Of a DNA stretch of 64,000 nt, positions 1 through 64,000 are shown piece by piece. Below the pieces are notes generated by a model that was not told where the DNA came from, searched no databases, and was given only the letters and a program-made list of their open reading frames with translations. Source of the stretch: an uncultured Eubacteriales bacterium (GTDB lineage Bacteria; Acidobacteriota; Aminicenantia; Aminicenantales; Aminicenantaceae); the NCBI GenBank assembly GCA_964633715.1, contig CAZWHQ010000007.1:20914-84913 (forward strand). The letters run 5' to 3'. Positions within the stretch are counted from its first letter, which is position 1. Each line of letters starts with the position of its first letter. Made by a program: the position numbers and the translations under genes.

Positions 1-395
1 ATCTTAAAACCGCAGCATTCGGGGCATCTGAAGCGCTCACCTCCACAGCCCTTACAGCCGCAGCCTTTGATTCCGTGATCCCGTTTGGAGGTTACATCAT
101 CGCCGTCAGCTCCTTTCTTTTCGGCTACTCCACACTTCTCGGATGGTGTTATTACGGCGAAAAATGCCTGGAATATATCTTTGGGGTTAAAATCATCTAT
201 CCCTTTCGTATCGCGTTTATCTCCCTGCTTTTTATTGGAGCCAACGTCCAAGGCGTGCACCTAAATATCATCTGGAATCTCGGTGACATGGCCAACGCCT
301 TTATGGCCTTCCCCAATCTTGTTTCCCTGCTCATTTTAAGTGGTATGCTGAGCAAAATAACGAAAGACTATTTTTTCAAGAAGAAAAAAAAATAG
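1..395 (+). CDS. Alanine/glycine:cation symporter family protein (AgcS/AlsT-like), C-terminal part; 5' end outside window
   Basis: Frame open from position 3. C-terminal motifs FGYSTLLGWCYYGEKC and IWNLGDMANAFMAFPNL are typical of the family. Confidence 0.85.
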   Translation, partial: LKTAAFGASEALTSTALTAAAFDSVIPFGGYIIAVSSFLFGYSTLLGWCYYGEKCLEYIFGVKIIYPFRIAFISLLFIGANVQGVHLNIIWNLGDMANAFMAFPNLVSLLILSGMLSKITKDYFFKKKKK

Positions 396-412
396 ATCCG
401 TGAGCCCGGCGC

Positions 413-1369
413 ATGCCAAAGCGAAATAATTTATTTATTTTCGTTCTGAAATTCATCTTCAGCTTATCCATCATCGTTTTTATTTTGGTGAAAAAGACAC
501 CTATAAGGGATATCGGTGAGTCCATAAGAGGTGCCAGCCTCTTTTGGATTTGTTTATCTTTTTCGCTTCATTCTTTAGGACTTTTGATCAGCGCCTACCG
601 ATGGCAGATTCTCATTCATGCTCAAAACGATCACGTTCCTCTAGGATTCCTGGCCAAGTCCTATCTCGTCGGAAATTTTTTTAACCTCTTCCTGCCAACA
701 AGATTTGGTGGGGATGTCGTCCGGATTTTGGATGGATCCAAGCATTCCAAATCTGTGCTCAAGTCAACAGCGATAGTTTTTGTGGAAAGATTATCCGGAA
801 TTTTCGTTCTTCTCCTATTTGCCCTTTTGGCCTCCCTTTTCCGCTTGGACATCGCTCAGCGGCTGCCTGTTATTTGGATATCTCTGGGTGTCGGCTTCTT
901 AGGGCTCTCGGCCATCCTGTTTTTTTTCCTTCCTATTTCTAAAATCCTTTTAAACATAATTCCTAAAAAAGGCATTATCGGAAAATTAAGACAAAAAATT
1001 TATGCATTTAGAGAGATCGTTTTCGTTTATAAGGAAAAAAGGGGAGCTTTGCTGAAAGCGCTTTTTTGGGCATTTTGTCTTCAGATCAATGTGATCCTTC
1101 ATTACTATTTTGTGGGCAAAGCTCTTCATATCGATATCTCTTTCATTGACTATTTCATCTTCATCCCCATCGTCCTCATCATCTTGACAATCCCCATCAC
1201 CATCAATGGATTGGGATTACGGGAAGCATTGTACATGACAATTTTTGCATCCTATGGCATCTCCAGTTCTGCTGCGGTTTCTTTCTCTTTAATCGCTGAT
1301 ATTGTCTTTGCAGTGATTATCGGTGTTTTTGGAGGAATTTTATATATTTTTCGCAAGCAAAAAAAATGA
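413..1369 (+). CDS. Lysylphosphatidylglycerol synthase TM region / flippase-like (UPF0104) membrane protein
   Basis: Polytopic. Motifs AYRWQILI, GNFFNLFLPTRFGGDVVR, VERLSG and IPITINGLGLRE. Confidence 0.8.
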   Translation: MPKRNNLFIFVLKFIFSLSIIVFILVKKTPIRDIGESIRGASLFWICLSFSLHSLGLLISAYRWQILIHAQNDHVPLGFLAKSYLVGNFFNLFLPTRFGGDVVRILDGSKHSKSVLKSTAIVFVERLSGIFVLLLFALLASLFRLDIAQRLPVIWISLGVGFLGLSAILFFFLPISKILLNIIPKKGIIGKLRQKIYAFREIVFVYKEKRGALLKALFWAFCLQINVILHYYFVGKALHIDISFIDYFIFIPIVLIILTIPITINGLGLREALYMTIFASYGISSSAAVSFSLIADIVFAVIIGVFGGILYIFRKQKK

Positions 1370-2553
1370 GACTTCTTACTTGCCGGTTGAAGGCCCATTC
1401 ATGGATGCTGTTTGTTGTCTTCATCCTTTCCTCTTTTTTATCTGTCTCTGCCAATATTTTCAGCCAGGAGGAGATATCTGTTTACAAAGAACGCCTGGAA
1501 AAACTCCAGAAGGAAAGAGCCCGGCTTCAGCAAAATATAAAAGATTTGGATAAGAAAAGGACGTCCATCCTTTCACAGCTCGACCAGATTGGCCTTGAAA
1601 AGAACCTGATTCAAAATGACATAAAAAGATATACCCTCCAAATGGAAAAAGCCAACCAAGAACTCTCTGCTGTCCAGAAAAAAATCCCTCCCTTAAAAGC
1701 AAGATTGGAAAAAGAAAAGGAATCGGTCTCTCAGGTCTTAGTGACACTCTACAAATTTGGTGATATGAGCTACCTTGATTTTCTATTCCAGGCGGCAGAT
1801 GTGACCGACCTCATGTCAGAAAGCAAACACCTTTCTCTCCTCGCCCAATATCAAGAGAACATCATTCTATCATTTAAACAAACCCTAAACGAACTTAAAG
1901 AAGCCCAAGAGCGAATCGAGGAAAAAAAACAAGAAATATCAGGCCTTCTTTCCCAATCCCAAACAAAAAAGATGGATTTAGAAAGTCAGGAAAGAAAAAA
2001 CAGGGCACTTATTCAAAGAATCAATCAAGACAAGAAAACACATTTAAAAACTCTGGATGAGCTCAAGATCAGAGCCGAACAATTCCAAAAACTCATAAAT
2101 CAATTGATCAGAGAAAAAACATCCCTTCCCTTCACAGTCATTCCTCTCTATGAGAAAAAAGGTTCGCTTCAATGGCCTGTCCAGGGAAAAGTTGTCACGA
2201 CCTTTGGAATTGAGCAACACCCAACGTTTAAAACCAAAACCGAAAATAACGGTATCGAGATTTCCACTGAAAAAAATTCAACAATTTCAGCCATCCATCC
2301 CGGGAAAGTGGTCTATGCAGACTATTTTCAAGGTTTTTATGGAAATTTGATTATTTTAGATCATGGTTTGTCCTATTATTCCATGTACGGGCACTGTTCA
2401 GATTTTAAGGTCCAAAAAGGAGATATTGTCAGGGCCGGCCAACCTATTGCTGTTGTTGGAGACACGGGATCTCTCAAAGGGATAGCGTTGTATTTCCAGA
2501 TCAACTTTAAGACCGATCCCCTGAATCCCTTGCAATGGTTGAGAGGAAGATGA
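1366..2553 (+). CDS. envC: Murein hydrolase activator EnvC (coiled coil + degenerate LytM/M23 domain)
   Basis: Signal peptide, long coiled coil, and a C-terminal M23 fold (WPVQGKVV...NNGIEI...YGNLIILDHG...LYFQI) lacking the Zn ligands, as in EnvC. Confidence 0.85.
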   Translation: MRLLTCRLKAHSWMLFVVFILSSFLSVSANIFSQEEISVYKERLEKLQKERARLQQNIKDLDKKRTSILSQLDQIGLEKNLIQNDIKRYTLQMEKANQELSAVQKKIPPLKARLEKEKESVSQVLVTLYKFGDMSYLDFLFQAADVTDLMSESKHLSLLAQYQENIILSFKQTLNELKEAQERIEEKKQEISGLLSQSQTKKMDLESQERKNRALIQRINQDKKTHLKTLDELKIRAEQFQKLINQLIREKTSLPFTVIPLYEKKGSLQWPVQGKVVTTFGIEQHPTFKTKTENNGIEISTEKNSTISAIHPGKVVYADYFQGFYGNLIILDHGLSYYSMYGHCSDFKVQKGDIVRAGQPIAVVGDTGSLKGIALYFQINFKTDPLNPLQWLRGR

Positions 2554-2580
2554 TACAATTTAACGTCCGTTTAACAGAAA

Positions 2581-3723
2581 ATGAGACAAAAAACCGTTAG
2601 ATATACACTGATCATCTTGCTGGCCAGCGTGTCTCTTTTTTTCCTTTTTGAAAATGATATCCTACCTGGATTATCGATCCAGAAGCCTAGAAAGGGCATC
2701 CTCTGGATCGTCCAGCAAGTTGTCAGGCATATAAAAGATGATTATGTGGATGAAGCTGATCCCTCCAGGACAATGGAAGGGGCCTTCAAGGGAATGGTCA
2801 ATTCACTCGATGAATTCTCCAGCTATCTCACAAAAGATGCCGTTTCCAAACACCAGCAAATAGAAGATGGGGACCTGAATGATATTGGAATTATTTTGTA
2901 CAAAAAATACAGGACATTTCCTGTGGTGATGGGTGTGCTTGAAAATTCTCCCGCAGAAAAAAAGGGGATACAAATAGGAGACACCGTCAGCGCTCTTGAT
3001 GGTCAATCAACACTGCCCATGAGCATGTATGAAGCCAATCTCTTTCTCAAGGACACCACCAACAATCCCATCCACATCAGAATCCTGCGCGCGAATGAAA
3101 ACAAAGAGATAGAGGTCCCGCGAGCAAAGCTTTGGGAAAAACCCTGTGTCTATAAACAAGCGGAAGGAACCAGCGGAATTTTAAGCATTTTTTGCTTGAA
3201 TTCAGCCTGTATCCAGGAGATCAAGGCCTCCATTCTTTCCCAGCTGAAAACTTCGAATTCGCCCTTAATCATCGATTTGAGAAATTGTCATCAAGGAAAT
3301 TTCGAAAACATGATGAAGTTTGTCAATCTATTTCTCCAGTCAAAAAATATCGGGTATTTTGAAGACAACAGAGGAAAAAAAGAAATTCTCTCCACTCCCT
3401 CTGAACCCGAATTGGCTCATCTACCTCTTCTCATTTGGACTAACCAAGCGACTTTAGGTCCTGCCGAGGCCGCGGCCGCAATCCTTAAGGAACATAAGCA
3501 GGCTAAAATCATCGGATATCAGACACCAGGCCTGGTCGCTAAGCATAAATTTATACCATTAGAAGATGGAAGTGGTTTGTTGCTGACTGCATCTATCTTC
3601 CATCTTAACGCAACAACAAAAATTTGGGAAGAAGGCATCGAACCAGATGTAAAGCTGGAAGGAACAGACCAAAGTTCCGCAAAGTATCTCGAGCAGACAA
3701 AAAAAATTCTCTCTAACATCTGA
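2581..3723 (+). CDS. S41 (CtpA/Prc-like) PDZ-containing peptidase homolog, probably catalytically inactive
   Basis: N-terminal anchor, GMVNSLDEFSSY, PDZ (SPAEKKGIQIGD), IIDLRN and GIEPDV. The catalytic motifs read TLGPAE and TPGL instead of SASASE and TFGK. Confidence 0.8.
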   Translation: MRQKTVRYTLIILLASVSLFFLFENDILPGLSIQKPRKGILWIVQQVVRHIKDDYVDEADPSRTMEGAFKGMVNSLDEFSSYLTKDAVSKHQQIEDGDLNDIGIILYKKYRTFPVVMGVLENSPAEKKGIQIGDTVSALDGQSTLPMSMYEANLFLKDTTNNPIHIRILRANENKEIEVPRAKLWEKPCVYKQAEGTSGILSIFCLNSACIQEIKASILSQLKTSNSPLIIDLRNCHQGNFENMMKFVNLFLQSKNIGYFEDNRGKKEILSTPSEPELAHLPLLIWTNQATLGPAEAAAAILKEHKQAKIIGYQTPGLVAKHKFIPLEDGSGLLLTASIFHLNATTKIWEEGIEPDVKLEGTDQSSAKYLEQTKKILSNI

Positions 3724-3726
3724 TTT

Positions 3727-4893
3727 ATGCCGAGGACCGACTCCCCCACTCAACCTTCCAAGAAAATCTATATTATTCTCACCTTCAGTTTACTGTTTAT
3801 TGTTTTATGTTCCTCTCTCGGACTTGACTACATCAGCTGGAAAAGAGGGAATAAATCCTGCTTCTTCCATCCTTTGGGGACAACTCCTATTCAAAAAAAC
3901 GGTGAACTTCTGGATCAACTCATTCTCAACAGCTTAACCACTCTTGGCATTCAGGCAGATCCTAGAAACAGCCAAAAAGACAAAAGTGGAGGGATTCAAA
4001 TCCCGATTTCGATGGCGCCAACAGAATATGCAAATGTTGCCTTTCTGCTTGAAACGGAACTCCAAAAAGACCATATCCTTATAAATATCAGGACAACAAA
4101 ACAGGACAACTGTGACCTTATTCTCTGGGAACTGCAGGATGAAAAGGGAGAACAGAGAGCGTCAATTCTTTTCAAGTGTCCAAAAGAAAATAAGGCACTT
4201 CCTGAAGAGCCCAACCTCGTGCAGCCAAAAAACAGAGTGGCTCTTATTGTTGATGATATGGGCTACAGTTTGAAAACTTTAAGAGATGTTGTGGATCTGC
4301 ATCTATCCCTAACGATAGCCATATTACCCTACAGTCCCTGGGCTGCAGAAACAGCCCGTGTTGCTCAGCAAAATAATATGGAAGTGATTCTTCATCTCCC
4401 CCTCGAATCCTTAAACGATTTTGAATCAAATGCTTCAACGGAAGGCCTCATCCATTCCCGAATGTCCGAGAATGATGTTCTGGAAACTCTGGAAGCGAAT
4501 CTCTCACAGATCCCATTCATCCGCGGCGTCAATAACCATATGGGCTCAAAAATCACGGCGGAAAAGGAAATAATGTCGCTTATCCTTGCACGGTTGAAGG
4601 AAGACAAGCTCTATTTTATTGACAGCGTAACATCCGGAAGCTCCATCGCTTTTAAACTCGCAAGAGAAATGGGCGTTTTGTCAGCCTTTCGTCATGTCTT
4701 TCTCGATTCCGAAAGGGAGGAGGAAGTTATCCGGAAGCAACTTTTACGGCTCCTTCACTTGGCTCAAACACAGGGAATGGCCGTAGGTATATGCCATCCC
4801 TATGAGTCCACTCTTAAAGTGCTTTCTGACAATTTAACACTCTTTGAAGAGTACAATTGTGAAACAGTCTTCGCCTCAGAAATCGTAAAATAG
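3727..4893 (+). CDS. Divergent polysaccharide deacetylase family protein (YibQ/DUF610-like) with N-terminal TM and extension
   Basis: Motifs ALIVDDMG, LHLPLE, GVNNHMGS, FIDSVT, RHVFLD and GICHP; conserved envC-S41-yibQ gene order. Confidence 0.85.
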   Translation: MPRTDSPTQPSKKIYIILTFSLLFIVLCSSLGLDYISWKRGNKSCFFHPLGTTPIQKNGELLDQLILNSLTTLGIQADPRNSQKDKSGGIQIPISMAPTEYANVAFLLETELQKDHILINIRTTKQDNCDLILWELQDEKGEQRASILFKCPKENKALPEEPNLVQPKNRVALIVDDMGYSLKTLRDVVDLHLSLTIAILPYSPWAAETARVAQQNNMEVILHLPLESLNDFESNASTEGLIHSRMSENDVLETLEANLSQIPFIRGVNNHMGSKITAEKEIMSLILARLKEDKLYFIDSVTSGSSIAFKLAREMGVLSAFRHVFLDSEREEEVIRKQLLRLLHLAQTQGMAVGICHPYESTLKVLSDNLTLFEEYNCETVFASEIVK

Positions 4894-4959
4894 CTTTTAG
4901 AAAGGACCTCCCTCAAGTTATTTTTAAGGGGAAAGAGGACGTTACAATAGAAAATTAAG

Positions 4960-5874
4960 TTAGGGGATAACCGAAAATTTGTCTATAAGATAAAAGCTGG
5001 CGAAACAAAAGATTAGCAGAACGAAAACAAATGCAATTGACAACGTTAAGGACTTTTTTACTTTGTTTTGGATAGCTCGGGCCAGGTTCCAAATGGCGAA
5101 TATCTCCAGGGCAAAAGGAAGAAATCCCAGATATCCAAAAATTGGCATCTGAAAAACACGCCAAAAATTGAGATAGGGCAGGGAGTATTCCCAATGAGAG
5201 CCTGCCCAGAAATTCCAAAATTCCCAAAGGAATCCTGCACTCAGTCCGGAAAAAATGCAGGACCAGAAGATTCCCCAGTTGTTCTTTTCAAAATCAGCCA
5301 ACAGAGTGACCACCTTTAGTCGATAGTTTATGGGCTCAATAAAAAAATAAAGACCTAACCAGACAAGAGGAAAACAAAGGTTTGGCCATACAAGGGCCCC
5401 TCCAATGCTTAAGATTCCAAAAAAAACACTCCCAGAAAGCATAATTTGAGTTGGCCGCATCTGTAATATTTTGAGCGCTCTTAGCCTTAAAATTCTTTGG
5501 AATAACAAAGATAGCTCTATTAAAGCAGGAATAACCGTGGCAAAAGCAAGAAAATATCCCGCCCAACGTGAAAGAATATTTTGAGGGAGATTTAAATAAG
5601 ACCAGTTCCTTAGCCTCAAGTTAAACAGCTCAAAAATCAACCAAGTACAGACAGAAATAAATCCCATGAACAAAAATTTAGACACACCTTCCGAAAGTGG
5701 AGAAATTCCTCTGAGCCGAAAATTGATACTATCAATTATGAGGATAAACGACCACCAAGCAAAGATGTAATACCATGTTTTCATGAAAGGATTGTTGAAC
5801 AAAAGGAAAAGACTGGACACAAAAAACAAAAGGATACCAAAATAGAGATTTCCGCGTAAAATTTTTCCCTTCAT
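4960..5874 (-). CDS. Conserved hypothetical polytopic membrane protein
   Basis: 304 aa, Trp/Phe-rich, about 8-9 hydrophobic segments, two copies of an E-x2-N-x5/6-W-x-Y-x2/3-P motif. Confidence 0.7.
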   Translation of the reverse strand: MKGKILRGNLYFGILLFFVSSLFLLFNNPFMKTWYYIFAWWSFILIIDSINFRLRGISPLSEGVSKFLFMGFISVCTWLIFELFNLRLRNWSYLNLPQNILSRWAGYFLAFATVIPALIELSLLFQRILRLRALKILQMRPTQIMLSGSVFFGILSIGGALVWPNLCFPLVWLGLYFFIEPINYRLKVVTLLADFEKNNWGIFWSCIFSGLSAGFLWEFWNFWAGSHWEYSLPYLNFWRVFQMPIFGYLGFLPFALEIFAIWNLARAIQNKVKKSLTLSIAFVFVLLIFCFASFYLIDKFSVIP

Positions 5875-5961
5875 GATTTTAAGTTAATCAAATTGAAGCA
5901 AAAATGCAAAATTATCTGTTCTAAACACTTTCTCGCTTCCAAACGTTTAAAGATAAAGGAA

Positions 5962-5977
5962 GGCATTCATGGTGCCA
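5962..5977 (-). promoter_or_regulatory. Candidate sigma-54 (-24/-12) promoter facing the 4960..5874 membrane protein gene
   Basis: Minus strand reads TGGCACCATGAATGCC, with 10 nt between GG and GC as in the TGGCAC-N5-TTGC consensus (one mismatch, ATGC). rpoN is in the window. Confidence 0.35.
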
Positions 5978-5985
5978 ATTTTTGA

Positions 5986-6014
5986 TTGCATAATAGACGG
6001 CTATCAACTATATT
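5986..6014 (+). promoter_or_regulatory. Candidate sigma-70 promoter for the lipoprotein-pdaD unit
   Basis: TTGCAT-17 bp-TATATT upstream of an AGGAGG SD and ATG 6043. Confidence 0.45.
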
Positions 6015-6042
6015 TAGATTTAGCCTGATACAAGGAGGAAAG

Positions 6043-6615
6043 ATGAAAAGATTTGGTGTCCTTTTAATTTTTGCTGTCATCGCACTCCTCATGACATCCT
6101 CGTTTTCATGCAAACCAGGGATAAAAAAAGCACTCGCACTTGAAGAGCTTAAGTCATCTATCGAAGTTTTGGATGTGGAGACAAAATGGGTTGATAAATA
6201 TTATCAGCCCTGGCCGCCAAAACTCACAATCGTTCCAACCATTTCCTTTCGAGTAAAAAATCTTTCTGAAAAACCATTGAAGTTCGTGTACTTCAACGCG
6301 ATTTTTCGTCTCAAGGATGAACAGGAAATTTCGGGAGATGCTTTTTTGGCTGCCATCCGGAATGTTCCTGTCGAACCAGGAGAAAAAAGCGATACAATTT
6401 TTCTTAAAAGTAATTATGGAGTGAAGGGAAAGAGTTTAGCTTCGTTTGAAGACAATCCCTTCTGGAAGACCGTTATGGTCAAATTATTCGTCAAGTTTAA
6501 GGGTTCAAATTATATCCCTTTTGGAGAATGGGAAATTTCCCGTAAAATTGATTTTAAAGAGCCCGAACCTGTCGGCGAAAAAAAAACAGAGATAAAGAAG
6601 GATAATTTAAAATAG
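6043..6615 (+). CDS. Hypothetical lipoprotein
   Basis: Start moved to ATG 6043 (AAGGAGG SD). Signal peptide MKRFGVLLIFAVIALLMTSSFSC ends in a lipobox-like Cys; the body is beta-rich. Confidence 0.7.
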   Translation: MKRFGVLLIFAVIALLMTSSFSCKPGIKKALALEELKSSIEVLDVETKWVDKYYQPWPPKLTIVPTISFRVKNLSEKPLKFVYFNAIFRLKDEQEISGDAFLAAIRNVPVEPGEKSDTIFLKSNYGVKGKSLASFEDNPFWKTVMVKLFVKFKGSNYIPFGEWEISRKIDFKEPEPVGEKKTEIKKDNLK

Positions 6616-6634
6616 CACGACTTGAAAGGAATTC

Positions 6635-7186
6635 ATGAAAGGTTTTGTCCCCACAAAAATTTTTCTCACCAAAGGAGTGGGGCAACATAAAGAAAAACTG
6701 GCCAGTTTTGAGATGGCCTTAAGGCAGGCCGGTATCGCCCCATTCAACCTCGTCAAAATTTCCAGTATTTTCCCGCCGCACTGTAAACTTATCTCCAAAG
6801 AAGAGGGACTAAAATGCCTCGAACCAGGTCAAATTGTATTCCTTATTATGAGTGAAAATGCCACGGATGAACCTCAGAGAGTCCTCTCTGCGTCTGTAGG
6901 TTTAGCCATCCCAAACAATCCCGTCCACTATGGTTACCTGTCAGAACACCACAGCTTCGGTCAGAATAAAGAAGAAGCAGGTCAATATGCGGAAGATCTC
7001 GCAGCCTATATGTTGGCTACGACACTCGGTAAAAACTTCGACCTAGATGAGATCTGGAATGAAGACAAAAGTTTTTACCAGATATCCGAAAATATCATTG
7101 TCAAAACAGACAATATCACTCAAAACGCTATTGGGAAGAAGGGCGTCTGGACCACTGCTTTTGCCGCAGCCATCTGCCTTCCGTAA
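6635..7186 (+). CDS. pdaD: Pyruvoyl-dependent arginine decarboxylase
   Basis: Family motifs ASFEMALRQAGIAPFNLVKISSIFPP (Ser-Ser self-cleavage site), GYLSEH and AEDLAAYML. Confidence 0.9.
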   Translation: MKGFVPTKIFLTKGVGQHKEKLASFEMALRQAGIAPFNLVKISSIFPPHCKLISKEEGLKCLEPGQIVFLIMSENATDEPQRVLSASVGLAIPNNPVHYGYLSEHHSFGQNKEEAGQYAEDLAAYMLATTLGKNFDLDEIWNEDKSFYQISENIIVKTDNITQNAIGKKGVWTTAFAAAICLP

Positions 7187-7213
7187 AGACCTTACCAGCA
7201 ACAAGTTGAAAAT

Positions 7214-8191
7214 CTATTTGTATTCTAATGGATCTGGGATGAGGATTTTGATAAAGCTCCGGCTCCTGAGCTCTTCAAGATATTTCTGGATCCCTGCTGC
7301 ACTTTTCTGGTTAAAAAGCACGGTCTCTATTTCATCTCGGACTTCATCAAATGCCTTGATCCGGCTTTCTATTTTGTCTTCAAGGCGCAGCAAATACCAG
7401 CCGTTTGGCATCTCGATCCAGCTCGACAGTTCTCCTTTTTGTAGTCCTTCAACAGCCTGCTCCATGTTAGGAAGCATCTGTCCTTTAATAAAGCTCCCCA
7501 AATCCCCTTGGGCATCCTTTTCCGGTCCTTCTCCATACTGAGCTGCAAGAATCGACATGTCTTCTCCCGCAGCCATCTGTTCATCAATCTCCTCTTTCTT
7601 GGATTGAACATCTTCTTCACTCTTCCCATCAGAAGAAATATATATGGCTTTTAACGTATATTCTTCAGGCTCTCTATAGTCTTCGAGATGCGTATTGTAA
7701 TATTCTATGAGTTCAGCATCATCCACAACAATACTGCGCCCCACTTCGGCACCGAAGACAAATTGTTGAAGAATTCCGGTTTCGAGATTTTGCAGCCAGT
7801 CTTCGAATTTGATGTTCTCACGACTCAGCGCCTCGATGAGTTGCTCTCTGGTCTTGAATTGATTTTGTTCCATAATAAGATCTATCTGTGCGTTGATCTG
7901 CTCTGTGGCGTCGTACCCCTTTCTCCTTGCCTCTTGTAAAATAAGGAGTTCAGTGATCATGTCATCCATTAAACGTTCTTTTAAGGCCTCATACTGTTTG
8001 GTAAATTCTTCCCCCTGAAATTGGGTCCTTAACAACTGATAGAAGTTATCGTGTCTTTCTTTGTAATCTGAAAGAGAAATGAACTCATCATTCACGACTG
8101 CAACAATGGCTTCCACCACTTCTTGAGCAGCGAGAATAGCCGCGGTGTACAAAACCGCCAAGCAAACTAGAAATATTTTTGTCTTATTCAT
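7214..8191 (-). CDS. SurA-like periplasmic chaperone / PpiC-type peptidyl-prolyl isomerase
   Basis: Signal peptide, SurA N-domain (IVAVVNDEFI), rotamase motif GDLGSF...GELS...GWYLLRL; lies downstream of mfd. Confidence 0.85.
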   Translation of the reverse strand: MNKTKIFLVCLAVLYTAAILAAQEVVEAIVAVVNDEFISLSDYKERHDNFYQLLRTQFQGEEFTKQYEALKERLMDDMITELLILQEARRKGYDATEQINAQIDLIMEQNQFKTREQLIEALSRENIKFEDWLQNLETGILQQFVFGAEVGRSIVVDDAELIEYYNTHLEDYREPEEYTLKAIYISSDGKSEEDVQSKKEEIDEQMAAGEDMSILAAQYGEGPEKDAQGDLGSFIKGQMLPNMEQAVEGLQKGELSSWIEMPNGWYLLRLEDKIESRIKAFDEVRDEIETVLFNQKSAAGIQKYLEELRSRSFIKILIPDPLEYK

Positions 8192-9170
8192 TTGAATTCC
8201 TCTGGTAGGGGAAGGATAAATTTTTGGGAAAGAATTCCCAGTCCATGGTCTCTTTCAATTCAACCAAATGTTGGGCAACCGTTTGTTTGATCTTTTGGTC
8301 CAAAATTTTTAAACGAATATCTGAAGAGATTTTCTCTAGCACCTCAAGTTCAGATTCCATTTTTTTATCTAAACGGAAGATATGGAATCCGTATGCCGAT
8401 TCCACAACCTGACTGATTTCTCCCTCTTTTAATGAAAAAATGACCTTTTCCATTTCAGCTGGAAGCTGATTGAGCTCAAAAACTCCCAGATGGCCACTTT
8501 TGGACGCCTCAACTCCCAATGAAACCTCTTTAGCCATCTGCTGGAAAACACCTTCGGTAGAACCCTTCACACTATCAAAAATCTCTATGGCTTTTTCTTC
8601 GGTGTCCAGGAGAATCTGACTGACAGACACCCTGTCCGGCCGTAAAAATTCTCGTTTATTCTTTTCATAGTAAGCACTGATCTCATCAGGATTTACATCA
8701 ATATTTTTAACTATTTCGTATATGTATTTCTCAACCAAGAGCCGCTCAAGAAGAGATTGCGTTTCCATCTCATCGAGAGGGCTATCCTTTCCATCAGGGA
8801 AAGAGTCGTTTGAGGCCTTTGATAGATACTCTTTCTGTTCCTGCCAAGATACGGACAAATCACTATTTCTAGCTGCCGTTAAAAGCATTTTATCTTCAAT
8901 AAAACTGTCGATCAGCCTGCTGAGAGAGACCATATCAAATGTCTTAAATTCATCTCCCACAATGAGCTGGAGATTCTTTTCGAAATCCGCATTAAAATAA
9001 TAGACATCCTGTACTCTAAGGATGATATGAATCCTCTTCTCTGGATCACTGAGGTCAAAAGTCTGGGATACATCTGATGGGGAAGGATCACTGCAATGGG
9101 CAAAAAAAGCCAGAGCGGCAGACAGGGACACCAGTGCCAAAACACTCCTGTACAATTTTTCCATCTTCAT
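8184..9170 (-). CDS. PpiC-type peptidyl-prolyl isomerase, probable lipoprotein
   Basis: Lipobox-like FAHC; rotamase domain VSQILL...SGHLGVF...GEISQVVESAYGFHIFRL. Confidence 0.85.
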   Translation of the reverse strand: MKMEKLYRSVLALVSLSAALAFFAHCSDPSPSDVSQTFDLSDPEKRIHIILRVQDVYYFNADFEKNLQLIVGDEFKTFDMVSLSRLIDSFIEDKMLLTAARNSDLSVSWQEQKEYLSKASNDSFPDGKDSPLDEMETQSLLERLLVEKYIYEIVKNIDVNPDEISAYYEKNKREFLRPDRVSVSQILLDTEEKAIEIFDSVKGSTEGVFQQMAKEVSLGVEASKSGHLGVFELNQLPAEMEKVIFSLKEGEISQVVESAYGFHIFRLDKKMESELEVLEKISSDIRLKILDQKIKQTVAQHLVELKETMDWEFFPKNLSFPYQRNSNE

Positions 9171-9188
9171 TCACGCCAGCTCATTATA

Positions 9189-12100
9189 TTACATTAAAGT
9201 CAACTCCTTCAAGACAGTAATCGTTTCATTCATAAATGCAGTTTCGTTCTCCGTACGAATTTTTAGGCTGAGAACGCCTTGTGGAGTGACAGTTCCATCA
9301 CGTTCTTCCATAAGTTTTGTCAATCGAATCAAATCCCCTGAAAAAGAAGGGGAAAATTTAAAAATGATTTTATGTCCAACACGGTTTAAACTTTTGATCT
9401 TTAGTGTATGGGAAAGAAATTTTACAGCCCCGTATCGCAACAGATTTTCTACACTTTCAGGAAGAATCCCAAACCTGTCTTTGATCTCATCGCGGATTCG
9501 ATCCAATTCTGCCAAACTCTCCACCGAAGAAATTCTTTTATATAAATTAAGTCTCATATTCATCTGAGGAAGATATTCCTCAGGAATTTGAATATCCATT
9601 TTTAAATTAATTTCACTTTGGACACCTTTATCTTCATCCCCCTTAAGCCGTTTGACAGTTGAATCCATGAGATGCATATAGTACTCAAATCCTACGGCTT
9701 CCATATATCCATGCTGCTGAGATCCAAGAAAGTTTCCCGCTCCACGAATCTCAAGGTCTCTGGCAGCCAACCGAAATCCAGATCCTAACTCACTGAATTC
9801 TTTGAGTGCTTTCAATCGTTCCTTGGCCAGGACAGTGAGGTCCGAGAAGGGCGGTACAAGAAAATAGGCTACGGCCTGCCGAGAAGACCGGCCCACCCGT
9901 CCACGAAGTTGGTACAGCTGAGACAATCCAAATTTATCGGCCCTGTTGACAAAAAGAGTATTGACAAGAGGAATGTCGATACCGTTTTCTATGATAGTTG
10001 TGGAAACAAGGACATTGTACTTCATCTGAATAAAGTCGATCATCTTTTTTTCCAAATTGAGTCCAGAAATCTGCCCGTGGATCACAGCGACTTTGGCCTC
10101 CGGCACCCATTTTTCAATCATTTGAGCAATGGAGTCGATGTCCGTGATCCTGTTATGGATAAAATAAACTTGCCCGCCACGAGCCAACTCCGTTTTAATG
10201 CCCGAAGTGATAAGCTTACGGCTGAAAGGCGTGACAACCGTGTGGATGGCCAACCTATCTTTTGGAGGAGTTTCGATGAGACTGATATCTCTGAGTCCGG
10301 ATAGAGACAGATTAAGAGTTCTTGGTATTGGTGTTGCAGTCATAGTCAACACATCCACATTCATTCGCATCTGCTTGAGCTTTTCCTTATGTTTGACACC
10401 AAATCTCTGTTCTTCGTCGACAACAAGAAGTCCCAAATCTTGGAATTCAACATCTTGAGAGAGAATTCGATGAGTACCGATAATGATGTCTACAAGACCT
10501 TTTTTCAAATCCTCCAAAATCCTCCTCTGTTGATTTTTAGTCTGGAATCGAGTCAGACTCTCTACTCGTACTGGAAAAAGGACCATTCTGTCCCTGAACG
10601 TTTGCAAATGCTGGCTCGCCAATACGGTCGTTGGACACAGAACGGCCACTTGTTTGCTGTCCATGACGGCTTTAAAAGCCGCCCTCAGGGCCACTTCAGT
10701 TTTTCCATATCCAACATCACCACAGAGAAGCCTGTCCATTGGAGATTCGGATTCCATATCCAGCAGGATCCCCTCGATCGCCTTTTTTTGATCCCCGGTT
10801 TCTTCAAATTGGAAAGTTTTGTCAAATTCAATCTGCCAGGTCCCACTCGTGCTAAACTCAAAACCCTTGATCGCTTTTCTTTTAGCATAGAGATGGAGAA
10901 GCTCCTTAGCCATGGTCTCTATGGCTTTTTTTGTTCTCTCTTTAGTCCTCTCCCAATTTTTTGTGCCCAGTTTATTACATGAAGGTTTGACAGAACTCAA
11001 ATTCGAGTATTTCTGAACTAGATTCAAATCTTCCACAGGGACAAACAGCTTGTCGTTCTCTTTGTAGTGAATTTCGATAAATTCCCGATTTTTTTCATCC
11101 AACTCCATTTTGATCAAACCTTTAAAAACTCCAATTCCGTAATCGGTATGGACAACAAAATCCTCTGATTTTAAGTCGCGGAATTGAGAGACAAAAGGAC
11201 GGATCGGGGATCGGCTGACCAATACTTTTTCTTCGGTGAAAATATCCCTTTCGGAAAAAAGGATCCAATTGAACTGGGGATAACTAAAACCAAAAGCGAT
11301 GTCTCCTAAGAGAAGGGAGACAGCCCCATTCAAAGGTTGACCGAAAGGATCGGAAACCGGCTGGTTGGGAATTTCATGCTGGGACAACAGACTCGCCAGC
11401 TTCTGACGCACACCATCACTCGAGAAAAAAACGGATATCAAAGCCCCTTCATTCAAACCTTTCTTCAAATATTCAATGAAAAAGGGGATCTTATTATCAA
11501 ATCGAGTGACGGATTGAAAAGGGAAGTGATAAGTTTTTTTATTGGCCGTGGATGTCAGGCTGTGCAGATGAACAGCATCCTGCCCAATTTGATTCCAAAA
11601 ATTTATTGTGTACATTTTTTCAGGCGGCAGAGCCAGCTTATTTCGTTTTTTTAGCTCGGCATACTGCTCTTCATAATCCTTACAGAGCTCCCTCCAATCC
11701 TTCTCCACATCCTCAAAATCGTCCATGATATACACATGGTTGTTAAGGAAAAACTTGAACGATTGAAAAAAATCGGAAGCCAGCAGGGACAAAGAGTAGA
11801 AGGATGAAGGGATCTCTCCTTTTTCAAGCTCCGCAACCAGTTGGCCCAAATCTTTATCTTGAAAAAGGAAATTTTCTGTTTTGGCCCCAGTCTCCCAACA
11901 CTTGACAAAATCCGACAAAAAAAGAGGGAATTCATAGAGAGTTGGAATTGTGATGCGGTCCTTTTTTCGTAAAGACCGCTGCGAAGAAAGATCAAATTCG
12001 CGGAGGGAAGCCACTTTATCCCCGCTAAATTCAATCCTGTAAGGATAAGCCTGCCAGGGAGAAAAAACATCTACGATCCCTCCCCGCCAGGTAAATTCTC

Positions 12101-12620
12101 CATGTGAGTTGACCACTGATTCGCGTGTATATCCAGATTTTCTTATCCGTTCGATCAGAGTGTCTCTATCACAGACATCTCCTTTACTGATCTCAAGAAA
12201 AAATCTCCTCATATTTTCAGGACGCGGGAAGGGCCAAAGAAGGGCCGCAGGTTTGGTTAAGACCAAATGTGGAGGATCATAAAGAAGATCGTGAAAAAAC
12301 ATCATCCGTGCCGAAACAGTGTCCAGAGCAGGTGGGATGTTTTCATAAGGATTATCCAATAAAGGAGGAAACCAGTTAGCTTTTAATTCTGACGAAAATA
12401 TAGACAGAAAGCTCCGGCATTGGTCGGCAAAATTGGGGAGATTGGAAAATGAAGGCTGGATAAAAACAATCCTCTTTTTTGTTTCAGCCAAGAGTGCTGC
12501 CAAGAAAAAAGGCTTGGCTGCAGGGACAACCCCCGTCAGTTTTATTCCCTTTTTCCCCTCATTGATAGCCTCCACGAGCTCTTTGAAAGAATCTGTTTCT
12601 CGAATAAAATTCAAGTTCAT
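9189..12620 (-). CDS. mfd: Transcription-repair coupling factor Mfd
   Basis: 1143 aa. UvrB-homology region (RGGIVDVFSP), RID (VVHTDYGIG), SF2 motifs CGDVGYGKTE, DEEQRFG, TATPIPRT and QLRGRVGR, and a C-terminal TRCF domain. Confidence 0.97.
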   Translation of the reverse strand: MNLNFIRETDSFKELVEAINEGKKGIKLTGVVPAAKPFFLAALLAETKKRIVFIQPSFSNLPNFADQCRSFLSIFSSELKANWFPPLLDNPYENIPPALDTVSARMMFFHDLLYDPPHLVLTKPAALLWPFPRPENMRRFFLEISKGDVCDRDTLIERIRKSGYTRESVVNSHGEFTWRGGIVDVFSPWQAYPYRIEFSGDKVASLREFDLSSQRSLRKKDRITIPTLYEFPLFLSDFVKCWETGAKTENFLFQDKDLGQLVAELEKGEIPSSFYSLSLLASDFFQSFKFFLNNHVYIMDDFEDVEKDWRELCKDYEEQYAELKKRNKLALPPEKMYTINFWNQIGQDAVHLHSLTSTANKKTYHFPFQSVTRFDNKIPFFIEYLKKGLNEGALISVFFSSDGVRQKLASLLSQHEIPNQPVSDPFGQPLNGAVSLLLGDIAFGFSYPQFNWILFSERDIFTEEKVLVSRSPIRPFVSQFRDLKSEDFVVHTDYGIGVFKGLIKMELDEKNREFIEIHYKENDKLFVPVEDLNLVQKYSNLSSVKPSCNKLGTKNWERTKERTKKAIETMAKELLHLYAKRKAIKGFEFSTSGTWQIEFDKTFQFEETGDQKKAIEGILLDMESESPMDRLLCGDVGYGKTEVALRAAFKAVMDSKQVAVLCPTTVLASQHLQTFRDRMVLFPVRVESLTRFQTKNQQRRILEDLKKGLVDIIIGTHRILSQDVEFQDLGLLVVDEEQRFGVKHKEKLKQMRMNVDVLTMTATPIPRTLNLSLSGLRDISLIETPPKDRLAIHTVVTPFSRKLITSGIKTELARGGQVYFIHNRITDIDSIAQMIEKWVPEAKVAVIHGQISGLNLEKKMIDFIQMKYNVLVSTTIIENGIDIPLVNTLFVNRADKFGLSQLYQLRGRVGRSSRQAVAYFLVPPFSDLTVLAKERLKALKEFSELGSGFRLAARDLEIRGAGNFLGSQQHGYMEAVGFEYYMHLMDSTVKRLKGDEDKGVQSEINLKMDIQIPEEYLPQMNMRLNLYKRISSVESLAELDRIRDEIKDRFGILPESVENLLRYGAVKFLSHTLKIKSLNRVGHKIIFKFSPSFSGDLIRLTKLMEERDGTVTPQGVLSLKIRTENETAFMNETITVLKELTLM

Positions 12621-12628
12621 AACTTTTT

Positions 12629-12658
12629 ATTATACAAGGAGAAACCGAAGGAGGACAA
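12629..12658 (-). promoter_or_regulatory. Candidate sigma-70 promoter of mfd (probably leaderless transcript)
   Basis: TTGTCC-18 bp-TATAAT, ending 8 nt before ATG 12620. Confidence 0.55.
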
Positions 12659-12668
12659 ATGACTTTAT

Positions 12669-13058
12669 ATAAAGGAATTATCTCTATTTCTATGATTTCA
12701 AGAACGAGTTCTCCGTGAACTAGCAAGTCGATGAGAAACCACGCTGCGCTTTCCCCAGGAGTCGCCGGCGCATCCTGCTCCATCTTCGTCGAAGACCCAA
12801 CCCACCTCACCACCATGCTCCTCAGATGGACATGGATGCCGCCGGGCCTATCCTGCGTATCCTTCAGTTGAGGCGGATGGACGTCGTCGTCTCTGTCACC
12901 ATTCACAACTTCTGTGATGGGGGCAGAACGCGTAAGGGTTCCGTCCGACTCTAAAATAAAGAGGACATACCCATGCCCGCTCGTCCTCCCCGTGCTGATT
13001 TCTACATCATCTTCCCAGAACTCTTATACAATCACAGAAATAGAGATAATTCCTTTAT
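12669..13058. repeat. 29-bp inverted repeat pair (12669..12697 and 13030..13058) enclosing a GC-rich ~330-bp segment
   Basis: ATAAAGGAATTATCTCTATTTCTATGATT versus the reverse complement of AATCACAGAAATAGAGATAATTCCTTTAT: 28/29 identical. Interior 12701..13020 is about 56% GC by hand count, visibly above the AT-rich flanks. Confidence 0.9.
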
Positions 13059-15208
13059 TAGATGCGCCACCAGTAGGAAAACTTTACAAACACGCTGTAA
13101 TCTGTCTGCCCGAAATGCCCGAATTCATTTTTAAGCAGGTTGTTGTCGACTCCAAAGAAAAAGACCGTGCCTGGACGAAGAATCCAGCTGAAAAGAAAAC
13201 TCCCATAGATCTCCTCGTCAAAATGGTTGTAATCGACAATACCCCGCACAGATAGAGTTCTGCTGAGCTGATAGGTCGTCCGCGTGCGAAGGACGTTATA
13301 ATCGTAGAGGATATCTCCACCTCTATCTTCAAAAAATGTCTGTTTGATGTACTGAAGGTCCAGCCTAAGCCTTTTACTTGGCTTTAATCCTAAAAAAAGA
13401 GCATATGTGTTGTTGTGCCCGAGGAAAGGATCATCGGGATCATAATAGATGCTTCCCCCTGTTTCAAACACAACCACGGATGTCAGCCATTTCAGAAACG
13501 TGAATTGTCCCTCCAATTCGAACGAATTTTTCTTAAAATTAACACCGGCATACCGTTCCATATCGGTTTGAAATCGAAATCGTAGCTGACTAAATTCAGT
13601 AAACCGGAAATTGAGATCCCCTCTCAGCCACTCATCTTGAAGGAGATTTTCAGAAAAAAAGAATCTCCGTCCTGCGTTCAGGTTAAGTTGGATCTGGCTT
13701 AAATACTTTTTCTCGGGATAAACAGAGGCAAATGTAAAGGCCCCATAGGATTTATAATCCACCCGGTTCACATATCCTGAGGAAGCTTCAAAATCAGGAT
13801 GCATGGCCTGACTGAAGATCCCCGCACCCCAGTGCTTGGAGTAATAAAAAAATTCTCCGTACAGGGCGGGGACGATATCGGTCTCTTCATCGGAGAGTTT
13901 TGTTTTTGAGGCCAAAGCCTGAAAATTAAAAAAGAATTTATTGTTGAATTTAAGCTGTCCATCGATCCCGGCCACACGATTGTATGACCCATTGATCTGT
14001 CTATCGGTAAGAGCAAATCCGATGTAGGATTCTTTGAGCACATCGGCCTTGATCCTGAAGATGTTGAAGAGAGCATTGTCAGTTTTAGCGCCTCCTCCGT
14101 TGCTGACATCCCATAGACTTTCCGTAGGACTCGTATCTAGAGCCGTAAGAACACCGTATGTAAAACGTCCAATTTTTCCCGTCAACTTCCCCCCTGCTAT
14201 AGGATCATTGATCCTTCGTGTGTAGACCATGTTGATCTGGGGAAAACGGAAGATTTCCATCCCTTCGAGAAAAAAGGGCCTCTTTTCCTCATAAAAGAGG
14301 GCAAATCTTTGGTTCACGTCAATTTGAGGAGCATCGGCTTCGATGTGACTAAAATCGGGATTGATGGTCAGATCCAATGTGGAGTTGGATGTGATTCCCC
14401 ACTTAAAGTTGATGCCGGGATCAAAATTCAACCTCTCTCCTTTAATCTTAAGTGATGTGGCCACCGGCATGAGTTCGAAGTTCTTGCCTCGCTCCACCGC
14501 CTCTGTGAGCAAAATTTCTCCACCCTGAGCTAGGAGTCCGGGAATATCTCTCGTATAGGTAGGCCACATGACGATTTCTCCGCTTCGGGCGATACTCCGC
14601 CCAAGAACGACACTCCACACTTTGTTCTCGTCATCCGGAAAGCGGAGGCTTTTAAAGGGAATCGCCATTTCGACAGTGTATCCGTCGTCATCGATCCTAC
14701 CGCCAGAGAAAAAGGCGGCATCCCAACTGAAGTCCATGTTGTCATTCCCTCCTTCTTCCATTCGGATACAATCCATCTGGACACCCAGAGGATTTGCGAG
14801 GAATGAAAGGGCCCGTCGTTTTTCATTAAAGGTATCAAGAAAAATCACGACCCAGTCATCCTCGATACACTGGTCGCGGTTGGTGATCGAGGCCCTGATT
14901 TTGCCCGGTTCACTGTCGTAACATTTTATGGCCACGTACAGGTTCTTTTTGTCATAACCCAAATACATAACCGTTTTTTCTGTGGGCGGCGCCCCTTCTT
15001 TTGGAGACAACTGGAAGAACTGCTCGAACTTAAGAGCTTCTTCCTCCCACAAGGGATTATCTAATATTCCGTCGATTTTAGGAGCATTTGAGAACAGGGG
15101 TATAGGCAGAGGTTCCTCAGAAGCAGAAAATCCCAACGAGGTCAAGAGAACCAGTCCCAATATTACACACATAGAGAAAAAAGGGCTATTTTTAATCATA
15201 TTTTTCAT
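13058..15208 (-). CDS. DUF5916-family protein with N-terminal CBM9-like sugar-binding domain and probable outer-membrane beta-barrel
   Basis: Signal peptide, APKIDGILD...W, YDKKNLYVAI, GYTVEMAIPFKSLRF, LTINPDFSHIEAD and LFYEEKRPFFLEG; aromatic C-terminus FVKFSYWWRI. Confidence 0.8.
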   Translation of the reverse strand: MKNMIKNSPFFSMCVILGLVLLTSLGFSASEEPLPIPLFSNAPKIDGILDNPLWEEEALKFEQFFQLSPKEGAPPTEKTVMYLGYDKKNLYVAIKCYDSEPGKIRASITNRDQCIEDDWVVIFLDTFNEKRRALSFLANPLGVQMDCIRMEEGGNDNMDFSWDAAFFSGGRIDDDGYTVEMAIPFKSLRFPDDENKVWSVVLGRSIARSGEIVMWPTYTRDIPGLLAQGGEILLTEAVERGKNFELMPVATSLKIKGERLNFDPGINFKWGITSNSTLDLTINPDFSHIEADAPQIDVNQRFALFYEEKRPFFLEGMEIFRFPQINMVYTRRINDPIAGGKLTGKIGRFTYGVLTALDTSPTESLWDVSNGGGAKTDNALFNIFRIKADVLKESYIGFALTDRQINGSYNRVAGIDGQLKFNNKFFFNFQALASKTKLSDEETDIVPALYGEFFYYSKHWGAGIFSQAMHPDFEASSGYVNRVDYKSYGAFTFASVYPEKKYLSQIQLNLNAGRRFFFSENLLQDEWLRGDLNFRFTEFSQLRFRFQTDMERYAGVNFKKNSFELEGQFTFLKWLTSVVVFETGGSIYYDPDDPFLGHNNTYALFLGLKPSKRLRLDLQYIKQTFFEDRGGDILYDYNVLRTRTTYQLSRTLSVRGIVDYNHFDEEIYGSFLFSWILRPGTVFFFGVDNNLLKNEFGHFGQTDYSVFVKFSYWWRI

Positions 15209-15285
15209 CTATTCTGCAATTCCGTCATTTATCTCTAGTTAATACGATATTAAACTCCAGAAAGTTCTCCCTATGAAAGAAAATA

Positions 15286-15314
15286 TTGACAATTTTACAT
15301 AAATCCGATATTAT
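15286..15314 (+). promoter_or_regulatory. Near-consensus sigma-70 promoter of a small stand-alone transcript
   Basis: TTGACA (15286-15291), 17 bp, TATTAT (15309-15314). Confidence 0.65.
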
Positions 15315-15344
15315 TACTCATATAAATTTCACAAGGAGCCACAA

Positions 15345-15407
15345 ATGAAGAAATATTCAGTTCCTCGGACTGCCCACTGCTCAGAGGGCTGCCAGAAAAA
15401 ATCCTGA
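15345..15407 (+). CDS. Putative 20-aa small protein MKKYSVPRTAHCSEGCQKKS
   Basis: AAGGAG SD at 15333-15338 and ATG 6 nt later; lies between a consensus promoter and an intrinsic terminator. Not in the supplied ORF track. Confidence 0.5.
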   Translation: MKKYSVPRTAHCSEGCQKKS

Positions 15408-15455
15408 ATAAGATGTAAAACTGTTCACTCACCAGTACTTACTGTCAAATTAAGG

Positions 15456-15492
15456 GCCCGTTCACGTGATATCTGAACGGGCTTTTTATTTT
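15456..15492 (+). terminator. Intrinsic terminator
   Basis: Stem GCCCGTTCA / TGAACGGGC with a 9-nt loop, followed by TTTTTATTTT on the + strand. Confidence 0.75.
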
Positions 15493-16004
15493 CCGGAGGA
15501 ATTCATCTCGGCCGCAAGGCTGAAGATTCGCTGGATGATATCCGTACTGGAGTGATCAGGAAGATATGGAATGGTGACAACCTTCCCTCCTGCTAACTCG
15601 ACTTCCTTTTTCCCGACCACCTCTTCAGGTTTCCAATCTCCTCCCTTAACCAAGACATCCGGCAAAAGACATGAGATGATTTCTTTGGGTGTTTCTTCAG
15701 AGAAGGAGACAAGATAATCGATATCCTCAATAGCCTCTAAGACTTCCATTCTTTCTTCAAGAGGAAAAATAGGGCGGTTGGGCCCCTTTATTTTGCCTAT
15801 ACTTGAATCATCATTGACCGCAACAAGGAGGACATCCCCCAGTTTTTTAGCTTCGCGGAAGAGATGGATATGTCCCCTGTGCAGTATGTCAAAACATCCG
15901 TTGGTAAAAACCACTTTTTTTTGACGGTCTTTTAAGGCCTGCCGGATAAGAACCAAACGTTGAATGTCTTGAATTTTCTCCACGACTCTAATCAAGATAT
16001 CCAA
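15486..16004 (-). CDS. rfaE2: D-glycero-beta-D-manno-heptose 1-phosphate adenylyltransferase (HldE domain II, stand-alone)
   Basis: VVFTNGCFDILHRGH, VAVNDDSS, KGPNRPI, PDVLVKGGDW. Confidence 0.9.
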   Translation of the reverse strand: MDILIRVVEKIQDIQRLVLIRQALKDRQKKVVFTNGCFDILHRGHIHLFREAKKLGDVLLVAVNDDSSIGKIKGPNRPIFPLEERMEVLEAIEDIDYLVSFSEETPKEIISCLLPDVLVKGGDWKPEEVVGKKEVELAGGKVVTIPYLPDHSSTDIIQRIFSLAAEMNSSGK

Positions 16005-16311
16005 GGTCTTTAAGCTGCTGTTTGACTTTTTCCATATCTTCCGGAACTAATTCTTTAGTGACAGGAATAGAGGCCAAAGGATGTTTCTTCTTTCCCCATT
16101 GGATCATATTCCAAACTCTCTCATGAAGATAGTAAAATAGAATTTTTGAGAGCCCCTCAACTCCAATAACTCCCAAAGATAGAAGAATCTCGCCCGTAAA
16201 GATATAGACAATGATCCCGGTGGTTAAGGTCGCCACAATGCGCCAACTGACGGTTTTCATCACAGTGCGAGAGTGTGTTTCGACCATTGACCTTTTGCCT
16301 GGTTCAGCCAT
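15988..16311 (-). CDS. DUF2061-domain small membrane protein with C-terminal extension
   Basis: ETHSRTVMKTVSWRIVAT and FYYLHERVW are DUF2061 hallmarks; C-terminal tail VKQQLKDLGYLD. Confidence 0.8.
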   Translation of the reverse strand: MAEPGKRSMVETHSRTVMKTVSWRIVATLTTGIIVYIFTGEILLSLGVIGVEGLSKILFYYLHERVWNMIQWGKKKHPLASIPVTKELVPEDMEKVKQQLKDLGYLD

Positions 16312-17601
16312 TTATTTCTCCAAATCAATTTTTTTCGCAGAAGACTTGATCCGAATATTAGATGAGAATTCCCAACTGTGATCCGGACGAAATATCCCCA
16401 CATCCTTTTCACGAGAGGAAATCAGGAACGAGTAAAGGTTGCGGTGGTAATCAAAAGGATAACCGTCCCTCTTATGTACGGCAACATCTAAATAGTATGT
16501 CCCATTGACAAAATTGAGGCGATCTAACTTGATAGTGACCTTCCCTCTTCCACTTATAGAAGTTGGTTCCAATTCTTCAAGAATCGTATTGGTACCGTAA
16601 CAGCAAATCCCCTGAGAATTGAAAATGCCTATTCCAAAGACAAAGTCCTTTTTCTCGGAGTAGGCCTCCACTTCCAACTCTATGATCATCCCCTCATCCG
16701 GTGAAAAGACATGCTTAGCTTTCCCGTCTCTGTTTGTGATTACGGTCTTTTTTATTTCTATTTCTCTTTTTCCCCAACGGTTTTCCCTGCGATTCTCATC
16801 GTATTGTTCTTTTTTCTCGACAACCTTTTGGCGTTTTTCAAAATCCTCTTCCTGTTTATCTGCCACATCCTGGAGGTAGGCATCCACCACACGATGTGGT
16901 TCTCCGATAGTCTGGATGGCTCCGTCTTTAAGCCAGATCACCTTATCGCAGATTTTTCGGACCGTTGCCAGATCATGACTGACAAAGAGGATGGTTTTTT
17001 TTCTTCTCCGAAAATCATCGATACGGTCCAAGCATTTAGGAACAAAGGCGGCATCCCCTACGGCCAACACTTCATCCACGAGGAGGACATCTGGATTGAC
17101 ATTGATGGCGATGGAAAAACCCAGTCGCATATACATTCCCGAAGAATAGGTTTTGACCGGGGCATCTATAAACTCTTCCAGCTCAGCAAACTGCACGATC
17201 TCATCAAATTTTTCATGAATTTCTTTTTTAGAAAGCCCCAGCATGATCCCATTGATATAGATGTTTTCCCGGCCCGTTATCTCCGGGTGAAATCCCGCAC
17301 CTAGTTCGATAAGCGCCGATACTTTGCCGTTGACCGTGATAATTCCCGAAGTCGGTTTCGTTATCCCGGTAACTATTTTCAGAAGGGTGCTCTTGCCTGA
17401 ACCGTTTTCACCAATCACACCAATAGCCGTCCCCTTTTCGACCGCGAAACTCACATTGTTTAGGGCTGTTATGATTTCATCCGGTTCCATCGCTTTGAAG
17501 AGGTCTCCCTTGATCAGGGCACTCTTAAATGTTTTAAAACGATGCCGTGAAGAGTACTTCTGATATATACGCGTCACATTTTCCACAGTAATGGCCGCCA
17601 C
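16312..17601 (-). CDS. wzt: Polysaccharide export ABC transporter ATP-binding protein with C-terminal Wzt-C domain
   Basis: Walker A GENGSGKS, ALIELGAGFHPE, signature YSSGMYMRLGFS, LLVDE; C-terminal Ig-like domain. Confidence 0.9.
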   Translation of the reverse strand: MAAITVENVTRIYQKYSSRHRFKTFKSALIKGDLFKAMEPDEIITALNNVSFAVEKGTAIGVIGENGSGKSTLLKIVTGITKPTSGIITVNGKVSALIELGAGFHPEITGRENIYINGIMLGLSKKEIHEKFDEIVQFAELEEFIDAPVKTYSSGMYMRLGFSIAINVNPDVLLVDEVLAVGDAAFVPKCLDRIDDFRRRKKTILFVSHDLATVRKICDKVIWLKDGAIQTIGEPHRVVDAYLQDVADKQEEDFEKRQKVVEKKEQYDENRRENRWGKREIEIKKTVITNRDGKAKHVFSPDEGMIIELEVEAYSEKKDFVFGIGIFNSQGICCYGTNTILEELEPTSISGRGKVTIKLDRLNFVNGTYYLDVAVHKRDGYPFDYHRNLYSFLISSREKDVGIFRPDHSWEFSSNIRIKSSAKKIDLEK

Positions 17602-18420
17602 TTAGACCTCCTCCGGGAACGAGTCGCGAAGCTTGTCAAAAATATAATATCCGATGAAGAAAAAGACTACTGAGACAAGGAAGGTAATCCCCAACTTTTT
17701 CCAGCGGATCATTTCCCCAAAAAAAACACTATTCTGGTAACCCAGCATGATGTGGGTCATGGGATTCAAATTCATCCAAAGCTTCAGGATTTTGGAATTT
17801 TGTATGGCAGGAAGAGCCATGGTGTAGATGATCGGTGTGGCAAAAAACCAGAATGTCAGTATATTTGTCAGGATATCCTTGATGTCTCTAAAATGAACGG
17901 TCAGGGATGAGACAAGGAAGGCAAAACCCAGAGAAAACACAAACTGGACCACAATGACCAAAGGCAAAAAGAGTAAAAACAGAGAGTACTGTCTGCCAAG
18001 GATAGGAATAAAAATTAAAAGGATAGGGAGCCCCAGTATAAAATGCACAAAATTGCTGATCACAACAACAATGGGAAGAATTTCGACCGGGAACAGAACT
18101 TTTTTAATCAGATTACCCTGAACCATCAGCACATTGGCCGATTCTATACACGACGCAACAAACCATGTCCAGGGCAGGACTCCACAAAAAAGAAAGAGAG
18201 CGTAAAACCAGGGATTGTTTTCAAAAGCAGGATCTCTTGGCCCTATGATTAGACCAAATACGATCGTGTATATGGCCATTAAAAGAAGAGGATTAATAAA
18301 TGACCAGAGAAATCCCAGTATCGTTCCCCTGTATCTGGCCTTGAGCTCACGGCTTACCAGGTTCTGGATCAGAACCCGATATTTGTACAGTCCTATGAGA
18401 TTATTGTAAAGACGACGCAT
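17602..18420 (-). CDS. wzm: Polysaccharide export ABC transporter permease
   Basis: RELKARYRGTILGFLWSFINPLL, NLIKKVLFP, WFFATPIIY, LNPMTHI. Start set at ATG 18420 with a GGGAG SD. Confidence 0.9.
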   Translation of the reverse strand: MRRLYNNLIGLYKYRVLIQNLVSRELKARYRGTILGFLWSFINPLLLMAIYTIVFGLIIGPRDPAFENNPWFYALFLFCGVLPWTWFVASCIESANVLMVQGNLIKKVLFPVEILPIVVVISNFVHFILGLPILLIFIPILGRQYSLFLLFLPLVIVVQFVFSLGFAFLVSSLTVHFRDIKDILTNILTFWFFATPIIYTMALPAIQNSKILKLWMNLNPMTHIMLGYQNSVFFGEMIRWKKLGITFLVSVVFFFIGYYIFDKLRDSFPEEV

Positions 18421-19133
18421 GGAGTCTCCCTGAAAAAATTTCTTGTGTTTCCTTAGAGTAATTTCCCTCCTCGTCATAGAGGACGAGGTCGGGCAACTGT
18501 CTCACGTCTTGTGAAAAAGAGTCACACTCAACCAGAAAGAGATTGGGCCTGCCCTTTGAGCGTGCATAGATAGATCGTTTGGATTTCATTTTTAAGTTGT
18601 TCATTTCTAGAGCTTCTGCTATGTCGTCTTTTCGCTTTTCAGGAAAGACGAAATAGGCCCTCCCTCTTCTCTTCAGAAGGGCTGACGTCTTCTGCATTAT
18701 ATCAAAAATTGTACACTTTAACTCGTGTTTCGCAATAGATTTTTCTTTTGAGACACTCAAGTGCCCCTCAGACTTTTTAAAATAAGGAGGATTAGAAAAA
18801 ATGACATCGTATTTTTTCTCTGGCTTAAATTTTTTCAGGTCCTGCTTAACAATGCTGATTCTTTTTTCTAGCTGGTTAAGTTTGACGTTTCTCCTTGCAA
18901 TATCTGCTAGAGAAGCTTGGACTTCGACAGCCGTAATAAATTTAAAGGGTTTTATGCTGAGAAGAAGAGAGATGATGCCGCTTCCCGTCCCAAACTCTAG
19001 CAGTTCATCATCTGCGGTCGTTTGAATGAAATCGGCAAGCAGGGGAGCATCCAAGGCAAACCTATACCCTCTGATTTTCTGGAGGACTTGGATACGTCCA
19101 TGATAGAATGCATCAAGGGTTTCATCCTTTGCC

Positions 19134-19153
<20 letters not shown>
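18401..19153 (-). CDS. tRNA1(Val) (adenine(37)-N6)-methyltransferase family (YfiC/TrmN6-like)
   Basis: GYRFALDAPLLADF, LEFGTGSG, FSNPPYF, IAKHE. Confidence 0.85.
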
Positions 19154-20911
<1,758 letters not shown>

Positions 20912-20924
20912 TCACTCCTTGCTC

Positions 20925-21788
20925 CTATTTCTTCTCCAAAGCATCAACAGCGGTAATTATTTCCAGCAGCTCCTTAGTGATTGAGGCCTGCCTCATTTTA
21001 TTTAAAACCAAACGCAATTCAACGATCAGTTCTTTCGCATTCTTTGTGGCGTTATCCATGGCCATCATCCGTGCAGCCTGTTCGGCTGCCTGAGATTCGT
21101 GGAAAAAATGCTGAATTTGATCTTCGACATAAAGAGAGAGAAACGTCTCGAGTAGATGAGGGGAACTGGGTTCTAGCTCCGGTTCAGTGGCTCCTTCTTC
21201 TTGGACTTCGGGAGGCTCGATTGGCAGGAGCTTCGTGATCGTCAGCTTTGGAGCCAGAATTGACTTGAACTCGTTGTAAGCGACATAGACGGCGTCTGTT
21301 TGGTTCAAGACGTACAGACGCATGAGATAAAGCGCTAGTTCCTTTAGGTCCTCTTTTGTAAGCTTGTGAATTTGATCCGGGTAGGTGCGGTCCTTAATGA
21401 AAACAAGCTTTTCAAAAAACGAAACAGCTTTTTTCCCCATTAAAACCAATTGCACTTCGGTTTGAGCTGATTTGTCTTCTAAAAAATTTAAGGTGCTAAA
21501 CAGCAGGTTGGAATTGAATGCTCCACACATGCCTTTATCCGAAGTGATAACCAGGCAGATGATTCTTTTTTCAAGTCTCTTTTGGAATAGGGGGTGCAGT
21601 TCTGCTCCTATCCAGGCACTCACGTTTGACAGCAATCCTGAAAAATTGTGCCAGTAGGGTCGGCCCTCAAGAACAGACCTCTGGGCTGTCCGGAACTTGG
21701 CCGTGGCCACAGACTTCATCGCCTGTGTGATCTGCTGAGTGTTTTTAACACTCTTGATCCGTCTCCGAAGGTCAATGATGGCAGGCAT
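20925..21788 (-). CDS. atpG: ATP synthase F1 gamma subunit
   Basis: IDLRRRIKSVKNTQQIT, ITSDKGMCGAFN, ARMMAMDNATKNA, RQASITKEL. Start set at ATG 21788, just after the atpA stop. Confidence 0.97.
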   Translation of the reverse strand: MPAIIDLRRRIKSVKNTQQITQAMKSVATAKFRTAQRSVLEGRPYWHNFSGLLSNVSAWIGAELHPLFQKRLEKRIICLVITSDKGMCGAFNSNLLFSTLNFLEDKSAQTEVQLVLMGKKAVSFFEKLVFIKDRTYPDQIHKLTKEDLKELALYLMRLYVLNQTDAVYVAYNEFKSILAPKLTITKLLPIEPPEVQEEGATEPELEPSSPHLLETFLSLYVEDQIQHFFHESQAAEQAARMMAMDNATKNAKELIVELRLVLNKMRQASITKELLEIITAVDALEKK

Positions 21789-21789
21789 A

Positions 21790-23307
21790 TTATTTACGTT
21801 CTTCCTCAAATTGCTGAGTGAAAGCTGTCAAAACCTTGCGAATGGCCTCATCCAATTCGTCGTCAATAACTTTTTTATCGACAATTTTTTTCAGCAGGTC
21901 CTGATGTTCACTGTCTAGAAATGCAAACAGTTTCTGTTCATATTCGTGAACCTGGGAAACGTCAATTTCATCTAAAAATCCCCTGTTCCCTGCATAGATG
22001 ATAAGGATTTGTTTTTCGACAGGCAGTGGATCATATTGGTCCTGTTTGAGGATTTCTGTCAACCGCTCCCCTCTTTCCAATTGGGCCTCACTGGCTCTAT
22101 CCAGCTCAGTGCCAAATTGGGCAAAAGTGACGAGTTCACGGTACTGCGCCAGATCGAGCCTCAGTTTTCCTGCAATCTGTCTCATGGCTTTGACCTGCGC
22201 ACTCCCCCCGACTCGAGACACGGAAATTCCAATATTGACGGAAGGCCGTATCCCTGCATTAAACAGCTCTGGTTCGAGATAGATCTGCCCGTCTGTAATG
22301 GAGATAACGTTTGTGGGAATATATCCTGAAACATCTCCGGCCTGTGTTTCAATAATGGGAAGCGCGGTCAGCGATCCGCCGCCATGTTCATCGCTGTATT
22401 TAGCTGCCCGTTCGAGAAGTCGGGAATGCAGATAGAAGACATCTCCAGGATAGGCTTCTCTGCCTGGAGGCCGGCGAAGAAGAAGAGCAATCTCTCGATA
22501 AGCCGCGGCATGTTTAGACAGATCATCGTAGACAATAAGGGCATGTTTCCCTTTATCCCGGAAGTATTCACCGATAGCACACCCGCTGTAAGGAGCCAAA
22601 AATTGAAGTGGAGACGGATCACTTGCTGAAGCAACAACTACAATCGTGTAATCCATAGCCCCATGGTCCTCGAGGACCTTAATGCTGTAGGCAACAGTGG
22701 AATTCTTCTGACCAATGGCCACGTAGATGCAGATAACATCCTTGCCCTTTTGATTGATAATAGTATCAAGTGCGATGGCCGTCTTCCCCGTCTGGCGGTC
22801 GCCAATAATGAGTTCCCTCTGCCCTCGTCCTATGGGAATCATGGAATCAATGGCCTTGATTCCTGTCTGAAGCGGTTCTTTGACCGGCATCCGGTCCACG
22901 ACTCCGGGAGCCAACCTCTCGACAACCATATATTTATCGGACTTGACAGGGCCCTTTTCATCCAGAGCAGCTCCAAGAGGATTGAGAACTCTCCCTATCA
23001 ACGAAGGCCCGGAAGGCACCTGCATTATCTTGTAAGTTCGCTTGACGATATCTCCCTCTTTTATCATGTGAGATTCACTCAAGAGAACGGCACCGACGCT
23101 GTCTTCTTCCAGGTTCAGGGCAAGCCCAAACACATTCTGCGGAAATTCCAAAAGTTCATTATACATAACCCGATCGAGTCCATAGACTTTGGCAATGCCA
23201 TCCCCAACCGAAGTTACAGTTCCAACTTCCTTGGTGTCGATGTCCGACTCAAATCCCTCTATTTGACGTTGAATAATCCTGCTTATCTCATCAGCTTTTA
23301 TTTCCAT
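21790..23307 (-). CDS. atpA: ATP synthase F1 alpha subunit
   Basis: [43 protein letters not shown]. Confidence 0.98.
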
Positions 23308-23313
23308 TTTAAA

Positions 23314-23856
23314 CTACCCTTCTAAAATTTTTTCTTGGAGTTTCGTTAATGCTCCCCTTAAGGAAGCATCATAGATAATATTTCCCTGTCTAATGGAGAT
23401 TCCCCCAATAAGCTCAGGATCGATCTTGTATTTTAAAAACACCGGTCTTTTCTCCATCTTCTCCAGCCTATCACCAAGCACTTTCTTTTGAGTGTCAGAA
23501 AGAGATATGACTGAAGAGATTTCAAAAGAAGATATGCCCTGTGATATGTTCCATAAATCAGGAAAAAAATCCAAAATATCAGGGAGGAGCTCAAGACGCC
23601 CGTTGTCAATCAGAAGAAGCAATAATCGTTGGACCTTCGGGTGAAAGTCTTTTTTTCCCAGGATTTCCTCACCTATGGCTCTCTTTCGTGAAGTGGGAAG
23701 AACGGATTTGAAGAGAATCTCTTGAAGTTCTTTTTGACTGGAAATAAATTTCTCGAAATCATTCAACTGGCGTAAAATCACTCCGAACTCATCTTGGTCA
23801 GAGATGGAACTGACCAAACCGCGCGTGTATCGTCTGACAAGAATTCTATTTACCAT
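23314..23856 (-). CDS. atpH: ATP synthase delta subunit
   Basis: Position in the operon; C-terminal IDPELIGGISIRQGNIIYDAS. Confidence 0.9.
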   Translation of the reverse strand: MVNRILVRRYTRGLVSSISDQDEFGVILRQLNDFEKFISSQKELQEILFKSVLPTSRKRAIGEEILGKKDFHPKVQRLLLLLIDNGRLELLPDILDFFPDLWNISQGISSFEISSVISLSDTQKKVLGDRLEKMEKRPVFLKYKIDPELIGGISIRQGNIIYDASLRGALTKLQEKILEG

Positions 23857-24418
23857 GAAATTTCCCGAGTTTTTCGATGGACAAATCGATGAGGAAAGAC
23901 TGTTTCTCTGGGGTCATTTTTTCTTCTATATTTGTTTTGGCAATTTCTGTCGCAAGTTCGGCCGCCTGGGCTTTTAATTCGTGAACTTTTGTTTGGGTGA
24001 AGATCTCAATCTCTTGTCGGGCAAAAGTCTTGATCCTCTCAGCCTCATTTTCGGCTGCCTGGAGAATGGATTCTTTCCTTTTCTGCCCCTCCTCTTCGGC
24101 ATTCTTTCTGATTTCTTCGAGTTCTTTTTTCAACTTTTGGAGGCGATCCCTTGCGTGTTTATAATTTTTTTCGTTTTCCTCCCGTTCCTTCTTCACTTCT
24201 TTTATAGTGGAATCGATCTCCTGTCCGTAGCGTTCCAGAAAATCCTTAACGGGCTTGCGGAGCAGATAACCCAATCCTCCAAAAAGGACCAGAAAATTCA
24301 ACACTTTCCCCAAATAGCCAACTAGGGGAGAAGCATGTGATTGCTCTTCTTCAAGTGAAAAAAAGAGGAACAAAGGCAGCAAAATTAATAAAAGAAGAAT
24401 TTTATTCCCTTTGTTCAT
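23846..24418 (-). CDS. atpF: ATP synthase Fo subunit b
   Basis: TM segment VLNFLVLFGGLGYLLRKPV followed by a charged coiled coil. Confidence 0.85.
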   Translation of the reverse strand: MNKGNKILLLLILLPLFLFFSLEEEQSHASPLVGYLGKVLNFLVLFGGLGYLLRKPVKDFLERYGQEIDSTIKEVKKEREENEKNYKHARDRLQKLKKELEEIRKNAEEEGQKRKESILQAAENEAERIKTFARQEIEIFTQTKVHELKAQAAELATEIAKTNIEEKMTPEKQSFLIDLSIEKLGKFHGK

Positions 24419-24834
24419 CAGTGCATCAGCCTTTTTTCAATTTTTTTTGCGAGCGTCTCACTCTTCGCTTCCATCTCTTTAAAAAGGTTCTCCATCTGTT
24501 TTTCAAGATCCGCTTTGCTTTCCTCCACCATTTTCTTTGATTCTTTGGAGATATCGGCAATCAGTTCCTCTCTCTTTTTTTGTGCTTCCTTCTCAAGCCT
24601 GTTTCGGGTCGTCAAAGCATCCATACGGGCCTGTTTCATTTGCTCTTCGATCTCGGACAAGGTGTGCTCATTGTCCTCTTGAGATTTGGCTGCCGCCAGC
24701 TTATTTTCACTAATGAGGGCCTCTCTTTCTGCCCTCAATTTTTGCAGAGGATTAAAAAAGATTTTCTTGAGCACAAAGAGAAGGATCCAAACGATGGCAA
24801 AAATGACAAACAAACTGATATCTAAATCTAACAT
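24418..24834 (-). CDS. ATP synthase Fo subunit b' (second b-type subunit)
   Basis: N-terminal TM (SLFVIFAIVWILLFVLKKIFFNPL) plus coiled coil; first gene of the operon. Confidence 0.85.
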   Translation of the reverse strand: MLDLDISLFVIFAIVWILLFVLKKIFFNPLQKLRAEREALISENKLAAAKSQEDNEHTLSEIEEQMKQARMDALTTRNRLEKEAQKKREELIADISKESKKMVEESKADLEKQMENLFKEMEAKSETLAKKIEKRLMH

Positions 24835-24869
24835 TTTTCTTATAGAATTAGTCTAATAAATTAGCCAAA

Positions 24870-24898
24870 AATTTAACATTTTTGTCTGGAAAAAGCAA
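24870..24898 (-). promoter_or_regulatory. Candidate sigma-70 promoter of the atp operon
   Basis: TTGCTT-17 bp-TAAATT on the minus strand. Confidence 0.4.
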
Positions 24899-24916
24899 GA
24901 ACTCTGTCCCAAGAGG

Positions 24917-26212
24917 TCAAAGCCCATCGGGAAACAGTTTTTTTACTTCTCCAACCAGGAAAAGTGAGCCGGCAATGACCACTGTTTTTTGCTCTTTTGC
25001 ATCTCCGACAGCCCTTCGGACAGCCTTATAAACATCAGATTCTATCACAATTTTTTCCTGGTATTTCTGGGTTTTTGTGTAAAGCTCTTTAGGGGAAGCG
25101 GCACGAAAATAGGGGAATCGTGTCAGGATCACTTTTTCGGTCAGAGGAAAAAGAGCCTCTGCTATTTGTTCGATTTTTTTATCCCGCATCAGTGCAAATA
25201 CAAGAATAACCGGCGTAGAGATCCAATCCTGGATGTAGACTTGTAAAGCCTGTGCCCCCTCTTCATTATGGGCTCCATCGAGCAGCACAAGAGGATTCTT
25301 TGAAAACAGTTCCAGACGCCCCTCCCATCTGGTTGTCTCAACACCATGAAGGATAAGACTTTTTTTAAGTTTCTTCCAAATGCGGCTGAGGTGTTCTGCG
25401 ACAACTATCGCAATGGCCGCGTTCTTTCCCTGATGGACTCCCAATAGACTTGGAGAAAAAGAGTACTCATCTATTGAGGTCCGCAGAAGAAATTCACGGT
25501 CCCGCCTCCTCCGACTCACCTGGAAACTGTCCTTCTTTTTAAAGACTTGGAAAAACGGCGCTCCAAGTTCTTCGGCTCTCTTTTTCAGAACAGACAAAGC
25601 TTCTGGATCTTCAACTCCACAGACGACGGGCACATCCGGCCTCATGATCCCAGATTTTTCAAAGGCAATTTGAGCGGTTGTTTCTCCAAGAGCTTTTTGA
25701 TGTTCGGGAGAAATTGTACAAATGACAGACACAAGAGGCAAAACGACATTTGTGGCATCAAACCTTCCCCCCATTCCCACTTCCAAGACAGCGATGTCCA
25801 CTTTCTCTCTTTTAAAGCTTAAAAATGCCAGGCAGCTCAAAATTTCAAAATATGTGGGATGGTGCTGAAGTTTCTTAGTTTCCAAGAGTGCCTCGATTGT
25901 ATCTTTGAGAAGAGTTAAACGAAAGCTAAAGGCCTTTTTAGTAATGAGTGTATCCCCTATACGGATCCGCTCTCTCACACTCACAAGATGAGGGGAGGTG
26001 AAGAGACCAACGCGAAATCCGTGCAGAGACAATAAACGTGTGACCCCGGCGCAAACAGAACCCTTTCCATTGGATCCTGCCACCAGAATTGAAGGGTAGT
26101 GAATATGAGGAGAATGAAGCGCCTCAAGGACAATCCTGACATTGTTCAGACCAAATTTGATTCCTAGTTTCTGGACTTCATCCAGATACTTCAAACACTG
26201 TTGAAAATTCAT
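24917..26212 (-). CDS. folC: Bifunctional folylpolyglutamate synthase / dihydrofolate synthase
   Basis: AGSNGKGS, FTSPHL, PTYFE, EVGMGGRFDATN, LDGAHN. Confidence 0.95.
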   Translation of the reverse strand: MNFQQCLKYLDEVQKLGIKFGLNNVRIVLEALHSPHIHYPSILVAGSNGKGSVCAGVTRLLSLHGFRVGLFTSPHLVSVRERIRIGDTLITKKAFSFRLTLLKDTIEALLETKKLQHHPTYFEILSCLAFLSFKREKVDIAVLEVGMGGRFDATNVVLPLVSVICTISPEHQKALGETTAQIAFEKSGIMRPDVPVVCGVEDPEALSVLKKRAEELGAPFFQVFKKKDSFQVSRRRRDREFLLRTSIDEYSFSPSLLGVHQGKNAAIAIVVAEHLSRIWKKLKKSLILHGVETTRWEGRLELFSKNPLVLLDGAHNEEGAQALQVYIQDWISTPVILVFALMRDKKIEQIAEALFPLTEKVILTRFPYFRAASPKELYTKTQKYQEKIVIESDVYKAVRRAVGDAKEQKTVVIAGSLFLVGEVKKLFPDGL

Positions 26213-27000
26213 TGAGGACGGTTCATAAAAAGGCGGAGAGCTCGAATGAGGTAATTTCGGAGGTCAGATCTATTGACGACATCGTCCAACATGCCATGTT
26301 CGAGAAGGAACTCCGATCTCTGAAAGCCTTTGGGAAGCTTCTCTTTAATAGTCTGCTCGATAACTCTCGGTCCGGCAAACCCGATAAGGGCTTTTGGTTC
26401 GGCAATGTTGATATCCCCTAACATGGCGTAACTGGCTGTGACGCCTCCTGTAGTGGGATCTGTAATCAAAGAGATGTAGGGAATCCCCGCTTCTTCAAGT
26501 CGAGCGATGGCGGCACTTGTTTTCATGAGCTGCATGAGTGAGAGAGTGCCCTCCTGCATCCGAGCTCCTCCTGAACAGGACACGACAAGAACCGGGATCT
26601 TTTCTGAAAGGCCTTTTTCCAGAGCTCGTGTGATTTTTTCGCCGACAACCGATCCCATACTGCCACCCATAAAGGCAAAATTCATGCTGCAAACCACAGT
26701 AGGGATCCCCCCAATGGTTCCGACTGCATTTAATACGGCATCAGGATAGGATGTCTTCTTTTGGTTTTCTCTCAAGCGGTCAGAGTACTTTTTTGAATCA
26801 ACAAACTCAAGAGGATCCTGAGGATAGATATTTTGATCAAAAAGCTCATACGCTTCATCATCAAAAAGCATCTTCAGCCGTTCTTCTGCCGAAATCCTGA
26901 AGTGAAATTGGCAATCTGGACAAATAAACAAGTTATCCAGAATGTCCTGTTTGTAAAGAATGCCCTGACAGCTATTGCACCGTGTCCACAGATTCTCCAT
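26209..27000 (-). CDS. accD: Acetyl-CoA carboxylase carboxyltransferase beta subunit
   Basis: N-terminal Zn finger CNSC...CPDC, FMGGSMG, SGGARMQEG, GFAGPRVIEQT. Confidence 0.96.
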   Translation of the reverse strand: MENLWTRCNSCQGILYKQDILDNLFICPDCQFHFRISAEERLKMLFDDEAYELFDQNIYPQDPLEFVDSKKYSDRLRENQKKTSYPDAVLNAVGTIGGIPTVVCSMNFAFMGGSMGSVVGEKITRALEKGLSEKIPVLVVSCSGGARMQEGTLSLMQLMKTSAAIARLEEAGIPYISLITDPTTGGVTASYAMLGDINIAEPKALIGFAGPRVIEQTIKEKLPKGFQRSEFLLEHGMLDDVVNRSDLRNYLIRALRLFMNRPQ

Positions 27001-27009
27001 AATTGTCCT

Positions 27010-27477
27010 TTATTCTTTGTCTTTTATTAAGATACCGTCAGCCAGTTCTGACAGGGTTTTAACAACATCCATTGGATCCGGCAGCTCCTCCTCAATGGGA
27101 ACTTCGTTGTGTATAATATTTAAGACCGCGTTCAGTAACGTTTCATCTTCATAAGGTTTCTCAAAATACTCTGCGACGCCAAGAGACTTAATCGCCTCAT
27201 TCTTGTACTGCAAACCTTTATAGAGACCCGTAACAATAATAATTGGCGTTCCCCCCCCAGAATCCTCGCGTATCTTTTTTGCGAGTTCAAATCCATGAAG
27301 CTTGGGAAGCATAGGTTCGAGGAGGACGATATCGGGTTTTTCTTCTATAAATATTTCGTAGGCCGACTGGCCATCAGCCGCCGTGAAAACTTGGAAATTA
27401 TTAGGCAAAAAAATACTTTTTAAAGCCTCTAGGCTTCTTTTTTCATAATCGACAATAAGGATCTTCTTTTTGACCAT
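27010..27477 (-). CDS. Single-domain response-regulator receiver protein, atypical (Glu at the phosphoacceptor position)
   Basis: Receiver fold ILIVDYE...DIVLLEPMLP...HGFEL...IIIVT...YFEKP. Start moved to ATG 27477 because a promoter overlaps the longer ORF. Confidence 0.85.
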   Translation of the reverse strand: MVKKKILIVDYEKRSLEALKSIFLPNNFQVFTAADGQSAYEIFIEEKPDIVLLEPMLPKLHGFELAKKIREDSGGGTPIIIVTGLYKGLQYKNEAIKSLGVAEYFEKPYEDETLLNAVLNIIHNEVPIEEELPDPMDVVKTLSELADGILIKDKE

Positions 27478-27491
27478 GAACTCTGCTATCG

Positions 27492-27520
27492 ATTCTAGAA
27501 GAAGCAAACATTCTTGTCAA
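27492..27520 (-). promoter_or_regulatory. Sigma-70 promoter of the receiver-accD-folC unit
   Basis: TTGACA-17 bp-TAGAAT, 14 nt before ATG 27477. Confidence 0.65.
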
Positions 27521-27723
27521 TGTGCTGAGGTATCCCCAGTTGTCTATTCATTTTAGAGTTGGACACTTCACGGTTTTTCTGCCCACACCGCATTTATAAT
27601 ACGGGGGTAGCGGCAGAGACTCGACGGCCTTGACCGACTCGGATCCAGAAGTCACAGAAAGGGGAAGACTTCATAAATATTGCTCTATTTATTATTTTAA
27701 GACGATTTGATATATTAACCAGG

Positions 27724-28698
27724 ATGAACACACAAGATCCTCTATTCCTCTCCCTTGTTATCCCTGTATTTAACGAGGCGGAAAACTTGCCCATCCTCCA
27801 CGCGGATATCACCGAATCCTGCAGTAAACTCGGAATAACATATGAAATCATCTTTATCGACGATGGAAGTTTGGACAATTCATTTTTCGTCTTAAAAAAA
27901 ATTCAAAGAGAAGATCCATTCGTCAAACTCATTAGACTGAGAAAAAATTTCGGCCAGACTGCAGCCCTTTCAGCCGGCTTTGATCATGCGGAAGGGGAGA
28001 TCGTTATCACTCTGGATGCAGACCTCCAGAATGATCCTTTGGATATCCATCTGTTTTTAAACAAAATCAATGAAGGTTATGACATTGTCAGCGGCTGGAG
28101 AAAACAGAGGAAAGACAAGTTTTTTTCTCGCCGGCTCCCCTCTATGATTGCCAACTGGCTTATTTCTCGCATCACTAGAGTCAAACTCCACGATTATGGA
28201 TGCACTCTCAAGGCGTTCCGCAAAGAAATCATAAAGAACATCCAGCTCTATGGAGAACTCCATCGTTTTATTCCAGCTATCGCCAGCCAAATGGGGGTGT
28301 CTATAGCAGAGGTTAAAGTGAATCACAGAGCACGACGTTACGGAAAATCCAAATACTCTATCCTTCGTTTTCCACGTGTAATCCTTGATCTTCTCACTGT
28401 TAAATTCTTGCTCAGCTATTCCACACGGCCACTCCAGGTTTTTGGATTTTTTGGTTTAATTAGCGGTTTGGCAGGAGGTGTGATCGGTCTCATTTTATCC
28501 TATCAGAGGCTCATTCTCAAACAAAGCATCGCCGGCCGCCCTCTGCTGCTTTTGGCGATCCTGCTTATAGTTATCGGGATTCAATTTATCACTCTTGGAC
28601 TTCTGGCTGAAATCATGGTCCGTGCCTACCATGAGTCAACCGATAAAAGCACATATTTTATCCAGGAGATTATCGAATCTGATTCCGAAAAGACCTAA
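27724..28698 (+). CDS. Glycosyltransferase family 2 (ArnC/polyprenol-phosphate glycosyltransferase-like)
   Basis: SLVIPVFNE, IFIDDGS, RKNFGQTAAL, TLDADLQNDP, LHRFIP; two C-terminal TMs. Confidence 0.9.
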   Translation: MNTQDPLFLSLVIPVFNEAENLPILHADITESCSKLGITYEIIFIDDGSLDNSFFVLKKIQREDPFVKLIRLRKNFGQTAALSAGFDHAEGEIVITLDADLQNDPLDIHLFLNKINEGYDIVSGWRKQRKDKFFSRRLPSMIANWLISRITRVKLHDYGCTLKAFRKEIIKNIQLYGELHRFIPAIASQMGVSIAEVKVNHRARRYGKSKYSILRFPRVILDLLTVKFLLSYSTRPLQVFGFFGLISGLAGGVIGLILSYQRLILKQSIAGRPLLLLAILLIVIGIQFITLGLLAEIMVRAYHESTDKSTYFIQEIIESDSEKT

Positions 28699-28713
28699 GC
28701 AATCCATTAGCCA

Positions 28714-29892
28714 ATGAATATTCTCATGCTGGCCCCTGAACCCTTTTTTCAGCCACGAGGCACACCGATTAGTATCTACTTCCGGCTCAGGGCTCTCTCG
28801 GATCTCGGACACAGCGTTGACCTCGTCACCTATCATCTTGGCGAAAACCAATCCATCAGAAACTTAAAAATACTGCGCATCCCCGATCTTTTTTTTATGA
28901 AAAAAATTAAAATTGGTCCATCATTAGCGAAAATTCCTCTCGATTTTCTCCTTCTTTTAAAAGCCATCTTTCAGCTCTTTAAAAAGCCCTATGACTTGAT
29001 TTTTTCTCATGAGGAAGCCGGTCTATTTGGGAGTGCGCTCGCGAAAATCTGGAGAATTCCGCATGTTTACGACATGCATTCAAGCCTCCCTCAGCAACTG
29101 GACAACTTCGAGTTCACCAAGTCCCGTTTTATCAAGAACCTCTTTCTCAGGATGGAACATTTCATACTGAAAAATTCGCATGCAATCATTGTTATCTGCC
29201 CCGACCTTTCACAAACTGTACAGGAGGTCGGATTCGGGAAAAAAGCCATCCTTCTTCAAAACTTCATTGATTTTGAAGACCTAAAGAATTTGTCCAGAGA
29301 CACCTCCCTCGACCGTAAGGAGATTGCTCCTCGTGACGAAAAAATTGTGCTCTACACAGGAAACTTTCAACCCTATCAGGGAATCCCACTGCTACTTCAA
29401 GCGGCCGCTCGGCTGGATCAAGAAGATGTTCTCTTCCTCCTCGTTGGAGAAAGTAAATCCGCGGTTGCCCTTATGATACAAAAAGCGAAAGATTTGAATA
29501 TTGCCAAAAAAGTGAAATTTACAGGACAAGTTCCTCCCTCACATGTTCACAGATATATATCCCTAGCAGATGTGCTTGTTTCACCTCGATTGTCAGGCAC
29601 AAACACGCCTCTTAAAATTTACTCCTTTCTCAAATCGGGCAAACCAGTTGTGGCCACAAATCTCTGGACTCATTCCCAGATCCTAAACGAAAATATATCC
29701 ATCCTTGTCGATCCCGATCCAGACAGCCTTGCACAAGGAATATCCTATGCTCTCAACGATCCAGGAGCTAAACAACGTGCAGAATCGGCTCAACGTCTAG
29801 CCGAAGATGAATATACTTATCCTAAATACCTGGATATAATAAGAAAAGTCCTCAAAAAAGCCAACATGGATTTTAGGAACACACACAAATAG
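28714..29892 (+). CDS. Glycosyltransferase family 4 (GT-B)
   Basis: LYTGNFQPYQG, ADVLVSPR, PLKIYSFLKSGKPVVAT. Confidence 0.85.
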   Translation: MNILMLAPEPFFQPRGTPISIYFRLRALSDLGHSVDLVTYHLGENQSIRNLKILRIPDLFFMKKIKIGPSLAKIPLDFLLLLKAIFQLFKKPYDLIFSHEEAGLFGSALAKIWRIPHVYDMHSSLPQQLDNFEFTKSRFIKNLFLRMEHFILKNSHAIIVICPDLSQTVQEVGFGKKAILLQNFIDFEDLKNLSRDTSLDRKEIAPRDEKIVLYTGNFQPYQGIPLLLQAAARLDQEDVLFLLVGESKSAVALMIQKAKDLNIAKKVKFTGQVPPSHVHRYISLADVLVSPRLSGTNTPLKIYSFLKSGKPVVATNLWTHSQILNENISILVDPDPDSLAQGISYALNDPGAKQRAESAQRLAEDEYTYPKYLDIIRKVLKKANMDFRNTHK

Positions 29893-29895
29893 ACC

Positions 29896-30864
29896 ATGCG
29901 TGCATTCATCACAGGAGCATCAGGTTTTGTGGGCACACATTTGGTCAAAAAACTTCTTAAAAATCACTGGTCCATCCGCATCCTTATCCACAAAAAGAAT
30001 ATCTATGAATCCAAAGATTGCGAAATTTTTACGGGAGATATCGAAGAAAAAGGAGTCCTGGAAGACGCCCTAAAGGACGTGGATGTCCTCTTCCATCTCG
30101 CTGCAGCACTGGGGGGTTCACTTATTGACAAAAATGAATTCTTTCGCATCAATTCGACCGGCACACAGAAGGTTCTTGATGCCGCTTTTAAGGCGGGAGT
30201 TAAAAAAGCCGTGCATTTCAGCTCTTCAGGTGTTTTGGGTGCGGTCCAGAATAACAAAGCGGCCGATGAGACCTATCCCACTTTTCCCATCACTGCGTAT
30301 GACCAATCCAAACTCGAGGGAGAAAGGATCGCCTTAAATTTTGCCGAAGGGGGAAATCCTGTTCTCGTCATCAGGCCTGGCTGGGTTTACGGGCCGGGGG
30401 ACCGGCGCACATTCAAATTGATAAGCGCCATCAAAAGAAAAAAATTTATCCTTGTCACACGTGGCTTAGCCCACCAGACTCCTGTTTTTATCGATGATCT
30501 TCTGCAGGGAGTGCTGCAGTGTATGGGACAGGGAAGAAATGGTGAAATCTACAACATCGCTGGAAATGAAGTCCTGACCGTAAGACAGATTGTAGAAGAA
30601 ATTGCCACCGCTACAAAAAGCACAATCCCAAAACTGAGTCTTCCCTTGTTTCCCACCAAGGTTGCTGCTTGGAAGCTTGAAAAGACATTCAGGCTTTTTA
30701 AAAAAGAAGCGCCGATCACCAGAGGGAAACTGGCTTTTTTCATTCATCCAAAACCCCTCTCCATTCAAAAAGCCGTCCGTGAACTGGACTATGTGCCTCA
30801 AACGGATTTCAAAACAGGCATGGCCCAAACCGTAAGCTGGTATAGAGAGCATGGCTGGCTTTGA
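29896..30864 (+). CDS. NAD-dependent epimerase/dehydratase (extended SDR)
   Basis: ITGASGFVG, FHLAA, YxxxK (YDQSK), IRPGWVYGPGD. Confidence 0.9.
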   Translation: MRAFITGASGFVGTHLVKKLLKNHWSIRILIHKKNIYESKDCEIFTGDIEEKGVLEDALKDVDVLFHLAAALGGSLIDKNEFFRINSTGTQKVLDAAFKAGVKKAVHFSSSGVLGAVQNNKAADETYPTFPITAYDQSKLEGERIALNFAEGGNPVLVIRPGWVYGPGDRRTFKLISAIKRKKFILVTRGLAHQTPVFIDDLLQGVLQCMGQGRNGEIYNIAGNEVLTVRQIVEEIATATKSTIPKLSLPLFPTKVAAWKLEKTFRLFKKEAPITRGKLAFFIHPKPLSIQKAVRELDYVPQTDFKTGMAQTVSWYREHGWL

Positions 30865-30956
30865 AGTACCCGTTCTAAAAAACAGGTTTTATTCTCCACT
30901 CAAATAGTAAACCATTAAGATTTTAAGACAAGAGGGTCACATAGTGTTTCGATGTC

Positions 30957-30985
30957 TTGCGTGACAAGACGGTAAATCATATAAT
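30957..30985 (+). promoter_or_regulatory. Candidate sigma-70 promoter of the methyltransferase gene
   Basis: TTGCGT-17 bp-TATAAT, 20 nt before ATG 31006. Confidence 0.5.
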
Positions 30986-31005
30986 GACAGCCCTGAAGAA
31001 AAATC

Positions 31006-31770
31006 ATGAATAAAGAAAAAGTCAGCCGTTTCTATGATGTGGTATGGACCGAGTACATCCCTGAATATGCGGCCACGGAAAAACATTGGGAAATATTTTT
31101 CTCTGAGGATGATGTTCGAGGAAAATTTGTCTTGGATGCGGGCTGTGGGACTGGAATTTTTAGCATCATTTTCGCCAACAAGGGAGTAAGTTCAGTCACG
31201 GGCATCGATATCAGCGAGGGAAGCCTTCAAACAGCTTTGAACTTGAAGGAAAAATTCGGGCTTTTTAATGCCCAATTTCAAAAGGAGGACATGCTTCATC
31301 TCCCGTTCCGAGATGAACAATTTGACATTGTCTGGGCCTGGGGAACCGTTCATCACACCACAAATCCTTATAAAGCGATCGAAGAATTGATTCGTGTCCT
31401 CAAAAGAGGAGGCTTGATCCTATTGGCTGTTTACACGAGGACAAAGGTGACCTTCATCCATGAATTCATCCGAAAAATTCTTGTTCGTACACCAAAAAAA
31501 ACCTGGACCGCACTTTCTAAAATTATGGCCTTTTTCCTGACTCCCGTCGTTTTTTTCTTTAAAAAAAGAGAAAAGGCCCGAAAAGGTGAAAAACTGGAAG
31601 AATTGATTCTGGATTGGTATTTTGTTCCCATCAGATTTTACTATAAACCTGAAGAGATCCAATTATTCTTAGAAGAGAGAGGATTCACGATCGAACAATT
31701 CCTGCCCGCTTCAGGCCGGTTCAACAGCACATCTAATTTTATCTTTAAAGCTCGAAAAAATAAGACCTAA
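31006..31770 (+). CDS. Class I SAM-dependent methyltransferase
   Basis: VLDAGCGTG, GIDIS, EDMLHLPF..EQFDIV, RVLKRGG. Confidence 0.88.
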   Translation: MNKEKVSRFYDVVWTEYIPEYAATEKHWEIFFSEDDVRGKFVLDAGCGTGIFSIIFANKGVSSVTGIDISEGSLQTALNLKEKFGLFNAQFQKEDMLHLPFRDEQFDIVWAWGTVHHTTNPYKAIEELIRVLKRGGLILLAVYTRTKVTFIHEFIRKILVRTPKKTWTALSKIMAFFLTPVVFFFKKREKARKGEKLEELILDWYFVPIRFYYKPEEIQLFLEERGFTIEQFLPASGRFNSTSNFIFKARKNKT

Positions 31771-31784
31771 AAGGAGAGTTTGAA

Positions 31785-32747
31785 ATGTTTCCGGATTTTC
31801 CTTTAAAAAAGCCCAGATTGACCTCTCTGTTTACAGCATTCCTGCTTCTATCCCTCTTTCATATGTGCAGCCCCAATCCTGAACAAACTGAAAAAATCGA
31901 TAAGGATCAATTCCAGAAGCAAACATTCGATTTTGGCGGGGAAATCGTTTTTTACTCCAACTTCGATGGGGACAATGAAATCTACAAACTCTCTAATAGA
32001 GGTGTTGAAAAGTTGACCGACAACAGTTGGGATGATGAATATCCAGCCTGGGCTCCCGATAAATCAAAAATTGCCTTCACGGCTAATCCAGAGGGAAATT
32101 ATAATATTTACACCATGAATCCTCAAGGCACGAACATCACACAGATCACCTCCGATAAAACAGACGACAAAGATCCGGCTTGGTATGGAGACGGCCGGCA
32201 GATCGCTTATTCACAGTGGAAAAAAAGGAATGTCAATAAGGGCCTCCAACTCTTTAAAGTCAACATCGAGTCGAAAAAGTCAGAGAGAGTTTTGCCCGAT
32301 TATGACAAGATACATGCCCTTCCCCACGTCTCACCCTTTCTTCAACACATTGCCTTCACAGGAAAACGTTCGATGGGCTGGGATGTTGCTATTTATGATT
32401 CACAAACAAAAATCGTTCAATTTCTCGAGGAGGGCGGAAAAAGCTGCCGCCCCCGGTTTTCCAAAGACGGCAACAAGCTTGTCTATGTCTCCGCAAGAGC
32501 GGACGGCAAGGGCGATATTTGGATGATGAATCCAAATGGCACAGAGAAAATCAGGCTCACTGAAAGAGATGAGACATACGACTATTTCCCCACATGGTCT
32601 CCGGACGGACGATACATCGCCTTTAATTCCTCCCTCCAGCATGACCACAACGGCGACTGGCAGCTTTATATCATCGAAGTCCTGACAAAAAAAACAATCC
32701 TGGTCTTCGACAGCCCGGGAAACGACGTCTTCCCCGACTGGCGCTGA
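31785..32747 (+). CDS. TolB-like PD40-repeat beta-propeller lipoprotein
   Basis: Lipobox-like FHMC; repeated PAWAPD, PAWYGD, PRFSKDG and PTWSPDG. Confidence 0.8.
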   Translation: MFPDFPLKKPRLTSLFTAFLLLSLFHMCSPNPEQTEKIDKDQFQKQTFDFGGEIVFYSNFDGDNEIYKLSNRGVEKLTDNSWDDEYPAWAPDKSKIAFTANPEGNYNIYTMNPQGTNITQITSDKTDDKDPAWYGDGRQIAYSQWKKRNVNKGLQLFKVNIESKKSERVLPDYDKIHALPHVSPFLQHIAFTGKRSMGWDVAIYDSQTKIVQFLEEGGKSCRPRFSKDGNKLVYVSARADGKGDIWMMNPNGTEKIRLTERDETYDYFPTWSPDGRYIAFNSSLQHDHNGDWQLYIIEVLTKKTILVFDSPGNDVFPDWR

Positions 32748-32753
32748 AGTGGA

Positions 32754-32782
32754 TTGACTCGCTTTTTTAGAAAGGCTATGAT
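32754..32782 (+). promoter_or_regulatory. Sigma-70 promoter of the symporter gene (probably leaderless)
   Basis: TTGACT-17 bp-TATGAT, 8 nt before ATG 32791, no SD. Confidence 0.6.
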
Positions 32783-32790
32783 ACATCATC

Positions 32791-34023
32791 ATGAAAAGAA
32801 TTAAGCTTCACCACCAAATCTTTATAGGTCTGATTCTCGGCGTAGTCATCGGGCTGATCTTTGGGGAAAAAGCCAGCGTGATCAAACCCATCGGCACCAT
32901 TTTTCTGAACCTGATCATCATGATTGTGGTCCCCCTGGTGCTGGTCTCCTTGATGCTGGGGACCGCCAGTCTTGGAGACATACGAAAGCTGGGGCGCATC
33001 GGTCTCAAAACAATCGTCTACTTCCTGCTCACAACCGTGGTGGCGGCATCGATCGGATTGGCCGCCGCAAACATCTTTAAACCCGGAGTCGGATTGGATG
33101 AGGAGGTCAAGGCAGAACTCCACAAGAATTTTGATGATGGGGCACAGGTGGGGATTCAAAAGATGGAAGAAAAACCTTCAGCCATCGATATTCTGATCAA
33201 TATCGTCCCCACCAATCCCATCAGATCTCTGGTTGAAGGAAATTTACTGCAGGTCATTTTTCTGGCTCTTCTTTTTGGATCCATTCTCACCATCATCAAA
33301 AAGGAAAGGGCCGAACCCGTCATAAAACTCCTCGAAGGCCTCAATGACGTCATCATCCAAGTCGTTCATCTCGCTATGAAGATCGCTCCATTAGGGGTTA
33401 TGGCCTTGATTGCAGATGTCATCGGGCAGTACGGAGAAGGCATCCTTTTAACTCTTCTTAAATACATCCTGGTTTGTGTGGGAGCCTTGCTGCTTTACAC
33501 TATCGGCATGAACTCACTAACCCTCAGCACTCTGGGACGAACCAATCCTTTACACTTTCTTAAAGCCACAAAAGAGGCTATGCTTATCGCTTTTAGCACA
33601 TCCAGTTCAAATGCGGCTCTTCCGGTCAGCATGGAGAGTGTCGAACACCTCGGTGTCTCCCGAGAATACTCCAGTTTTGTCATCCCCTTAGGAGCGACCA
33701 TCAACATGGATGGGACGGCTCTCTACCAGGGGGTCGCCGCCCTCTTTATCGCCCAAATTTACGGCATTCCCCTCACATTTGTAGATCAGGTAACGATTGT
33801 TTTTATGGCTACTCTGTCTTCGATTGGGGCTGCGGGTGTCCCCGCTGCCGGCATCATCACCCTGGCCATGGTCCTCAGGCAAATAGGAATACCGCTCGAA
33901 GGAATCGCTTTTATCATTGGGGTTGACCGATTTCCTGACATGTTCCGCACCATGACAAATATTACGGGTGACATGGCCTGTTCCGTGGTGATCAAAGCCA
34001 GCGAAGAAAAGAACTCGTCATGA
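32791..34023 (+). CDS. Dicarboxylate/amino acid:cation symporter (GltP/GltPh family), probably acidic amino acid, Na+-coupled
   Basis: FSTSSSNAALP, GATINMDGTALY; TM8 DMFRTMTNITGD keeps the Arg and Asp equivalent to GltPh substrate and Na+ sites. Confidence 0.88.
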   Translation: MKRIKLHHQIFIGLILGVVIGLIFGEKASVIKPIGTIFLNLIIMIVVPLVLVSLMLGTASLGDIRKLGRIGLKTIVYFLLTTVVAASIGLAAANIFKPGVGLDEEVKAELHKNFDDGAQVGIQKMEEKPSAIDILINIVPTNPIRSLVEGNLLQVIFLALLFGSILTIIKKERAEPVIKLLEGLNDVIIQVVHLAMKIAPLGVMALIADVIGQYGEGILLTLLKYILVCVGALLLYTIGMNSLTLSTLGRTNPLHFLKATKEAMLIAFSTSSSNAALPVSMESVEHLGVSREYSSFVIPLGATINMDGTALYQGVAALFIAQIYGIPLTFVDQVTIVFMATLSSIGAAGVPAAGIITLAMVLRQIGIPLEGIAFIIGVDRFPDMFRTMTNITGDMACSVVIKASEEKNSS

Positions 34024-34988
34024 TCTCTTTCAAATACAGTGTCCGCCTCCTCAGGCTTTTTTATCACTACATTAGGAAATCCAAAAAACTTCCCTATGCC
34101 CCGGTCCGCTTGTGGGTGGAATTGACCAGTTTATGCAATTACAGATGTTCCATGTGCCCCAATAAAGACATGAACAAAGAGGCTCATGGGTACATGGATT
34201 TTGCTCTCTACAAAAAAATTATCGATGAGGCCGCCGGTTTTGCCTTCGAAATCAATCTTGCACACCGAGGAGAATCTCTCCTGCACCCTCAGATCGTGGA
34301 GGCCATTCTTTATGCTAAAAGCAAAGGGCTCTTCACTCGACTGCACACGAACGGGTCTCTTCTTACTGAAGAACTGGGATTAAAAATCTTGGAATCCGGA
34401 CTGGACCGCCTCTCCTTCTCATTTGACGGATTTGAAAAGGACACCTACGAAAAGATTAGAGTGGGGGGACATTTCGAAAAAACACTTCAGAATATTTTAC
34501 GGTTTCTGGAAATAAAAAGGGAAAAGAAGTCAAAAAAACCCAATACGTCCATCGAAGTGATCAATTTCGAAACCAACAAACGTCTTCTTGCAAGAAAAGA
34601 GTTTGAGGCTAAATTTAAAGATCTGCCATTAGACAGTTTCGTTTTCAAGGATCTCCACAACTGGGCGGGAGAAACAGCAAAAGAACACATTTCAAAGCAT
34701 TCTTCGACCTGTACATTTCCATGGAATGCACTGGTTATTTTTTGGGACGGAAATGTCTTGCCCTGTTCACAGGATTTTTTTGGGAGCTATATTTTGGGAA
34801 ATGTCAAAGAATCCTCCTTGAAAGACATTTGGAACAACACACGGAGTGCACAACTGAGAGAGAAGCTCTCTAAAAAAGACATCCAGGACTTGAAAGCCTG
34901 CCGCAATTGCGACCGCCTGCACCGAAAGAAATTTTTGGGCGTCCCTAAAGAATTCCTGTGGAAATTTATCTCAAAAAAAATGCCTTGA
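34020..34988 (+). CDS. Radical SAM protein with SPASM/twitch domain
   Basis: CNYRCSMC (CxxxCxxC), HRGESLLHP, LHTNG; C-terminal CTFPW...DGNVLPC...GNV...CRNC. Confidence 0.9.
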   Translation: MISFKYSVRLLRLFYHYIRKSKKLPYAPVRLWVELTSLCNYRCSMCPNKDMNKEAHGYMDFALYKKIIDEAAGFAFEINLAHRGESLLHPQIVEAILYAKSKGLFTRLHTNGSLLTEELGLKILESGLDRLSFSFDGFEKDTYEKIRVGGHFEKTLQNILRFLEIKREKKSKKPNTSIEVINFETNKRLLARKEFEAKFKDLPLDSFVFKDLHNWAGETAKEHISKHSSTCTFPWNALVIFWDGNVLPCSQDFFGSYILGNVKESSLKDIWNNTRSAQLREKLSKKDIQDLKACRNCDRLHRKKFLGVPKEFLWKFISKKMP

Positions 34989-35006
34989 CCTGATTTATTA
35001 ACCGGA

Positions 35007-35789
35007 ATGAAAAAAAACAGAAGACAAGCACTGGGGCAGCATTTCCTCAAAGACAAAAAAGCTCTCAGAAAAATAATCCGCATCATCAATCCTCAATCTG
35101 AAGAAACCCTCATCGAAATCGGACCGGGAAAAGGGGCCCTGACTTCTCTTTTGATCCCTAAAGCCGGAAAAGTGTTCGCCATTGAAAAAGACAGACACCT
35201 CGCTGCTTCGCTAAAAGAGAGAGCGCCAAAAAACCTCCTCGTTCTTGAAGAAGATATCCTTAAGGTCTCTTTTAAAAAATTGCTGCCCCCCCGCTGTGAA
35301 TTCAAACTCGTGGGAAACCTTCCTTATTCAATCTCCTCACCGATTCTATTTAGAGTGATAGAAGAACAATCGTTTTTCTCGGAATGTTTTTTTCTGCTGC
35401 AAAAAGAGGTGGCGGAAAGAATTTGTGCACTTCCCGGTTCAAAAGCTTATGCTCCCCTGTCGATCTATTTTTTTAACTTTTTTTTGACCAAACTGCACTT
35501 CACGCTGGCCCCTTCCGCATTTTATCCTCCCCCAAAAGTTCAGTCTGCTTTTATTTCCTTAAAAAAAAGGAAGGCTCCCTTGTTCCGTTTTTCAAACGAT
35601 CAAGAATTCCTTCAGTTTCTTAAAGCGGCGTTTCGACACAGAAGAAAGACTCTTTTCAACAACCTCCTATTGGCCAGCATCCCTGCATCGGACATTAGAG
35701 AGGCTCTAAAAATCTGTAAAATTGAAGCCCATTTACGCCCCGAGCAAATCCATCTTGAACAATTTGTCTGCCTGTACAATCATATATAA
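35007..35789 (+). CDS. rsmA: 16S rRNA (adenine(1518)-N6/adenine(1519)-N6)-dimethyltransferase
   Basis: LGQHFL, IEIGPGKGALT, VGNLPYSIS, FYPPPKVQSA, LRPEQI. Confidence 0.95.
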   Translation: MKKNRRQALGQHFLKDKKALRKIIRIINPQSEETLIEIGPGKGALTSLLIPKAGKVFAIEKDRHLAASLKERAPKNLLVLEEDILKVSFKKLLPPRCEFKLVGNLPYSISSPILFRVIEEQSFFSECFFLLQKEVAERICALPGSKAYAPLSIYFFNFFLTKLHFTLAPSAFYPPPKVQSAFISLKKRKAPLFRFSNDQEFLQFLKAAFRHRRKTLFNNLLLASIPASDIREALKICKIEAHLRPEQIHLEQFVCLYNHI

Positions 35790-35802
35790 GCCAAAATAAT
35801 TA

Positions 35803-35811
35803 TGTTATAAT
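35803..35811 (+). promoter_or_regulatory. Extended -10 element just upstream of ftsK
   Basis: TG-T-TATAAT, 6 nt before GTG 35818 (9 nt before ATG 35821). Confidence 0.5.
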
Positions 35812-35817
35812 TCCCAA

Positions 35818-38124
35818 GTGATGAAGAAGAAAAGTAAGAAGAAATCAACAAAATCCCAAAAAAATACACACCGGAAGAAGAGGTCCTACTCAGGTGAAAT
35901 AACCGGAATTTTCCTCATTTTGCTTGCAGTTTTTATTTTGTTGAGCTTAATCAGCTATGACTCACTGGACCCTTCCTGGGCCACCGGACCATCGGCCGAG
36001 CAGGACGTCCACAATTACGGGGGCCGAGTGGGAGCTTCTCTTTCAGAAGGACTTCTTCAGTTATTTGGTTTGGGTTCTTTTATTCTCTCTTTTGTTTTCC
36101 TCTACATCGCTATCCAAATATTTCTCTTGAAAGAGAAGAGGCGATTTATTCTGGTCGTGAGCAGCACGATTCTGTCCCTCTTTATATTTTGTGCATTCCT
36201 TTCTGCCCTTGTCCCTGATGTCAACTGGAGGACCACCCCCATTCAAACAGGAGGTTTGGCCGGAAACTTCATTTCTGATTTTTTCATCAAGTATTTCAAT
36301 CATTTCGGAACTTTTCTTATCCTTATTGGGCTTCTCTTTTTGTTCCTGGTCTTCTCCACACGTCTTTCCATCAGAAGAATAATTCACGGTTTTTTGTCTC
36401 TCTTTCGGTTTGTCTTCAAAGAGGTCAGAATCCGCATCACCAGCTACCAGAAGCAGAAGAAGCGTGCGAAAATGCGGGATCGCGTGATAAAGAAATACTC
36501 CCCTCCTAAGAAGCATAGTGCCAGAAAAACAAAACCAAAGTCTGTAAAAACAGACAGCAAAAGAAAATTTCCAAAGAAAAAAAAGGCTCTCATTAAACCA
36601 AAAGGGCCTCCTATCCATGAAAAGTTCTTATTTCCAGAACTCCAAAAAAAAGGGGATTATGTCTTCCCTCCTATCAATCTCCTCGAACCAGGAAAAGAGA
36701 TCGAAAAGATCAACAAAAATGAACTTCTCGAAAAAAAACGGCTTATCGAAGAAAAATTACTCGAGTTCAAAGTCGCGGGTGAAGTTCTGGAATACCACCC
36801 TGGCCCCATTCTCACCACATATGAATTTTTTCCTCAGCCAGGCATTAAGGTCAGTCAGGTTGCAAACCTCGCGGAAGATCTCTCTCTTGCCCTAAGAGCC
36901 GAAGCTGTAAGGATCCAAAGAATTCCTGGAAAATCCTCTCTTGGAATTGAAGTCCCTAACAACAGGCAAGAACTCATTCGGATTAGAGACATCATTCAAT
37001 CAGAACTGTTCGTTAAGTCCCCCTCAAAATTAACCTTTGCATTGGGAAAAACCATTCACGGCGAAGTCTATATCACGGACCTCACCGTTATGCCTCATCT
37101 CCTCATTGCTGGAGCAACAGGAACGGGAAAAAGTGTCGCCCTCAATGCCATCATTTCCAGTATCCTGTATAAAGCCACTCCGGATGAAGTCAAATTGATC
37201 TTGATCGATCCCAAAAGGCTGGAATTTTCCGTTTATGAAGGAATCCCTCATCTCTTGTGTCCAGTCATCAGAAATCCTAAAAAAGCAGAGTCCATCTTGC
37301 GTGATGCGATAAAAAAAATGGATGCCAGGTACCACCAGCTAGGAAAAATCGGCGTCCGCAATATTGGACAGTACAATCAACGTGTTCAAAAAATTATCAA
37401 GGAGCGCAAGGGGAGACTAACAGAAGAAGAAAAACGAGATCTCAAACCCCTTCCCTATATTGTCATCATCATCGACGAGCTGGCAGAATTGATGATGATT
37501 GGCGCCCAGGAAGTCGAGTTCTGCATTGCCCGCCTTGCCCAGCTGGCCCGAGCCGTCGGGATCCATCTTGTCTTGGCTACACAAAGACCTTCTACTGATG
37601 TCATCACAGGAACGATCAAAAACAATTTCTCCAGCCGCATCTCCTTCCGTGTCCCTTCAAAAATCGACTCGCGCATCATCATCGATACAGGCGGAGCTGA
37701 ACAACTTCTTGGAAGAGGAGACATGCTTTTCATGCCGCCCAATTATCCCCGCATCCTCCGCCTCCACTGTTCTTTTGTCACTCTTCCTGAAATCACGCGG
37801 CTCGTCAAGTTTGTCAAAGAACAAAGGGAGCCGGAGTTCGATGAAAAAATTGTGCGCGTGCTTAAGAGCCCAGTCGGTCATGGTGACGACGACTCTGCTG
37901 AAAAAGATCCTATTTTTGACAAGGCCGTAGAACTCGTCCTCCATACCGGACAAGCATCCGCCTCCTATCTCCAGAGAAAATTGAAACTCGGATACGCTCG
38001 TGCAGCCAGGATTATCGATCAAATGGAACAGGATGGTATTGTCGGCCCATCCGAAGGGAGCAAGCCAAGAGAAATTTTAATCGACAGAAACGCTTACATG
38101 AGACAACTGGACAGGGAAGAATGA
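35818..38124 (+). CDS. ftsK: DNA translocase FtsK (4TM + motor + gamma domains)
   Basis: N-terminal TMs, PHLLIAGATGTGKS, IIIDELAELM, LATQRPS, LLGRGDML, gamma domain SYLQRKLKLGYARAARII. Confidence 0.96.
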   Translation: MMKKKSKKKSTKSQKNTHRKKRSYSGEITGIFLILLAVFILLSLISYDSLDPSWATGPSAEQDVHNYGGRVGASLSEGLLQLFGLGSFILSFVFLYIAIQIFLLKEKRRFILVVSSTILSLFIFCAFLSALVPDVNWRTTPIQTGGLAGNFISDFFIKYFNHFGTFLILIGLLFLFLVFSTRLSIRRIIHGFLSLFRFVFKEVRIRITSYQKQKKRAKMRDRVIKKYSPPKKHSARKTKPKSVKTDSKRKFPKKKKALIKPKGPPIHEKFLFPELQKKGDYVFPPINLLEPGKEIEKINKNELLEKKRLIEEKLLEFKVAGEVLEYHPGPILTTYEFFPQPGIKVSQVANLAEDLSLALRAEAVRIQRIPGKSSLGIEVPNNRQELIRIRDIIQSELFVKSPSKLTFALGKTIHGEVYITDLTVMPHLLIAGATGTGKSVALNAIISSILYKATPDEVKLILIDPKRLEFSVYEGIPHLLCPVIRNPKKAESILRDAIKKMDARYHQLGKIGVRNIGQYNQRVQKIIKERKGRLTEEEKRDLKPLPYIVIIIDELAELMMIGAQEVEFCIARLAQLARAVGIHLVLATQRPSTDVITGTIKNNFSSRISFRVPSKIDSRIIIDTGGAEQLLGRGDMLFMPPNYPRILRLHCSFVTLPEITRLVKFVKEQREPEFDEKIVRVLKSPVGHGDDDSAEKDPIFDKAVELVLHTGQASASYLQRKLKLGYARAARIIDQMEQDGIVGPSEGSKPREILIDRNAYMRQLDREE

Positions 38125-40269
38125 ATGTTTTTGAGAAAAAAATTTAAAAGAGACGCCAAGAAGGCCTTAGAGTCTGAAACCCTCCAGAAAGCCTTAGAAA
38201 AAGCCTCAGCCCAGCATTTTTCAAAGTATGCCCAGACTCGGGACAATATTCCCTGGGAAAAGTACAAAGACAAAACCAGAAAGATTCGAGAGAAGAATCT
38301 CAAGAGGATACCCGAACTCATTAACAAATTTAAAGAAGAAGCAGAAAAAACAGGATCCGTCATTCACATGGCTTCTGATGCCCAAGAAGCCCTCGCCGCG
38401 ATAAAAAGCATTATCGCCTCCACCAACGCCCGATTGATTGTCAAATCCAAATCCATGGTGAGTGAAGAGATTGAACTCAACAGGCATCTTGAAGAGTGGG
38501 GACACACTGTGATCGAAACAGACCTTGGAGAATGGATCGTCCAGTTGGCAAAAGAAAAACCTTCCCATATCACAGCCCCTGCACTCCATAAAACAAAAAA
38601 TGAAATCGCTGAACTCCTCAAAAAAGAATTGGGCAAAAACGTCTCCCCCGATGCCCAGGACATCGTTAAGCTAGCCCGCCAAGAAATGAGAAAACATTTT
38701 ATAGAAGCGGACATTGGAATTTCCGGGGCAAATTTTGCTGTAGCCGAATCAGGCACACTTGTCCTTGTCAGCAATGAGGGGAACGCTCGTCTGGTTACGT
38801 CTCTTCCTCCCGTACATATCGCTATCGTGACGACAGAAAAATTTGTCGAAACATTGGAAGAAGCGACAGTCCTAGTCAAAACCTTGATTGCGGCATCTTC
38901 TGGGATGAAAATGACGGCCTATGTCTCGTTCATTACTGGACCGAGCCGGACAACAGACATCGAAAAAGAACTCATCATCGGGGTTCACGGACCTAAGGAC
39001 GTTCATGTCATCATCCTCGATAACGGCAGGCTTAAAGTTCGCAAAGAAAAAGACTTGAATCAAACCCTTTACTGCCTTAAGTGTGGAGGATGTATGCTGG
39101 TCTGTCCTGTCTTTTTATCCTTGGGAGGCCATGTTTATGGAGGGCCGGTCTATCCAGGGGGGATAGGTCTGCTCCTCACTGAAGTTATTGACTCGTTCGA
39201 ACTGTCAAAACCTTTGCTAGACTTTTGTGCGGATTGCAAGAAATGTGAAGAGTTTTGTCCGGTTGGGATTCCTACGGGGGAACTCCTGCGAAACCTTAAA
39301 GAAAAAAAAGGGCCCTATTTTTGGGAAAAAAACCTCTCTATGTTTTTCAGGAAAAATTCGGCCTTTGAGTTCGGAACAAAATTGCTGTCTGTTCTCCAAA
39401 AGCTCTGGATGAAGGATGGCCACCTGAAAAAACTCCCCCTTCCCTGGACTAAGGGCAAACGCCTACCAGCCATTCATGCCAGGAAAAGCGATGTCTCCAT
39501 GCCTGAAAAAAATGGAGAGACTATATATTTTTTTCAAGGATGTCTTGCGAAGTATTTTTTTCCTGAACTCCGAGAAGCGGTCTTATCCAGTCTTTCCTCC
39601 TTCGGCTATCGAGTTGTTATCCCTGAAGAACAAATGTGTTGTGGCGCACCCAGCCTCCATCTTGGGCAGACAAAGGATGTCCAGAAGCTTTTCCAGAAGA
39701 ACTGGGAATCCTTCAAGAGGGAAAATCCCGATTACATCTTGACTATCTGTCCAACCGGCACAGCCATGCTGACAGAGACCTACCTCAAACTGGATCCGGC
39801 CTTTTCTCCTTGGATAAAGAAAATCTATAGTTTTTCGGATTTTCTCGTAAAAAAAGGACTTTTGCCAGGTTACGAAAACACAGATGAAAAAAAAGATGTG
39901 TTCTACCATCACTCCTGCCATAATCTTTATGACCTCAAAATAAAAGACGAACCTTTAAGTCTTCTTAGACATTCAGGTTACAATCCCTTAGAAGAAGAGG
40001 AGCCCTTCTCTTGCTGTGGATTCTGCGGAATTTTTACATTAAAAAATCCAACTATTTCGTCTCGAATGTGGCAGAAAAAGAAGGATAAAATCCTTGAAAG
40101 TCAGACACAAACAATTGCTTCAGACTGTCCCGGCTGTGTGTTTCAACTCAAAGCCTCCCTCAAAAACGAAAAACAAACCTATGATATCAGACACACTGCT
40201 GAATTCTTGGCGGATGCCATCAAAAGTGGCGAAAAGCAGGCTTCAGAAAGAAATCAAAAAAAATCTTAA
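38125..40269 (+). CDS. LutB/LldF-type LUD + 2x[4Fe-4S] protein fused to LutA/LldE-type CCG domains (lactate utilisation-type oxidoreductase)
   Basis: ETDLGEWIVQL...PSHITAPALH, SNEGNARL, TGPSRTTDIE, CLKCGGCMLVCP and CADCKKCEEFCP, then two CCG modules (GCL...CCGAP; HSCH...CCGF...DCPGC). Confidence 0.85.
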   Translation: MFLRKKFKRDAKKALESETLQKALEKASAQHFSKYAQTRDNIPWEKYKDKTRKIREKNLKRIPELINKFKEEAEKTGSVIHMASDAQEALAAIKSIIASTNARLIVKSKSMVSEEIELNRHLEEWGHTVIETDLGEWIVQLAKEKPSHITAPALHKTKNEIAELLKKELGKNVSPDAQDIVKLARQEMRKHFIEADIGISGANFAVAESGTLVLVSNEGNARLVTSLPPVHIAIVTTEKFVETLEEATVLVKTLIAASSGMKMTAYVSFITGPSRTTDIEKELIIGVHGPKDVHVIILDNGRLKVRKEKDLNQTLYCLKCGGCMLVCPVFLSLGGHVYGGPVYPGGIGLLLTEVIDSFELSKPLLDFCADCKKCEEFCPVGIPTGELLRNLKEKKGPYFWEKNLSMFFRKNSAFEFGTKLLSVLQKLWMKDGHLKKLPLPWTKGKRLPAIHARKSDVSMPEKNGETIYFFQGCLAKYFFPELREAVLSSLSSFGYRVVIPEEQMCCGAPSLHLGQTKDVQKLFQKNWESFKRENPDYILTICPTGTAMLTETYLKLDPAFSPWIKKIYSFSDFLVKKGLLPGYENTDEKKDVFYHHSCHNLYDLKIKDEPLSLLRHSGYNPLEEEEPFSCCGFCGIFTLKNPTISSRMWQKKKDKILESQTQTIASDCPGCVFQLKASLKNEKQTYDIRHTAEFLADAIKSGEKQASERNQKKS

Positions 40270-40394
40270 CTGTTCGCCCTATTTCTTTCAAAATTTCTGT
40301 CGAATAAATTCCAATACGACTGGAAACAAATCGGAAAATATTTTTTTCAATTTTTCTGCCCTGCCTTCGACTTAATTAACATAAACATAAAACT

Positions 40395-40958
40395 ATGAGC
40401 CTCCAAACCGACAGCGTCCTTGTTTCGCCTCTTCCCACCTTATATAATGAAAACATCGTGAGTAAACAAGACGATCCTCTCAACGTTGAAAAGGTCATGG
40501 CCAAGTTCAGGCCTATCATAAGCTTCAAAGTGAAAAAATCCATCGGTACTCACACTCCTGAATGGGAAGATGTCGTCAATGAAGTTTTGCTCAACGTGAT
40601 CGAAAAATTAGAAAATTCAGAATTCCGCGGGGAATCATCGATAGGGACGTTTATCTACACAATCACAAGTCGGCGGATCATCGATTATATCCGGAGAAAG
40701 AGCAAAGTCTTAAAACATGCCCCTGAACCCAATCCCTTTTCAAGCCCCCACCAAGATGTCGAAGAAGAGGAGCAGGCCGAATACATGGCCAGCCTGCTGG
40801 AACAACTGAAGCCAAAATACAAAGAAGTCTTATACCTCTACTATTATAAGGATCTTTCCCGAGATGAAGTCGCAGAACAACTCAATATCTCGCCAAGACG
40901 AGTCAGCGAGCGTGTAAACTATGCCCAGAAACTTCTGAGAAAAATGGCAATAAAATGA
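40395..40958 (+). CDS. ECF RNA polymerase sigma-70 factor (alternative start GTG 40458)
   Basis: Region 2 EDVVNEVLL...FRGESSIGTFIYTITSRRIIDYIR; region 4 LKPKYKEVLYLYYYKDLSRDEVAEQL. Confidence 0.9.
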   Translation: MSLQTDSVLVSPLPTLYNENIVSKQDDPLNVEKVMAKFRPIISFKVKKSIGTHTPEWEDVVNEVLLNVIEKLENSEFRGESSIGTFIYTITSRRIIDYIRRKSKVLKHAPEPNPFSSPHQDVEEEEQAEYMASLLEQLKPKYKEVLYLYYYKDLSRDEVAEQLNISPRRVSERVNYAQKLLRKMAIK

Positions 40959-41016
40959 TTATTAATTCAATTTTTTCACCGCTTTATACGACTAAAGGCT
41001 TGATGTTCGTACAAAG

Positions 41017-41700
41017 GTGATGGATATGAAAAAATGCAAATTTGAAAACCACATTGACGATTACCTGCTTAACCGAATGACTGAAGAAAAAAAGGAGATG
41101 TTCGAAAACCATTATTTCAACTGTTCGAGTTGTTTTCAAAAAGTCGAAGAACGCAACTCGCTGATTTCTGTTATAAAATCTAAGGGGAACAAGATCTTTT
41201 TTGACCAGAAAATGGAAACCGCAGAAACACGTTCACGAACACGAAAACAGAGTTCAATTTTCGAACGATTATTTTCCTTTCTCACACCCAAACAGTGGGC
41301 CATGGCGGCTATATCAGCCTGCATTCTTCTTGTCGTGACAATCGGGATTGTTCCCCTCCTCAACCTCAAATCTCCAACACAACAATTTGCTCTAGACAGC
41401 CAATCTGTCAGAGGGAGTTCACTCGCTCTGATTTCCCCAGTCGAAAATATCCCAGCTATCCCTTCAGAATTCATATGGGATAATCTCGGAGAAGGCATTG
41501 AATATAAAATCTATATCTACAAAGACATCCTGCTGTGGAGTGCCTCCACAACCACTGAGTCCATCTCTCTCCCTGAGGATGTCAAAGCCCTATTAAAGGC
41601 TGGTGAAAATTATTTTTGGGAAGTGAAGGCTTTTTCTCCTGAAGGAAGCCTCATCGCCGCCTCAAATAAACTAGAGTTTCAAATCGATTCACACCTATAA
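41017..41700 (+). CDS. Zinc-finger (zf-HC2) transmembrane anti-sigma factor
   Basis: FENHYFNCSSC (HxxxCxxC), single TM, periplasmic beta-rich domain; directly follows the ECF gene. Confidence 0.85.
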   Translation: MMDMKKCKFENHIDDYLLNRMTEEKKEMFENHYFNCSSCFQKVEERNSLISVIKSKGNKIFFDQKMETAETRSRTRKQSSIFERLFSFLTPKQWAMAAISACILLVVTIGIVPLLNLKSPTQQFALDSQSVRGSSLALISPVENIPAIPSEFIWDNLGEGIEYKIYIYKDILLWSASTTTESISLPEDVKALLKAGENYFWEVKAFSPEGSLIAASNKLEFQIDSHL

Positions 41701-41722
41701 AGCCCCCCTTTTTCATTCCGTC

Positions 41723-41768
41723 AAGAGGATATTCGCACAGAATATCCTCTTCCTTTTCCTTTTCTTTT
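41723..41768 (+). terminator. Intrinsic terminator between convergent genes
   Basis: 12-bp stem AAGAGGATATTC / GAATATCCTCTT, 5-nt loop, pyrimidine-rich tail. Confidence 0.7.
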
Positions 41769-42452
41769 TTAATCTTCTTCGACTTTTTCTTCTTCAGAAT
41801 AGAGCCGACCGCGGCTTTCATCCTCGAATGCGAGGCAGCACATCAGCCGCCCACACAATCCAGATATTTTTGTAGGATTAATCACAATTTGCTGCTTTTT
41901 TGCCTTTTGAATTGTTACCGGCTCAAAACTCTTCATGAAGCTGGCACAGCAGAGGTGGCGGCCACAAACGCCCAACCCACCTATCATTTTTGCTTCATCC
42001 CGGACTCCAATCTGACGCATCTCTATGCGCATCCTGAATTCTTTCGCTAGATCTTTAACGAGTTGTCTAAAGTCGACACGTCCGTCTGCTGTATAATAAA
42101 AAATCCCTTTTTTTTCATTAGAAAAATATCTCACCTTCACCAATTTCATGGGCAGATTTCGAACCTTGATCTTTTCTAAACAAAATTCAAAGGCCTTCTC
42201 TTCCTTTTTTTCAAGTTGGCTGAATTTCTCCTCATCTTCCAATGTGGCTTTGCGAAGGATCTTTACGGCATCTTGAGAAGATTTGGACGTTTCACAGGCT
42301 GAACCAGGTGAATGAATCACAGCGGCAAGCTCTTCACCTAAATCGATCTCAATGATACACTTGTCTCCCTTTTTTAATTCTTCCTCTGCTTTTATAGCCC
42401 GGAAAACCCGGCCTAAACGTGAGGATATGACACAAATTATTTCAGACATCAT
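41769..42452 (-). CDS. ricT: PSP1 C-terminal domain protein (RicT/YaaT, stage 0 sporulation family)
   Basis: YYTADGRVDFRQLVKDLA, RIEMRQIGVRDEAK, GVCGRHLCC, KISGLCGRLMCCL; follows holB. Confidence 0.88.
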   Translation of the reverse strand: MMSEIICVISSRLGRVFRAIKAEEELKKGDKCIIEIDLGEELAAVIHSPGSACETSKSSQDAVKILRKATLEDEEKFSQLEKKEEKAFEFCLEKIKVRNLPMKLVKVRYFSNEKKGIFYYTADGRVDFRQLVKDLAKEFRMRIEMRQIGVRDEAKMIGGLGVCGRHLCCASFMKSFEPVTIQKAKKQQIVINPTKISGLCGRLMCCLAFEDESRGRLYSEEEKVEED

Positions 42453-43458
42453 GTTTTTCCATAAAGTGCGAAAATAAAGAGCTTATGAGCAGATTGACAT
42501 TAAGGTTTTTCTGCAAAGCATAAAGACTATAGTCTATTTTACTCAAGAAATCCAGAGCCTGCTCTAAACTCAAAAGCCTGGAGGCCTCCCTTAAATCTTG
42601 TCCATAATCAGGATTCATGATAACACTCGAATCCCCCTCCTCTTTGATTAAAACAATATCGCGACAGAAAGAGGAGAGGAACTCAAAAGTTTGCTCTATC
42701 TCTTCTCTGCCTAAATTTCGAGATGAGGAAAATTCCTTTAAAAAGTTTGAGGCGTTTTCTTTTCTGATCAAGGCAATAAAAACCTGCCAAGCTTTTTGTC
42801 TTTTTTCCTGCAATTCCTCCCAATCCAGACTTAAGGCGTATTTTAGGTTCCCTCGAACCACCAGGGATATAACTCTCGCTTGTTCTGCCGCATAGCCCTT
42901 TTCCAACAAAACCTTCTCGATGTCTTCCTTGAAAACAGGCCCAAAAGACAGAACCTGGCAGCGGGATTTTATGGTTGGCAGTATTAGATAGGGATTGTCA
43001 GTCAGTAAAAAAATGTGAGAAAAGGATGGCGGCTCTTCTAAAATTTTCAGAATAGCGTTTGAAGCTGGTTCGCTTCTTTTCTCTGCATCTAAAATGATGA
43101 AAACCCGTTTTTTTCCCACCATCGGTTTAAGATAGGCCGTCGACTTCAGGTCTCTTATCTGATCAATTTGCTTGTCTTTTTTTTTCTGATCAATTTGACT
43201 GTTCTTTTTTGGAAGAGGAATCTCCATAACATCCGGAAAATTTTTTTTGTTAATCGCCTCACACGAATTGCATTCTTCACAGGCATCATCTGTTTTTTGA
43301 AGACAGTTGAGGGCCTTTGCGACAACCAGAGCCGTCTCCATCTTTCCCACACCCTCAGGCCCGACAAAGAGTAGAGAGTGGGGAACTCTATTCCTCTGCA
43401 GCGCTTTGGACAAAATCTTCTTAGCTCTTCTGTTGCCTAAAATGTTGTGAAACGACAT
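42442..43458 (-). CDS. holB: DNA polymerase III subunit delta'
   Basis: HSLLFVGPEGVGK, Zn module CLQ...CEECNSC, ASNAILKILEEPP, TIKSRCQ. Confidence 0.9.
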   Translation of the reverse strand: MSFHNILGNRRAKKILSKALQRNRVPHSLLFVGPEGVGKMETALVVAKALNCLQKTDDACEECNSCEAINKKNFPDVMEIPLPKKNSQIDQKKKDKQIDQIRDLKSTAYLKPMVGKKRVFIILDAEKRSEPASNAILKILEEPPSFSHIFLLTDNPYLILPTIKSRCQVLSFGPVFKEDIEKVLLEKGYAAEQARVISLVVRGNLKYALSLDWEELQEKRQKAWQVFIALIRKENASNFLKEFSSSRNLGREEIEQTFEFLSSFCRDIVLIKEEGDSSVIMNPDYGQDLREASRLLSLEQALDFLSKIDYSLYALQKNLNVNLLISSLFSHFMEKHDV

Positions 43459-43465
43459 CTTTTTT

Positions 43466-45973
43466 TTAATTCCTCTGGGCTAAGGCCTTTTTTAAATAAT
43501 GGGCTGTAAAAGACTCCTTGGACCGGGCGACCTGCTCAGGGGAGCCCTGGGCCACAATAAAACCACCGTCCTCCCCTCCATCCGGTCCCAGATCGATAAT
43601 ATAATCGGAAACTTTTATTACATCAAGATTGTGTTCTATGATAACGATTGTGTTCCCCATCTCAACCAGCTCTGCTAAAACTTCCAGCAGTTTTTTAACA
43701 TCGTCGAAATGTAGCCCTGTCGTGGGTTCATCGAGAAGATAGAGGGTGTTTCCTGTGTTCTTTCGGCCGAGTTCCTTGGTCAGCTTGATCCTCTGGGCTT
43801 CCCCGCCTGATAAAGTCGGCGCGGGCTGACCGAGTCGGATATACCCCAGCCCTACTCTCCTGAGGATTTCCAGCTTTCTTTTGAGTTGGGGATGGGCCTT
43901 AAGAAACGGATAACTTTCATCGACGGTCATTTCCAAGTAGTCTGCAATACTTTTCCCTTTGTACTGGACGGCAAGTGTCTCTCTATTATACCGAAGTCCC
44001 CGGCAGCGTTCACAAGTGACAAAGACATCGGGTAAAAAGTGCATTTCAATTTTTTTGGCGCCGGCCCCCTGGCATTCCTCGCAGCGCCCTCCAGACAGAT
44101 TAAAGCTAAAACGGCTGGCAGAATAGCCGCGCATTCTTGCTTCCTGTGTCATCGCAAACAGCTGTCTCAAAACTGTAAACACACCCGTATAAGTGGCAGG
44201 ATTTGAGCGCGGTGTCCGGCCGATAGCTTTTTGGTCAACAGAGATCACTTTGTTGATCAAATCGACACCCAGAATGGATTCATGTTGACCCGGTTTCTGC
44301 TTGGCTTTGTAGAGAATATTTGAGAGCGTTTTGAATAAAATATCATAGACCAAAGTGCTCTTTCCTGAACCTGAAACTCCAGTAACCACTGTTTGAACTG
44401 AAAGGGGGATTCGAGCATCTATCTTCTTAAGATTGTGTTCGGATGCCTTTAAAATCGTGAGCCATCCCTGAGGTTTTCTCCTTTTGGTAGGAACGGGGAT
44501 GCTCTTTTCTCCAATCAGATATTTTGATGTTAATGAGTCTGTTGAAGATAGGATTCGTGTGAGAGTTCCTTCCGCCACTTTCCATCCTCCCCCCTCTCCA
44601 GCACCCGGTCCGAGATCAAGCAGAAAATCTGCCGCACGAATGGTTTGTTCATCGTGTTCGACCACAACAACAGAATTTCCCTGATCCCGAATTTCCCTTA
44701 AAAGTGATATGAGTTTGCTGTTGTCCTTCTGGTGAAGCCCTATGGTGGGCTCATCCAGAACATAAAGAACGCCCCGCAGCCTGGCTCCAACCTGTGTCGC
44801 CAGACGAACACGACGGGCCTCACCTCCGGAAAGAGAAGAGCTCGGACGAGTCAACTGCAAATAGGACATACCTAAATCCTTCATTACTCTGAGACGAGGC
44901 AGGATTTCTTTTAATATTTTGTTGGCAATGATCTTTTGTGAATCATCAAAATTTAGAGTTGACAGTTTTTCAAGAAGTTTGTCAGTCGGTAAATGGCTTA
45001 GCTCATAAATGTTTCTGTCGCCAATTTTGACCGCCAGGCTTTCTTCCCTAAGCCGGCTCCCCTTGCACCGAGAACACGGTTCATCTGTCAGCACCGACTC
45101 TCCCCATTCATCTTGGATTGTATGAAAACCGAGGCCCTGACATTTGGGGCAAGCTCCATAGGGGCTGTTGAAAGAAAAGGACCGGGGTTCCAGTTCAGGA
45201 AGGCTGATGTCACAGTACGGACAAAGGAGGTTCAAGGAATAATAATATTCTTTTCCATCTTGTTTCAAAAGGAGCAGGTCTCCCTCAGCCAGCTCCAGTG
45301 CCCTGTCAACCCCTTCCTTCAATCGATCCCTAGATTTAGGACTCACAGTGATTTCATCAATCAATACTTCAATCTGATGTTTTTTCGTTTTCTCGAGGAC
45401 GATGTCCTCGTCAAGTTCTTGAAATTGGCCATCGATCCGGCACCGCAAAAATCCTTTTTTTTGAAGCCTTTCAATCAAACGAAGATATTCACCTTTTCGG
45501 CCTTTAACAACTGGCGACAATATCTTCACTGTCTCAGAATAAAATGATTCAAAAATTCTCTTCAATATCTGTTGGGATGTTTGAGTGCTGACTCTACGCC
45601 CGCATTGGGGACAATGGGGCATTCCTACTCTGGCGAAAAGAAGCCTAAGGAAGTCGTACGTTTCGGTGACCGTCCCTACCGTAGAACGGGGATTAGAGGA
45701 AATTGTCCTTTGATCTATGGAAATAGAGGGAGAAATCCCTTCAATGGCCTCCACATCCGGTTTTTCCATTTGGTCGATGTACTGACGGGCATAAGCAGAG
45801 AGACACTCGATGTACCGTCTCTGACCTTCTGCAAAAAGAGTATCAAAAGCCAAGGAAGATTTCCCGGATCCGCTTGGCCCGGTAACAACAATCAATTGAT
45901 TTCGCGGCAGCGTGACATCAATGCTCTTCAAGTTGTGCTGAGCGGCTTTCAGGATCTTTATTTCTTCGAGCAT
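43466..45973 (-). CDS. uvrA: Excinuclease ABC subunit UvrA (lacks insertion domain)
   Basis: Two ABC ATPase modules (GPSGSGKS and GVSGSGKS; LSGGE; LDEPT), Zn modules, UvrB-binding domain present. Start set at ATG 45973. Confidence 0.95.
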   Translation of the reverse strand: MLEEIKILKAAQHNLKSIDVTLPRNQLIVVTGPSGSGKSSLAFDTLFAEGQRRYIECLSAYARQYIDQMEKPDVEAIEGISPSISIDQRTISSNPRSTVGTVTETYDFLRLLFARVGMPHCPQCGRRVSTQTSQQILKRIFESFYSETVKILSPVVKGRKGEYLRLIERLQKKGFLRCRIDGQFQELDEDIVLEKTKKHQIEVLIDEITVSPKSRDRLKEGVDRALELAEGDLLLLKQDGKEYYYSLNLLCPYCDISLPELEPRSFSFNSPYGACPKCQGLGFHTIQDEWGESVLTDEPCSRCKGSRLREESLAVKIGDRNIYELSHLPTDKLLEKLSTLNFDDSQKIIANKILKEILPRLRVMKDLGMSYLQLTRPSSSLSGGEARRVRLATQVGARLRGVLYVLDEPTIGLHQKDNSKLISLLREIRDQGNSVVVVEHDEQTIRAADFLLDLGPGAGEGGGWKVAEGTLTRILSSTDSLTSKYLIGEKSIPVPTKRRKPQGWLTILKASEHNLKKIDARIPLSVQTVVTGVSGSGKSTLVYDILFKTLSNILYKAKQKPGQHESILGVDLINKVISVDQKAIGRTPRSNPATYTGVFTVLRQLFAMTQEARMRGYSASRFSFNLSGGRCEECQGAGAKKIEMHFLPDVFVTCERCRGLRYNRETLAVQYKGKSIADYLEMTVDESYPFLKAHPQLKRKLEILRRVGLGYIRLGQPAPTLSGGEAQRIKLTKELGRKNTGNTLYLLDEPTTGLHFDDVKKLLEVLAELVEMGNTIVIIEHNLDVIKVSDYIIDLGPDGGEDGGFIVAQGSPEQVARSKESFTAHYLKKALAQRN

Positions 45974-45981
45974 GACCTCCC

Positions 45982-45990
45982 ATTCTAACA
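45982..45990 (-). promoter_or_regulatory. Extended -10 element of uvrA (probably leaderless)
   Basis: TG-T-TAGAAT, 8 nt before ATG 45973; TTGTCT lies 16 bp upstream of the hexamer. Confidence 0.5.
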
Positions 45991-46029
45991 CACCCTTCTT
46001 TTCAGACAACCACAGCTTTGCAGATTACA

Positions 46030-46058
46030 TTGACGCGCATTCAAGCACATATTAAGAT
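46030..46058 (+). promoter_or_regulatory. Sigma-70 promoter of the DUF1998 helicase gene
   Basis: TTGACG-17 bp-TAAGAT. Confidence 0.55.
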
Positions 46059-46088
46059 AAGAGAAATCTATAGGCCACAGGAAATAAA

Positions 46089-48437
46089 ATGAGCAGAGAA
46101 AGCCAACTTTTCACAGCCCTGGAAACACTGAAAAAATCTAGCCATCATACAGACTCGATAACAGCAGTCAAACATATACCTGTTCAGGAGGGTAAATACA
46201 GAGAATATCCTAAAGAAGTCCATCCGGCTCTAGTTGAAGTTCTACAGGAAAAAGGTTTTTCAAGACTCTACACACATCAACTCCAATCCTGGCAGCTACT
46301 CCACGAGCATAAAAACGTTGTCGTTGTCACACCGACCGCCTCGGGAAAAACGCTCTGTTACAATCTGCCTGTGCTCGACTCAATCCTGAAGAATCCATCT
46401 TCAAGAGCTATATACCTTTTCCCCACAAAAGCTCTCTCCCAGGACCAAAAAGCTGAATTGGACGGGACCATCAAGAAGCTTCCCGAGGAAGTGAGACTTT
46501 TCACGTATGACGGAGACACTCCTCAGGACGCAAGAAAGGCTATCCGGGCGCGAGGACATATTATTCTCACCAATCCGGACATGCTGCACACAGGGATTCT
46601 TCCTCACCATACAAAATGGATGAAACTCTTTGAAAACCTGAAATATATTGTTATTGACGAACTGCACAACTATCGCGGAATTTTCGGGAGTCATCTGGCC
46701 AATATCATTAGACGCCTGAAAAGGATCGCAAATTTTTACGGCTCTTCACCTCAGTTTATTCTCTGTACGGCAACAATTGCCAATCCTAAGGAAATGTCTG
46801 AAAAAACCATAGAGGAACCTGTGACCCTTATCGATGAAAATGGATCTCCTCATGGAGAAAAATACTTCATATTTTACAATCCGCCGGTCGTTAACAAATT
46901 TCTTGGCATTCGCCGGTCCTACGTGAATGAATCACGACGTGTGGCCGCTCTTTTTCTGAGACACAACCTGCAAACAATCGTATTCGCGAGGAGCCGCCTT
47001 ATCACCGAGGTCCTCGTCACATATCTCAAGGAGGACATCGAAAAAGGCATTCAAAAAGAAGGGCAAATCCGCGGATACAGGGGAGGATATCTACCCTTAA
47101 AAAGACGAGAAATCGAAAAAAAATTAAGGAATGGAGATATTTTGGGAGTTGTCTCTACAAACGCCCTCGAGTTGGGCATCGATATCGGGAGCCTGGATGT
47201 GGCTGTGCTGGCCGGATACCCCGGAAGCATTGCCAGCACCTGGCAGAGAGCAGGCCGTGCTGGCCGAAAAACGGGGAAATCTGCGGCTATCCTCGTCGCC
47301 ACAAGCGCACCCCTGGATCAATTCATGGTGAACAATCCAGACTATTTTTTCTCTAAGACCCCTGAGAGGGCCCTGATAAATCCGGACAACCTTTCGATCC
47401 TGGTCAATCATATCGAATGTGCCGCGTTTGAACTTCCCTTCCAAAAGGGAGAAAAATTCGGAGAGGCGGATATTGAAGAAATCCTCCGGTTTCTCGAAGA
47501 CGAGAAGATGGTCCATCATTCGGACGACAAATGGTTCTGGATTTCCGAAGCCTATCCGGCTGACGGCGTCAATCTCAGAAGTGTCAGCTCGGACAATTTT
47601 GTCGTCGTTGACACAACAGAAAAAGCAAAAGTGGTCGCCGAAGTGGACTATGGCTCAGCTTTGACAACCCTCCATCCAAAGGCTATCTATATCTGTGAGG
47701 GAATCCAGTATTATGTTGAAAAATTGGATTTCGATCAGAGAAAAGCCTACGTCAAAAAAACGGATATCGATTACTATACGGACGCCATTGACTATACCAA
47801 AATCAAGATTTTGGATGAATTCGACAAAAAGGTTCTGGCTCGTTCCCCGATTCTTCATGGTGAAGTGCATATGGCGACTCAAGTCGTGGGATTCAAAAAA
47901 ATAAAATTCTTCACCATGGAAAACGTCGGAGCCGGAGATTTGAGTCTCCCTCAGAACGAGATGCACACCACGGCCTACTGGATGACCATTCCTTCAGAAC
48001 TTTTTCATTCCCTGCCTTTCTCTTCAGAAGAGAGAATCAATGGTCTGTTTGGCCTCTCCTATTGTTTGCACCACGTCTCGCCGATATTTATGATGTGTGA
48101 TATTCATGATGTGGGTGTTGTTGTTGGTGATAATTCTTCAGGAAGATCCATTCCTCCTCGAGACATCCCCTTCAAAATACCCGATGAAGATGAACCCATC
48201 GACTTCTCAAACATTGCTTTCGAACCAAACATTTTCATCTATGACAACTTCCCGGGGGGCATCGGTCTGAGTCCGTCTCTCTTCGAACTGGGCAAAGAAC
48301 TGCTGGAACAATGCCAGAAAACGATTTCATCCTGTCCCTGTCAAGAGGGATGTCCATCTTGTGTCGGACCAACCAAAGAGAGCGGAAAGGGGGCCAAGCA
48401 GGTCGCTCTCCGAATTCTTGGAGATCTGCTTACTTAA
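46089..48437 (+). CDS. DEAD/DEAH-box helicase with DUF1998 (MrfA/YprA/Hrq1/SftH family)
   Basis: TPTASGKT, PTKALSQDQ, TNPDML, IDELH, STNALELGIDIG, QRAGRAGR; C-terminal CPCQEGCPSC. Confidence 0.92.
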   Translation: MSRESQLFTALETLKKSSHHTDSITAVKHIPVQEGKYREYPKEVHPALVEVLQEKGFSRLYTHQLQSWQLLHEHKNVVVVTPTASGKTLCYNLPVLDSILKNPSSRAIYLFPTKALSQDQKAELDGTIKKLPEEVRLFTYDGDTPQDARKAIRARGHIILTNPDMLHTGILPHHTKWMKLFENLKYIVIDELHNYRGIFGSHLANIIRRLKRIANFYGSSPQFILCTATIANPKEMSEKTIEEPVTLIDENGSPHGEKYFIFYNPPVVNKFLGIRRSYVNESRRVAALFLRHNLQTIVFARSRLITEVLVTYLKEDIEKGIQKEGQIRGYRGGYLPLKRREIEKKLRNGDILGVVSTNALELGIDIGSLDVAVLAGYPGSIASTWQRAGRAGRKTGKSAAILVATSAPLDQFMVNNPDYFFSKTPERALINPDNLSILVNHIECAAFELPFQKGEKFGEADIEEILRFLEDEKMVHHSDDKWFWISEAYPADGVNLRSVSSDNFVVVDTTEKAKVVAEVDYGSALTTLHPKAIYICEGIQYYVEKLDFDQRKAYVKKTDIDYYTDAIDYTKIKILDEFDKKVLARSPILHGEVHMATQVVGFKKIKFFTMENVGAGDLSLPQNEMHTTAYWMTIPSELFHSLPFSSEERINGLFGLSYCLHHVSPIFMMCDIHDVGVVVGDNSSGRSIPPRDIPFKIPDEDEPIDFSNIAFEPNIFIYDNFPGGIGLSPSLFELGKELLEQCQKTISSCPCQEGCPSCVGPTKESGKGAKQVALRILGDLLT

Positions 48438-48457
48438 ATAATGGATAAGAAATGTGT

Positions 48458-49108
48458 CTATTTGGACGTAAGTTTGGAGAGCTGTTTGTCTTCGCCCATG
48501 ATAATGAGAATATCGCTGTCCTTTATGACAAAATCAGATGCAGGGACATAGGTTATTTTTTCAGGGATGATTTCTTTCACAGCAATAATCTCGATACCAT
48601 ATTTATTCCGCAGGTCTAATTCCTTTAAGCTCTTGCCGATGAATTTTTCAGGAGGAGCAATTTCCTGAATCCCTACCCCCAACTGCAGGGGAAGATATTC
48701 AAGGATGTTGGGATTGCTGAGCCTGAGCGCGGTTTTAATAGCCATGTCCTTCTCTGGGAAAATAACTTCCGTCGCACCGACAGCATCGAGTATTTTCGCA
48801 TGATCTTCTGTCAGGGCCTTCGCCACGATTCGGCCCGTGCCGACTTCATGAAGATAGAGAACAGTCAGGATAGAGGGCTCCATCTCTGGCGCCAGGCTGA
48901 CAATCACCACATCCATATCCTGAATTCCCAAGGCTAAAAGATTTTCCTTGTCAGCTGCATCCATGTGGACTGCATTTGAAACAAAAGTTTTTACTTCCTC
49001 TATTTTTTCTTTGTCTTTGTCAACAGCAAGAACCTCGTTTCCATTTTCATAAAGCATTTTGGCCACATTGGAACCAAAACTTCCAAGACCTAACACTGCA
49101 AATTTCAT
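48458..49108 (-). CDS. trkA: Trk/Ktr K+ uptake system NAD-binding RCK subunit
   Basis: GLGSFG Rossmann motif, GATEVIFPEKDMA, TrkA-C domain. Confidence 0.92.
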   Translation of the reverse strand: MKFAVLGLGSFGSNVAKMLYENGNEVLAVDKDKEKIEEVKTFVSNAVHMDAADKENLLALGIQDMDVVIVSLAPEMEPSILTVLYLHEVGTGRIVAKALTEDHAKILDAVGATEVIFPEKDMAIKTALRLSNPNILEYLPLQLGVGIQEIAPPEKFIGKSLKELDLRNKYGIEIIAVKEIIPEKITYVPASDFVIKDSDILIIMGEDKQLSKLTSK

Positions 49109-49135
49109 GGCAACCTCACTCCTCTTTATTCCAAG

Positions 49136-50548
49136 TTACCCGATCATCACGTTTTCTTCAAGATACGCATACCGCCCAAAAGACTTCTGCCGACTAAAGG
49201 CCCATAGAAGAGTAAGTGGGCCTATCCTTCCTATATACATCGTCACTATGATCACAATTTTTGCAGCCGTGTTCAATCGAGGCGTAATCCCAAGAGAAAG
49301 GCCTACCGTTCCAAAGGCCGAAAAAACCTCGAAGACAACTTCTCTCATGGTAAATTCTGGTTGAACGAGCGACAGGATGAACGTAGAAAAGAAAAGAATG
49401 GAAAAACTCAACGTCACAACCGTAAAAGCCCTCATAATCAAATCGTTGGGAAGAGTCCTGTAATAAAGATTTACAGAATTTCGCGCGGTTATTTTGGATT
49501 TAAGAAAGGCAAAAATCACTCCGAACGTGCTCGTCTTGATTCCACCTCCCGTTGAACCCGAAGACGCACCAATAAACATGAGGAGAATCAAAAGCATTAC
49601 AGAGGAAAAACTGATAGCGTTCAAATTCATTGTGCTGAAACCCGCAGTGCGGGCCGTCACGACTTGAAAGAGAGAAGCAAGAATTTTACCCCCGATTGAA
49701 AAAGTTCGCAAAGCCTGATTCCACTCAACAATCAAGAACACGATCCAGGGCAGGAAGATAAGGAAAAATGAAAAGGACAGGACAATTTTTGTATGAAGGG
49801 AAATGCGTATTTTCTTTTTTTTCAAAAACGTAAAAAACAGATCTTTTAGCTCCATAAGCACAAGAAACCCAATGCCTCCAAAAATGATCAACAACATTAT
49901 TATCGCATTTATCCAGATATCATTTCTATACGCTCCCAAGCTGTCGCTGAAAAGAGAGAAGCCAGCATTGCAGAAGGCTGATATCGAATGGAAGATCGAT
50001 TGAAATAAACCCTTGCTAAAGGACACCCCCTTCCCCCAACGAATAAACAACAGAAACGCACCGATGGCTTCCATACCAAAAACAAAGAAAAAAACACTTT
50101 TTATTAAAGTTTTCACATCCTTTGGCGCCGCATGATGGAATTCCTGCTGGATGATGATTCTGTCCGTGAATGAGATTTTCTTCCCTGCGGCAAAAAGGAT
50201 GAGAGTCGAAAACGTCATGATTCCCACTCCCCCCAATTGAAACAAAAGCATGTTGAGAATCTGACCAAAGGGAGCAAAATAGGTCGGCGTGTCATGAACG
50301 GATAAGCCTGTCACACATACGGATGAGGTCGCTCGAAACAGCGCATCAATCAAGGATATATGACCGGTCTTAGTGCTGAGGGGGAGTAGGAATAGGCCCG
50401 CTCCGACAACCATGGCCGCGAGGAAGCTCAGGGCAAGGAACTGTGCTGGACTAAACTTTTTTTCACCCTTCCGGTTCTTTTGATTTTTCATCTGCCCCAT
50501 GAGATCATTCCAAGTTCCAAATCTATTACTTGATGAAGGCATTGTCAA
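49136..50548 (-). CDS. trkH: Trk/Ktr K+ uptake membrane subunit (KtrB/TrkH)
   Basis: SSVCVTGL, SAFCNAGF, TARTAGF, GASSGSTGGGIK, SAFGTVGLS. Confidence 0.92.
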   Translation of the reverse strand: MTMPSSSNRFGTWNDLMGQMKNQKNRKGEKKFSPAQFLALSFLAAMVVGAGLFLLPLSTKTGHISLIDALFRATSSVCVTGLSVHDTPTYFAPFGQILNMLLFQLGGVGIMTFSTLILFAAGKKISFTDRIIIQQEFHHAAPKDVKTLIKSVFFFVFGMEAIGAFLLFIRWGKGVSFSKGLFQSIFHSISAFCNAGFSLFSDSLGAYRNDIWINAIIMLLIIFGGIGFLVLMELKDLFFTFLKKKKIRISLHTKIVLSFSFFLIFLPWIVFLIVEWNQALRTFSIGGKILASLFQVVTARTAGFSTMNLNAISFSSVMLLILLMFIGASSGSTGGGIKTSTFGVIFAFLKSKITARNSVNLYYRTLPNDLIMRAFTVVTLSFSILFFSTFILSLVQPEFTMREVVFEVFSAFGTVGLSLGITPRLNTAAKIVIIVTMYIGRIGPLTLLWAFSRQKSFGRYAYLEENVMIG

Positions 50549-50670
50549 TCAGCATTTGGGCTCCAAACTAAACACTCGCTCTTTTTCTGTCGTATTTACT
50601 TTGAAACTCATCCAGGCGGGCACAATTTGACTTTACGCCTGGTATATGCTACTTTTTTTTCAGTAAAACA

Positions 50671-51333
50671 ATGAATTTTTTTAAACTTATTTTGCAAGCA
50701 AGTCCGATTGTCCAAGTGGTTCTTCTCATTCTTATGTTCTTCTCGGTCTTTTCTTGGGCCGTCATTTTTTTCAAAAAAAACACACTCAAGGCCGCCGCTA
50801 CACGATCTGAAAAATTTATGGAAGTTTTTCATAAAAGCCAGAATTTGAGTGAAGTCAACGAGGCCGCTAAAAAATATAAGGGCAGTCCTCTGGCGCTCCT
50901 CTTCCAGGCCGGATATCGAGAATTGGCCTATTTAAGCAAGGGAAATCCTGAACCGAGCATCACCCCCACAAAATTGGAAAGTCTCAACCGTGCCCTTATC
51001 AGGGCATCAAACGCAGAGATTTCCAGGCTGGAAAAGATGATGATGTTTCTGGCTACAACAGGAAGTGTGACTCCTTTCATCGGGCTTTTTGGAACGGTAT
51101 GGGGAATCATGAACGCCTTCACCCAACTCGGTGTGATGAGGGTCGCCACTCTGGATACGGTCGCTCCCGGAATCGCAGAAGCCTTGATTGCCACGGCACT
51201 GGGTTTGTTCGCGGCCATTCCGGCCGTGGTTTTTTACAACTTGTACCTCCAGAGGATCAAGAATACGATCACTCAGATGGAAGATTTTTCCCTTGAATTT
51301 CTCAACATCATAGAAAGACTCTATGGCATTTAA
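50671..51333 (+). CDS. tolQ: Tol-Pal system proton channel TolQ
   Basis: LATTGSVTPFIGLFGTVWGIM, VAPGIAEALIATALGL. Confidence 0.92.
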   Translation: MNFFKLILQASPIVQVVLLILMFFSVFSWAVIFFKKNTLKAAATRSEKFMEVFHKSQNLSEVNEAAKKYKGSPLALLFQAGYRELAYLSKGNPEPSITPTKLESLNRALIRASNAEISRLEKMMMFLATTGSVTPFIGLFGTVWGIMNAFTQLGVMRVATLDTVAPGIAEALIATALGLFAAIPAVVFYNLYLQRIKNTITQMEDFSLEFLNIIERLYGI

Positions 51334-51769
51334 AGTTCAAAGAATAAGTCAAAAAGAGGTGGGGACCTCCCTTTCCGAAATTAACGTCACCCCCCTGGTC
51401 GACGTCATGCTTGTTCTTCTTATTATCTTTATGGTCACAGCCCCTATGATGAAATCGGGTATAGGCGTCAATCTCCCTCAGGCTGAAACCCAGTCGGCTC
51501 CTTCAGATGACGGTCTCACAATCACCATCACCAGAGATATGTACATCCATATGGAGGATCAAGTTATCAACCAAATGCTTCTCGAAGACAAACTGAAAGA
51601 ATACTTTATGGGGCAGGAGAGTAAGATCGTTTTTCTTAAAGGGGACAAGGATCTTCCCTATGGATTTGTATTCCATGTTATGGATATCATAAAAAAAGCG
51701 GGAATCGAAACCATCGGTCTAATCGCCGATCCAAAAGAACTCGACAAAGAATACAGAGACAATTCATGA
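51323..51769 (+). CDS. tolR: Tol-Pal system protein TolR (ExbD family)
   Basis: EINVTPLVDVMLVLLIIFMVTAP. Confidence 0.92.
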   Translation: MAFKVQRISQKEVGTSLSEINVTPLVDVMLVLLIIFMVTAPMMKSGIGVNLPQAETQSAPSDDGLTITITRDMYIHMEDQVINQMLLEDKLKEYFMGQESKIVFLKGDKDLPYGFVFHVMDIIKKAGIETIGLIADPKELDKEYRDNS

Positions 51770-52575
51770 CTGTGGTCGCTATGAAATCTGAAAGCGAGCG
51801 CTTTAAAAAGGCGATTTATATCTCCATAACAGCCCATGTGGTGCTCTTCCTCATCCTCCTGTTCTCCCCCCACATCCGGCTGCCGGCGAGCAAAAAGATG
51901 ATCCATTATGTCAATGTCTTCTCCATCCCCGGTGGTGGAGGCGGGGGAGGGGGTGCTGAAAACGTCAGCCTTAAAACGCCGGCTCAGGAAGAAGTGATCG
52001 AAACGATCGTTCCAAAACGGGAAAGCCTGCAGGATCTCACCACACCGCAGAAAATGGAAGAACAGAGCACGTCATCTCTCCGATTTCCCGTAGATAAACC
52101 CAAACGGGAAAAGGCGCCGCCTGAAGAGAAAAAAACGGTCATCGAAAAGCAGACCAAACCGACTCCTAAAAAAGCGGAGCAGAAAGAGACAGCCACAACA
52201 TTAGGGAGTGGAACCGGTATAAAAATCGGAATCGGCGGGGGTGAAGGAAGTGGTGAGGGGGCTGGTTCTGGATTCGAATCGGAAATTGGCCTGTCTAACT
52301 TTCCCTTTTCCTATTATCTCCGTCAGCTCAGCAGCAGGCTCTCCAACTTTTGGGTGAAACCCCTATCAAGACAGGACCTGTTCACGACGGTCTTTTTCAG
52401 GATTTACAGGGACGGCAGTATTGGTGATTTAAAAATCGTCGAAAAAAGCGGAAACAGCATCCTCGATCGCTCCGCCATCCGGGCCATCACACTTGCGGAA
52501 CCCTTTGCTCCTCTTCCTCAGGCCTATGCTTATAATTACCTTGAAATCCAACTTATATTCGAGCATGGAAAATGA
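51766..52575 (+). CDS. TolA/TonB-family energy transducer
   Basis: Single TM with S-x3-H (SITAHVV), Gly/Pro/Lys-rich linker, TonB-C-like domain (KSGNSILDRSAIRAI); sits between tolR and tolB. Confidence 0.8.
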   Translation: MTVVAMKSESERFKKAIYISITAHVVLFLILLFSPHIRLPASKKMIHYVNVFSIPGGGGGGGGAENVSLKTPAQEEVIETIVPKRESLQDLTTPQKMEEQSTSSLRFPVDKPKREKAPPEEKKTVIEKQTKPTPKKAEQKETATTLGSGTGIKIGIGGGEGSGEGAGSGFESEIGLSNFPFSYYLRQLSSRLSNFWVKPLSRQDLFTTVFFRIYRDGSIGDLKIVEKSGNSILDRSAIRAITLAEPFAPLPQAYAYNYLEIQLIFEHGK

Positions 52576-53891
52576 AAACAAAAAGTTTGCTTATCCTGAC
52601 CACTTTGTTTTTCTCGGCTGGGATTCTTCTCCACTCTCAACAGAGAGTCACCTTAACAATTGGAGAGGGGATGCCGGCTTACCCCTTGGCCATCCCAAAA
52701 TTTATCATTCACGATCCATCCCCTGAAATCAAAGCTTCCCCTGAGGTTAGGGCGGCCGCTGAGGAAATCTATCAGATTGTCCGTGCGGATCTGAAATACT
52801 CCCGGATATTTAATCCCGTCCCCGACAGCTACTATTCCTGGATCCGCCCGCTGGATCCGGAAGAAATTTTCTTCAAGGATTGGGAATCTATTCAAGCTCA
52901 GATTCTTTTTGTAGGAGAGGTATCCCAAGGTGAGGGAAACAATGTCATATTCGAAGGCAAGCTCTACGATGTCAAAGCCGGTGAACGCATCACAGGCAAA
53001 CGATACACCGGAGACAGCAGCCTTTTGCGCTTGATGGCACACAGAATGTCGGATGAGGTGATAAAAATGTTCGGAGAAACCCCTATTTTCCAGTCCAAAG
53101 TCGCATTCATTTCCGACCGCGATGGGAATGACGAATTGTATATGATGGACTATGACGGGTTTAATCTGACACGGCTCACCTTCAATGAAACCATCGATTA
53201 TATGCCGGGTTGGACAGCCGATGGGAAAAAAATCGCCTACACCTCCTACAGGGGTGACAAGGCTACACTCTGGCTCTATTCTATCTATGAGGGCGAAAGA
53301 ACCATTGTGTTTGATGAAGGAACAACTTATGCCCCGGTCTTTTCCCCCAATGGAAGAAAGATGGCCTTCTGTTCCACAGAAGATGAAGGAAACTCGGAAA
53401 TTTATACAGCCAACAGCGACGGGAAAAACATCAAACGTCTGACCTTCAACAGGGCCATCGACACAGCCCCCACATGGTCTCCCAACAGCCGTCTTATTGC
53501 TTTCACCTCAGACCGGGGAGGAACACCTCAAATTTATATCATGGATGCCGAGGGTTCGAACGTGGAACGTGTCAGCTTCGGAGGAAATTACCACGATGGG
53601 CCTGCCTGGTCCCCAACTGCCAATATGATCGCCTATGTTTCTCGAGTCAATCAGATTTTCGACATCTATGTGCTAAACCGGGACACTAACAGGATTGTCA
53701 AACTCACAGAAAGCAATGCACGAAATGAATCCCCCACATGGTCTCCAGACGGACGGCACATCATCTATTCATCAAATATCAGTGGGTCCATTCAGCTCTG
53801 GACAATCGACTATGACGGTGCAAATCGCCGCCGATTGACTTCTTCGGGAACCAACAAGCTTCCCGAATGGTCCCGTTCAACCGCAAAATGA
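52572..53891 (+). CDS. tolB: Tol-Pal beta-propeller protein TolB
   Basis: TolB N-domain (LKYSRIF, AHRMSDE) plus PD40 repeats (WSPNS, WSPT, WSPDG). Confidence 0.92.
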   Translation: MKTKSLLILTTLFFSAGILLHSQQRVTLTIGEGMPAYPLAIPKFIIHDPSPEIKASPEVRAAAEEIYQIVRADLKYSRIFNPVPDSYYSWIRPLDPEEIFFKDWESIQAQILFVGEVSQGEGNNVIFEGKLYDVKAGERITGKRYTGDSSLLRLMAHRMSDEVIKMFGETPIFQSKVAFISDRDGNDELYMMDYDGFNLTRLTFNETIDYMPGWTADGKKIAYTSYRGDKATLWLYSIYEGERTIVFDEGTTYAPVFSPNGRKMAFCSTEDEGNSEIYTANSDGKNIKRLTFNRAIDTAPTWSPNSRLIAFTSDRGGTPQIYIMDAEGSNVERVSFGGNYHDGPAWSPTANMIAYVSRVNQIFDIYVLNRDTNRIVKLTESNARNESPTWSPDGRHIIYSSNISGSIQLWTIDYDGANRRRLTSSGTNKLPEWSRSTAK

Positions 53892-53926
53892 ATAACTTAC
53901 ACTCAAAAAAAAATAGTCTTCCCCAT

Positions 53927-53955
53927 TTGACATATAGTTTTTTTACAGGTATAAA
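53927..53955 (+). promoter_or_regulatory. Internal sigma-70 promoter of pal
   Basis: TTGACA-17 bp-TATAAA; AAGGAGG SD before ATG 54021. Confidence 0.6.
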
Positions 53956-54020
53956 AATAAGGCAATTATTAAAACGTTCCTAACAGAACAGAGGAAATTT
54001 GTAGACTCTAAGGAGGTCAA

Positions 54021-54575
54021 ATGAAAAAAACGATCGTATTTTCGCTAGCATTCCTTCTGATCTTTGGGTTTTTTATCTCCTGCAAGAAAAAAGTCGAAGA
54101 GACTCCACCGCCGCCCCCACCTCAGGTTAAAGAACAGCCCAAAGTAGAAAAAGTGGAAAAACCTGTTGTCGTCAAAGAACCCGAATTGACGGAAGAGGAA
54201 ATTTTCATGCAGAAATCCCTTGAAGAGCTTAACAGAGAAGCTCCCCTCAGAATGGTCCATTTCGACTTTGACAAATACTTTATCAGGGAAGATGCAAAGC
54301 CAATTTTGGAAGCCAATGCAGCCTATCTGAAAAAGTGGAGATCTGTCAAAGTCTTAATTGAAGGGCACTGCGACGAAAGGGGCACAGAAGAGTACAATCT
54401 TGCCTTGGGAGAAAAGAGGGCAAAAAGTACATTTGATTATCTTGTATCCTTAGGCATTTCCGCAGACAGGCTTAAGACTATTTCCTATGGAAAAAGCCAA
54501 CCTTTGGATACAGGTTCAAACGAAATTGCCTGGCAGAAAAACAGACGAGCTCAACCTACCATCATCGAAAAATAA
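54021..54575 (+). CDS. pal: Peptidoglycan-associated lipoprotein Pal
   Basis: Lipobox FISC, VHFDFDK, IEGHCDERGTEEYNLALGEKRA, ISYGK, NRRA. Confidence 0.96.
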   Translation: MKKTIVFSLAFLLIFGFFISCKKKVEETPPPPPPQVKEQPKVEKVEKPVVVKEPELTEEEIFMQKSLEELNREAPLRMVHFDFDKYFIREDAKPILEANAAYLKKWRSVKVLIEGHCDERGTEEYNLALGEKRAKSTFDYLVSLGISADRLKTISYGKSQPLDTGSNEIAWQKNRRAQPTIIEK

Positions 54576-54591
54576 AAATTAGTCTACGTAG

Positions 54592-55500
54592 ATGAAAAAA
54601 GGGCTCTCTGCATTTTTCACTCTTTTTCTGCTTTTTTCAGCTCTTTTTGCTTACGGTGGCGACCAGAGCAAAAAAACATACGAACTTATCTACCAAGACC
54701 TCCAGCGGCTCACACAGCATGTCCTTGACCTCGAAAAAACCACAGGGCAGAACAGCGAAGACATTCTTGCTCTAAACAAAATACTCCAAGAACTGCTCAC
54801 ACTCAGTTTGCGGTTCCAGAAAGAACAGGCAAGCATTAAGGAAGACCAAAAACAAATTCCTTCTCAGATCCAAGTGGTTTTGGCCAAATTGGATGCTCTC
54901 AATACCAAACTCAATAACTTTTCAGCCGAGCTTCTGGAAATCAAAGAGATCGTCCTGACTCCTCCTGAACCGGAAACGATTGAACAATTAGATGAAGGGG
55001 AAAGCAAAAAATCTCTTCCTGCTGAGCAAAAAACAGAAGAAACAAAGGCTGAAGAAAATCTGGGAGAGGAAGAGTTGACCGTAGAGCAGCAGAAAGACTT
55101 GGAGGATATCCCCGAAACTCCTCAACTCTCACCGCAAGAAGTGTATAATATTTCCTATTCAGATTATCTCAATGGCAATTATCAGATGGCCATCGATGGA
55201 TTCACTCTATATCTCGAGCAGTTTTCCAGCAGCCCTGTGGCAGACGATGCGGCCTACTGGATAGGGGAATGTTACTTCAGCCTGGGCAAATTCGAAGAAG
55301 CCGTCGTGCAGTTTACTGAATTGATACTCAATTTTCCTGAAGGAGACAAAATCCCCGCCGCCTATTTAAAAAAAGGATTAAGCCTCCTCAAATTGGAAAA
55401 AAAAGATGAGGCTTTATCTGTTTTTAAACTCTTGATCAGCAAATATCCCTTCGAAGATGAAACAAGAATTGCTCAGGAAAAAATAAAGGAGATTCGATAA
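54592..55500 (+). CDS. cpoB: Cell division coordinator CpoB (YbgF)
   Basis: Signal peptide, coiled coil, acidic linker, C-terminal TPRs (AAYWIGECY, IPAAYLKKG); follows pal. Confidence 0.88.
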   Translation: MKKGLSAFFTLFLLFSALFAYGGDQSKKTYELIYQDLQRLTQHVLDLEKTTGQNSEDILALNKILQELLTLSLRFQKEQASIKEDQKQIPSQIQVVLAKLDALNTKLNNFSAELLEIKEIVLTPPEPETIEQLDEGESKKSLPAEQKTEETKAEENLGEEELTVEQQKDLEDIPETPQLSPQEVYNISYSDYLNGNYQMAIDGFTLYLEQFSSSPVADDAAYWIGECYFSLGKFEEAVVQFTELILNFPEGDKIPAAYLKKGLSLLKLEKKDEALSVFKLLISKYPFEDETRIAQEKIKEIR

Positions 55501-55503
55501 CAA

Positions 55504-55956
55504 ATGCGTGACATAAACAGCCTGAACAAGGTTCTCCTCATTGGCCGTCTTGGTCAAAATCCCGAATTGAGATATATTCCTCAGACTGAAAGAGCCGTGG
55601 CCAACTTTACGCTAGCAACAAACGAAAAATATTATAATCCAAACACCAACGAAAGTGATATCCGAGCTGAGTGGCACAAAATCGTCGCATGGGGGAAACT
55701 TGCCGAATTTTGTGAAAAATTTTTAACTCAGGGGAAACAGATACTCGTAGAGGGAAAACTTCGGACACGGAACTGGCAGGATAAAGAGGGAAATAAACGT
55801 TACACAACAGAAATACATGCCGGAAACATTGTTCTTCTCGGAAAGAAAGAGGATACAACTACCGATCATAATAGCGGAGAGCATGGTGTTTCTGAATTTC
55901 CCAGTGAAAAGCCTTCTCCTGAAATCCCAGAAGACGATGATGAGGTCCCCTTCTAG
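55504..55956 (+). CDS. ssb: Single-stranded DNA-binding protein
   Basis: LNKVLLIGRLGQNPELRY, EWHKIVAWG, VEGKLRTR; acidic tail DDDEVPF. Confidence 0.96.
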   Translation: MRDINSLNKVLLIGRLGQNPELRYIPQTERAVANFTLATNEKYYNPNTNESDIRAEWHKIVAWGKLAEFCEKFLTQGKQILVEGKLRTRNWQDKEGNKRYTTEIHAGNIVLLGKKEDTTTDHNSGEHGVSEFPSEKPSPEIPEDDDEVPF

Positions 55957-56006
55957 ATAACAAAATAGACCAGAACGGAAAAACATCTTTAAAGCGTAAC
56001 TTATTT

Positions 56007-56393
56007 ATGCCAAAAAATGACTTGAGTCCCAAGGAAAAGCAATTTAGAGAAGGAATTTTTGAAGATTTTCGTCCATGGGGAAAGTTTCGCTCTTTCCCTC
56101 ATAAGGATGCCTCAAGCATTAAGATTATTACGGTTGACCCAAACAGCTCTCTCTCCCTTCAATACCACATCTCCAGGAGTGAATTCTGGATTGTGCTTGA
56201 TGAAGGATTAGAGATCACAATCGGAGACAAAGTCTGGAAACCTCATAAAAATGAGGAAATCTTTATTCAAGAAAAAGCGCCTCATCGCATCCGGAATCTG
56301 GGAGAACACCCGGCTCGAATTTTGGAAATTTGGTTAGGGGACTCAGATGAGTCGGATATCGTTCGTCTTAAAGATGACTACGGAAGAGACTAG
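56007..56393 (+). CDS. Stand-alone phosphomannose isomerase type II C-terminal cupin domain protein
   Basis: RPWGKF, LSLQYH..RSEFW, PHRIRN, ESDIVRLKDDYGR. Confidence 0.85.
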   Translation: MPKNDLSPKEKQFREGIFEDFRPWGKFRSFPHKDASSIKIITVDPNSSLSLQYHISRSEFWIVLDEGLEITIGDKVWKPHKNEEIFIQEKAPHRIRNLGEHPARILEIWLGDSDESDIVRLKDDYGRD

Positions 56394-56400
56394 ATCATAG

Positions 56401-58164
56401 TCACATCATCTGTCCCATCAAAAGGGCTTTGGGATGTTTAATCAATGTCTTTTCAATGATGTATTCCTCAACTTCTTGAGCGGTTTTTAACGTCATCACA
56501 TTTTGGATAATCTTCTGGACATTCCTGTACTCGACAGACCGAAGCGAATTCTTAATTCGAGGAATAAATATAGGATTCATGCTGAACCTCTTCAGTCCAA
56601 ATCCAAGGAGAACAATGGCTGACAGCGGATCTGCGGCCATCTCACCACATACGGTCACTTCTTTCCCTTCTTTTTGTGCTATTTCGATGACAAATTGAAT
56701 CACCCTCAAAATAGCCGGATGGAAGGGTTTATACAAATAGGAGACAAATTCGTTGGATCTATCCACAGCCAGATAATATTGGATCAGATCATTGGTCCCA
56801 ATGCTTAAAAAATCCACTTCCTTTACCAAAAGATCTGTTATCGCTGCGGCGGCCGGGACTTCAATCATAGCCCCCAGAGGGACATTGGGATCAAAAGCAA
56901 TTTTTTTTGACCGGAGATCGTCTTTGACTTCATTGAACAGGAGTTTAACCTCTTGGAGTTCTTCCATTTCTGTAATCATAGGGAAGAGAATCCTTACGTT
57001 CCGCAGGATGCTCGCTCTGAGTACGGCCCTGAGTTGAATCCTGAATAGATCTCTATCTTTGAGAGAAAAACGGATGGCCCTCAAACCCAGAGCTGGATTG
57101 GGTTCTTTTTCAATATTTAACTGAGGCAAACTTTTATCTCCTCCAATATCAATTGTGCGGATATAGACAGGAGAAGGATGGGCTTTTTTTGCGATTTGTG
57201 AGTAAATCCGAAAATGGTCATCTTCAGAAGGAAGAGATGAGCTTTGAAGATAGATGAATTCCGACCGAAAAAGCCCGATTCCTTCAGCTCCCAGGGAGAA
57301 GGCCATGGCGACCTCTTCGGGAAGCTCGATGTTGGCTAAGGGAGAAAAGGTCACTCCATCCAATGTTTGTGATTCAAGTTTGGCCGTTTTCCTGAGTTCT
57401 TTCCGATAGTCCTCATATTTATCTTTTTTGCTGGTGAATTCTTTCCTGATAGCTAAGGGTGGATTGATAATGACCTCTCCATCCGTTCCATCGACAATCA
57501 AACAATCCCCGACTTTCACCTTCTTCGTGATATTCCGCACACCCATCACAGCAGGGATATTTAGGGACCGAGCAAGAATTGCTGTGTGTGACGTCGGCCC
57601 TCCCATCTCGAGTGCTACAGCCAAAACATTTCCCTCACTTAAACTGGTGGCGGCTTCCGATGGAAGAAGGTCGTGAGCGACGAGAATTTTTTCTTTGTGA
57701 TCATCCTTTTCCACTTTTTCAGTGGCCTTGAGATTCAGATAAACTTTGGACAGCACGTCAGAGACATCAGATTGTCGCTGTTTGAAATAGTCCTCTTCAA
57801 GGGAGTCAAATATCTTCACGTATTTTTCATGGACTTGAGATATGGCCCATTCGGCTCGACATCCTTCCTCTTGGATTATTTTTTTTAGGCTTTGGGTCAC
57901 AGCCTTGTCCTCGAGAATCATTAAATGGGCATCAAAAATGAATGCGTGCTCATCCCCAATTTTATCTCTGATCTCTTCTTTAATTGAAAACAGCTGTGCC
58001 TTGGTTCGCCCAACCGCTTCTTTCAGACGTTTCATTTCTCCTGGAATTTGATTCTTCGATAAACTCTCTTTCCTTGTGGTAAAAATCACTCTTTCTTTGA
58101 GGAAGATTTCACCAACAGCAATTCCTGGTGATACGCCGGTTCCTCGAAGCCTAAAATATTCCAT
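56401..58164 (-). CDS. ptsI: Phosphoenolpyruvate-protein phosphotransferase (PTS enzyme I)
   Basis: GVSPGIAVG, GGPTSHTAIL (active His), GIGLFRSE, NPALGLRAIR, SIGTNDLIQY. Confidence 0.95.
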   Translation of the reverse strand: MEYFRLRGTGVSPGIAVGEIFLKERVIFTTRKESLSKNQIPGEMKRLKEAVGRTKAQLFSIKEEIRDKIGDEHAFIFDAHLMILEDKAVTQSLKKIIQEEGCRAEWAISQVHEKYVKIFDSLEEDYFKQRQSDVSDVLSKVYLNLKATEKVEKDDHKEKILVAHDLLPSEAATSLSEGNVLAVALEMGGPTSHTAILARSLNIPAVMGVRNITKKVKVGDCLIVDGTDGEVIINPPLAIRKEFTSKKDKYEDYRKELRKTAKLESQTLDGVTFSPLANIELPEEVAMAFSLGAEGIGLFRSEFIYLQSSSLPSEDDHFRIYSQIAKKAHPSPVYIRTIDIGGDKSLPQLNIEKEPNPALGLRAIRFSLKDRDLFRIQLRAVLRASILRNVRILFPMITEMEELQEVKLLFNEVKDDLRSKKIAFDPNVPLGAMIEVPAAAAITDLLVKEVDFLSIGTNDLIQYYLAVDRSNEFVSYLYKPFHPAILRVIQFVIEIAQKEGKEVTVCGEMAADPLSAIVLLGFGLKRFSMNPIFIPRIKNSLRSVEYRNVQKIIQNVMTLKTAQEVEEYIIEKTLIKHPKALLMGQMM

Positions 58165-58169
58165 ACTAT

Positions 58170-58439
58170 TTACTCTGCTTCATTAAACCTATCGTGAATA
58201 AGAGCAACGAGGGCCTCCAATGCCCCTTGTTCGTCTTTCCCTGAAATAATAAGAGTGATTTCAGCCCCTTGAACAGCCGCCAGAGTCAATATCCCAAGAA
58301 TACTCTTCCCATCGATCTCATTTCCACCCTTTTTAATCCTTACAGATGAAAAAAATCGGTTGGCGAGATTGACAAATTTTACAGCTGCCCTCGCATGTAA
58401 GCCCAATTTATTTATAATAGTGACTTTCTTTTTGATCAT
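58170..58439 (-). CDS. ptsH: Phosphocarrier protein HPr
   Basis: NKLGLHARAA (His15) and DGKSILGIL (Ser46). Confidence 0.95.
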   Translation of the reverse strand: MIKKKVTIINKLGLHARAAVKFVNLANRFFSSVRIKKGGNEIDGKSILGILTLAAVQGAEITLIISGKDEQGALEALVALIHDRFNEAE

Positions 58440-58453
58440 GGCAAAAATTTAAA

Positions 58454-58858
58454 TTAGTTTTTTGAATTCAGAAGAGCACTCGCAAGATGGATGTTTTTTC
58501 GGCCCTGCTCGACCACCTTCTTCGCAACATCTTTCAGGTTGTTGCTTCGCTGGAGCGAGGCAAATTTTATGAGCATTGGTAGATTGACCCCAGTAATGAT
58601 TTCAATCTGGTTATTTTTAATAAAACTGAAACTAAGATTTGACGGTGTTCCGCCGAACATATCGGTAAAAATAAGGACTCCATTCTTTTTGTTGACAGCT
58701 TTTAAGCTCTGACGGATTTTTTCCTTCGATTCTTCCACATCGTCATACCATCCAATTGAAATGGCATCGATATTGACCACTTCTCCTAGAATTATGTTCA
58801 GGGCATTCAGAAGCTCTTCGGCCAGTTTTCCGTGAGAAACGATAATCCCGCCAATCAT
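58454..58858 (-). CDS. PTS mannose/fructose-family EIIA component
   Basis: IIVSHGKLA, LIFTDMFGGTPSN, ITGVNLPMLI. Confidence 0.92.
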   Translation of the reverse strand: MIGGIIVSHGKLAEELLNALNIILGEVVNIDAISIGWYDDVEESKEKIRQSLKAVNKKNGVLIFTDMFGGTPSNLSFSFIKNNQIEIITGVNLPMLIKFASLQRSNNLKDVAKKVVEQGRKNIHLASALLNSKN

Positions 58859-59013
58859 TTTTTTTTGCTAAACACTTACATTTATTTCTTGCCTTCTTCT
58901 CTACATAGGCACAAGAAGTTGCCATCCCATGAATAATCAATTCATTTTACCATTTAAATCCATGAAACTTAAGTTTTTTGTAACCCCTAAAACAAAAAAG
59001 GAAAAAAACGGAT

Positions 59014-59871
59014 TTATTTGTAGATATCTCGGTGAATCACTCTTACAGAATAATTTTTGTCTTTTAAATGCTTACCGAGCACATTGGCCAGAACAACAGA
59101 TCTGTGTTTTCCACCAGTACATCCGATAGAGATCGTCAGATTTGTCTTCCTTTCCTCAACAAATTTTGGCATGAGGTAATCGATGTGGCGAAGGAGTTCC
59201 ACCAAGTATTTCTTAGTTTCTGCTGCATTGAGAACGAAGTCCTTTATAGCTGGGCTTCTTCCGGTTTTCTCTCTTAATCCGTCTATATAAAAGGGATTGG
59301 GTAAAAATCTTGTATCAAAGACGAGGTCAGAGTCCAACGGAACTCCATATTTATGGCCAAAACTGACAATTAAAACTTGAAGCTTGATTGAGCGTTTTTT
59401 GGCATACTTGTATGTCAAAAGTTTCTTGAGCTCCAAAATACTCATTTCGGACGTGTCGATGACCTCATCTGACATGTTCTTGATTTCTGCCACTCTCTTC
59501 CTCTCAAGTGCTACCGCTTCCATAATGGATCTTCCCTTAGACAGAGGATGAGGCCGCCGGCTTTCACTGAATCTTTTGATCAAAACCGAATCAGAAGCCT
59601 CTAAAAATAAAACACGAGGAGAGATTTTCTCACGAATGGTCTTCAAGACCTTAGCAAATTCTGTCGAAAATCCAGGTTCGCGCACATCCACTACAAGGGC
59701 CACCTTCCCAATTTCGACGTCTTTTTTTCTCCACAACTTGACGAAACTTGGGATGAGTTTGGATGGGAGATTGTCCATACAGTAATACCCCAGGTCTTCG
59801 AGAAAACGACTGGCGACCGTCTTCCCTGATCCGGACACACCGGTAATGATCAGAAATCTGACATCCTTCAC
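59014..59871 (-). CDS. rapZ: RNase adapter RapZ (UPF0042 nucleotide-binding protein)
   Basis: ITGVSGSGKT, YYCMDNLP, RFSESRRPHP, SFGHKYG, GCTGGKHRSV. Start set at GTG 59871, which overlaps the hprK stop (GTGA). Confidence 0.95.
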   Translation of the reverse strand: MKDVRFLIITGVSGSGKTVASRFLEDLGYYCMDNLPSKLIPSFVKLWRKKDVEIGKVALVVDVREPGFSTEFAKVLKTIREKISPRVLFLEASDSVLIKRFSESRRPHPLSKGRSIMEAVALERKRVAEIKNMSDEVIDTSEMSILELKKLLTYKYAKKRSIKLQVLIVSFGHKYGVPLDSDLVFDTRFLPNPFYIDGLREKTGRSPAIKDFVLNAAETKKYLVELLRHIDYLMPKFVEERKTNLTISIGCTGGKHRSVVLANVLGKHLKDKNYSVRVIHRDIYK

Positions 59872-60449
59872 TTTTTTCCCTTTCGTATTCCTCTCTCCGA
59901 TTTTTGAGTCAAAACTTGATCTAATCTCTCTATGAGCTCCTTTGGAGCAAAATATCCGCTCTGACGACAAAGATAAACCTTACAGGCTACTTCGATGAGT
60001 GTCGCAATGCTTCTTCCCGGGGCAACAGGAATAATGATTTGAGACACATTCTGCCCGATTATTTTATAGCCATCCGGAAATTCAAGGCCAAGACGGTCAT
60101 ATTCTCGCCCTTCTTCCCACCTCTTGAGCTGGATCACAAGATCCACTTTTGTTTGGCTGCAAATGGATTTATCGCCAAAAATTTCTTTGATATTGATGAT
60201 TCCCAAGCCGCGGATTTCCATAAAATTCCTGCTGAATTCTGGCGCAGATCCAAGCAGTCCTTTTTTGTCATCTTTGATAAAGGCCGTCACATCATCTGAG
60301 ACAAACAAATGGCCTCTGGTAATGAGCTCTAGGGCACACTCACTCTTTCCAATTCCACTATCCCCAATAATCAACACTCCTAATCCAAATATTTGAAGAA
60401 GTCCCCCTGGAATAATAGCCTGAATGGGAAGATCTTTCCCTCTATTCAT
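59868..60449 (-). CDS. hprK: HPr(Ser) kinase/phosphorylase, catalytic domain only
   Basis: GVLIIGDSGIGKSECALELITRGH...SDD, MEIRGLGIINI, IPVAPGR; no N-terminal domain. Confidence 0.9.
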   Translation of the reverse strand: MNRGKDLPIQAIIPGGLLQIFGLGVLIIGDSGIGKSECALELITRGHLFVSDDVTAFIKDDKKGLLGSAPEFSRNFMEIRGLGIINIKEIFGDKSICSQTKVDLVIQLKRWEEGREYDRLGLEFPDGYKIIGQNVSQIIIPVAPGRSIATLIEVACKVYLCRQSGYFAPKELIERLDQVLTQKSERGIRKGKK

Positions 60450-60912
60450 CTAATTTATCTTCTTCCTCACGTACTATATCTAATATGGAAAGAACACTCT
60501 GGGTTTCCAGGATTCTTTTGAGCAAAGAACTTGATTTTCGAACAAGATGGGCAATCGAGGCAAGAATCTGGAGATTTAAACTCGGATTATCCGGTGATGA
60601 AACAACCAGAAAAAAAATATGTGTGGGATTCCCATCAAGAGATTGGAAATTGACCCCTTTTTTTGAAATAGCAAGCATAACGATAGGATTTTTTGTTCCC
60701 TTCATTTTGCAGTGAGGGATAGCCACTCCGTCACCAATTGCTGTACTACCAAGCATTTCCCGTTGAAGAAGCCTGTCATAAAGATCTTTTTCTTTTGAAA
60801 TCTTTTCCCTCTTTTTTAAATAAGCCACCATTTCTTTGAGAATCCCGGCTCTATCTTCAGCCTCCAATTCTGGAAGGATCATATCTTGAAAAAGTAAATT
60901 TTGTATTTTCAC
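60442..60912 (-). CDS. ptsN: PTS nitrogen-regulatory EIIA(Ntr)
   Basis: REMLGSTAIGDGVAIPHC, FQSLDG. Confidence 0.9.
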   Translation of the reverse strand: MKIQNLLFQDMILPELEAEDRAGILKEMVAYLKKREKISKEKDLYDRLLQREMLGSTAIGDGVAIPHCKMKGTKNPIVMLAISKKGVNFQSLDGNPTHIFFLVVSSPDNPSLNLQILASIAHLVRKSSSLLKRILETQSVLSILDIVREEEDKLDE

Positions 60913-60932
60913 GTTTCTCTCTCCGTATTCAT

Positions 60933-61454
60933 TTATTCAGGCTCAACAAGACCAAAGTGTCCATCCTTTCTCCGGAACAACACCGCCCATTTTTCTGACT
61001 CAAATCTCCGGAAAACATAAACTTCCATCTTGCTTGCTTCAAATTGACCAACAGCCTCATCAAGAGTCATGGGTTTTAGAGAATAGTGGTGACTTCTGAT
61101 GACTTTTTTTTGTTTTGCGCTCTCGGATGAATTTGATTCCTCTTCTCTTTGTCTGTTACTTCTTCTCTTTTTTTCACGCAGTTTTTCTCTTTCTTTTTTA
61201 ATTCTTTTCTCAATATTATCGAAGGCAAGACTCAAAGAACTTGCCATATCTTGAGTTTCCCCCACGGCATTGAGGGTCATCCTCTTAGTTTTAACATTTA
61301 TTTCTGCTTTGTGCCTGTATTTTTCAACCGACAAGATTAGGTCTGCCTCCACAGAGTAGTCAAGAACCTTTTCGATGGACAACAACCTCTTTTCACAGTA
61401 TTCTTTCATGTCAGAAGAAATCTCGGTGTGTCTTGCGGTATAATTTATCTTCAT
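60933..61454 (-). CDS. hpf: Ribosome hibernation promoting factor (long HPF)
   Basis: S30AE N-domain (INYTARH...) plus C-terminal KPMTLDEAV...VLFRRKDGHFGLVEP. Confidence 0.92.
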   Translation of the reverse strand: MKINYTARHTEISSDMKEYCEKRLLSIEKVLDYSVEADLILSVEKYRHKAEINVKTKRMTLNAVGETQDMASSLSLAFDNIEKRIKKEREKLREKKRRSNRQREEESNSSESAKQKKVIRSHHYSLKPMTLDEAVGQFEASKMEVYVFRRFESEKWAVLFRRKDGHFGLVEPE

Positions 61455-62968
61455 TCACTCTCCTCCATCCAATACTTTCTCTTTCTGATATGGGAAGGTT
61501 CGATCTTCAGCTGTTTTCTGTACTTAGCTACGGTTCTGCGCGCAATATTAAAATTCTCCTTGGCAAGTATTTCTTCGATTTCGATATCGCTCAACGGATG
61601 CGTTCGATCTTCACTCTCAACAAGCTTTCTCAATCTATCTTTAACACGCAGGGAAGAAATTTCTTCCCCAAAATCTCCAGATAAAGACTTATGAAAAAAA
61701 TATTTCAACGAAAAAACTCCACTGGGAGTCATCATATATTTATTGGCCACCACTCGTCCAACAGTGGATTCATGAACGCCCAATTCCTGTGCCAACTCAA
61801 TCAAGGTTAGAGGTTTTATGTAATCTATCCCTTTATCGATAAACTCCTCCTGTCTTTCGAGGATGTATTTAGCCACTTTGTAGATTGTTTTGTTCCTTTG
61901 ATCCAAGCTCCGAAGAAACCAAAAGGCTTTCTTCATTTTGTCATTAAGGAACTGCCGAGCCTCCTTATTATCTTTTGATGTCTGAGACAGCATATTTCTG
62001 TAAAAACTATTTATTTTTAAACGAGGCAATCCCTCATCGTTAAGAAATATTTTATATTCCCCATCCTCCTTTTTGATAATTATGTCGGGCACAACATAAA
62101 AGGTTCTCTCCTGACTGTATTTACTCCCCGGGGATGGATCCAGCCTTTTAATGATCTCCATGTGGGTTTTTAGTTCTGAAAGTGACAGCCCAAGCTGTTT
62201 GGCCATCTGAGAAAAATCCGATTTCTCAAGAAGGTGGATATAATCTTCAACAATCGCCCTTGTTTTTGGATCGTAAATCTCAAAATAATCCATCTGGACC
62301 AACAGGGTTTCTTTCAGCGACAAGCAAGCTACGCCCACGGGATCAAATTTTTTTATCTTTTCTCGAATTTTCTCAACGTCTTCTAAAGATGTCTCCATCG
62401 TGGCAACAATTTCTTCGAGAGAGACAATGAGATAGCCATCTTCATTGATATTTCCTATTATGTACTGCGCAATCTCTTTCTCTTTCTCATCAACAAACGT
62501 CAACTCCGCCTGCCAATTGAGATGATCCCAGAGAGAGATGCTTTTAGAAACCATATTCTCCAAAGGTGGCGCTTCTCTTGTTTCCTGAGGGGAAGAGCGG
62601 AATCCATCATCAAAATACTGATGAAAATAAGCTTCTATTTCCTCTACATCTTCTGTGTGTTCAGATTCCGCTGCCACATTTTTATCTGAAGATTCTGGAA
62701 TCCCATCTTGTTGGCTTTCTTTCCCCTCCGGTTCATTCAGTTTTTCCTTATCCCTATCCCTATCTGTTTCCGTGTTCGTATCCGCACCCGTTTTTTCCTC
62801 GCTTGTTTCTTCTTCTACTTCAAGCATGGGATTTTCGGAGAGTTCCGTATCTATGATTTCAATGAGTTCAAGATTCGTCAAAGGCAATAGTTTTATGGCC
62901 TGTTGAAGCGCAGGGGCAAGTATTAGTTTTTGAACCTGTCTTTGATGGAGCTGCTGCTTGATGGCCAT
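61451..62968 (-). CDS. rpoN: RNA polymerase sigma-54 factor
   Basis: Gln/Leu-rich region I (LQQAIKLLPL), VHESTVGRVV, RpoN box ARRTVAKYR. Confidence 0.97.
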   Translation of the reverse strand: MAIKQQLHQRQVQKLILAPALQQAIKLLPLTNLELIEIIDTELSENPMLEVEEETSEEKTGADTNTETDRDRDKEKLNEPEGKESQQDGIPESSDKNVAAESEHTEDVEEIEAYFHQYFDDGFRSSPQETREAPPLENMVSKSISLWDHLNWQAELTFVDEKEKEIAQYIIGNINEDGYLIVSLEEIVATMETSLEDVEKIREKIKKFDPVGVACLSLKETLLVQMDYFEIYDPKTRAIVEDYIHLLEKSDFSQMAKQLGLSLSELKTHMEIIKRLDPSPGSKYSQERTFYVVPDIIIKKEDGEYKIFLNDEGLPRLKINSFYRNMLSQTSKDNKEARQFLNDKMKKAFWFLRSLDQRNKTIYKVAKYILERQEEFIDKGIDYIKPLTLIELAQELGVHESTVGRVVANKYMMTPSGVFSLKYFFHKSLSGDFGEEISSLRVKDRLRKLVESEDRTHPLSDIEIEEILAKENFNIARRTVAKYRKQLKIEPSHIRKRKYWMEESE

Positions 62969-62996
62969 TGTCTTGGTTTTGAAATACTAGGGTTTC

Positions 62997-63728
62997 TCAA
63001 TCACCCAGGTCAAAATCATCTCCTAAATAGTTCTTTTTCACTGAATCTGAAGAGATCAACTCTTGTGGAGTTCCCTCCTTTAAAATTTGACCATTATCTA
63101 TGATGTAGGCACGATCCGTGATCTTCAGAGTCTCTCTGACACTGTGATCTGTAATGAGAAGTCCGATATTTCGCTTTTTCAATGAAAGAATGATCTCCTG
63201 AAGATCTAGAATAGCCAAAGGATCAATTCCTGTAAAAGGCTCGTCCAAGAGAATGAAGATCGGATTCATGATCAACGCCCTGCCGATCTCTAAGCGCCTC
63301 CTTTCCCCTCCAGAAAGCGTGAAGGCCTTAGAGTCGGTCAGGCTATCCAATCCAAGTTCTTCCAGGATATCGGCCAGTTCACCGTATTCTCTGGAAGAAA
63401 TATCTCGAGTGATTTCTTTTACGGCTAAAAGATTGTCTGCGACACTTAACCTTCTGAATGAGGATGGCTCTTGAGGAAGGAGGCACACTCCTTTTCTGGC
63501 TCTTTTGTACATTGAGACTCCCGTGATCTCCTCCTCATCCAGGAATATCTGCCCAGCATCTTGAGCAATAAGACCAAGAATTAAAGAAAAAGTTGTCGTT
63601 TTCCCTGCACCATTAGGCCCAAGAAGACCGACAATTTCGCCCCTTTTGACAGAGATAGACACATCATCAACAACTTTCTTTTTACGGAAACTTTTTTCCA
63701 ATCCAACAGCAGCTAAATGATCTTTCAT
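62997..63728 (-). CDS. lptB: LPS export ABC transporter ATP-binding protein LptB
   Basis: GPNGAGKTT, LPQEPS, LSGGERRRLEI, LLDEPFTGIDP, TDHSVRETL; located before rpoN. Confidence 0.95.
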   Translation of the reverse strand: MKDHLAAVGLEKSFRKKKVVDDVSISVKRGEIVGLLGPNGAGKTTTFSLILGLIAQDAGQIFLDEEEITGVSMYKRARKGVCLLPQEPSSFRRLSVADNLLAVKEITRDISSREYGELADILEELGLDSLTDSKAFTLSGGERRRLEIGRALIMNPIFILLDEPFTGIDPLAILDLQEIILSLKKRNIGLLITDHSVRETLKITDRAYIIDNGQILKEGTPQELISSDSVKKNYLGDDFDLGD

Positions 63729-63731
63729 TGT

Positions 63732-64000
63732 TCACGATTTTATGACGGAAAGTGATCTTTCCTGACCTTGATTTTCAACGATGATTTTATCATCGGCTAA
63801 AAAAAATGTCAATTTGTCACCCTCGATTTTCCCCCTATCCTTGTCGATCAAAACCGGATTTCCAAGCAGTACGATTTTTTCATCATCCAAATCAAATTGG
63901 GCCTCTTTCCCTCTGCCTTCAGACCGCTGTTGAGCAATAATCACATTTCCAATAGCTTCGAATCTTTGCATCTCCCCCTGCTCCTCATCAAAATGGACCA
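63732..64000 (-). CDS. LptA/OstA-like LPS transport periplasmic protein, C-terminal part; 5' end outside window
   Basis: Frame open to the window edge; beta-jellyroll-like pattern AIGNVII...GKEAQF...LLGNPVL...GDKLTF; upstream of lptB. Confidence 0.7.
   Translation of the reverse strand, partial: VHFDEEQGEMQRFEAIGNVIIAQQRSEGRGKEAQFDLDDEKIVLLGNPVLIDKDRGKIEGDKLTFFLADDKIIVENQGQERSLSVIKS

What the first reader, a model, noticed from the sequence alone, without database searches (positions are those of the whole stretch)
12669..13058. GC-rich ~390-bp segment bounded by a 29-bp inverted repeat, wedged between the DUF5916 stop codon and the mfd promoter
Seen: IRs at 12669..12697 and 13030..13058 (one mismatch). 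The right IR begins at the DUF5916 stop, and the left IR ends 10 bp from the mfd -35 element. The interior is about 56% GC against AT-rich flanks. One minus-strand frame is open from 13023 to 12559 (EFWEDDVEIST...PGGIHVHL...WFLIDLLVHGELV) but has no good start and matches nothing I recognise. There is no transposase or recombinase nearby, and no clear target duplication beyond an AT dinucleotide. Inference: a non-autonomous mobile element (MITE-like), an intergenic invertible DNA switch acted on in trans, or a structured RNA closed by a long terminal stem that could control read-through into mfd-ppiC-surA. It is the most anomalous non-coding structure in the window.
Basis: partly seen in the sequence, partly recalled or inferred. 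Interest (0 to 1): 0.7.

Follow-up and report, generated by a model that had tools for sequence, protein, structure and literature searches.

The report
Small mobile repeat inserted before mfd
The segment is a 388-bp non-coding "hitch-hiker" transposon (a MITE-like repeat) of a previously undescribed family in uncultured Aminicenantes bacteria; it is missing from the same site in close relatives, so it is an ordinary kind of genomic parasite and not a switch or a gene.

Summary
A 28/29-nt inverted repeat (one mismatch, none expected by chance) bounds a 55%-GC interior between the DUF5916 stop codon and the mfd promoter.

It is one copy of a dispersed, non-coding repeat family:
- I found eight further copies in unrelated gene contexts. 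Four are in one MAG, and another lies on the window's own contig outside the window.
- Two assemblies break inside a copy.

The DUF5916-mfd site varies among close Aminicenantes relatives that are otherwise collinear for at least 10 kb on each side:
- Two assemblies have an empty 44-nt site.
- One lineage has a rearranged copy in the opposite orientation.
- Others have decayed remnants.

Against the empty site, the insert is exactly TAAAGG...CCTTTA (12670-13057), flanked by a probable 5-bp target duplication, TATAA / TCTAA. The duplication contains the stop codon.

The open frame is not a gene: copies differ by frame-shifting indels and have no family hits. No Rfam family matches. The long terminal stem decays in older copies.

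A 93-nt GC-rich hairpin core is the best conserved part, but it shows only one compensatory pair and it decays at this locus in relatives.

Verdict: a new MITE-like family, mobilised in trans by an unidentified transposase. Any regulatory effect on mfd is unproven.

The parts
12670..13057 (-). The whole element, 388 bp. Orientation is defined by the conserved core, which reads 5'->3' on the minus strand, the same direction as DUF5916 and mfd.
   Evidence: This is exactly the DNA present in the window and absent from the empty site of L012/L013. It is 92% identical over 331 nt to a copy in another gene context (L001) and 85% to L002.
13030..13057 (.). Terminal inverted repeat on the DUF5916 side (minus strand TAAAGGAATTATCTCTATTTCTGTGATT).
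   Evidence: Recognisably related ends occur in L002, L003, L004, L005, L007 and L008 (read).
12670..12697 (.). Terminal inverted repeat on the mfd side, 27 of 28 complementary to the other. Imperfect pairing continues inward (GAGTTCT.../...GAGAACTC).
13058..13062 (.). Probable target-site duplication, DUF5916-side copy. The minus strand reads TCTAA and includes the DUF5916 TAA stop codon; the L008 lineage keeps TATAA here.
   Evidence: alignment. In one search, L012 12143-12148 aligns to both flanks of the insert.
12665..12669 (.). Probable target-site duplication, mfd-side copy (minus strand TATAA).
12758..12850 (-). Conserved 93-nt GC-rich (63%) hairpin core: CCGGCGGCATCC / TCCATCT / GAGGAGCATGGTGGTG...GGGTCTTCGACGA / AGATGGA / GGATGCGCCGG.
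   Evidence: It is present in all 8 intact copies at 86-98% identity, higher than the arms. It has 27 predicted pairs with 97.7% of cells paired, and one pair shows a G-C to A-U double change in 3 sequences.
12861..12961 (-). Optional 'middle' module. It is present in the window, L001, L002 and (inverted) L008, and absent in L005 and L007.
12951..12991 (-). Terminator-like hairpin with a U-rich tail (GGGGAGGAC...GUCCUCUUU AUUUUAG), at the junction of the 5' arm and the middle module.
   Evidence: -14.7 kcal/mol, z -0.57. It is shared with L001 but not kept in L002. This is a weak, inferred feature.
12629..12658 (-). The mfd promoter-like site (TTGTCC-18-TATAAT). It lies outside the element, and the TATAAT is conserved in relatives with an empty site.

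Best explanation
The segment is a non-autonomous DNA transposon: a MITE-like, foldback-type interspersed repeat. It belongs to a family found so far only in the window's Candidatus Aminicenantes lineage and in a few uncultured-bacterial assemblies of similar (about 43-45%) GC content.

Shown:
- It is repeated in unrelated intergenic sites.
- It is non-coding.
- It is bounded by 28-nt terminal inverted repeats that continue as imperfect inverted arms.
- It is an insertion relative to an empty site in close relatives.

Inferred:
- A DDE-type transposase encoded elsewhere, not identified here, recognised the terminal repeats.
- It inserted the element into T(A/T)TAA at the DUF5916 stop codon, duplicating 5 bp. 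This preserved the stop codon and left the mfd promoter intact 6 nt away.
- The element carries modules between its arms: an optional 'middle' module and a conserved 93-nt GC-rich hairpin.

At this locus it most probably does nothing essential. Its likely side effect is to put 388 bp of strongly self-pairing sequence, plus a terminator-like hairpin, between DUF5916 and mfd. That would separate mfd from read-through transcription and leave it dependent on its own promoter.
For: Repeat family:
- The translated interior recovers only short, nameless ORFs from other contigs.
- Their DNA shows copies between inositol monophosphatase and amidohydrolase genes (L001) and between an ACR_tran transporter gene and a PALP gene (L002).
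- A 21-mer from the core hits four contigs of one MAG. A second core pattern hits one further metagenome contig.
- P0003 lies on a contig of the same length (107,400 bases) as the one carrying the window's own ORF P0002, and it has no match inside the window. It is therefore probably a second copy on the window's contig.
- An N-gap lies inside the L004 copy, and the L011 contig ends 61 nt into the element.

Insertion polymorphism:
- The window is collinear with L008, L012 and L015 for 10 kb on each side. The only large indel is at this site.
- L012 and L013, two independent assemblies, have a 44-nt gap reading TAA|AGTC.
- L008, L009 and L010, three independent assemblies, have a 404-nt gap holding a rearranged copy, and the L011 contig from a fourth sample starts the same insert before it ends.
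- L014 and L016 have a 153-nt remnant. L015 has 674 nt with two decayed cores.
- The outgroups L017 and L018 have unrelated 120-160-nt spacers.

Target duplication: TCTAA and TATAA flank exact TAAAGG...CCTTTA ends, and L012 bases 12143-12148 align to both flanks.

Non-coding:
- No Pfam hit.
- Copies differ by 1- and 2-nt indels.
- P0003 and P0128 read the same DNA in different frames.
- Only 9 hits among 1.84 billion representative proteins: eight short heterogeneous ORFs (including the window's own) and one spurious match to a 964-aa repeat protein.

Terminal repeats behave as transposition signals and not as an RNA stem: pairing is strong in the window and L002 (z -6.6 and -5.2) and lost in L005 and L007 (z about -1).

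Decay at this locus: the core is missing in L008 and degenerate in L014, L015 and L016.
Against: - No partner insertion sequence with matching ends was found. The only transposase seen (L004, ISNCY/IS481-like) has no demonstrable relation to the element.
- The target duplication is clear in only one copy, has one mismatch, and is not evident in L002 or L005.
- The interior is GC-rich, whereas MITEs are usually described as AT-rich (PMC3049150).
- The core is conserved more strongly than the arms. Pure neutral decay of a parasite does not predict that.
- The copy number found is small, and the collections I could scan were limited.
- The tree puts the empty-site lineage L012 next to the remnant-bearing L014/L016. 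So either the site was hit repeatedly or L012 lost its insert precisely.
Confidence: 0.8

Rival explanations
1. The element is mobile DNA, but its real content is the 93-nt GC-rich hairpin. On this view the hairpin is a functional RNA, or a single-stranded or cruciform DNA site, under purifying selection and spread around the genome by the repeat: a mobile cis-regulatory, processing or stabilising module for neighbouring transcripts.
For: - The core is 86-98% identical among copies whose arms are 68-95% identical and only partly alignable.
- L003 and L004 share little but the core and degenerate ends.
- Indels are confined to one apical loop.
- One G-C to A-U double change occurs in three copies. 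Two changes give G.U on the minus (gene) strand, and two further G.U pairs are invariant on that strand.
- The core is 63% GC in hosts of about 43-45% GC.
Against: - Only one covarying pair; 20 of 27 pairs never vary, which says nothing either way.
- One change (L007, C.A) favours the opposite strand.
- The window copy does not fold better than shuffles (z -0.5).
- No Rfam family matches.
- Neighbouring genes differ at every copy.
- Orientation relative to neighbours is not informative (3 co-oriented to 1 anti among tandem contexts; note).
- The core has decayed or is absent at the orthologous site in L008, L014, L015 and L016.
Confidence: 0.12
2. The segment is an invertible DNA switch. A recombinase encoded elsewhere flips the segment between the inverted repeats, changing transcription into mfd-ppiC-surA.
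For: - A 28-nt near-perfect inverted repeat lies directly upstream of the mfd promoter.
- In the L008 lineage the arm next to DUF5916 is the one that lies next to mfd in the window. The interior therefore has the opposite orientation between similar outer ends at the same junctions.
- In L014, L015 and L016 the core apex is inverted relative to the middle module.
Against: - The L008 insert is not a simple flip. It has three terminal-repeat-like sequences, a different central segment and no core, which fits nested or repeated insertion better.
- No recombinase lies within 10 kb.
- No promoter-like site inside the element points outward toward mfd.
- The mfd promoter lies outside the element and is conserved in empty-site relatives.
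- The same family occurs at many unrelated loci.
Confidence: 0.05
3. The interior is a small protein-coding gene or gene fragment on the minus strand.
For: The frame is open for 155 codons. GC content by codon position is 0.63/0.42/0.62 in that frame. Gene callers have predicted ORFs on several copies.
Against: - There is no start codon before 12906, and no Pfam hit.
- Frame-shifting indels separate the copies.
- Predicted ORFs use different frames, starts and ends.
- Variable core positions are not concentrated at third codon positions (read).
Confidence: 0.02
4. The segment is an assembly or amplification chimera.
For: The reads could not be checked. Repeats of this family do break assemblies.
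Against: The full 331-nt interior and ends recur at 92% identity in an independent metagenome. Related inserts occupy the same site in three independent full assemblies of a sister lineage, with a fourth contig breaking inside the insert.
Confidence: 0.01

Closest known systems
Bacterial MITEs in general (for example Correia elements of Neisseria, RUP of Streptococcus pneumoniae, Nezha of cyanobacteria), as summarised in PMC3049150
   Same: Short, lacks a transposase, has terminal inverted repeats and a short target duplication, is strongly self-pairing, is dispersed mainly in intergenic DNA, and shows insertion polymorphism between close relatives. It may act as a terminator or RNase target when co-transcribed.
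   Different: It is longer (230-390 bp against about 100-200 bp). The interior is GC-rich, not AT-rich. No partner insertion sequence with matching ends has been identified. There is no sequence similarity to any record in the plasmid or phage collections, and the core 21-mer is absent from the viral contigs. The duplication appears to be 5 bp, not the TA of Correia and RUP.
Composite or modular repeats: pneumococcal BOX (boxA-boxB(n)-boxC; PMC3049150) and the BrickBuilt MITE of Porphyromonas gingivalis (PMC4596501)
   Same: Constant end modules bracket variable internal modules. Copies differ by presence or absence of modules (middle, core, and the alternative segment in L008). They are always intergenic, and spurious ORFs are called on large copies.
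   Different: There is no tandem internal unit. The modules here are single, and one of them (the core) is far better conserved than the ends. This is a resemblance in organisation only; homology was not shown.
Invertible promoter segments (invertons or fim-type switches)
   Same: Inverted repeats flank a few hundred bp directly upstream of an operon, and the opposite orientation is seen in a relative.
   Different: There is no adjacent invertase and no internal promoter. The family is dispersed and polymorphic for presence or absence, and the repeats decay in older copies.

Membership tests
MITE (miniature inverted-repeat transposable element) | Small, with no transposase or other conserved ORF | tested here: met
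   388 bp. No Pfam hit. The frame is not conserved among copies.
MITE (miniature inverted-repeat transposable element) | Terminal inverted repeats | tested here: met
   28 nt, 27/28 complementary, 0 expected by chance. Related ends occur in other copies.
MITE (miniature inverted-repeat transposable element) | Target-site duplication | tested here: inconclusive
   The window copy has TCTAA/TATAA flanking exact ends, and the empty site aligns to both flanks. L007 possibly has TTAAC/TTAAA. It is not evident in L002 or L005.
MITE (miniature inverted-repeat transposable element) | Multiple dispersed copies in a genome | tested here: met
   Four contigs of one MAG. At least two copies probably lie on the window's own 107-kb contig. 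Further copies in L001, L002 and L007.
MITE (miniature inverted-repeat transposable element) | Presence/absence polymorphism at orthologous sites | tested here: met
   L012/L013 are empty; the window, L008-L010 and L014-L016 are occupied. Flanks are collinear.
MITE (miniature inverted-repeat transposable element) | AT-rich composition (PMC3049150) | tested here: not met
   Interior 55% GC and core 63% GC, against 43% for the host. This is a descriptive trait, not a mechanistic requirement.
MITE (miniature inverted-repeat transposable element) | A partner insertion sequence with the same terminal repeats in the same hosts | not testable with these tools
None was seen in 214 kb of related loci. 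The ends of the L004 transposase could not be compared.
Invertible promoter switch | Site-specific recombinase encoded next to or near the segment | tested here: not met
   No recombinase family appears among the genes within 10 kb on each side in collinear annotated relatives.
Invertible promoter switch | Promoter inside the invertible segment | tested here: not met
   The sigma-70-type scan finds no site inside the element directed at mfd. The scan covers only that promoter type.
Invertible promoter switch | Both orientations within one population | not testable with these tools
   This needs the reads. Between lineages the orientation differs.
Any Rfam RNA family | A covariance-model match at or near the gathering score | tested here: not met
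   No match over the element at E<=10. None in the window at gathering scores. None on four other copies at E<=1.

The most novel reading that the evidence does not exclude
The 93-nt GC-rich hairpin is not mere cargo. It would be a functional structured RNA, or a protein-binding hairpin, of a new class that a transposon spreads to many promoter-proximal sites in Aminicenantes: in effect a mobile regulatory RNA module. Alternatively, the hairpin could be the feature that the unknown transposase or a host factor needs for mobilisation.
Probability: 0.15. Interest if true: 0.6.

Novelty: new member of a known kind. Interest (0 to 1): 0.33.

Why it matters
The finding matters in a small way for three reasons.

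- It explains an odd-looking segment as ordinary mobile DNA. This prevents a false gene call (115-155 aa) and a false 'riboswitch or switch' annotation upstream of mfd.
- It defines, with coordinates and ends, a repeat family in a phylum with no cultured model. That is useful for MAG assembly, because contigs break at it. It is also useful for strain typing and for finding the active transposase.
- The unusually conserved GC-rich hairpin is a reasonable candidate for a follow-up covariation study.

Tried and rejected
- Rfam at permissive thresholds on the window copy and on four other copies: nothing.
- tRNA/tmRNA scan: none.
- Pfam on the open frame and on plus-strand ORFs: nothing.
- A concatenated query of the other reading frames of the core against the 5.8-billion-protein set: no hits.
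- An exhaustive HMMER profile search: only 9 hits, eight short heterogeneous ORFs and one spurious.
- Plasmid and phage collections and viral contigs: no relevant match. The single 28-nt phage hit lies in a thymidylate synthase gene and is chance.
- Look-ups of NCBI-only proteins (P0003, P0005 and the window's DUF5916) to reach the rest of the window's contig: not on record.
- Orientation bias of the core toward the downstream gene: 7 of 8 at first sight. I rejected it because three copies lie in divergent intergenic regions, where co-orientation is automatic. The informative cases are 3 to 1 (note).
- Retron ncRNA, IS200/IS605-type hairpin elements and attC sites: considered from memory and dropped. 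There is no reverse transcriptase, the element has terminal repeats plus a duplication, and sequence (not only structure) is conserved.
- The terminator-like hairpin at 12951-12991: kept only as a weak inference, because it is not conserved in L002 and its z-score is -0.57.
- First run of the flanking-gene tree script: it hit the time limit and printed nothing. The rerun succeeded.

Full report
**1. The observation**

The inverted repeat is real. Its arms are 12669-12697 and 13030-13058, 29 nt with one mismatch. There were no matches in 100 shuffles and no third copy in the window. No other inverted repeat of that quality lies anywhere in the 64 kb.

The repeat sits between two minus-strand genes:
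- a 716-aa CBM9/DUF5916 protein (13058..15208);
Its collinear orthologues (1141-1142 aa) carry the transcription-repair coupling factor (Mfd) domains.

The interior is 55% GC against 43% for the window. The only promoter-like site pointing at mfd is TTGTCC-18-TATAAT at 12658->12629, just outside the repeat. The 155-codon open frame exists.

**2. It is not a gene**

- The open frame has no Pfam match and no start codon before 12906.
- It does show codon-like GC periodicity (0.63/0.42/0.62), so I searched with its translation.
- That search returned only four short, nameless ORFs. Their sequences show the same DNA read in different frames. For example, P0003 reads NPYAFC where the window frame reads GTLTRS.
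- Aligned copies differ by 1- and 2-nt indels.
- An exhaustive profile search of 1.84 billion representative proteins found only 9 hits: eight ORFs of 38-115 aa with different starts, ends and frames (four of them the query sequences or the window's own ORF), and one spurious match to a 964-aa repeat protein.
- A query built from the other reading frames of the core found nothing.

**3. It is a dispersed repeat**

| Source | Where the copy lies |
|---|---|
| L001 | Between an inositol monophosphatase gene and an amidohydrolase gene; 92% identity over 331 nt |
| L002 | Between an ACR_tran transporter gene and a PALP enzyme gene; 85% identity |
| L003-L006 | Four contigs of one MAG, found with a 21-mer from the conserved centre |
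| L007 | One metagenome contig, found with a second core pattern |
| P0003 | On a contig of the same length (107,400 bases) as the one carrying the window's own ORF; no match inside the window, so probably a second copy on the window's contig |

Assemblies break at the repeat. There is an N-gap inside the L004 copy, and the L011 contig ends 61 nt into the element. Nothing similar exists in the plasmid or phage collections, and the core 21-mer is absent from the viral contigs. All host loci are 42-48% GC.

**4. Anatomy**

All copies share degenerate versions of the terminal repeat, roughly AAGG-ATT-C-ATTTC-GTGATTTCAAGAACGAGTTCT. The repeat continues inward as imperfectly inverted 5' and 3' arms.

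Between the arms lie an optional 'middle' module and a 93-nt GC-rich hairpin core:
- The middle module is present in the window, L001 and L002, and absent in L005 and L007.
- L003 and L004 are minimal forms, with ends plus core.

The core is the best conserved part. It is 86-98% identical between copies whose arms are 68-95% identical and only partly alignable. Indels are confined to one apical loop.

The consensus core fold has 27 pairs, with 97.7% of cells paired. However, 20 pairs never vary. One pair shows a G-C to A-U double change, in three copies. Two changes give G.U on the gene strand, and one change favours the other strand. The window's core does not fold better than shuffles (z -0.5). 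No Rfam family matches any copy.

The long terminal stem gives strong folds in the window and L002 (z -6.6 and -5.2). It is not maintained in L005 and L007 (z about -1). Without the arms, the window interior is unremarkable on the gene strand (z -0.95). That is the behaviour of transposition signals that decay after insertion, not of a selected RNA helix.

**5. The orthologous site**

The closest DUF5916 proteins carry source names of Candidatus Aminicenantes. Their contigs are collinear with the window for 10 kb on each side: an ATP synthase operon, an ABC/Wzt transporter, DUF5916, mfd, ppiC, surA and more. The only large difference is at this spacer.

| Lineage | State of the DUF5916-mfd spacer |
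|---|---|
| L012, L013 (two independent assemblies) | Empty: 44 nt, ...GGCGGATTTAA\|AGTCGTCTGTC... |
| Window | 388-bp element: ...GCGCATCTAA\|TAAAGG...CCTTTA\|TATAA\|AGTCATTTGTC... |
| L008, L009, L010 (three independent assemblies; the L011 contig from a fourth sample breaks inside the insert) | 404 nt, rearranged copy in the opposite orientation, no core |
| L014, L016 | 153-nt remnant |
| L015 | 674 nt with two decayed cores in opposite orientations (23 and 17 bits, against more than 90 bits for intact cores) |
| L017, L018 (outgroups) | Unrelated spacers of 120-160 nt |

The insert in the window is therefore exactly the terminal-repeat-to-terminal-repeat unit (12670-13057). It is flanked by TCTAA and TATAA. 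L012 bases 12143-12148 align to both flanks.

The L008 lineage has TATAA at the DUF5916 side. One synonymous ATA>ATC change therefore explains the single mismatch in the window's duplication. The duplicated target contains the stop codon, which is why the gene still ends at the same place.

In the L008 insert, the arm next to DUF5916 is the arm that lies next to mfd in the window, so the orientation is opposite. That insert has three terminal-repeat-like sequences and a different central segment. It reads most simply as nested or repeated insertion.

A neighbour-joining tree of the flanking genes puts L012 (empty) with L014/L016, and puts the window with L008 and L015. So either this T(A/T)TAA site has been hit several times, or the insertion is old and L012 lost it precisely. 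I cannot decide between these. The near-perfect terminal repeats of the window copy, and its 92% identity to L001 against roughly 80% identity for host genes among relatives, favour a fairly recent insertion here.

**6. Mechanism**

Shown: the segment is repeated, non-coding, bounded by terminal repeats, polymorphic for presence, and subject to decay.

Inferred:
- A transposase encoded elsewhere mobilises it in trans. None lies within 10 kb. The ISNCY/IS481-like gene next to the L004 copy cannot be linked to the element.
- Insertion duplicates 5 bp.
- The effect on the neighbours is probably passive. The element adds a 388-nt, strongly self-pairing segment and a terminator-like hairpin with a U-rich tail (12951-12991) between DUF5916 and mfd. 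In the empty state these genes are only 44 nt apart. The terminator-like hairpin is a weak feature, because L002 does not keep it.
- The mfd promoter lies outside the element, and its TATAAT is conserved in all lineages.

**7. Comparison with known kinds**

The element meets the operational features of bacterial MITEs as listed in PMC3049150: terminal repeats, target duplication, strong secondary structure, dispersion and lack of a transposase. It does not meet AT-richness, and no partner insertion sequence was found.

Its modular build recalls composite repeats such as pneumococcal BOX and the BrickBuilt MITE of P. gingivalis. That resemblance is in organisation only. It fails the tests for an invertible promoter switch (no recombinase nearby, no internal promoter) and for any Rfam family.

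A literature search for Aminicenantes together with 'inverted repeat' or 'MITE' found nothing relevant.

**8. Verdict**

This is a new family of a known kind of element. It is moderately interesting to people who assemble or annotate Aminicenantes genomes.

The one feature that does not fit a plain parasite is the strongly conserved GC-rich hairpin. It could be a functional RNA or a protein-binding module. Against this, it decays at this very locus in relatives, and the covariation evidence is a single pair.

Noticed in passing
window 12620-12634 (minus strand); the same in L008, L012, L014, L017 and L018: The mfd start codon lies 8 nt after a conserved TATAAT, with no Shine-Dalgarno sequence (TATAATAAAAAGTTATG). 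This is kept across all lineages examined and suggests a leaderless mfd mRNA in this Aminicenantes clade.
   Followed up: partly
L006 3352-3397 and 6105-6255: The 5' arm of an element copy and its core are separated by a 2.7-kb HlyD-ABC-Yip1 operon. Synteny with the related contig L001 (84.6% identity over 3.4 kb) breaks inside the element. This suggests that the repeats serve as rearrangement breakpoints, or can bracket cargo.
   Followed up: partly
L004 3777 to the end of the locus (5057): An ISNCY/IS481-like DDE transposase ORF of more than 427 aa runs off the locus. It starts about 250 nt after an element copy that itself contains an assembly gap (N run at 3529-3538). Its ends could not be compared with the element's terminal repeats.
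   Followed up: no
L015 8139-8814 (DUF5916-mfd spacer): This 674-nt spacer holds two decayed cores in opposite orientation. Directly after the stop codon it also has a separate 12-nt perfect inverted repeat (CCTGAATAATTC ... GAATTATTCAGG) with arms 235 nt apart. The first 36 nt are shared with the outgroup L017. It may be a second small element at the same hot spot.
   Followed up: no
window 12698-13023, minus-strand frame: GC content shows a codon-like three-base periodicity (0.63/0.42/0.62) although the frame is not conserved among copies. It may be a relic of a coding origin, or a by-product of GGN/GAC-rich runs. It remains unexplained.
   Followed up: partly
L003-L006 (MAG CAZLLG01): The MAG is labelled 'uncultured Eubacteriales', yet its contig L006 is 84.6% identical over 3.4 kb to L001 and carries the same repeat family as the Aminicenantes window, at the same GC content. 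The taxonomic label may be wrong.
   Followed up: no

Follow-up and report, generated by a model that had tools for sequence, protein, structure and literature searches.

A putative micro-protein gene coupled at a fixed offset to a phage-type RNA pseudoknot across one order of uncultured bacteria

Our analysis of a short intergenic unit in the window (the whole 64,000-nt stretch of DNA studied here) indicates that, on balance, this unit is best read as a genuine micro-protein gene carrying a gene-end pseudoknot of the kind found in phages. The single-copy, order-wide fusion of a micro-ORF with a pseudoknot at a fixed offset is new, and the pseudoknot belongs to an uncatalogued family that is scattered across hundreds of unrelated phages. 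A preliminary description of the same DNA had located the promoter, the Shine-Dalgarno (SD) sequence, the ORF and the 9-bp stem with its T tract exactly where we recovered them (Table 1), but had overlooked the pseudoknot, which raises the value of the finding.

Table 1. Coordinates of the unit, of the predicted pseudoknot elements and of relevant genes in the window.
Feature	Coordinates	Strand	Details
Sigma-70-type promoter	15286-15314	+	TTGACA -35 at 15286-15291, 17-nt spacer, TATTAT -10 at 15309-15314
Shine-Dalgarno sequence	15333-15338	+	AAGGAG, 6 nt 5' of the ATG
20-aa micro-protein ORF	15345-15407	+	ATG at 15345, TGA stop at 15405-15407
Predicted H-type RNA pseudoknot	15401-15426	+	26 nt; covariation, no Rfam match
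Pseudoknot stem S1	15401-15403 with 15412-15414	+	Stem 1
Pseudoknot loop L1	15404-15405	+	C-U
Pseudoknot stem S2	15406-15410 with 15422-15426	+	5-bp hairpin stem
Pseudoknot loop L2	15411	+	1 nt
Pseudoknot loop L3	15415-15421	+	A-rich
Spacer, pseudoknot to terminator	15427-15455	+	Sequence not conserved; length differs among relatives
Intrinsic terminator	15456-15492	+	9-bp GC-rich stem 15456-15464/15474-15482, 9-nt loop, T tract 15483-15492
DUF5916/CBM9 protein	13058-15208	-	Divergent neighbour of the unit
rfaE domain II (rfaE-II), D-glycero-beta-D-manno-heptose 1-phosphate adenylyltransferase	15486-16004	-	Convergent neighbour; TIGR02199, 186.4 bits against a cut-off of 181.5
Radical SAM/SPASM protein	34020-34988		Generic, reaching no specific family cut-off; 18.6 kb from the unit

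From promoter to terminator the unit spans about 170 nt. Its promoter hexamers match the consensus at 11 of 12 positions, with no other site that good within 3 kb, and the position of the promoter would place the transcription start near 15321. The arrangement of hexamers 16-18 nt apart, followed by a GC-rich hairpin and a T tract, keeps its position in relatives. Across 68 related units the best upstream sigma-70 match averaged 10.1 of 12, compared with 7.4 ± 1.3 in shuffled sequences; 54 of these units, against 3% of shuffles, had a match of 10 of 12 or better no more than 90 nt upstream, and the -10 element mostly ended 27-38 nt 5' of the ATG. This retention of a near-consensus promoter across the 68 units supports the earlier proposal of a stand-alone unit that is probably strongly transcribed. 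A 270-nt metatranscriptome contig from a single public run, derived from an 86%-identical relative and covering 15254-15427, is compatible with an abundant short RNA without proving transcription, and is a hint only because it reaches upstream of the predicted promoter and may be DNA carry-over.

The hairpin and T tract were seen in the relatives that were inspected, and a strict scan detects a terminator in 31 of the 68 units; loops of at most 8 nt were allowed in the automated scan, which the window's own terminator, with its 9-nt loop, therefore escaped. Since the convergent rfaE-II gene has its stop codon (15486-15488) inside the T tract, the terminator probably acts on transcription from either side. 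The rfaE-II gene is adjacent and convergent to the unit in 37 of 48 related loci from several families, and the upstream neighbour differs among these 48 loci. Both neighbours in the window are encoded on the opposite strand, and downstream of the ORF there is no co-directional gene, only the terminator and then the convergent gene, in agreement with the initial view that the unit is not a leader or attenuator.

The coding signal was strong for so short a frame. Among 48 distinct coding sequences the start codon is ATG in 47 and GTG in one, an SD-like sequence is retained in 46 of 48 distinct relatives, and the entropy summed over codons 1-16 amounts to 9.6, 7.1 and 21.3 bits at codon positions 1, 2 and 3, respectively. 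Residues P7, R8, C12, G15 and C16 are invariant, H11 is present in 47 of the 48 sequences, and the Arg8 codon alternates between CGN and AGR among relatives. The core is laid out as a basic N-terminus followed by P-R and then by H-C-x-x-G-C. ORF length ranges from 16 to 22 codons across relatives; residues 17-20 are variable and some lineages stop directly after Cys16 or at codons 18-19, so that the functional core would comprise 16 residues. Circularity was avoided by selecting 37 loci from the downstream RNA motif and the convergent rfaE-II alone, with the peptide unused; an ORF with an ATG or GTG start was present in all 37, and pN/pS on these loci was 0.27 in frame versus 1.07 and 0.98 off frame. 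Such values show protein-level purifying selection on codons 1-16 of the predicted ORF. They reveal the synonymous-biased conservation that the preliminary description had proposed as a check, and the frame, the SD and the two cysteines (C12 and C16), whose loss from relatives it had named as evidence against the gene, are all preserved.

Comparison of the peptide with Pfam, NCBIfam and PDB sequences returned no match, and a literature search on the peptide and motif strings and on bacterial or phage xrRNAs yielded nothing relevant. The peptide family appears undescribed, and its chemistry is a guess because those three databases offer no match. It is probable that a micro-protein is produced from the ORF; metal binding or redox activity, suggested by the H-C-x-x-G-C core, is a more tentative assignment. 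The peptide is not hydrophobic, and hence would be neither a membrane micro-protein nor a type I toxin.

The unit has a well-defined phylogenetic range. In a DNA search covering 40 relatives, conservation beyond the genus was confined to approximately 15333-15428 (the SD and the ORF plus some 20 nt past the stop), and every match contained an SD and an 18-22-codon ORF with the same core. In 17 relatives within the family and the order, DNA conservation was likewise restricted to the SD, the ORF and the pseudoknot, with nucleotide conservation ending at the 3' end of the latter. Record titles give these relatives as Candidatus Aminicenantes, Aminicenantales or Aminicenantaceae, although a number of third-party (TPA) MAGs among them are wrongly labelled 'Eubacteriales'. 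A codon pattern built from the peptide only matched 106 of 301 genomes of the class, and its reversed control matched none. By family, matches were found in 58 of 81 genomes of f1, 14 of 19 of f7, 3 of 4 of f9, 18 of 68 of f5 and 8 of 26 of f3, and f2, f4, f6 and f8 were also matched, so that all nine families of the window's order are represented; none of the 93 genomes from other orders of the class matched this pattern. A combined peptide and pseudoknot pattern matched 75 of the 301 genomes. The peptide-pattern counts are lower bounds, given the strictness of the pattern and the many incomplete MAGs among the genomes. These occurrences show a predicted unit that is vertically inherited across one order (Aminicenantales-type MAGs), with a single copy per genome.

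The conserved stretch at and after the stop codon is maintained as nucleotides regardless of the reading frame, and at three loci (L019, L020 and L023) with an earlier in-frame stop the RNA motif is the same. It is a predicted 26-nt H-type pseudoknot, with covariation in both stems, that overlaps the stop codon, the TGA straddling L1 and S2. The 3' untranslated region of about 50 nt proposed earlier thus holds as regards the layout of untranslated region and terminator, but its first 22 nt or so, together with the last two codons, form the conserved pseudoknot. In the general form of S1, a 5' flank N-N-A/G-U-C pairs with the start of the hairpin loop, G-A-U/C-N-N. Over 136 distinct copies 93% of cells were paired, a value equalled by none of 500 shuffles, and slid controls reached at most 48%. 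A fourth, unconstrained S1 pair occurred as CG in 51 copies, UA in 41 and UG in 11, and compensatory changes in S2 included GC to AU (11) and CG to UA (13). The G-U pairs are workable on the plus strand only. Within the order, S1 is AUC/GAU in f1, f7 and f9, and CUC/GAG or GCUC/GAGC in f5, f3, f2, f4 and f6, and the phage variants have GUC/GAC. Of the order's 67 units, 61 have CU as L1 and six have CC, and 52 have UAAAAC as L3. Permissive Rfam searches of the window and of five cultured-phage loci found no family at the motif.

Several candidate identities for this stretch were rejected. Selenoprotein (SECIS) or stop read-through readings fail, as read-through frames reach stops within 2-8 codons and are unconserved, and -1 or +1 frameshifting fails similarly, with alternative frames not conserved and no slippery site shared. 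Readings of the stretch as a DNA site (an extended -10 promoter, sigma-54, LexA, CIRCE, IHF or DnaA boxes, dif, attC) were discarded because the would-be -11 purine is A or G, the interleaved inverted repeats covary and the G-U pairs work on one strand only. Similarities to helix 1 at the 5' end of 16S rRNA and to boxA were noticed but are too weak.

The ORF and the pseudoknot are closely but not inseparably joined. A pseudoknot could be parsed in 67 of 69 distinct units, and in 66 of these 67 S1 starts exactly 7 nt past the Cys16 codon, although the codons in between vary freely. A covariance model found one copy in the genome of origin, at 47 bits (next match, E = 8), and a single copy apiece in three complete Aminicenantes and two complete Saccharibacteria genomes. 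Order-wide, the 38 matching genomes each have exactly one pseudoknot, always at the peptide locus. The two parts are separable nonetheless, since one locus (L258 in genome G006) has kept a 16-codon ORF with no recognisable pseudoknot. Furthermore, the stop has no fixed place with respect to the pseudoknot and falls at codon 17, 18, 19, 21 or beyond.

Outside the order the same motif occurs without the peptide. An exact-pattern scan over species-representative genomes detected 82 loci, of which about 45 were from Aminicenantes, all with the peptide, and the remainder lacked it. The non-Aminicenantes copies included Saccharibacteria, in at least three contexts, and phage-like regions binned with Actinomycetota, Eggerthellaceae, Coxiellaceae, Erysipelotrichaceae, Gastranaerophilaceae and others. 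More than 120 contigs of a viral collection carry the motif among the matches listed, and variants are found in cultured phages of Mycobacterium, Arthrobacter, Paracoccus and Synechococcus (Labelle, ParMal1, Molivia, S-EIVl and S-RIM4); a search of 5,426 E. coli genomes gave no match to the motif. Across 100 distinct contexts outside Aminicenantes, the motif was intergenic and co-directional with the genes, with an ORF of at least 50 codons ending 3-12 nt 5' of it in 48 contexts and a tRNA beginning 2-12 nt 3' of it in 24. PHROGs assignments of the genes flanking the motif in other phyla revealed no shared family.

These phage gene-end pseudoknots share with the window's copy the crossing stems, the C-U L1, the consensus of S2 and an A-rich L3 with AAAAC at its end, as well as the co-directional position at the very end of a coding region and the lack of an Rfam family. 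The window's copy differs in being chromosomal, vertically inherited, single-copy and tied to one micro-ORF at a 7-nt offset. Its ORF usually ends inside the pseudoknot, at the UGA of L1/S2, whereas in the 100 phage and other contexts this internal UGA is not used as a stop above chance. Lineages with a stop at codon 17 reproduce the phage geometry, given that phage stops precede the motif by 3-12 nt.

Among described RNAs, part of the fold resembles the coremin motif (xrRNA-C) and its Watson-Crick variant xrRNA-WCC, which occur in RNA viruses of plants and fungi and in picorna-like viruses (PMC10520033, PMC10321173). The likeness extends to a short S1 of the GUC/GAC type, identical in phage variants of the motif, to a short L1 followed by pairing of the loop with a 3' spacer, to an A-rich strand of the form G-U-(U/A)-A-A-A-C-U and to an overall size of about 20-30 nt. 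However, xrRNA-C has a first loop of YGAD (4 nt) or YGNNAD (6 nt) and requires a second hairpin directly downstream (PMC10520033), whereas the first loop of the present motif has 8 nt, outside either consensus, its S2 consists of 5 Watson-Crick pairs, and no conserved hairpin lies directly 3' of it (the window's terminator is 29 nt away). The hosts also differ, those of the motif being bacterial and the window's host belonging to a lineage with no detected RNase J. Membership in coremin/xrRNA-C was therefore rejected on the loop consensus and the downstream hairpin.

The motif is likewise comparable to the -1 frameshift pseudoknots of luteoviruses such as BWYV and to the preQ1-I aptamer (RF00522), which are also compact H-type folds of 26-34 nt, with one 5-bp stem and another of 3-5 bp, an L1 of 1-2 nt, an A-rich loop placed in the minor groove and a position a few nt 3' of the codons being read. 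In both of these, however, the order of the short and the long stem is the reverse of that in the motif. The motif also lacks a slippery heptamer, and none of the -1, +1 and read-through frames continues into conserved sequence; it leaves the SD outside the fold, has no expression platform and is unmatched by the Rfam models. With small-protein genes and with TnaC, the unit shares its stand-alone arrangement of SD, ATG and short ORF and a UGA beside an RNA signal, and the peptide is short enough to fit entirely inside the exit tunnel. It differs in that there is no downstream gene to regulate, the entire 16-residue core is conserved and the peptide matches no described family.

The peptide would be the functional product, most likely acting either as a thiol/His metal- or redox-active micro-protein or as a small partner of a larger protein. 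The pseudoknot would play the part that it may have in phages, that of a compact mechanical barrier (cap or roadblock) set against an essential coding end, shielding the tiny message from 3'-to-5' decay after the terminator has been clipped and meeting the ribosome while the last conserved codons are read; the four-codon tail would exist merely because the frame continues to the UGA built into the pseudoknot. By analogy with the phage copies, a capping function is a possibility that we advance with reserve. The terminator hairpin already present makes an additional 3' cap look redundant, and the strict 7-nt spacing and exclusive pairing with the ORF may mean that ribosome and RNA are coupled more tightly than a generic cap would require. 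The direction of any such protection is constrained by the nuclease repertoire: RNase J (TIGR00649), to our knowledge the sole bacterial 5'-to-3' exonuclease, was not found in the genome of origin (91% complete) or in three complete relatives, and blocking of a 5'-to-3' exonuclease is therefore unlikely in this host, although RNase J is present in two Saccharibacteria that bear the motif. A 3'-to-5' cap, or an interaction with the ribosome or the polymerase, is possible for the pseudoknot here.

The main rival to this gene-plus-cap reading involves translation itself. The unit could be a regulatory mini-cistron whose conserved residues act in the ribosome tunnel, with the position of the ribosome governing the folding of the pseudoknot and the folded pseudoknot acting in turn on RNA polymerase or RNA decay; one possible outcome would be read-through of the shared terminator, giving antisense RNA to the rfaE-II/wzm-wzt/ATP-synthase operon. 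With a 7-nt spacing the 5' edge of a pseudoknot lies at the ribosomal mRNA entrance when codons 15-16 are decoded, the geometry of frameshift signals. The presence of the pseudoknot nowhere else in these genomes would suit a dedicated regulator, as would the conserved convergent arrangement in which the terminator abuts the rfaE-II stop codon. Coremin-type relatives of the fold also stall ribosomes in vitro, in addition to stalling Xrn1 and stimulating frameshifting (PMC10520033, PMC10321173). Against this, the stop codon does not keep its place with respect to the pseudoknot, so that the ribosome must melt the knot in some lineages but need not in others. There is, moreover, no downstream co-directional gene to be regulated, and a mature product would account at least equally well for the in-frame pN/pS, which covers the whole 16-residue core with its N-terminus. 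We consider such a riboregulator unlikely. Its more specific form, a translation-coupled RNA switch in which the ribosome decoding the H-C-x-x-G-C codons would run up against a mechanically tough pseudoknot and the folded or melted knot would set the fate of the transcript or of the polymerase at the shared terminator and thereby control antisense transcription into the heptose/O-antigen-export/ATP-synthase operon, seems improbable in itself, but stays the principal competitor because of the strict spacing and exclusive pairing.

Another explanation, to which we also give little weight, would make the RNA the main product, with the roughly 170-nt transcript or a pseudoknot-terminator fragment serving as an sRNA or protein sponge and the peptide being secondary, or having a dual function with it. 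The pseudoknot is the most conserved nucleotide stretch of the unit and is common to phages without the peptide, and sRNA genes typically have a strong promoter and a terminator, as here; the alternative of an sRNA with a short ORF, raised in the preliminary description, keeps some probability, since the pseudoknot links the unit to a widespread phage RNA motif. Selection on the protein is nevertheless shown by the distribution of changes over codon positions and by the use of both CGN and AGR codons for Arg8, the unconserved spacer between pseudoknot and terminator leaves no base-pairing seed, and the absence of detectable RNase J from the genome of origin and the three complete relatives removes one enzyme that might have carved out such a fragment.

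A ribosomally synthesised precursor of RiPP type, also suggested initially, fared worse. In this scenario the Cys core would be modified in trans, for instance by the radical SAM/SPASM protein encoded within the window, or a leader would be cut before His11 to free a metal-binding hexa- to decapeptide resembling a nickel hook. The P-R-x-[A/S] preceding H-C-x-x-G-C does look like the boundary between a leader and a core, the residue at -1 being small, and the H-C-x-x-x-C spacing is what we take to be that of the nickel hook of nickel superoxide dismutase (NiSOD) and of the Sco copper site (CxxxC plus His). Yet no radical SAM/SPASM homologue and no maturase, protease or transporter linked to the unit was found in 335 kb of flanks at 48 loci, and the window's radical SAM/SPASM gene is distant, below every specific family cut-off and flanked by a dicarboxylate symporter and KsgA. 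The hook of NiSOD has the form H-C-x-x-P-C-G-x-Y and occupies the processed N-terminus of a four-helix protein of about 117 aa; in the peptide, Pro5 of the hook is replaced by Gly and Gly7 and Tyr9 are absent. A search of the genome for Sod_Ni (PF09055) gave nothing above the cut-off. The genome encodes two superoxide reductases, with no Fe/Mn SOD found, and because of these reductases there is no obvious gap for a nickel-hook peptide to fill. Identity with the NiSOD hook was rejected, and a RiPP-type precursor is very improbable. Least credible of all, and already close to refuted on the comparative sequence evidence, is a chance ORF in an intergenic region holding a domesticated phage RNA element and a bidirectional terminator, for which the length of just 20 codons and the frequent occurrence of the pseudoknot alone elsewhere might speak, but against which stand the start and frame kept at 37 of 37 peptide-independent loci, the contrast in pN/pS (0.27 versus about 1 off frame), the SD retained in 46 of 48 relatives and the control pattern matching 0 of 301 genomes.

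The micro-protein family, missed by standard annotation, is new to Pfam, NCBIfam, the PDB and the literature searched, and purifying selection has preserved its 16-residue core, behind a near-consensus promoter, across a whole order of uncultured bacteria that are abundant in the environment. Because these hosts apparently lack RNase J, the pseudoknot family is unlikely to serve purely as a block to 5'-to-3' exonucleases. As a stable, single-copy and host-encoded representative, the pseudoknot described here offers the simplest test bed for deciding whether such elements act as a cap, a ribosome roadblock or a polymerase signal. Should the translation-coupled switch be true, this chromosomal case would reveal that the phage pseudoknot acts on the terminating ribosome or on the polymerase, beyond RNA capping.

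The convergent rfaE-II gene has its stop codon within the micro-gene terminator's T tract, and both transcripts, that of the micro-gene and that of rfaE-II, are probably ended by one hairpin. This hairpin stands at the tail of a long gene string comprising ATP-synthase, wzm-wzt, DUF2061 and rfaE-II genes.

One member of the family (G300) has two differing peptide-plus-pseudoknot units, which could reflect either duplication or a mixed bin, and every other genome has a single copy. At locus L258 (G006:C192), a 16-codon version of the open reading frame stops immediately after Cys16, the last residue of the conserved peptide core, with no recognisable pseudoknot downstream; this is the sole such case among 69 units. 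Several TPA co-assembly MAGs (among L026-L105) that belong to the same family as the window are titled 'uncultured Eubacteriales bacterium'; these titles are evidently placeholders, because the MAGs carry the Aminicenantes unit. The genome from which the window derives (91% complete) encodes two desulfoferrodoxin-type superoxide reductases; across this whole genome, neither Fe/Mn SOD nor Ni-SOD was detected, and no RNase J.

Among the viral matches listed, every viral contig had one copy of the pseudoknot except L115, where two copies were found 78 nt apart. Many uncultured phages share a recurrent cassette in which the pseudoknot starts 6 nt past the end of a DUF932-like gene (phrog_1221) and is followed, 3-4 nt further on, by tRNA-Asp(GTC). 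In three cultured phages, Labelle, ParMal1 and Molivia, the motif is located in the replication/recombination module, between RecA-like or SSB-like genes on its 5' side and a tRNA, primase, DnaB-like helicase or DnaE on its 3' side, and is annotated in none of the three records.

Positions of the features described in the window, other genomes and phages
Feature	Sequence	Position
Micro-gene terminator T tract	Window	15483-15492
rfaE-II stop codon (-)	Window	15486-15488
First peptide-plus-pseudoknot unit	G300, C8	47641-47703
Second peptide-plus-pseudoknot unit	G300, C25	149863-149925
Two pseudoknot copies	Viral contig L115	7399-7510
DUF932-like/pseudoknot/tRNA-Asp(GTC) cassette	Viral contigs L110, L131, L137, L149, L152, L162, L163, L165, L177 and others	
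Pseudoknot, cultured phages	L228 (Labelle), L229 (ParMal1), L230 (Molivia)	
CRISPR array	L047	2500-3400

A CRISPR array with a 37-nt repeat and spacers of approximately 40 nt was found in a Limisphaerales MAG (L047). One of its spacers contains the entire pseudoknot motif, and phage DNA is therefore targeted by hosts at the pseudoknot element.
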